DNA of 20,000 bases from an uncultured virus (IMG/VR IMGVR_UViG_3300035445_000118) (Duplodnaviria; Heunggongvirae; Uroviricota; Caudoviricetes). How positions within the stretch are numbered: the first letter of the stretch is position 1; every line of letters begins with the position of its first letter. A program made the translations under genes and the position numbers. This document shows positions 1 through 20,000 of this stretch, in pieces. Below the pieces are notes generated by a model. It saw only the letters and a list, made by a program, of their open reading frames with translations. It made no database searches and had not been told where the DNA came from. Location: the IMG/VR virus record IMGVR_UViG_3300035445_000118; one strand, 5' to 3'.

Positions 1-702
1 CCACGAGGCGTCGTATTCCTCTTTGACCTCAAACTTATCCAGCCGGGTGGTCACCGTGACTTTGATGGTCTCGCGGTAATCGGTGGGATTCCACTCTTTG
101 TCGACCAGTTGGGGGGAAATCACCGACAGGGTAGCATCGGGATTGACCGCCACGAACTGGTCGCCCAGCGACATCGAATCGTCCGTCAATTTCAGCAGCA
201 GTTCGCGGTAATCCTTCAGGAAGCGTTCCAATTCCTTGTTGGTGTACCGCTTGTTGCGTTCATCGCCCTGAGCGTTTTCGGAGAGCGTCGCGGCCACGCC
301 GCCGCGCCAGATGTAGCTGGCAATGGTCGAGGTGAGTCGTTTGCGGAATAAGCCCCCGAACCGAAAGCCTTCGGCTTTGCCCCGGCGCAGGCGATCCCAG
401 AACTGGTAATCGATCTGGGTGGCGTCCACCGCCTTGGCGATGCGCAGCTTCCACAGCGGCAGCACGGAGACCTCCCGCCCAATCATCTCCGAGGCAGTGG
501 CGGCATACCCGCGCAGCTCGCGCATGTCGGTCGCAATGGTCGTCAGGGCGTAGGGGCGCTCCGAATCGGCACTGATGATGCCCTGCGCCAGCATCTCCTT
601 ATGCACGTCCGAGGGGCTGGCAAACCCCTTGTGCATACACGCCAGCACAAAACGCTTGCGCTGCTCGCGCGTAATCGGGGTGTACACCGTGGGTTTGCCC
701 AT
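1..702 (-). CDS. Probable phage portal protein, N-terminal 234 codons (runs off the window edge; absent from the ORF track)
   Basis: Manual translation from ATG at 702 (1 nt after the upstream stop) stays open to position 1: MGKPTVYTPITREQRKRFVLACMHKG...LTSTIASYIWRGGV...SMSLGDQFVAVNPDATLSVISPQLV.... The position downstream of terL and the SYxWxGG and LGDxFV...DxxLxVISP pattern resemble SPP1-type portals (inference). Confidence 0.6.
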   Translation of the reverse strand, partial: MGKPTVYTPITREQRKRFVLACMHKGFASPSDVHKEMLAQGIISADSERPYALTTIATDMRELRGYAATASEMIGREVSVLPLWKLRIAKAVDATQIDYQFWDRLRRGKAEGFRFGGLFRKRLTSTIASYIWRGGVAATLSENAQGDERNKRYTNKELERFLKDYRELLLKLTDDSMSLGDQFVAVNPDATLSVISPQLVDKEWNPTDYRETIKVTVTTRLDKFEVKEEYDASW

Positions 703-703
703 C

Positions 704-1249
704 TCAGGCCACGTACAGTCCAAACTCGAACTTCAGATCGGTCGTCTGCGTGTAGGTCGGCGTCCCGGTATTGATCACCGGCAGGATGAACAGCCACTCC
801 ATCGACTCGAAGTTGATCAGGGTAGAGCCGGACAGACTCAACCCCGCCAGCGCCAGGGAGGTGCCCGTCGGCGTGCGATAATCCGCCGCTGCAACGGCGA
901 TTTTATCGGGCAGGGCCAGGGCGTCCAGGTCGGCAATGACGGGCGTCCAGGCGGCGTTATCTACGCCCAGGGTGGTCGGGATGCGGTCGAACACCCAGAA
1001 GTCAATAGCGATTTTGAGATTGCGGGCGTCGGTGATCTTCACCCCGCCGATAAAGCCCATGCCTTTGGCACTTTGCACATTGAGCGCCAGCAGGCCCATC
1101 AACACATCGTTGGCCGCATAGATGCTGGTGCTGTTGGCAGGAGCGGTCGAGGTGACGGCGAAGGTGGTCAGACTGGTGACGCGCTGCACGGGGTAGACCG
1201 GGGAGCTGTTGTAATAATGCCGAAACTGCCACATCAAGGGGTCCATCAT
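704..1249 (-). CDS. Hypothetical beta-rich protein between terL and portal, possibly virion-associated
   Basis: 181-aa ORF with a TAATG stop/start overlap with terL; Thr/Ala/Ser-rich with alternating hydrophobic pattern. Confidence 0.7.
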   Translation of the reverse strand: MMDPLMWQFRHYYNSSPVYPVQRVTSLTTFAVTSTAPANSTSIYAANDVLMGLLALNVQSAKGMGFIGGVKITDARNLKIAIDFWVFDRIPTTLGVDNAAWTPVIADLDALALPDKIAVAAADYRTPTGTSLALAGLSLSGSTLINFESMEWLFILPVINTGTPTYTQTTDLKFEFGLYVA

Positions 1250-2673
1250 TACTCCTGGGGGGTTTCATGACCCCGGACTCTACGTGAACGCTGATCTTTA
1301 GTATACCTCAAGTGTTGGCTGGCATACAATCCCTGGACGGGGATACGCCGCACGCTGGTGCGGGACATGCGGCTCAGATAGGTCAACCCATGCACCAGGG
1401 CATCCAGCCGGTCGGGGGATTTCTGCCCGGACAGCGGTTCCCACAGCGCCATCTGCTCTTCCAAATAGGGAAATAGGCCGACATGGTGCACCAGCCCCCG
1501 CTGGTAGAGGGCGACGACCGGTTCGGCGCGCAAGGCTTTCCCGCGATGGGCCGTGATCACCAGGATGGGCAGGTCCCTCCCCCCGCGCACCGTGCGCAGG
1601 GTATGCTCGACCATCTCCCCGCCAAAGTTCTTTTCCGCAATCACCAGGTTGGCCGATTTGCGCGCAAAAGAGGTCACGACCTGTAAGGCCCAGTCGCCCG
1701 GTTTGCCTGCCAGGCTATCGTCGGCCACGACATAAAAATGCCCATGTGCCGCCGCCGAGATGACAATCCCGCATTCGGCCACACTGCCAGGGGGATCGAC
1801 TGCCACCACGATGTAGTCCAGATCGGGGGCGAAGTCCACGCGCGTGGCCTCGATCAGCGCATGGGTCCACAGGGCACCGGGGGCTTCGTCCACGTCGAGG
1901 GCTTCGATTTCCTGCTGGTAGGCCAGGGCGGTCATATCCTGGGCGACTTCCTCCACCGCACCGGGGGGCAGGTAAGGATTCTCCTTCGACGAGAAGTGAA
2001 AGACCTCCCACAGTCCACTGCCGTCCTGCTGGGCCTTTTTGAACAGCTTGGCGGCATGGCGAGGGTCGCGCGCTTTGGACCGGGCCGTGGAATGCAAACT
2101 GGGGGGCGTATAGATGAACAGGGCCCGCCCGCGCGTATCCATCAGCATGGGGGCACCGACCTCGGCCCAGATCGCTTCATCCATCAACTGGTACTCGTCG
2201 AAGATGATCAGATCGGCGGTGTCACCGCGCAGGTGGTCGGGGGACCACCCCGTCATGGCCCGGATGCGAAACAGGGTGCCAGGACGTTCGATGATGTGTT
2301 TGGTTTCGTTGAGGTAATACAACCCCGCCTCAATCGGCTCGCGCAGCGCTTGTTTGACTTCATACCAGAAGCGATCCACCTGATTCGAGGTCGGAGAAAC
2401 ATACAGGACCCGCCCCCCCTCCTTGATCTGCGTCATCGATCCGTCGGGAGCGAACTGGAAGCCCAGAAACTCGGCCACCGCCTCCATCGCGCTGGTGACG
2501 GTTTTGCCGCCCCGCCGTCCAGCGCGCATGATCTTGCGAAGGGCCCGTGAGGCCAGGCACGCCATCTGATGGATATGGGGACGCGGATCGGGCAGATGGA
2601 TTTGCAGGTCAATGACCTGACCGGCGGAGGCCGGGGCCGTGGTGGTCGTTTTGGGCGTCGCGCGACGGGGCAT
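1249..2673 (-). CDS. terL: Terminase large subunit
   Basis: Walker A AGRRGGKT, Walker B LIIFDE, coupling-motif region YTPP, and C-terminal RNase H-like nuclease motifs VVAVDP and SPDRLDALV; GAGG RBS upstream. Confidence 0.95.
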   Translation of the reverse strand: MPRRATPKTTTTAPASAGQVIDLQIHLPDPRPHIHQMACLASRALRKIMRAGRRGGKTVTSAMEAVAEFLGFQFAPDGSMTQIKEGGRVLYVSPTSNQVDRFWYEVKQALREPIEAGLYYLNETKHIIERPGTLFRIRAMTGWSPDHLRGDTADLIIFDEYQLMDEAIWAEVGAPMLMDTRGRALFIYTPPSLHSTARSKARDPRHAAKLFKKAQQDGSGLWEVFHFSSKENPYLPPGAVEEVAQDMTALAYQQEIEALDVDEAPGALWTHALIEATRVDFAPDLDYIVVAVDPPGSVAECGIVISAAAHGHFYVVADDSLAGKPGDWALQVVTSFARKSANLVIAEKNFGGEMVEHTLRTVRGGRDLPILVITAHRGKALRAEPVVALYQRGLVHHVGLFPYLEEQMALWEPLSGQKSPDRLDALVHGLTYLSRMSRTSVRRIPVQGLYASQHLRYTKDQRSRRVRGHETPQE

Positions 2674-2723
2674 ACAATGTCCTCAATTCCTTGAGGACAT
2701 CGTAACACAGCGTATAGATAACG

Positions 2724-3563
2724 TCAATCTTTTCGGAAGATCAGTACGTCCTCTACATTCACAATGGGCAAACCATGCTCCCGACGTCGGCGCTGCCATA
2801 ACGAGGGATTGTCGATCAACCGCGCATGGCGTGCCACCAACTCTAGCCCCATGTTTTGGACTTCGACGACGGTTTGTCCTACCACATCCACCAGCTTCCC
2901 GCGCCGGTAGTGGTTTTTGAGAACAACGATCATCAGTCCCCCGGCGGGCACCAGATCCGCCAGATGGCCATAGATGGTTCGCATGTCCGTCCAGTAATTC
3001 CGCCCTGATTTGTTTCCGGTGTTGGCGCGCCCGCCAGCATAGCGGAAGCCAGCGGCAAATGAAGCATGGTTCGGCTGCTGGATGTACCGATCCCATCGTG
3101 GACCGTGCTGTTTCTCTCTCATAATGCGCGCTCGGCGCTCATTGGAGATTCCATTTCCCGTTTCAAATCCGTAGGGCGGGCTGAACAGGATATGATCGAA
3201 CGGCGGGCAGACAAGTGTCTTCGCGTCGGCCTGGTCAATGTCGATCAGCCCCGCGAACAGTCCGCCGACCTGGTGGATTAGCGGTACGCTGACCTGCATG
3301 AGTGCAACATAATCTGGGATGATGTCGCGCAGGATGACATGGCGCTGTTGTGTGGCCGCGAGCATCAACGATCCCGTCCCGGCCATTGGATCAAGCAGCG
3401 TCTCACCGGGTGCAGTATAGAGGTCGATCAGGCGTTGGAGCAGTCCTAGATGGAGTTTGGCGGGGTGCGAAAATACCTCCTCAGCAAACAACCGTCGTCG
3501 AATAGGCGTATCCACTGGAAAGGTCCAGGGAATTATCTCGACCCCATCCAAGACCGCACTCAT
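2724..3563 (-). CDS. Orphan amino (probably N4-cytosine) DNA methyltransferase
   Basis: HPAK, SAM-binding motif I LLDPMAGTGS, catalytic motif IV FSPPY. Start re-assigned to ATG 3563 (MSAVLDG...), which forms an ATGA overlap with the upstream stop at 3560-3562. Confidence 0.85.
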   Translation of the reverse strand: MSAVLDGVEIIPWTFPVDTPIRRRLFAEEVFSHPAKLHLGLLQRLIDLYTAPGETLLDPMAGTGSLMLAATQQRHVILRDIIPDYVALMQVSVPLIHQVGGLFAGLIDIDQADAKTLVCPPFDHILFSPPYGFETGNGISNERRARIMREKQHGPRWDRYIQQPNHASFAAGFRYAGGRANTGNKSGRNYWTDMRTIYGHLADLVPAGGLMIVVLKNHYRRGKLVDVVGQTVVEVQNMGLELVARHARLIDNPSLWQRRRREHGLPIVNVEDVLIFRKD

Positions 3564-3805
3564 CCAACCACCGCCTTGACATGCCGGTCCAACTCCCAGT
3601 GGAAGTCGAGCCAGCGCCGCTGGAGGGTGACGCCGTGTTCGAACACGGCCTGGGGCGTGCCGGTGCCGGGGCGAGCGACGTAGGCCAGCCGGACGGCGGG
3701 ATTGAGGGCCTGCGCGCGCTGCTCGACGAGCCGCCAGTAGGCAAGTTCGCGGCGGTAGGTCCAGGACGACCAAGCGAAGGAGAGATGGGCATAGAGGGCG
3801 GTCAT
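3560..3805 (-). CDS. Hypothetical protein (MTALYAHLSF...)
   Basis: ATGA overlaps at both ends (3802-3805 and 3560-3563); start re-assigned from the longer ORF in the track. Confidence 0.7.
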   Translation of the reverse strand: MTALYAHLSFAWSSWTYRRELAYWRLVEQRAQALNPAVRLAYVARPGTGTPQAVFEHGVTLQRRWLDFHWELDRHVKAVVG

Positions 3806-4056
3806 GAGAGACCTCCGAAGGGCCACTCTTCCGCCCGCGCTTCCCGTTCGTGGATAATATCCTGGTTTTCCGCCCGCCAACACTCTATCGAACAATACTG
3901 ACGGGTATAGAGCCACCCCGCCAATCCCATCCGTTCTTCTTCTATCCAGCCCTCTGGGGGATGCCAATCTGTCATGCCACTATTTATAACCAAGGGCATC
4001 GCGACTTCCCGACCGCAATGATCGCAGTGTACCAACATTACCGACATGTAGCTCAT
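3802..4056 (-). CDS. Small zinc-binding protein (CxxC...YCSxxC, TRASH/zf-FCS-like)
   Basis: HCDHCGR...PPEGW...YCSIEC; ATGA-coupled; GGAGG RBS. Confidence 0.75.
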   Translation of the reverse strand: MSYMSVMLVHCDHCGREVAMPLVINSGMTDWHPPEGWIEEERMGLAGWLYTRQYCSIECWRAENQDIIHEREARAEEWPFGGLS

Positions 4057-4292
4057 TCCGCCGCCTCCCTTCTCAAGATCGCCACGTGTTCCGAAAACGT
4101 CAGCATCCGTCCCCCACTGGTCCAGCGCGAGAGATAACAGCCCCGCTCATTGATCCGCAACACGGCGTAGGGGCAATGGTCGGTCCGGTTCCAGATCACC
4201 TCGCGGAGATGGGCGGAGACGCCCTGATTCTGCAACGCTTTGACCACTAAGGTCCAATATCGCCGATCCTGTTGAAGACGGGTCTGGTTCAT
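4053..4292 (-). CDS. Hypothetical protein
   Basis: 79-aa ORF ATGA-coupled on both sides. Confidence 0.7.
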   Translation of the reverse strand: MNQTRLQQDRRYWTLVVKALQNQGVSAHLREVIWNRTDHCPYAVLRINERGCYLSRWTSGGRMLTFSEHVAILRREAAE

Positions 4293-4567
4293 TCCGTCGC
4301 CGCTTCGGTTTTTTCCACACGATTACCAACCCCGGTCTCAAAGAGCAGACTGGAAGGTTGTCCTGGCCCTGCGCCACACACGAGGGGTGGTCCCCCCGCC
4401 AATATCAAACGGGGGCGGAAATCGGTGTAACGCAGTGGTTCCGACAGGCGGATTTGCTCTTCCAGTTCCTCCAGCACCCAGAGGGGCGCATGAAGCAGCA
4501 GATGCCACTCCCCATGCTCAGTCCACAGTTCAGCACGCAGGTCGAGGCGTCCAGAATTCATCGTCAT
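4289..4567 (-). CDS. Hypothetical protein (MTMNSGRLDL...)
   Basis: Start at ATG 4567 in an ATGA overlap, preceded by GGAGGAAAAGGA. Confidence 0.7.
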   Translation of the reverse strand: MTMNSGRLDLRAELWTEHGEWHLLLHAPLWVLEELEEQIRLSEPLRYTDFRPRLILAGGPPLVCGAGPGQPSSLLFETGVGNRVEKTEAATE

Positions 4568-4815
4568 TCCTTTTCCTCCGTCGCCGTCTGCGCGTCCCGC
4601 CACGTCTGGTGGCAGGTCGGGGAGCAGAAGTGGTACTCATGCTGCGCCGTGATGGTGAACGTCCCCGCCTGCGTTTGAAAGTGGGTCAAGGTCGTCCATC
4701 CCGAAGGGGCCGATGGAGGCCGAGCAGAGGTCGTGTCCCCGATGGTTTCGATCCCCGCCAGAGTCCGCTTCCCACAGTGGTCACACTCATGGTACCACGT
4801 CGCTTTCAGGGTCAC
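4564..4815 (-). CDS. Small zinc-binding protein (CxxC...FCSxxC), apparent paralogue of 3802-4056
   Basis: ECDHCGK...APSGW...FCSPTC; GTGA overlap at the start. Confidence 0.75.
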   Translation of the reverse strand: MTLKATWYHECDHCGKRTLAGIETIGDTTSARPPSAPSGWTTLTHFQTQAGTFTITAQHEYHFCSPTCHQTWRDAQTATEEKE

Positions 4816-5114
4816 GTTTCGCTCCCCGCTTTCTGCCGCACCGCCTGCGCCTTGTCCAACATCGCCTCCATCTGATCGTCAGTCGGCAAATAAGAGACAG
4901 TCATCCGTGCATAGGGGGATAGGGCAGATAGGATCGTTTTCTGCAACGGGTCCTGAGATGCAGCATTCCGTACTTGAAGAAACAACAACGTCAGTTCACG
5001 GTCGGTTTTGTCTCGAACCTCTTCCTCCAGTTCTTCTCGCCAGGCCAGCAGATCGTCCAGGCGATCCTGGAATGTCAGGCGCTTTGATTTGCGTTTGATA
5101 CGTCGATTGAACAT
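4812..5114 (-). CDS. Hypothetical helical protein (MFNRRIKRK...)
   Basis: ATG 5114 is preceded by GAGGAGAGAA (5128-5119); first gene of the coupled operon. Confidence 0.75.
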   Translation of the reverse strand: MFNRRIKRKSKRLTFQDRLDDLLAWREELEEEVRDKTDRELTLLFLQVRNAASQDPLQKTILSALSPYARMTVSYLPTDDQMEAMLDKAQAVRQKAGSET

Positions 5115-5220
5115 CCGATTCTCTCCTCTCATATCATCGGGGATACCGGGATCGCGCCGCTTTCGGCGGTGGGTGGGGGGAAGAAAGCCTCCAGCAGTTT
5201 GAGCGCGACCCCTGTGGAGT

Positions 5221-5249
5221 AGTATATACGATCTGGTGGTGGTTGGCAA
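5221..5249 (-). promoter_or_regulatory. Sigma70-type promoter for the small-ORF/methyltransferase/terL operon
   Basis: TTGCCA (5249-5244), 17-bp spacer, TATACT (5226-5221). Confidence 0.7.
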
Positions 5250-5499
5250 GGGGGAGGTCAGAAGTCAGCGTAAGAACTTCTTCCAGGGCGGGTGTTTATT
5301 CACCCTACCAACCACTCAGTCCTGCGCTGAACCGGTGCTGGGGGACTGGCGGACATGCCCGCTCTTTGTCGCGCCCTGTATGTGCAGTATAGCCGTGATT
5401 GGTCCAGTTGTATAGGGTTGGGATGAGAACTCGCCGGAAGATCACCGAAAACCAAGGTTTATTAAGATGGCTTCGCGTAACGTGCGGACGCCTTTATGG

Positions 5500-5533
5500 T
5501 TGGCGAGGCAAAACGCGCGATTTGGCGAGGCAA
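5500..5533. repeat. Direct repeat TTGGCGAGGCAA x2 with 22-bp period
   Basis: Exact 12-mer at 5500-5511 and 5522-5533 in the non-coding gap below terS. Confidence 0.7.
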
Positions 5534-5799
5534 GTGTTGGGGCGTGAAGTGAGATGAGGTGGCGGATTAATGCAACGGGGTATATATTGCTGAGATAGCC
5601 ACCCACCCCCTCCCCGCCGTAGGCCACCGGCTAACAGATCACCGGTGCCGGTCTCACCGCGAAGCTGCGCGCGCTGGCCAGCACAGCCGCACGAGCGACG
5701 CAAACCGCCGTCACTGCTACATAAGAAATGGTTGTAACATAATAAAAACTATGTCACACCTCACACGGGGAGAAACGACCTNGACGCTGGGCGCATTAG

Positions 5800-5826
5800 A
5801 ACAAAACAGCCCATAGAAGGGCTGTT
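5800..5826 (-). terminator. Intrinsic terminator downstream of terS
   Basis: AACAGCCC-TTCTAT-GGGCTGTT followed by TTGTT on the minus strand. Confidence 0.6.
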
Positions 5827-5857
5827 GTCTATACACATNNGCTTAGTTGTATAGCAA

Positions 5858-6553
5858 TCAGGGCTGTTGGTCACCATCTACCACGTCGCCCTCAATGACA
5901 TCGCCTGCCGTCGCGCTGTCCGGGCCCATGCTGGGCGCAAGCTGCGCTGGGGGTGGCCCAGAAAAGTGTATGCTGAGGTTGTAGGATGTGTTCGTGCTGC
6001 CTGCCTGGCTCGCTTGGCGATATTTGGCATTGTTCGCCCGTAGCAGCTCGATGTGGAGTCGTTCGGGATACTCTCTATAGATCTCCTCTGTACCGCCCTT
6101 GTGGTAGATTCTACGCTCTACGCCATTAAGTACCCTGTCCATTGCGACATCTTCCAGCATCATCGCACCGGCCGCGTAGTGATCATGTACCACCTGCTTA
6201 AGCGAGGGATCGGCTCGCATCGCATCATACACGGCCATACGAGACACGCCACAGGCGGCCGCTGCTTTCGTGATATTAGGGTATTCGGCCAGCGCGGCCA
6301 GAAAAGCCGGAAGCCAGCCGCGCGTATTTTCGTATTTTTTTGTGGGATATAGCTCCATTTTGTGGGATTCCTGTGGGATAACTTCCCCGCCCAGATCCCC
6401 CGTGTTTTCGCTCGCGTTATCCCGCATGGTCACCCCTCTCGCACGTTCGCCTGGCTGTGCGCTGGCCATACTCTCACCGCTCACAACCGGCTGTGTAGCG
6501 TCGTCTAGCGTGTGCTGTGGCGTATCATGTGCGTCGTGTGCTGTGCTGGCCAT
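5858..6553 (-). CDS. terS: Terminase small subunit, HTH-type
   Basis: FLAALAEYPNITKAAAACGVSRMAVY (HTH), then LEDVAMDRVLNGVE...REYPERL..ELLRA, the pattern of HTH-type small terminases. Likely start ATG 6553 with GAGG RBS; low-complexity termini. Confidence 0.75.
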   Translation of the reverse strand: MASTAHDAHDTPQHTLDDATQPVVSGESMASAQPGERARGVTMRDNASENTGDLGGEVIPQESHKMELYPTKKYENTRGWLPAFLAALAEYPNITKAAAACGVSRMAVYDAMRADPSLKQVVHDHYAAGAMMLEDVAMDRVLNGVERRIYHKGGTEEIYREYPERLHIELLRANNAKYRQASQAGSTNTSYNLSIHFSGPPPAQLAPSMGPDSATAGDVIEGDVVDGDQQP

Positions 6554-6639
6554 ATAGTTACCTCGTGGAGATCCTATCCCTTGAATTGTGAACGTTGGAT
6601 GAATAATCGGTTTCTCGTGGTTTTCCCTGAAATTGGTTA

Positions 6640-6668
6640 TTGACATACTACCGCATATCGTATATACT
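6640..6668 (+). promoter_or_regulatory. Strong sigma70-type promoter for the plus-strand early block
   Basis: TTGACA (6640-6645), 17-bp spacer, TATACT (6663-6668). Confidence 0.85.
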
Positions 6669-6731
6669 GTATGTAATGAAGTGAAGCAATCAACCTACGC
6701 AGAGTGTACCACAGAAAGCAGGGGAACGACA

Positions 6732-6920
6732 ATGGACATCAACCTCTACAACACCATCGCACTCCTAGTGTTCTTTGCAATCATCCCCTGGATTGTCCGC
6801 AGCGCCGAAAATAAGAATGTCCGCGATAACGTGACCTTCGAGCAATGGGCAGGCGGCATCGTTCGTGACCTCATACTCACCCACGCGCAGAATCATCCCT
6901 ACAACGTCAAGCAATCATAA
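6732..6920 (+). CDS. Small protein with an N-terminal transmembrane helix
   Basis: MDINLYNTIALLVFFAIIPWIVRS...; AGGGG RBS before ATG 6732. Confidence 0.65.
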   Translation: MDINLYNTIALLVFFAIIPWIVRSAENKNVRDNVTFEQWAGGIVRDLILTHAQNHPYNVKQS

Positions 6921-6942
6921 CTCAATATAGAGGAGAGAAACC

Positions 6943-7215
6943 ATGTTCAGACGCAATCGGAAGACTCAGAAAAGCCAGTATCCAGACGAACAGACCTTCG
7001 AAGCGCATTTTAACACCTATGGCGAGATTGAATTGTGCCAGATTGACCGGGAAACCGGACTCGCCCTGGTGTTAGTCGGTCGTTTCAATAGCACGACTCT
7101 CCGCCTGTGGCAAAAGGCCAATGCCGTGGAAACCAGCCGGATTATCTGGGGCCGCGACAATGCCGCCGCTGACTTGATCTGGACCCGCAAGCATGGGTTT
7201 GGCCAGGACTACTAG
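6943..7215 (+). CDS. Hypothetical protein
   Basis: 90-aa ORF with GAGGAGAGAA RBS at 6930. Confidence 0.8.
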   Translation: MFRRNRKTQKSQYPDEQTFEAHFNTYGEIELCQIDRETGLALVLVGRFNSTTLRLWQKANAVETSRIIWGRDNAAADLIWTRKHGFGQDY

Positions 7216-7257
7216 ACCACCTTATCAGCCGACTTTAGCCATGAGGAGCACAAGATC

Positions 7258-7707
7258 ATGTTGAACACCAATTCGTTGTACTACACTGAAAACCCTTACC
7301 GCTGGGAGTATCTCCAAGAGGAACAGACTGAAAGCGAATTGTCATCCTTGGCGGACCGGCTGTTAGGCGACTTCTATGAAGCGTACTACCGGCGCCAGAT
7401 CAAGCGCTGGGATTGGAAACAGATTCGCGAAGACGCTGAAAACAACCCGCAAACGTCCATGGACGGCGACTCCTATGGATCGTGCTTTATCGGTACCGTG
7501 TTCGACTTGAATCCCAGCGGAAAGTATTGGACGTGCTGGGCCATGGGCAATGTGGATCGACTCGAAGCGATTCAAGACACCGCATTTACGGAAGCGCTCG
7601 ACTCCATTGCAAACAGCCGGGATATGTGGATCGAATCAGGCGAGGGTGATCCCTGTGATTTGTACGCTTGCATCGGTCTCGACTCGGATGAAAGCGAAGA
7701 CTTGTAA
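7258..7707 (+). CDS. Highly acidic hypothetical protein (candidate DNA mimic)
   Basis: GAGGAG RBS; by hand count 31 D/E versus 11 K/R in 149 aa, with many Trp/Tyr. Confidence 0.8.
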   Translation: MLNTNSLYYTENPYRWEYLQEEQTESELSSLADRLLGDFYEAYYRRQIKRWDWKQIREDAENNPQTSMDGDSYGSCFIGTVFDLNPSGKYWTCWAMGNVDRLEAIQDTAFTEALDSIANSRDMWIESGEGDPCDLYACIGLDSDESEDL

Positions 7708-7759
7708 GCTGACACCAGCTGGCCTAATGGGAATTAGACCAGTCTGTCAGGTGACAAGT
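7700..7759 (+). other. Long imperfect intergenic hairpin 1
   Basis: Nested arms ACTTGT/ACAAGT, CTGACA/TGTCAG, CTGG/CCAG and CTAAT/ATTAG around a GGGA loop; no U-tract. Confidence 0.65.
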
Positions 7760-7781
7760 TAATCAAGAGGAGTGTACTGCC

Positions 7782-7988
7782 ATGAAAACGACCCTGTACC
7801 GCCTTTACCTGAAGTATCGCGCGCACCAGCTGCGCCAATCGTGGCAAACGTTGGATCGTCTGAACGCCCGCGCCCACGCGAATCAGGACGTCGCCGCGCT
7901 GGCGTATTGTGTGGAGCACTACGCGACCCTGTACCGCCAGTCTGAAAGTCTGCTGTTATCGGCCCATCAATACGGGCTTATGAGATAA
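7782..7988 (+). CDS. Hypothetical protein
   Basis: 68-aa ORF with AAGAGGAG RBS. Confidence 0.75.
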   Translation: MKTTLYRLYLKYRAHQLRQSWQTLDRLNARAHANQDVAALAYCVEHYATLYRQSESLLLSAHQYGLMR

Positions 7989-8003
7989 GAGGAGAGAATC
8001 GCC

Positions 8004-8381
8004 ATGTTAACTTGTAGTCGGTGTCACAAAGAAATTGATGATAGCCAAGTCGGGCCGTTGGGGGAGCACTTTGGAGAATGTGGCCGGGATGAAAACGAAC
8101 AGCCGGTTTGCTACGTGTGCTGTGCCATCTGGGACTCGGAACTGATGAAAGCCCAACACAAAACTGTGTTGTATCTCTCCAAGTCCAAAACCGGTCAATG
8201 GTTGGTTTCCAATTGGCCCGGTACGCTCCAGATCAGAGTGCATCAACCGCGTAAGGGTCGTCACAATATCGCCCGGACCCGCTATGATGTCTGGTTCCGT
8301 TATGCCGGGCTGTGCTGGCATGGCGTCCAATATGGGGAATGGACTCAGATTCTCCATTGCAAGGTCGTCAAACCCTTCTGA
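8004..8381 (+). CDS. Hypothetical protein with N-terminal Cys cluster
   Basis: CSRC...CYVCC; GAGGAGAGAA RBS at 7989. Confidence 0.8.
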   Translation: MLTCSRCHKEIDDSQVGPLGEHFGECGRDENEQPVCYVCCAIWDSELMKAQHKTVLYLSKSKTGQWLVSNWPGTLQIRVHQPRKGRHNIARTRYDVWFRYAGLCWHGVQYGEWTQILHCKVVKPF

Positions 8382-8441
8382 TTGCTGGTCACTGAGAGCG
8401 GACAAGTTAAGCGCTTGTCCGCTCCATTGTGCGCAGCAGTC
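8380..8441 (+). other. Long imperfect intergenic hairpin 2
   Basis: Perfect 11-bp stem GAGCGGACAAG/CTTGTCCGCTC (8396-8424) inside the outer arms GATTGCTG/CAGCAGTC. Confidence 0.7.
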
Positions 8442-8465
8442 TTAGCCAAGAGGAGTAAGTCAACT

Positions 8466-8738
8466 ATGAAGCTCTCACCCTTACCTGAAAATCGGCAGTA
8501 TGATCGAGTCCGCGTCTTAATCCCTGATTTTTCCCTGCACAGTATTGAGGTCTGGTTTTGTTGGACGTCGCCAGACCGGGCGAGTCACCTCCAGACCTAT
8601 ACGATCAAAACCTGGCAGCTCAATAACCTGGCCCGCTTCATGGCCCGCAAGGGATTGCACCCGGTCTCTCAGGACCCTACCACACGCGGACTCGCGATCT
8701 GGTATGCCCGGAATCTAAATTCAGAATCTAAAATCTGA
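8466..8738 (+). CDS. Hypothetical protein (MKLSPLPENR...)
   Basis: Start re-assigned to ATG 8466 after AAGAGGAG. Confidence 0.75.
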   Translation: MKLSPLPENRQYDRVRVLIPDFSLHSIEVWFCWTSPDRASHLQTYTIKTWQLNNLARFMARKGLHPVSQDPTTRGLAIWYARNLNSESKI

Positions 8739-8769
8739 GAATCTAATTTCTCAAGAGGAGAATCTAAAT

Positions 8770-9240
8770 ATGAATCCCGTGAAGAATGTCTTGAGAGAAT
8801 ACCGGCGCCAGATCGTCAACCGCGCCGTGTACTATGGCGGTGAACGCGAGCGGGCGAGCGCGACGATCTACGCCTATCATCAAACGCACAATCTGATCCT
8901 GGACTTTCGCCAGATCGCACGCGAGGGCGGCCATTTGTCCTATGGGCGCGGCGGCTGGACTTTGCATGTCGGCACGCTCAAGTCCATTCAAGGGTACGGC
9001 GGCCTGGAGCAGCCGATCCCCCTCCTGGCCATTTTGTTAGGTGTACCGGTCATCAACACCCGCACGATCCCCGATGAGGTGATCGATCAGGTGATCGCGT
9101 TCCCTATGGCCCGCGCGGGCTGTCAACAATACGGGCCGTTCACCGCGTGGGATTATGCGCCGCTCGCCTATGTGGCCCGACTCTATCAGGCGTTGGGCGC
9201 GACCCTGTACAATTTTCCGACCGTGGAATCTAATTTCTGA
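8770..9240 (+). CDS. Hypothetical protein
   Basis: 156-aa ORF with AAGAGGAG RBS. Confidence 0.8.
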   Translation: MNPVKNVLREYRRQIVNRAVYYGGERERASATIYAYHQTHNLILDFRQIAREGGHLSYGRGGWTLHVGTLKSIQGYGGLEQPIPLLAILLGVPVINTRTIPDEVIDQVIAFPMARAGCQQYGPFTAWDYAPLAYVARLYQALGATLYNFPTVESNF

Positions 9241-9284
9241 ATCTGATCGGCACGACTCTAATTCTCTGAGGAGAGACACTAAAC

Positions 9285-10430
9285 ATGGGCACCCTGTATC
9301 GTATCACCTCCAGCGGCATGAAAGCGGTTGAACCGGTCCGCTTTGAACCGGGCAAAGTCTATTACTACGGCGCGCATATTCCCGCCAGTGTGATCTATGT
9401 CACCCGCACCGACGACGACACGATCTACTATTTGAAACTGATCGATCACCTGTACGGCAGTGAGCCGACGCACGAATGGAAAGAATCCAGCGCGCACCTG
9501 TCTTTGAGCGTTAACAGCGGCGTTGAAATTATGACTCGCCAGCTCGCCGAGCTGGGCGATCACCCGATGAATCTGTTTCACCGCGCCAGTATCACCCGTA
9601 TTCTGGCCGGGGACCCTGCCGGGTTTGACCTCCCGACGGATTACCAAACGTTTGACGCCTGGAGTATCCAATGCCTGAAGGAACAGAACGAACGCGCCGC
9701 CGAACGCGCTCAAATGAAACACTATACCCTGATCGAGACGGCGAATTTTATTCGCGCCGTCCTGAAAAAAGAATTTCCCGGTCAGAAATTCAGCGTTCGG
9801 TCGGATCGCTTCAGTATGGGCAGCTCGATTGATGTCAAGTGGATCGATGGACCGACCCAAACCGAAGTCAACGATCTTATCAAACGTTTTGCCAGTAAGG
9901 GAGTCACCGATAATACCGATTATACGCCCGATGTGGACGGGATCGGCCCCGATGGCCAGCCCTGCACTTATGGCGCCTCGTATGTGAATGGATCACGGAC
10001 CTACAGCGCCGATTTTTTACAGCGCGTAGCCGCCCTGGAATGTCCGAAATGGGGCAAAACGGCGGCGGATCTGAATCTGGTAAACTGCGAGGACAGCGAA
10101 CCTTATTTCGCCCATGAGCCCGCCGTCATCGTAGACCCCCACGGCCACCCGTTCGGGCGCACCTTGCGGGATCGCGTGATGACCGCCGTTTACGAGACGA
10201 GTGATTATCACCGCCCAGAACCCGTAACCATCGAATCTAAACCGGTGAGCGTCGACTCTCAACCCATGATCACCAGCGACCGCCCGACCAGCCGAGTCGG
10301 CGAGTACAAAGGTCACCCGACGATTACCCTCATCGACGGCGATAAGGAATTTTCGTTCGGGCTGGCCAAAGCCCGTCAAATTCTCGCGAACTTGACCGCC
10401 ATTCAAGCGTTTGTCGAGTCGCAGTCCTGA
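9285..10430 (+). CDS. Multidomain protein with an LPD29-like domain (large polyvalent protein-associated domain)
   Basis: ETANFIRAVLKKEFPGQKFSVRSDRFSMGSSIDVKWIDGPT matches the LPD29 pattern as I recall it. A separate C-terminal module EYKGHPTITL...FSFGLAKARQIL follows a Pro-rich linker. Confidence 0.75.
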   Translation: MGTLYRITSSGMKAVEPVRFEPGKVYYYGAHIPASVIYVTRTDDDTIYYLKLIDHLYGSEPTHEWKESSAHLSLSVNSGVEIMTRQLAELGDHPMNLFHRASITRILAGDPAGFDLPTDYQTFDAWSIQCLKEQNERAAERAQMKHYTLIETANFIRAVLKKEFPGQKFSVRSDRFSMGSSIDVKWIDGPTQTEVNDLIKRFASKGVTDNTDYTPDVDGIGPDGQPCTYGASYVNGSRTYSADFLQRVAALECPKWGKTAADLNLVNCEDSEPYFAHEPAVIVDPHGHPFGRTLRDRVMTAVYETSDYHRPEPVTIESKPVSVDSQPMITSDRPTSRVGEYKGHPTITLIDGDKEFSFGLAKARQILANLTAIQAFVESQS

Positions 10431-10432
10431 CC

Positions 10433-10495
10433 GTTCAACCGGTGCGCACGAGTCCGCGAGCTCCCCCGTTCGCGGATTCCCGGCAAGGGTTGAAT
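10433..10495 (+). other. Long imperfect intergenic hairpin 3
   Basis: TTCAACC/GGTTGAA outer arms; inner 12-bp stem GAGTCCGCGAGC/GTTCGCGGATTC with two G-U pairs. Confidence 0.7.
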
Positions 10496-10531
10496 TGTGG
10501 AACCATCCACATTTTAGAGGAGTGTAACGCT

Positions 10532-10990
10532 ATGAAACTATACGATGATTACCGCTATGAATACCAAGTCCGTTCAACGAGTATGGATAATCCCGGTGCG
10601 TGGGAGCATGTGCGGACGGTTTCCGATCCGAACTCTGAAACCGGGATTACGCTCACCTACCGCCGCGCGCGCGTGCCTTATCACGCCGATTGTGAGTGCT
10701 GTAAATCTCACCGCGTGCACGCGCTTTCGTATCACTGGGGTCTCTTGGCCGCTTATGCTTACGATCTGATCGTGGATGTCATCTCCGAGGATACTCGGTT
10801 ATGGATCAAAGGGCTGGAGCCCTACGAACGGCGCGCGATTTATGATCGTCTGATAGTTAATGCCCAACACGATCAAAATGAATGGGAGCACTTCCCTCAC
10901 GATTTCGCCGACAATCTGAATCGTGCCGGAGATCGTCACTGGCTGGATTGCGCGTTGGTCTGGTTTGAACTGTACGGCATGGAGGACTAA
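10532..10990 (+). CDS. Hypothetical protein (MKLYDDYRYE...) with a HADCECC motif
   Basis: Start re-assigned to ATG 10532 after AGAGGAG; TAATG-coupled to the next gene. Confidence 0.75.
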   Translation: MKLYDDYRYEYQVRSTSMDNPGAWEHVRTVSDPNSETGITLTYRRARVPYHADCECCKSHRVHALSYHWGLLAAYAYDLIVDVISEDTRLWIKGLEPYERRAIYDRLIVNAQHDQNEWEHFPHDFADNLNRAGDRHWLDCALVWFELYGMED

Positions 10991-12360
10991 TGGATACCCG
11001 ACCCTGTACCACCTTCAGCACGTGGGAGCGCGTCCGCCGGGATTGCCGAGCGACCGGCTACCATCCCGCCGAGACCTACCGCGCGCACAATCTGATCCCC
11101 CTGGTCACCTGGAATCTGATTCACCTCCGGCGTTATCGGGCCGATCAGGCCGTGTATGTGTTCGACCGGCCCGACGTAGATCGGTTCATCGGCGGTCAGT
11201 TTTCCGTCAGTGCGGCGGCCCTGAAAGCGGCACTGAACCGACTCGCCATCAAAGATCAACATCATAAAGGGCATACAACGCTCGGCGGCGTCCAGGTCCG
11301 GGCCTATGGGGAGTATGTAGAGCTGGCCAGCTCTGAACGGACGGTGAAAATCACCCGGCTATCCGGTATAGGGCCCGATACCTCCTGGCTCACCGTCTCG
11401 GCCACCGCCCTCCAAGAGATCGCGACGCTGCACACCCCCCCCCGCAAAACCGATCTGGCCGTCCTGAAACTGACCCTGACCGACCAGAATCTAATTCTGG
11501 AATCTAAATCGGATCGGCATTTCAATCCCCGCTATACCCTGTACCGCCTGACCGGTCCGGTCTGGCCCCCACGCCCCGATCCCGATGAGTCCGCCGTGCG
11601 GCTGACCGTGGGCCCCGCCTTCTGGTCGGCCCTGACCCGCGCCGTCAAGCTCCTTCCACCGACCGCTCGGAAACGGTATCCAGAGGTCTCACGGTTTGCC
11701 TATGTCTGGCTGGCCGTCCACCCGGATCGGCTGGTGCTGGCCGGGGCGAACGGCTACATGTTCAACCGGATCAGCCTGCCTCTGGAGACCGGAATCACCG
11801 CCCCGCGCTACGTCGGGCTGCCCCCGGAACTAGCCCAGCTGAATCTGAATGCGGAGTCGGCCACCCTGATGATTTGGGGAGAGTACGTCCGGGTCGAGAC
11901 CGACTCGGAGTCGTTTCAATTCGTGACCGGTCCGTGTTACGAGGGGAACTTAGATGATCTGACGAACGGGGACGCTGTGCCCGTGGTGCTGCCTTATGCG
12001 GATCTCGCCCACGCCCTGAAGACCGTCGCCCCCATTGCGAAGACCGATCACAATATCGTGCGGCTGGCCCTGCGAGAGAAGACGTTGACCGTCGCGGCGT
12101 CCTCCGCCGAACGCGGCGATAGTGCCGAATCTCTGGACCTGGACTCTGTTCCCAGCCTGGTCGCCCTGCCCGATCTGAAAATGGACCTGACCTACCTCAA
12201 AAAAGCCCTCGACGGTCTGAATCCCGGTGCCCACGCCAAACTCCAACCGGTCACCCTGCTCTGGACGACCCACGACACACACCGCCCGCTGGGGCTCACG
12301 ACCGCCGGACAGCCCGACACCTGGATTATGCCGATGATTGAGCAAAACAAGGAGCGCTAA
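10990..12360 (+). CDS. DNA polymerase III beta-clamp (DnaN)-like protein with an extra N-terminal region
   Basis: Degenerate DnaN motifs: LVLAGANGYMF (cf. LxLVATDGHRL), VRLAL..KTLTVAASSAERGDSAESL, MDLTYLKKAL (cf. FNxxYLxDxL) and C-terminal IMPM. Confidence 0.7.
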   Translation: MDTRPCTTFSTWERVRRDCRATGYHPAETYRAHNLIPLVTWNLIHLRRYRADQAVYVFDRPDVDRFIGGQFSVSAAALKAALNRLAIKDQHHKGHTTLGGVQVRAYGEYVELASSERTVKITRLSGIGPDTSWLTVSATALQEIATLHTPPRKTDLAVLKLTLTDQNLILESKSDRHFNPRYTLYRLTGPVWPPRPDPDESAVRLTVGPAFWSALTRAVKLLPPTARKRYPEVSRFAYVWLAVHPDRLVLAGANGYMFNRISLPLETGITAPRYVGLPPELAQLNLNAESATLMIWGEYVRVETDSESFQFVTGPCYEGNLDDLTNGDAVPVVLPYADLAHALKTVAPIAKTDHNIVRLALREKTLTVAASSAERGDSAESLDLDSVPSLVALPDLKMDLTYLKKALDGLNPGAHAKLQPVTLLWTTHDTHRPLGLTTAGQPDTWIMPMIEQNKER

Positions 12361-12363
12361 CCC

Positions 12364-13821
12364 ATGATACACGCCGAACTCGCCGAGTTTTTCCCCACGC
12401 CGCGCGACGTGATCCACAAACTGATCGCGCCCGTGTATGATCGTCTCATGAAAGCGGAAACCACCCTCTTAGAGCCGTCGGCGGGCAAAGGGGATATTCT
12501 GGACCTGATCGCCGCCCAACGGCACGGGCAGACCTGCGCCCGCTTATATGCGATGGAGCTGCGCCGCGAGTTTCGCTATATCCTGGCCCAAAAAGGCTAC
12601 GACGTAATCGGCGACGATTTTCTCGCCCCCTTCCCGGCCCGCCATATCGACGTGGTGATCATGAATCCCCCCTTTTCGAATGGGGATGAACACCTCCTGA
12701 AAGCCTGGGAGATCGTGGCCGCCGGGGGCGTGGTGGTCTGTTTGCTCAATGCGGAAACGGTGAACAACCCCTACACCGCCCGCCGCCAGCAGCTCAAGAC
12801 AATTCTTGACCAGTACGGCACCGTGACCGCGCTCGGCGCCTGTTTCAAACACGCCGCCCGCCCCACCGACGCCGAGATCGTGCTGGTCGTCTTGAAGAAG
12901 CCCGCGCAAACTGAGAATCTGTTTGACGGCCTGAAGTTCGAACGCGCCCGCATGGAATCTGAAGGAGCGTTTACCACCGCCGAGCTGGCCAACACGAATC
13001 TGTTTGCGGCGCTGGTCGCCCAACATGATGCCGCCGCCCGCGCCCTGATCGAGCGCCACCGCTTGAGTCAGGCCATTGCCCATTACACCCGCGCGGTCTA
13101 TACGCCGGGCCACTCACCAACGTTCCCCTATGACGGGCTGAATACCGAACTGGACCGCCTGCGCGATCTGTTTTGGGCGTTCATCTTCGACCGTACCCGC
13201 ATCGCCGCCTGGACGACCACCAAGGTGCGCAAGCAGTTTGAGCAGCAGCGCGCGGTGTCGATGCGCCTGGCCTTCACCCTGGACAATCTGATCGCCCTCC
13301 TGGAAACCCTGAAAGAAAACCAGGTGGAGATCATGAAACAATGCGTGGTGGAAGTCTTCGACAAAATCACCGCCCTGCATGAAAAGAACACCCTCCACCG
13401 CGAAGGCTGGAAGACCAACAAATCCTGGATGGTGGCCCGTAAAATCATCGTGCCCAAAGGCGTCAGCTACGAGCCGAAATTCGACTCCTGGAGTACCTGC
13501 ACGTATGATCAGAGTTTTTTTGAAGACCTGGATAAAGCCTGTTGCTTCCTGGATGGCAAACCTTACGACACCCTGCGCCAATACCATGATCTGGGTTCAT
13601 CTAAATGGATCGTTCCAGAGTTCTGTACCATCAGTGACGCGATCTATCGTCACGTGCGCGAAAACGCCTTGAACTGGGATCAGCCCTTCGACAGTGGCTT
13701 TTTCACGATCCGAATTTACAAAAAAGGCACCGTGCATCTTGTGTTCAAAGACCCGTCCTTGTGGCAGCGCTTCAATCAGGCCGCGGCCGATGGCAAATGC
13801 TGGGTTGGACCAGGTTACTGA
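12364..13821 (+). CDS. N6-adenine DNA methyltransferase with DUF4942-type C-terminus
   Basis: EFFPTP, LEPSAGKG (motif I), IMNPPF (motif IV); C-terminal GWKTN...KIIVP and FFTIRIYKKGTVHLVF. Confidence 0.85.
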   Translation: MIHAELAEFFPTPRDVIHKLIAPVYDRLMKAETTLLEPSAGKGDILDLIAAQRHGQTCARLYAMELRREFRYILAQKGYDVIGDDFLAPFPARHIDVVIMNPPFSNGDEHLLKAWEIVAAGGVVVCLLNAETVNNPYTARRQQLKTILDQYGTVTALGACFKHAARPTDAEIVLVVLKKPAQTENLFDGLKFERARMESEGAFTTAELANTNLFAALVAQHDAAARALIERHRLSQAIAHYTRAVYTPGHSPTFPYDGLNTELDRLRDLFWAFIFDRTRIAAWTTTKVRKQFEQQRAVSMRLAFTLDNLIALLETLKENQVEIMKQCVVEVFDKITALHEKNTLHREGWKTNKSWMVARKIIVPKGVSYEPKFDSWSTCTYDQSFFEDLDKACCFLDGKPYDTLRQYHDLGSSKWIVPEFCTISDAIYRHVRENALNWDQPFDSGFFTIRIYKKGTVHLVFKDPSLWQRFNQAAADGKCWVGPGY

Positions 13822-13850
13822 TTGACGGACGCTATACCATCTGCTATACT
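13822..13850 (+). promoter_or_regulatory. Internal sigma70-type promoter with extended -10
   Basis: TTGACG (13822-13827), 17-bp spacer ending TGC, TATACT (13845-13850). Confidence 0.8.
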
Positions 13851-13881
13851 GAAGAGAAATCTAATCGAGGAGAGAAGGACC

Positions 13882-14484
13882 ATGAAACGCACGAGTAAGT
13901 ACGCTCCCTATGTCCATGAATATCACGATAACCAGGGCCGCCCGTGGTATGCGGTGGGCCAGTACCATCCATCGCGCGGGCAATACACCCGCCCCCTGGA
14001 TAGTCGTGAACGCCGCCGGACGGGCTGTTCGGCCGAGTTTGCACGTACCCCTGCTGGGATGCAATCTTACCGCACGCGCGCTCAAGCCCTCCGCCGCGCC
14101 CGCACGCTGTTTTCGGACGCCATCGGCGACTCCTATCCCGACGATCTGATCGAGGCCCTGGAAACCCGTGAAGCCGGGCTGGCCGGGCCATTGATGACGG
14201 CGAACCAGGCCTGGGATCAACACCTGGATCAAGAAGTCGAGGCCGCCACCAGTTTGGGCCAGGTGCCAGGGACCGGTCAAGCCATCATCGCCCGTGAAAA
14301 TCGGTTGCGAGCAGCGGGGAACATCTATTTCGAGCAGGGCTACCGCCTGCACCGCACCGCGCGTCAGGTGCGCGGGTTAGGCTTTACGATTCCAGACGAC
14401 GCGATTGAGTACCGCATCGAGACAGCAGGCCATATCGCCACCACGGAAGCCGTGCGGTTGGTCTATGTCACACGGAACGCCTGA
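13882..14484 (+). CDS. Hypothetical protein (MKRTSKYAPY...)
   Basis: Start re-assigned to ATG 13882 after GAGGAGAGAAG; the track start at 13822 lies within the promoter. Confidence 0.8.
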   Translation: MKRTSKYAPYVHEYHDNQGRPWYAVGQYHPSRGQYTRPLDSRERRRTGCSAEFARTPAGMQSYRTRAQALRRARTLFSDAIGDSYPDDLIEALETREAGLAGPLMTANQAWDQHLDQEVEAATSLGQVPGTGQAIIARENRLRAAGNIYFEQGYRLHRTARQVRGLGFTIPDDAIEYRIETAGHIATTEAVRLVYVTRNA

Positions 14485-14499
14485 CACTCATCACCCCGT

Positions 14500-14525
14500 G
14501 GGGGAGGATCGTCCTCCCCCTTTTC
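14500..14525 (+). terminator. Intrinsic terminator
   Basis: GGGGGAGGA-TCG-TCCTCCCCC followed by TTTTT. Confidence 0.85.
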
Positions 14526-14543
14526 ATTCACAAGGAGAAGAAT

Positions 14544-14741
14544 ATGCCCCCCGGAAAACATCAAGTCCTGCGTAAAGGGGTCAGCTACAAGTTGCCCCCG
14601 CGTATTCTGGCGATGGTGGATGCGCTGGCCGAGCAGGCGAGCACCAGCAACACGCGCGCCATCGAGATCGCCATCGAGCAAGCCTACTACCGGCAGTTCC
14701 CCGACGTGTTGGGGCTGCCCGTCGCCGAATCTAAATCGTGA
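14544..14741 (+). CDS. Ribbon-helix-helix (CopG/Arc-like) DNA-binding protein
   Basis: KGVSYKL (ribbon), PPRILAMVDALAEQ (helix), SNTRAIEIAIEQAY (helix); AAGGAG RBS. Confidence 0.7.
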   Translation: MPPGKHQVLRKGVSYKLPPRILAMVDALAEQASTSNTRAIEIAIEQAYYRQFPDVLGLPVAESKS

Positions 14742-14760
14742 ATCTAATCGAGGAGAGACG

Positions 14761-15345
14761 ATGATGCACGAAAACTTTAAATGGAATGGCGCGGGCTGGT
14801 ATGCCAGTCGCCAAGAAGAGTTTGACCATGTGCAATACATCAATACCTATTGGGTCGCCGAGTTCGATTCCGACCGATATGAAGCGGGAAGAGCGGCTCG
14901 TCAGGCCAACTTGGGTACCCCGCACCGCTATGCGGCCCCACCGGCGGGGACTGACAATCGGGTCGTGTGGAATCCGTCGGACGAACATGTCGCGCAGAAT
15001 CAGCGCCGTGAAGTGATTGCTAACCTGTTCCATTTCGACCCCACCTACGAAGCCGCGCCCGGTCTGACCTGGGAAGTGGTAGTTACCGATGCGTCCGATC
15101 TGAACGGGGATGATCAGGCGGTCGCCATGCAGAACGCGAAAGCAGCGACCACTGACCATTCACCTACCGGCTTGTGGGTCGCGGTGTGGGGTGGTACGCA
15201 CCTCTGCGTGCCCGTGCCGAAAGCCTTAGCGCAACAGATTGCCGAGGGCTTCAAGGGGGCGACGATCCGACGCCCCACCGAGTTGGAATATGAGATCATC
15301 GTGAACACCTGGCTCGCCATTCGTGAGAGACAGGACGAGCAGTAA
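14761..15345 (+). CDS. Hypothetical protein (MMHENFKWNG...)
   Basis: Start re-assigned to ATG 14761 after GAGGAGAG. Confidence 0.8.
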   Translation: MMHENFKWNGAGWYASRQEEFDHVQYINTYWVAEFDSDRYEAGRAARQANLGTPHRYAAPPAGTDNRVVWNPSDEHVAQNQRREVIANLFHFDPTYEAAPGLTWEVVVTDASDLNGDDQAVAMQNAKAATTDHSPTGLWVAVWGGTHLCVPVPKALAQQIAEGFKGATIRRPTELEYEIIVNTWLAIRERQDEQ

Positions 15346-15346
15346 T

Positions 15347-15676
15347 ATGACCCGCCCCCTGAGCACCCGCAGCCGCACCTACCTGGCCCACATCGCCAAC
15401 TACGTCACGGGCTATGCTTTCCATATCCCGTTCTCCACCGAAATGATCCTGCGCAACGCGCGACTGATTGAATGGCGTGGGGAACGCGAGTTCGGACGGG
15501 ATGTGCTGTACATCACCGACGCGGGGCGCAAGGTCCTGGCCCAGCCCGCCGAGACCCCCGTGCCCATCCTGATCCGGGATGAGGATGCCGCGCATCTGAT
15601 CCGCTATGAAGGCTACCTCAATGCCCGTGGACGGCGTGCCCTGGCGGCGTGGCGTCAGTCGAAAACGGGAATCTAA
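15347..15676 (+). CDS. Hypothetical protein, possible winged-helix (wing motif LYITDAGRKVL)
   Basis: ATG 15347 lies 1 nt after the upstream stop; ITDAGR and LNARGR resemble repeated wHTH wing motifs (inference). Confidence 0.65.
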   Translation: MTRPLSTRSRTYLAHIANYVTGYAFHIPFSTEMILRNARLIEWRGEREFGRDVLYITDAGRKVLAQPAETPVPILIRDEDAAHLIRYEGYLNARGRRALAAWRQSKTGI

Positions 15677-15713
15677 TTCGTGAATCTAAATCTGAGGGAG
15701 GAGAGAAAATCGC

Positions 15714-15989
15714 ATGACCAAGTGTGTCATTTGTAACGTCTATGAAGCCAAAGAAGGGGCCACGTATTGCCCAAAGTGTATCGGGGTGTTTGGGTTGATT
15801 CCTGCCATACATGCCGCTTTAGCGCAACGACAGGGGGATACCAAGCCCACCTACGAGGACTTGCGCGCCGAACTGCACACCGTCGAGTGCGTGCTGGCGC
15901 AGCTCGAAACGCTGACTGATGGCTTTGTCCGGCGTATCGTCACAGATGAACTTGCGCGCGTGGATGCTTTACTCGCCCATTGCCAGTAA
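15714..15989 (+). CDS. Small protein with N-terminal C4 zinc finger and helical C-terminus
   Basis: CVIC...CPKC; GAGGAGAGAA RBS at 15698. Confidence 0.75.
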   Translation: MTKCVICNVYEAKEGATYCPKCIGVFGLIPAIHAALAQRQGDTKPTYEDLRAELHTVECVLAQLETLTDGFVRRIVTDELARVDALLAHCQ

Positions 15990-16010
15990 CCGACCATGAG
16001 TTAGAGGAGA

Positions 16011-16661
16011 ATGAGCATGACAGACTTACATGAAAGAGCTCGATTGGCTTATGAAATGAAACTGGAAGAAGCGCGCGTCAAGCAGCGCCAAAGCGATGAG
16101 GACATTGCGAGTCGGCGTCAAGAACGGATCGACAAGAGCACACCGCGCCTGGAGGAAACCATCCAGTACGTGTTTGGCGCGGTCGATGTTCAGACGCATT
16201 GGGATGATCAAGAATATCCTCTCTGCTATATCATCTTGACCGAGTTTCCAGGGGTCAAGTTCTACTACCGCGATGCGTCCTCCCTTTCGAATCGTCACTT
16301 TTTGGCTCGCAAAACCTTAGCCGTTCCTGAAAACCCTGAATATGAAGACTGGTGGAATTACTCCCCGAATTTCAACATCAAATCGGATTTCGAACAGCGC
16401 ATCTCTACCCTAGCCGATCTGGGAGAAATGATACACGCCCTGACAGCATTTGATGCTCAGGTGGTCACTCCCCGACCGCCCGTCGTCGACCCTCTCACGC
16501 CGCGTAAGAACACGACAGAAACACCCTATGCGTTTCTGTGTCTGAGCCAATTGAATCAGGACACGCGGTCGTTGGTTATCCTCAATAGTGGCCTAGACGA
16601 TGAGGGCGATCCCTGGATTTTCGTCCAATACCTCGGCGATTCTGCCAGTGTACCATTCTGA
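16011..16661 (+). CDS. Hypothetical protein with N-terminal coiled coil
   Basis: 216-aa ORF; the AGAGGAG RBS may favour the second ATG at 16017. Confidence 0.8.
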   Translation: MSMTDLHERARLAYEMKLEEARVKQRQSDEDIASRRQERIDKSTPRLEETIQYVFGAVDVQTHWDDQEYPLCYIILTEFPGVKFYYRDASSLSNRHFLARKTLAVPENPEYEDWWNYSPNFNIKSDFEQRISTLADLGEMIHALTAFDAQVVTPRPPVVDPLTPRKNTTETPYAFLCLSQLNQDTRSLVILNSGLDDEGDPWIFVQYLGDSASVPF

Positions 16662-16672
16662 CATCTCCCCAC

Positions 16673-16703
16673 AAAAGAGACCGCCCGGTGAGAAGCCGGG
16701 CGG
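16673..16703 (-). terminator. Intrinsic terminator for the convergent minus-strand genes
   Basis: CCGCCCGG/CCGGGCGG stem (16681-16703) followed on the minus strand by TCTCTTTT. Confidence 0.6.
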
Positions 16704-16722
16704 CAAGAGGAGAGAAATCGAT

Positions 16723-16747
16723 GACCCCCGATGAGGGGGTCTTTCCT
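16723..16747 (+). terminator. Probable terminator ending the plus-strand block
   Basis: GACCCCC-GATGA-GGGGGTC followed by TTTCCT. Confidence 0.5.
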
Positions 16748-16754
16748 GACCAGT

Positions 16755-17306
16755 CTACCCGATTTCGCGTTCAATGTAAAGCGCGACCCGCCCTTGCGCA
16801 TCGGACTCCACCGCCGACCAGTCGCCGACCACTTCCAGCACCAGCGTGCGCCCCTCGATACGCACCACCCGCCCCTGGCCCTCGACCTTGAGCGGCTTCA
16901 GCGGCTCGCCTACCGCCGCACTCAGGGCGTCGCGCAGGGCGTCCACCGGCCAATCGTGGTCCGCCGCCTGCTCCAGCCAGTCCAACGCCGACTCCAAATC
17001 CTGCACGCGCATGGCGACCCGGTAATGCGACCACCGCAGCAGCGGGAACATCGTGCGCGTATCGGGCGGATAAAAGGCCGCAACGCGCCGGAAGTCGCGC
17101 AGCGTGCTGGTATTGTAACGAATGTCGGTGGCATACTGGCCCAGGCTATCCTCGCCGTAGCGCTTGGCGACCCGTCCCGCCAGATCGCCCAGCTCCCAGG
17201 AACGACCATCTTTGACCTGCACGGCGTCCAGCCCCGCCGCCACCAGGGTTTCCCAACTATCGTCGATCAGGTCCAGCACGTCCACCACGGGCTGTGTCAT
17301 CGTCAT
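16755..17306 (-). CDS. LmbU-like / DUF1016-N-like DNA-binding protein
   Basis: WELGDL...RYG...TLRDFRRVAAFYP...R...LRWSHY...WLEQAADHDW...LR pattern; ATGA-coupled to rusA. Confidence 0.6.
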   Translation of the reverse strand: MTMTQPVVDVLDLIDDSWETLVAAGLDAVQVKDGRSWELGDLAGRVAKRYGEDSLGQYATDIRYNTSTLRDFRRVAAFYPPDTRTMFPLLRWSHYRVAMRVQDLESALDWLEQAADHDWPVDALRDALSAAVGEPLKPLKVEGQGRVVRIEGRTLVLEVVGDWSAVESDAQGRVALYIEREIG

Positions 17307-17659
17307 TCGAGGGTCCTCACTTCAATGTCTACCCCAGGATTCTGGTGTCCATACTGGACTTCGGCATGGAGCTGCACGATCTGGCTGTCATCTTCGTAGA
17401 CCACGCCATTCATGCCATCCAGACAACTCTTTTGCAGGTTGTCGCAGTCCGCGCGGCGCGACCCATGCCGCCGGAAGACCATCGTCACCGCCACGTCGCG
17501 GGCCAGGGCGTACCGCCCTTGCATGGCGATCCACGCTTCAGCCTGGACTAAGGCTTCCCACGCTTTCGTCTTCTGAGGGGTATACGCATGACCGTTCGCG
17601 ATACGCGGACGCTGCTTGGGCAGGGGTTGGCCGTCAACGGTGAAGGTAATGGTGGTCAT
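17303..17659 (-). CDS. rusA: RusA-family Holliday junction resolvase
   Basis: PLPKQRPR...YTP N-terminus; catalytic RADCDNLQKSCLDGMNGVVYEDDSQIV. Confidence 0.92.
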   Translation of the reverse strand: MTTITFTVDGQPLPKQRPRIANGHAYTPQKTKAWEALVQAEAWIAMQGRYALARDVAVTMVFRRHGSRRADCDNLQKSCLDGMNGVVYEDDSQIVQLHAEVQYGHQNPGVDIEVRTLE

Positions 17660-17752
17660 GAGCAGGCCCCTGATAGGCGCAGGGGCGACGCCACGGGATT
17701 CAAATAGCGGGTCTCGAAGGTGTCCCTATTATACCGCTGATGTGAGAATTGG

Positions 17753-17804
17753 AAAAGCAAAACCCGCCACATGTGAGCGTGTCCACGACAGAGGCTTGGC
17801 GGGT
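17753..17804 (-). terminator. Possible intrinsic terminator
   Basis: ACCCGCCA/TGGCGGGT arms (17762-17769 and 17797-17804) with a long loop, followed on the minus strand by TTTGCTTTT. Confidence 0.45.
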
Positions 17805-17830
17805 CTACTGCCTAAAGTATACCGTGCTTC

Positions 17831-18157
17831 CTACAGATGGACAATGACATAGCCCATCACGTAGGCCATGATGGGTGTGGAGAGCAACTTGAATACCTGG
17901 ATAAAGAAGTTTTCCCAGGTGGCGCGCTTGTCCTCTGGATTCACCGGCATATCTTGATGGGTAAGATAACTGCCTACCAAGGCGACGCCGATAGCGGTGC
18001 GTAAGCTCAGGATGGGCGCATTGAATGGGTCCACGATAAACCACCCCCACAGGGCTTGTAGAACCTATCCTTTCAGCAAGATAGCGATAACTGATACCAT
18101 GGCGGTGATGATTAAGATCAAGAAACATCCACTGGGGGTAGTTACTTTATGCTCCAT
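17831..18157 (-). pseudogene. Membrane protein gene interrupted by one in-frame TAG (18067-18065)
   Basis: GAGGAGAGAAA RBS and ATG 18157: MEHKVTTPSGCFLILIITAMVSVIAILLKG*VLQALWGWFIVDPFNAPILSLRTAIGVALVGSYLT.... This is in frame with the track ORF 17831-18034. Confidence 0.7.
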
Positions 18158-18215
18158 GATTTTCTCTCCTCTGGATTAATCCAATGGTCGTCGTTCATCC
18201 AATCCTATAGGGGGG

Positions 18216-18500
18216 TTAGCGAGCCATAACCTTCACATCGGGATCATCATACGGTCGCTCCTGCGTTTCAACGCGGACGGTCGACATGGCGGTGCGAAAC
18301 TGATCCAATTCGGCATTCAAGGTCTCCGCATCCACAAAACAGAGATAATGCTCCAGAATCGTCATGCACACACTGGACATCATCTGGCTGAGCGGCACCT
18401 CGTTCGACTTCCCGAAATTGAAACTGCCCCCACGGTAACCCGGCTGACCTTTGGGCATCTCCTTGAGGGTGAAGGTCGCAGAAATCGACAGTCTAGGCAT
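18216..18500 (-). CDS. Hypothetical protein
   Basis: 94-aa ORF with AGAGGA RBS and protein-like composition. Confidence 0.7.
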   Translation of the reverse strand: MPRLSISATFTLKEMPKGQPGYRGGSFNFGKSNEVPLSQMMSSVCMTILEHYLCFVDAETLNAELDQFRTAMSTVRVETQERPYDDPDVKVMAR

Positions 18501-18619
18501 AGTATGATTCCTCTAAAGCAGCCCACGTCGGTAACGGGGGCGGGTCCATCGGACGATCACTGACTTTCAAGTCGTGGCCATAGTAGATTTTGACACAGGG
18601 ACAGGCGTAACCATCCCAA

Positions 18620-19640
18620 ACGATGACCGCCCACTTATGTCCCCAGCGGGGATGAGGCGGTGTGTGCAGCCGTTTCCATATCCGTGCATGAGGCCCGACC
18701 GCCGCTGTGTGGGCACGGCGGAACAACACGGGACAACCAGGATATAACTCATCGGTATCGATGGGGGTCTCTCCTCAATCAAAACCATCATGGACCCCGC
18801 TACTGCGAGACGGCACGCAGTCCTTGCAGCCTCAACCGGGGTCTTAATCATCTTGTCGTGTTGAGGAAACGAGTCCGCCGTCAATGACGTGCCCTACGCG
18901 CGGTCCGTAGTGCCTGCTCTCGTCAGGCTGACGGGCATCCGTTAATGTACAATCGCGCGAACTATGCCGGACCCACGCGAAGGGGGATACACCTCAAGTA
19001 ATCCTGATTTACCGTCCAGGCTGTATCCCATGCCCAGACCTGCCCTTGTTAGCTCTAAATCAGCGCGTCTTCTGCTGATGCGGTTCCCGCGTCTAACGGC
19101 GGGCGATACCCTGCGAACGGGCCAACTAGGGGGCGAGCAGTGTCCCCCACGATGCTCCGACCAAGCAGTTTGTCATGCCCCCGCTTTAAGCTGCGACCGC
19201 CTCAANTCANGTGNCGNATGANANTCGGCGGAAAACTCGCGNCCAGGTGATGCTGATGAAAACCTCGATGCTGGTCATAGGCTGCACCCTTGCNGGCGCG
19301 GGGGCCNTGGCCTTGTCCGCTCNCCAGCNTTCGAANGCTGGCATTTCCCNTTGTTANGGGCGACTTGNCCTTAGTCGACGCGGATACTTCTCTCCTCACC
19401 ACCCCCGGCGAGCTTTGCACTCGCTACAGGTTGACCATTCCTCGCCTGACGCCTTTCACCTCGAACATCGGAAGAGGAGTTCGTCATGCCTGACCGCAAG
19501 GCTACGGATCAAGGTGGGCTACTCAGGACCGGACATGCCAAGAGACCGCTTTCACGCACCCTGTTCATGACACAGGACCGCTTTAAGTGGTTCTGGGCCT
19601 CACCGGCGTCGGGGGCGGTGAGGAGAGAAGCAGGTTGTTA
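18620..19640. ncRNA. Candidate large structured non-coding RNA (boundaries approximate, strand unresolved, minus favoured by the promoter)
   Basis: No credible ORF; more than 15 hairpins or multibranch stems, a 24-bp long-range helix and a tRNA-like cloverleaf; downstream of the minus-strand promoter at 19844-19816. Confidence 0.55.
19315..19384 (-). tRNA. Degenerate tRNA-like cloverleaf (apparent AAC triplet in the anticodon position)
   Basis: TCCGC..GCGGA acceptor-like stem, D-arm GACT-AAGGNCA-AGTC, short arm CCCN-TAACAA-NGGG, variable AAAT, T-arm-like CCAGC-NTTCGAAN-GCTGG. Stem lengths are non-canonical and six bases are N. Confidence 0.35.
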
Positions 19641-19815
19641 AAGTGCGCGACGTTCCACATTTTCATCGATCTATTGATCGGGCTGGCCTCTGGGCCACTT
19701 GGCGCGGAATTTAGCTACCCTTCCCACTGGCTCGTTGAGCAAACTGCCGGGGTACTCTCGCTCGGTGGCGCTCATTCCAGGACCCGCTTCCGCTTCCGTC
19801 CACCCGATCACCATC

Positions 19816-19844
19816 ATCTTAGCACCCCTTTCAAAAGTTGTCAA
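19816..19844 (-). promoter_or_regulatory. Leftward sigma70-type promoter with extended -10
   Basis: TTGACA (19844-19839), 17-bp spacer ending TGC, TAAGAT (19821-19816). Confidence 0.7.
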
Positions 19845-19853
19845 TACCGTATG

Positions 19854-19881
19854 TTGACTTGCGGGGAATTGGTGCTATACT
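19854..19881 (+). promoter_or_regulatory. Rightward sigma70-type promoter with extended -10
   Basis: TTGACT (19854-19859), 16-bp spacer ending TGC, TATACT (19876-19881). Confidence 0.65.
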
Positions 19882-19906
19882 GGTAGACAGAAAAGGAGAA
19901 CNANCT

Positions 19907-20000
19907 ATGTCTGGAACCCGCACNAAATATATCCATGTGGCCCTCGATGACAGCCACGACATGATCCGGGTGGATGAACCCGAACACCGCGCGGCCCACC
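19907..20000 (+). CDS. Partial CDS (MSGTRTKYIHVALDDSHDMIR...), possibly a small DNA-binding regulator
   Basis: AAGGAG RBS and ATG 19907; open to the window edge. Confidence 0.55.
   Translation, partial: MSGTRXKYIHVALDDSHDMIRVDEPEHRAAH

Follow-up and report, generated by a model that had tools for sequence, protein, structure and literature searches.

A probable long noncoding RNA outside the catalogued families, encoded in 1.4 kilobases of gene-free DNA from a wetland phage known only from metagenomes

What does a tailed phage do with 1.4 kilobases of DNA that carry no genes? Can such a stretch encode a long RNA, and if so, of what kind? We addressed these questions in a window of 20,000 nucleotides from an uncultured wetland phage (the whole stretch of DNA that was analyzed, to which all coordinates refer). 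The window has genes of a tailed phage, among them a terminase, a methylase, RusA, DUF4942, LPD29, a small terminase and a sliding-clamp-like gene. Our results indicate that the most likely product of its gene-free stretch is a long noncoding RNA (ncRNA) outside the catalogued families. The terminase relative with a name (53% identity) comes from an Aggregatilineaceae genome; this single relative gives only a hint that the phage host may belong there.

Gene content and coding potential of the gap

A first inspection of the letters alone (here called the sequence-only reading) had described an ORF-poor kilobase at 18620-19640. The gap turned out to be bigger than that, spanning 18501-19906 (1,406 bp), and it is the longest interval without genes in the window. 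Could the small open reading frames (ORFs) inside it be coding? The codon model gave the 11 internal ORFs scores of -0.22 to +0.01, compared to -0.23 ± 0.18 for shadow frames and +0.005 to +0.39 for 19 genes (the control ORF 18060-18158 was left out of the codon comparisons, and ORF 16722 was also left out of the small-gene comparison). The top two internal ORFs overlap the lowest-scoring real genes, and the remaining ones resemble shadow frames. In a look-up against a protein collection, one of seven internal ORFs was present (on two short contigs) versus three of three flanking genes; a second internal ORF was called as a gene on one 1,229-bp contig and had no other relative. Because length changes (+1, about -17, and -1) in a public wetland metagenome run, X1, break every frame, none can span 18946-19163. 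The N positions fall into the three codon phases with counts of 7, 5, and 3, showing no codon period. The stretch is not AT-rich (57% GC). The locus is noncoding, a conclusion resting on one genome and one run.

We weighed a coding alternative, a plus-strand operon in the right third of the region, in which orphan peptides of 51 aa (19486-19641) and 83 aa (starting with TTG at 19635) lead into the gene at 19907 and a 24-bp helix hides the second ribosome-binding site (RBS). The plus arm of that helix is an RBS of the type used in this phage lineage, 9 nt ahead of the TTG, and gene calls on short contigs (none longer than 1,229 bp) include both ORFs. However, their codon scores (-0.23 and -0.10) lie under the range of -0.03 to +0.37 spanned by the 12 small genes that were framed correctly, three candidate relatives included no homologue other than the sequence itself, no plus-strand promoter was found between 17872 and 19854, and the operon would leave a tRNA-like cloverleaf on the minus strand unexplained. 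We therefore consider this operon very unlikely.

Promoter, predicted folding and tRNA-like cloverleaf

From which strand, then, would an RNA be made, and how far would it extend? The following features frame the gap.

19816..19844, minus strand: sigma70-type promoter with an extended -10 (TTGACA-17-TAAGAT, 10/12 consensus)
19854..19881, plus strand: divergent promoter for the gene beginning near 19907, back to back with the leftward one
18525..19809, minus strand: proposed full ncRNA or long leader of about 1,285 nt, within the gene-free gap
18216..18500, minus strand: gene for a 94-aa protein, directly downstream (45 relatives, 28-54% identity)
17762..17803, minus strand: abiF-like hairpin with a U run behind it (Rfam abiF, 34.6 bits with a cut-off of 37, E 0.0054)

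The promoter that had been proposed at 19844 is present, including the extended TG, and would start transcription near 19809. Promoter-like sites numbered 7 in 17600-20000 versus 1.3 in shuffles, and the sequence at 19907-19999 had a codon score of +0.35. The minus strand had been favored earlier, with G-U pairs counted for the plus strand. Three observations uphold that preference: the promoter, the order of the cloverleaf arms, and the richness of the minus strand of the gap in G and A. In the stem at 18702-18721, one G-U pair on the plus strand is an A-C opposition on the minus strand.

A minus-strand RNA is likely to be longer than the stretch first noted, extending from about 19809 to 18525. 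Its MFE fold pairs the two ends (19798-19780 with 18547-18529, just ahead of the RBS of the 94-aa gene); we rejected this pairing as a real closure of the RNA, as it did not exceed the controls (10/60). No terminator was found between the ncRNA region and the downstream genes. One possible transcript end is the abiF-like hairpin at 17803-17762, ahead of which no other hairpin has a U run. No AbiF-type gene was seen adjoining this hairpin, and X1 and X2 contain diverged copies of it on contigs of low depth. The 94-aa protein, whose family measures 80-100 aa, was modeled as two strands and two helices (pLDDT 91); it obtained no Pfam or PHROG name, and fold searches yielded no match of use (at best E 0.45 and Z 3.8). 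The protein is a possible partner of the RNA.

The absence of a terminator ahead of the RBS of the 94-aa gene also fits a different arrangement, in which the transcript is a long cis leader of a small leftward operon, made up of the 94-aa gene plus a pair of short ORFs of membrane type, or is processed into a chain of short RNAs. Patchy structure and segments swapped as modules between alleles agree with this arrangement, but leaders of 1.3 kb would be exceptionally long, and the stretch matched neither riboswitch nor T-box families. We rate the leader or chain as fairly unlikely.

Is the region as highly structured as the sequence-only reading had claimed? The five stems it listed (18702-18721, 18802-18821, 18830-18866, 18984-19029, and 19059-19079) and its 24-bp helix are all present. 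The claim of high structure did not hold: the fold of 18620-19200 had z-scores of -0.59 (plus) and -0.68 (minus) relative to shuffles. Folding no better than shuffles had been named in advance as evidence against the RNA, and most of the stretch behaves in this way. Among 18 sub-region folds, the sole outlier was the following element.

18750..18890, minus strand: long imperfect hairpin (z -2.98 on both strands), with a copy of the RBS motif at 18776

For comparison, 1 of 132 background folding windows reached -2.9, and a flanking coding window got -2.97. Perfect stems of at least 5 bp numbered 32 versus 24.4 ± 5.2, a count reached in 8 and 9 of 100 shuffles. The dense stems are mostly at chance level, and similar stems are common at 57% GC. 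Since many genuine structured RNAs show modest z-scores, these results weaken the argument from stems and do not refute the RNA itself.

The second half of the region contains an element of another kind.

19316..19384, minus strand: tRNA-like cloverleaf, recognized in the sequence and by descriptor search

The cloverleaf reported at 19315-19384 was confirmed on the minus strand only, reading from 19384 to 19316. Its acceptor and D stem have 5 bp each, the D loop reading AAGGNCA; these are joined by a middle stem with a loop of 4-6 nt where the anticodon loop would sit, and a 7-bp T stem with the loop UUCGAA; CCA is absent. Our descriptor, which was composed after the element had been seen and allows N to pair, matched once on the minus strand, with no match on the plus strand, none in the remaining 37 kb of strands, and 1 in 2,000 shuffles. 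ARAGORN (down to -ps60, where the Ns may hinder it) and Rfam did not call the cloverleaf. The sole ARAGORN call in the window, at the relaxed setting of -ps90, was a poor tRNA-like shape at 18592-18687 (minus strand) that is probably noise.

Is the cloverleaf a tRNA? It has the D-loop GG and the T-loop UUCRA in cloverleaf order. By this test it is not a genuine tRNA, as the element is without a 7-bp acceptor, a 7-nt anticodon loop, and a 5-bp T stem. With the anticodon loop and CCA gone, the mimic is unable to decode, and the elbow is retained. A stack of twelve acceptor/T pairs would be a suitable substrate for RNase P and RNase Z.

Variation between alleles and the 24-bp helix

We then asked how the region varies in its natural population. 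In X1, 84% of sampled words of 18200-19200 were present. As this run and the source sample of the window may be connected, we used it for variation only. Elsewhere the phage is clonal: the locus L009 shows no difference at any of 7,690 non-N positions (7,690 of 7,690 match), and over 16000-18888 the sequence of the main X1 contigs is that of the window. To the right of this interval, small differences appeared (substitutions at 18889, 18939, and 19159; +1 after 18946; -1 at 19163), together with two larger features.

18989..19100, either strand: variable segment with two X1 alleles (depths of 19.5 and 56.8)
19206..19368, either strand: cluster of 15 single Ns, out of 21 N bases in the window

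The second allele of 18989-19100 (depth 56.8) is about 17 nt shorter. There are no N bases in 19369-19901 and three in 19902-19924. The Ns probably represent conflicts between alleles. A related sequence of 16678-16857 was also present in X1 (15 differences in 180 nt, depth 6.5), which suggests a further relative in the community.

Do these changes preserve pairing? Ns face each other across local stems at 19357/19350, 19336/19329, 19307/19294, and 19222/19206. With hairpin spans of at most 20, a limit picked after inspection of the pattern, and Watson-Crick flanks of at least 3, these 4 pairs were matched in 54 of 10,000 random placements (221 of 10,000 with flanks of at least 4). Allowing G-U, the minus strand gave 6 pairs (5 of 10,000) versus 1,344 of 10,000 for the plus strand. 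Over all spans the opposition was not significant (1,677 and 4,320 of 10,000), and a laxer version of the test gave 680 to 3,555 of 4,000. The facing Ns are suggestive of compensatory change in hairpins. We saw no compensatory pair among the five small X1 differences; they lie in loops or weak helices, and two of them break pairs in weak predicted helices.

Clustered variation of this kind could also follow recombination, and the related sequence at depth 6.5 comes from the same run. Could the region then be a DNA element or decayed sequence, such as an origin, a recombination hot spot, an invertible segment or a MITE, with stems that arose by chance? The fact that the folding signal is mostly one inverted repeat fits this possibility. 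However, iteron-like repeats were not above chance and AT richness is lacking, X1 contig 8 apparently spans the repeat-bounded segment unbroken (judged by size), and a strand-specific cloverleaf would be unexplained. We consider a DNA element quite unlikely. As for internal repeats in general, we discarded them after the k-mer excess was reached in 9-15 of 200 shuffles. A DGR variable region was likewise rejected: there is no gene here, many adenines are fixed on both strands, and a codon period is missing.

The inverted repeat itself lies immediately beside the cloverleaf.

19387..19630, minus strand: domain closed by a 24-bp helix, identified by z-score and inverted repeat; it contains no N
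19548..19589, minus strand: internal loop in which T-loop-like pentamers (UUAAA and UGAAA) lie on opposite strands

No other inverted repeat in the window is as long as this 24-bp one (the runner-up has 18 bp). The fold of 19380-19640 had z-scores of -4.7/-5.4, and its interior without the helix had +0.21 on the minus strand and -1.68 on the plus strand, a slight advantage that speaks for the plus-strand operon discussed above. Because the minus-strand value changes from -5.4 with the helix to +0.21 without it, the folding signal of the domain is due wholly to the helix. The double T-loop-like pattern was found in 187 of 1,000 shuffles in a loose form and in 1 of 1,000 in a strict form set post hoc; reading the double loop as a tRNA-elbow platform is speculative.

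What could the helix do? On the minus strand, its 5' arm is the complement of an extended ribosome-binding motif and its 3' arm is the motif. An extended RBS, GAGGAGAG(AA), precedes many gene starts of this phage lineage (the window, L008, and L075). The motif GAGGAGAG followed by ATG occurs at 9 sites in 18.5 kb of the window, 3 in 18.2 kb of the sister locus L008 and 2 in the sister locus L075, whereas 64 further terminase-related loci, 759,456 nt in total, have 3 such sites. AGGAGG-ATG accounts for 0 of 22 AGGAG-ATG sites in the window versus 95 of 341 elsewhere. This RBS variant and the avoidance of AGGAGG ahead of ATG may indicate that the anti-Shine-Dalgarno sequence of the host is itself a variant. 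GAGGAGA has 15 copies in the window, of which 11 are ahead of ATG and three lie in the region of interest (one in each helix arm, on opposite strands, and one at 18776). Neither the copy at 18776 (minus strand) nor the RBS-like 3' arm has a start codon behind it.

As the arms carry the motif and its complement, the 5' arm on a minus-strand transcript would be an exact anti-RBS. The helix would then cage the exact complement of an RBS motif typical of the lineage, a new arrangement suggesting translational control in trans. In such a regulator of translational timing, the 5' arm, freed by opening of the helix or by cutting of the RNA, would pair with phage mRNAs that carry the motif. Predicted pairing with the nine motif-bearing starts is -16.8 to -21.9 kcal/mol, compared to -8.5 ± 4.2 for random 28-mers, and is strong because these genes were chosen for carrying the motif. 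The enrichment of GAGGAGAG-ATG in the lineage and the three GAGGAGA copies in the region are consistent with this regulator. On the other hand, the arm is locked within a helix more stable than any other in the region. The motif may merely reflect the host anti-Shine-Dalgarno sequence or duplicated expression cassettes, and both arms could derive from former gene starts. The helix arms may be a regulatory strand, such a relic, or a plus-strand switch for the 83-aa ORF. An anti-RBS regulator is compatible with the explanation that we prefer but is a stronger claim, and we regard it as unlikely.

Our preferred explanation is a large minus-strand ncRNA of no known class. In this respect the sequence-only reading remains the best one, without the dense stems on which it had leaned; its support now lies in the gene-free gap, the way the variation is distributed, and the presence of a tRNA mimic. 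Some functional minus-strand RNA is probably made at this locus, and we see about an even chance that it is a single GOLLD-like long ncRNA running leftward from the 19844 promoter. The phage would transcribe a continuous RNA of up to about 1.28 kb from this promoter. Both alleles would share the same ends, and a fast-changing middle (18889-19368) would hold the pseudo-tRNA. The mimic, which retains the D-loop GG, the T-loop UUCGA, and a 5+7-bp acceptor/T stack, would most likely serve as a shape handle. One potential use of the handle is that tRNA-processing nucleases of the host cut the RNA into a 5' piece of about 420 nt and a 3' piece of about 790 nt; another is a docking or decoy surface for host factors that bind tRNA.

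A bolder proposal is that the locus represents a new class of kilobase phage RNA in which a tRNA mimic is coupled to a caged anti-RBS strand and modules are exchanged between alleles. We think this unlikely to be correct. If true, the coupled RNA would switch off or re-route translation of the class of phage genes that bear a private extended RBS.

Relatives and comparison with known RNA systems

Does the RNA have relatives? In IMG/VR, a T-arm pattern found 7 loci (all chance), a pattern of D arm plus T loop found 8 (chance), a right-flank pattern found 0, and a double-loop pattern found 73, nearly all coding. Protein-anchored scans gave none in viral contigs, one weak match without upstream DNA in metagenomes, and one false match in genomes. 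There was no blastn match in INPHARED or PLSDB, and comparison of 50 of 66 terminase-related records gave one 17-nt chance match. No ncRNA homologue was found in 201 genomes of Spirochaetota, an arbitrary phylum, with the 94-aa family. None of these searches thus yielded a homologue of the ncRNA. The listed holders of the locus sequence included no RNA datasets, and the literature that we searched, with subscription journals and bioRxiv supplements outside it, contained no paper on such an RNA or on a phage anti-RBS RNA.

In a sister phage, the terminase is 66% identical and two adjoining proteins are 85-92% identical; the fragment compared ends at about window position 16875, about 1.6 kb short of the gap. 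Two other places in the window are similar in this phage. Part of a second gene-free gap (5100-5857, 758 bp, with three Ns), which adjoins the small terminase gene, is 79% conserved and is a possible packaging or control region. The strongest background fold (10361-10500, plus strand, z -4.65) crosses the junction after the LPD29 gene, where similar short DNA is kept.

A separate candidate ncRNA was noted in a 146-kb IMG/VR phage (L146:1252-1735, plus strand). This unannotated structured stretch of about 480 nt lies amid 10 tRNA calls and has a z-score of -6.0 (partly from a terminator-like hairpin), no Rfam match below E 5, and no INPHARED match. Homology between it and our locus was rejected as chance level (chain, 747 of 5,000; alignment, 1,250 of 2,000).

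The earlier statement that the RNA fits no known class agrees with our Rfam search, in which 18480-19900 and both its halves matched no family; the best matches (E 6.2-9.9) were far below the cut-offs. Several specific assignments were rejected. RNase P RNA had no CR-I to CR-V match in Rfam. A model from 18 RNase P segments, examined for homology to P11-P12, gave 17 matches at E ≤10, none of them at 19548-19589. A tmRNA was rejected for the lack of a CCA-bearing domain and tag frame, permuted calls being confined to settings at which a window yields 149 calls. Our own descriptors for HDV-like (theta) and hammerhead ribozymes, used without a positive control, gave 0 matches in the region. An unrelated phage locus (L134:1397-1448, minus strand) has a Twister-P1-like match of 44.6 bits (E 5.6e-7), below the cut-off. 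As a separate matter, a retron would have a reverse transcriptase gene beside its repeat-closed RNA; none was present among the 25 frames scanned, and the gene at 19907 runs off the window.

How does the candidate compare with known systems? The tRNA-like domain of tmRNA, bacterial Y RNA, and mascRNA retain the elbow loops and have lost decoding. Viral tRNA mimics do likewise, according to an excerpt of PMC4810234. Unlike these mimics, the cloverleaf described here is internal and unpermuted, with a 5-bp acceptor, a 7-bp T stem, and no CCA, and no tag frame, Ro60 gene, or reverse transcriptase gene was seen in the window. The same excerpt (PMC4810234) describes the interdigitated double T-loop as a tRNA-elbow platform. 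Such loops occur in RNase P, the T-box, and the L1 stalk. P11-P12 of RNase P resembles our locus in having two T-loop-like pentamers that flank a variable helix, but no further RNase P or T-box core is present here. ROOL, OLE, and raiA are also large structured RNAs of bacteria or phages whose function is open; they differ in that only short loop words are common by eye and in that the candidate is about twice as long or more.

The closest likeness is to GOLLD, an RNA with an ornate structure backed by covariation that assembles into nanocages. Excerpts from three sources describe a GOLLD RNA with a conserved 3' part, a variable 5' part, and tRNAs sometimes in the linker (PMC12286853), a tRNA-Phe within J13/15 (PMC12990946), and an internal pseudo-tRNA (PMC6582537). 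Our candidate would likewise be phage-borne and more than 800 nt long, with constant and variable parts and an embedded tRNA-like piece. Its cloverleaf (19384-19316) lies at the edge of the variable stretch, as a pseudo-tRNA in a variable linker would. The differences are a weak folding signal and a helix matching the phage RBS. GOLLD often adjoins tRNA arrays; the window, which covers 20 kb of a 68-kb contig, has 0 tRNA genes. The 416-position RF02032 model had no match at E 10 in 18480-19900 or either half, so the RNA is at most GOLLD-like in its working and not a member. The locus offers two handles on such RNAs, natural alleles in one population, from which covariation could be drawn using existing reads, and sequence-level prediction of RBS targets. 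To large phage RNAs such as GOLLD and ROOL, the locus would add an unrelated RNA with the same layout.

Follow-up and report, generated by a model that had tools for sequence, protein, structure and literature searches.

Genes and transcription units of the locus

The window, i.e., the whole stretch of 20,000 nucleotides that was analysed, derives from a tailed dsDNA phage. An ORF scan detected the large and small terminase subunits, methyltransferases, a clamp-like protein, and RusA. The rightward genes span approximately 6.9–16.7 kb, and a leftward unit extends from a promoter at 19844–19816 to a terminator at 16704–16680, as judged by a consensus promoter and terminator scan. One sister phage fragment, G003, is syntenic with the window up to approximately position 16875, that is, short of the 24-bp helix element described below. 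For the 183-aa protein, a close relative (P0002, 84%) is encoded on a 73.7-kb contig.

One rightward cluster (9285–13821, plus strand) comprises genes for an LPD29-domain protein, a divergent sliding-clamp-like protein, and a DUF4942 methyltransferase, and a small CopG-like regulator (14544–14741, plus strand) is encoded downstream of a terminator. The motif ATCTAA(A/T)T(C/T) is repeated just upstream of several rightward genes, often as pairs 13 nt apart (plus-strand copies at 8713–8770, 9228–9264, 11489–11510, 13859–13866, 14729–14749, and 15671–15692). It is kept in G003, where 8735–8769 is identical across 35 nt, and possibly represents operator sites or recombination points of an ESAS-like kind. 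Most promoter-like sites of the phage share the −10 hexamer TATACT. Near the right end of the window (19816–19881), two sigma70-type promoters stand back to back, and the rightward gene from 19909 resembles a ribbon-helix-helix regulator by eye:

19816–19844, minus strand: sigma70-type promoter, 10/12 consensus with a TG extension; a consensus match only, predicted start near 19810, putative driver of the leftward leader
19854–19881, plus strand: divergent sigma70-type promoter, predicted to drive the gene from near 19909, which exits the window

An extended ribosome-binding site marks a subset of genes

The extended ribosome-binding site (RBS) GAGGAGAGAA, with at most one mismatch, occurs in 12 copies in the window against 1.08 expected, a number matched by none of 200 shuffles. 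All nine sites listed by an earlier sequence-only reading are present, each upstream of an ATG, although that list overlooked the copy at 18776 (minus strand). One listed site, 16707 (plus strand), has an ATG behind it in the window, but this ATG is not kept in G003. The part of the tag conserved across phages is the 9-mer GAGGAGAGA, whereas the tenth base drifts. Among sites of the form (G/A)AGGAG..ATG, the 9-mer is carried by 9/19 in the window and by 4/15 in G003. Eight sites could be paired between the two genomes (five tagged and three untagged). The 9-mer is kept at four of the five orthologous tagged sites (9268, 13867, 14750, and 15698), the ninth base being different at 5128, and all three untagged sites remain untagged in G003. 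The tail of the tag is not known to pair with the canonical anti-Shine-Dalgarno (anti-SD) sequence. The extended RBS is a genuine tag. At the phage's own eight tagged RBSs, the ATG lies 1–7 nt behind it:

6930, 7989, 9268, 13867, 14750, and 15698 (span 6930–15707), plus strand: rightward genes with GAGGAGAGA as RBS, candidate targets
5128 and 18171, minus strand: further tagged RBSs, candidate targets

A 30-aa hydrophobic frame with a tagged RBS (18065–18157, minus strand) and a 67-aa hydrophobic frame (17831–18034, minus strand) resemble holins or type I toxins in appearance only.

A similar arrangement is known from the cluster K mycobacteriophages. Their SAS repeats occupy the RBS position in a subset of genes and combine AGGAG with conserved bases unable to pair with 16S rRNA, and the authors in 2011 left open whether an RNA or a protein binds them (PMC3203893). 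The phage tag is likewise a repeat at the RBS position with AGGAG and extra conserved bases. It differs in being another sequence, 9–10 nt long, that does not fit the 13-bp SAS consensus, and in that a candidate complementary RNA is encoded within the same genome.

A 24-bp helix with a competing local fold

The long helix proposed from sequence inspection is borne out: the arms 19387–19410 and 19607–19630, separated by 196 nt, pair at 22/24 Watson-Crick positions, the other two being one G.U and one A.C whichever strand is read. No other 24-nt inverted repeat in the window is as good, and none of 20 block shuffles reached 22 pairs (best 19). Folding of the 261-nt helix region gave z-scores of −4.7 (plus strand) and −5.4 (minus strand), with 0/200 shuffles reaching these values in each case. 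The competing 8-bp hairpin at 19598–19623 likewise exists and excludes the long helix; when the inner part was shuffled 2000 times, 1.2% of the shuffles had a local complement of equal length.

19607–19630, minus strand: helix 5' arm with the anti-RBS (19629–19620), predicted fold
19598–19623, minus strand: local 8-bp hairpin trapping the anti-RBS core, excludes the long helix
19411–19606, no strand assigned: inner domain, 196 nt, structure predicted
19387–19410, minus strand: helix 3' arm with the RBS tag (19397–19388), without an ATG here

Neither arm is followed by an ATG in the window: ATC and three codons stand behind 19397 (minus strand), and a TTG with an 83-codon frame behind 19620 (plus strand). 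The minus strand was taken as the transcribed one, since a strong minus-strand promoter lies upstream and the interval 17872–19854 contains no plus-strand counterpart by the consensus scan. Against this choice, the better fold of the inner 196 nt is that of the plus strand (z −2.1, vs. +0.2 on the minus strand). A plus-strand ORF of 51 codons (19486–19641) was rejected, as its ATG and RBS are altered in a related contig, X2, in a gappy part of the alignment. Short direct repeats (families D7 and D18) are common to the element and the stretch on its left (19157–19190, 19475–19490, and 19578–19587).

On the minus strand, the order of the parts is anti-RBS arm, local trap hairpin, 196 nt, and RBS arm. 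In simulations of a growing transcript with its 5' end at 19669, the local hairpin prevails (p 0.82–0.97) until the 3' arm is made, and the long helix forms (p 0.87) once this arm is complete; a 5' end at 19810 weakens the local hairpin (p 0.00–0.56). Opening a ribosome footprint at 19397 is predicted to cost 30.0 kcal/mol, vs. 2.9–14.3 kcal/mol at 18 other sites.

These energies bear on the proposal that refolding or processing frees the anti-RBS arm, which would then silence many phage genes in trans. The arm alone would pair with tagged RBSs at −17 to −21 kcal/mol (−31 at one site), and net binding of −5 to −10 kcal/mol would be left if the transcript ended short of the 3' arm. In the full RNA, however, the arm is fully paired and its opening would cost 23.6–25.6 kcal/mol, leaving net binding to the eight tagged RBSs at +9 to +14 kcal/mol. 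The helix would thus make a poor trans-acting switch, as an opening cost of about 25 kcal/mol exceeds the gain at any target. Moreover, the scan found no terminator inside the element, and a fully exposed anti-RBS copy is located elsewhere (opening 0.3 kcal/mol). We consider a trans role of the arm highly improbable.

Of the other explanations offered for the helix, the one by retron-like arms failed. The two ORF scans (36 and 37 ORFs) detected no reverse transcriptase, including among the ORFs beside the RNA up to position 20000, and no stable DNA hairpin of the msd type was predicted for either inner half on either strand (z +0.25 to −0.78).

Allelic replacement and relatives of the element

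Run X1 may represent the sample from which the window came; in it, the locus forms a two-allele bubble. The window allele has a depth of 15.2 and the other allele 71.9, with 84.6 in the common flank. Two segments differ between the alleles:

19391–19639, no strand assigned: swapped for 441 other letters in the X1 majority allele (depth 71.9 vs. 15.2)
19670–19815, no strand assigned: 146-nt segment swapped for 6 letters in the X1 majority allele (allele comparison)

The replacement of the first segment also argues against the trans-acting arm, because a core global switch is unlikely to reside in a minority allele. The 441 letters could carry another anti-tag.

Partial likeness to the element was found in two contigs from two studies, X2 (19387–19531, depth 2) and X3 (19387–19477, depth 2.8), and halts in both at the helix end 19387. 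They share an identical 30-letter flank and were therefore counted as one relative. On the minus strand of this flank, an ATG lies 4 nt behind the tag position and is followed by eight sense codons, a comparison that covers 30 flank letters and the position, not the letters, of the tag; we estimate the chance of such an ATG at roughly 6–10%. The substitutions listed for X2 disrupt 5/6 predicted inner-domain pairs on either strand, the alignment being partly gappy. Judging from the way the differences are listed, approximately four more probably lie in 19387–19416, in which case helix letters vary between relatives.

The boundaries invite comparison with a small mobile or invertible DNA element (MITE-like or an inverton) with 24-bp terminal inverted repeats. 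Such repeats are present, the likeness to X2 and X3 does not extend past the repeat, where the flank is unrelated, and the element is confined to the minority allele. Yet no target-site duplication accompanies the repeats, and the alternative allele holds 441 other letters instead of an empty site. No strand-changing joint was seen among those listed, in contigs that drop rare variants. An inner 20-nt pattern had no exact match across 185,579 genomes. Overall, a mobile or invertible element appears quite improbable.

Wider searches for homologues of the element produced 8, 10, 2, 1, and 31 pattern loci in viral sequences and 3 in metagenomes, all attributable to chance by BLAST or by eye. No match was found in phages or plasmids, and comparison with 30 virus records gave one weak 34-nt match within unrelated sequence. 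Searches with the neighbouring proteins yielded no homologous locus, and a homologue search with 18770–19200 gave none (0/5). Among the listed runs, none was an RNA dataset containing the element, and X3 is probably DNA. One of the chance matches to the helix pattern (L005:1501–1727, on an unrelated virus contig) is a strongly folded intergenic stretch that ends in a GAGGAGAGA RBS and an ATG.

A putative long leader region with a second hairpin

The region 18770–19812 holds no convincing gene; four SD-preceded frames of at least 25 codons occur in it, three of them on the plus strand. Two structured segments were recognized:

19190–19385, minus strand: hairpin cluster, non-coding, with 15 Ns including 4 N-N pairs stacked on stems (0.8–0.9 expected)
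18770–18869, minus strand: second long hairpin, z −3.17, with its 3' arm over the RBS tag 18776

The N-N pairs of the first segment hint at compensatory strain variation. The tag at 18776 (minus strand) precedes an 89-codon frame (18493–18762, minus strand) that seems to start at ATC and for which no homologue was found. No match at gathering was obtained with Rfam 15, including the C4, GOLLD, ROOL, and riboswitch families, and the Rfam search of 18700–20000 gave none at E 10; the lone sub-gathering Rfam match was to RAGATH-10 (14.2 of 41.2 bits). In the absence of an Rfam match, any resemblance to RNase P, SRP RNA, hammerhead, or group I/II introns was discounted.

This architecture allows another reading of the helix, as a stem with a structural role or a role in RNase III processing, at the base of an exchangeable domain within a non-coding leader RNA of 0.7–1 kb, running from 19811 to 19113 or 18770, with the RBS letters merely reflecting its origin. 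The lack of a convincing gene across 18770–19812 suits such an RNA, and its 5' end pairs best with 19113–19180 of approximately 4000 windows (−61.2; next −57.5). The four symmetric N-N pairs on stems point the same way (P about 0.01 with Watson-Crick pairs only), as does the fact that the other allele swaps exactly the helix-closed domain. On the other hand, the fold of 19113–19811 is unremarkable once the element is removed (z −1.4 and −0.6), the X1 majority allele lacks the 5' partner strand, and no Rfam family matches. Reading the Ns as strain variants is itself interpretive, and the N test is not significant on the plus strand with G.U allowed (P 0.18–0.23). We regard a purely structural or processing stem as unlikely.

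A putative translation lock acting in cis

The interpretation that we favour, with an even chance, is that the element of 244 nt controls translation in cis as a 5' leader cassette that can be swapped, and that in this phage the lock is orphaned. It builds on the sequence, the order of its parts, the allele swap, and the flank in the relative. Transcription, folding order, and any effect on translation are putative in the following scheme. Transcripts from the minus-strand promoter would present the anti-RBS arm first, and the 8-bp local hairpin would catch it. The RBS arm, emerging approximately 200 nt later, would be briefly free, and a ribosome could load; the RNA would then refold into the 24-bp helix, locking the RBS site. 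In the relative, the element would head a gene. In this phage, where the start codon is missing, it would accordingly be an orphaned lock or merely a folded domain of a long leader. Any trans-acting anti-RBS of the phage would be a separate RNA of approximately 75 nt at 16745–16672.

The predicted leader hairpin covers the tag at 18776 in the same manner as the tag at 19397 is covered, which favours a lock in cis. The strong minus-strand promoter, the predicted folding order, the high cost of opening the footprint at 19397, and the ATG 4 nt behind the tag position in X2/X3, within the 1–7 nt of the phage's own tagged RBSs, also speak for it. Against it stand the lack of an ATG behind the arm here, the fact that the relative is a single low-depth sequence, the weaker local hairpin with a 5' end at 19810, the better predicted fold of the inner 196 nt on the plus strand, and the length of the helix, which far exceeds that of the MS2 pairing.

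The closest parallel is the maturation gene of the levivirus MS2. In its 5' UTR, the SD is paired with a distant upstream complement across intervening folded arms, and a metastable hairpin behind the complement traps it and permits brief translation (PMC4615214). The same long-distance pairing of an upstream complement with the SD is predicted here (p 0.87), as is a metastable hairpin trapping the complement, although its strength varies with the 5' end. In the window no start codon follows the SD; an ATG is found in the X2/X3 flank. The likeness is one of working principle only: MS2 is an ssRNA phage with a 7-nt SD, whereas the present element belongs to a terminase-bearing dsDNA tailed phage and has a 24-bp helix, a 9–10-nt tag, and a 196-nt insert, with kinetics that are surmised.

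The SD is likewise locked by a distant anti-SD in the type I toxin mRNAs aapA3 and hok, which also form metastable hairpins during transcription (PMC6733600). A long-distance lock with transient hairpins is thus common to both; in aapA3 and hok, unlike in this element, the long-range anti-SD lies downstream and the transient hairpins block translation (PMC6733600). No toxin gene is evident behind the RBS arm here.

A candidate small RNA directed at the tagged genes

At 16.7 kb, 2.7 kb away from the helix, a compact unit carries the anti-tag in an exposed position:

16672–16745, minus strand: candidate sRNA of approximately 75 nt (predicted), with a hairpin, an anti-RBS seed (16717–16706), an intrinsic terminator (16704–16680), and a U-rich tail
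16752–16780, minus strand: promoter-like site, 9/12, where the 183-aa gene ends, with both hexamers also present in G003

In the predicted fold, 17 unpaired bases including the anti-tag lie between the hairpin and the terminator. The tag copy on the opposite strand, at 16707, is probably not an RBS: the 56-codon frame behind it extends in antisense into the 183-aa gene, and at the equivalent site of G003 none of ATG, GTG, and TTG follows at 0–8 nt. A plain alternative, with two genomes compared, is that a rightward gene has been deleted and 16707 is what remains of its RBS, next to a conserved terminator.

Seed and terminator retain 34/35 bases in G003, where the flanking genes are 60–73% alike. 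Such conservation is not unique, since the regions shared with G003 contain approximately ten further blocks of equal conservation. The first hairpin keeps its fold in G003 with different letters. In the promoter-like site, 8/17 spacer bases differ while both hexamers are kept, which is only partly independent evidence because the −35 hexamer lies within codons and the −10 hexamer begins with a stop codon.

Opening of the seed is predicted to cost 0.3 kcal/mol, and the predicted net binding is −10.7 to −15.2 kcal/mol for the eight tagged RBSs vs. −2.8 to −6.1 kcal/mol for eight untagged ones. When the window's duplex sites for the sRNA are ranked, the 12 tag copies take the first 12 places, as follows from the seed sequence. 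A model of the sRNA found no match beyond its two training sequences in 85 sources and one further weak match (16.6 bits) in 29 records.

The helix arm itself might be a target of this RNA. As an RBS without a start codon, it could act as a decoy, titrating the sRNA as long as the leader is unfolded; the seed would pair with the arm at −17.9 kcal/mol, and no ATG stands behind the arm in this phage. At equilibrium, however, the arm is locked in the helix (opening 26.8 kcal/mol), and the relative has an ATG at that position, which leaves us giving the decoy hardly any credence.

The sequence-only reading had seen in the helix a global translation switch. The tag is real, the two folds are mutually exclusive, and an exposed anti-RBS RNA is seemingly encoded; what found no support is the helix arm as the trans regulator, and the idea of a global switch may hold through another RNA, the 16.7-kb sRNA. 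In the model that we put forward, chosen genes, mostly rightward and of early type, would bear a private RBS extension, and one anti-RBS RNA of approximately 75 nt from the opposite strand would silence them together. The same tag/anti-tag pair would be reused in cis to lock leader RBSs, in the 24-bp helix and the 18.8-kb hairpin. Resting on the comparison of two genomes and on predicted folds, this model is offered tentatively, as having slightly under an even chance.

Its nearest structural counterpart is the SuhB/MmgR sRNA, which consists of a hairpin, a pyrimidine-rich stretch, and a terminator, and which has been reported to block SD regions in trans (PMC3346310; bioRxiv 10.64898/2025.12.09.693200). 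The unit 16745–16672 likewise has a hairpin, an exposed pyrimidine stretch, and a terminator. The Rfam model RF00519 (SuhB/MmgR) aligns to it over its whole length (positions 1–77), but scores 22 bits, below the gathering threshold of 41 (E 0.021 when 351 nt were searched), so that the unit would work like this family without being a member. It differs in being phage-borne, with a seed that matches the phage's own extended tag. SuhB/MmgR is further characterized by an alphaproteobacterial host and Hfq-assisted repression.

A phage precedent is the c4 antisense RNA of P1 and P7, which blocks translation of a phage mRNA near the RBS, with one target operon and pairing via loops (PMC12197685). 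The candidate is similarly a phage RNA against translation of phage mRNA near the RBS, yet it has no match to the Rfam C4 family. A phage sRNA directed at the phage's own tagged early RBSs was not found in the literature searched, which left most subscription journals outside.

If the cis interpretation is true, the helix would extend MS2-type timing to a dsDNA phage, on a cassette that can be swapped. If the sRNA model is true, the phage would possess a translation-level shut-off of early genes with an address code, and the question of what SAS-type repeats bind would have an answer; a candidate partner of the tag and eight candidate targets lie here within 12 kb.
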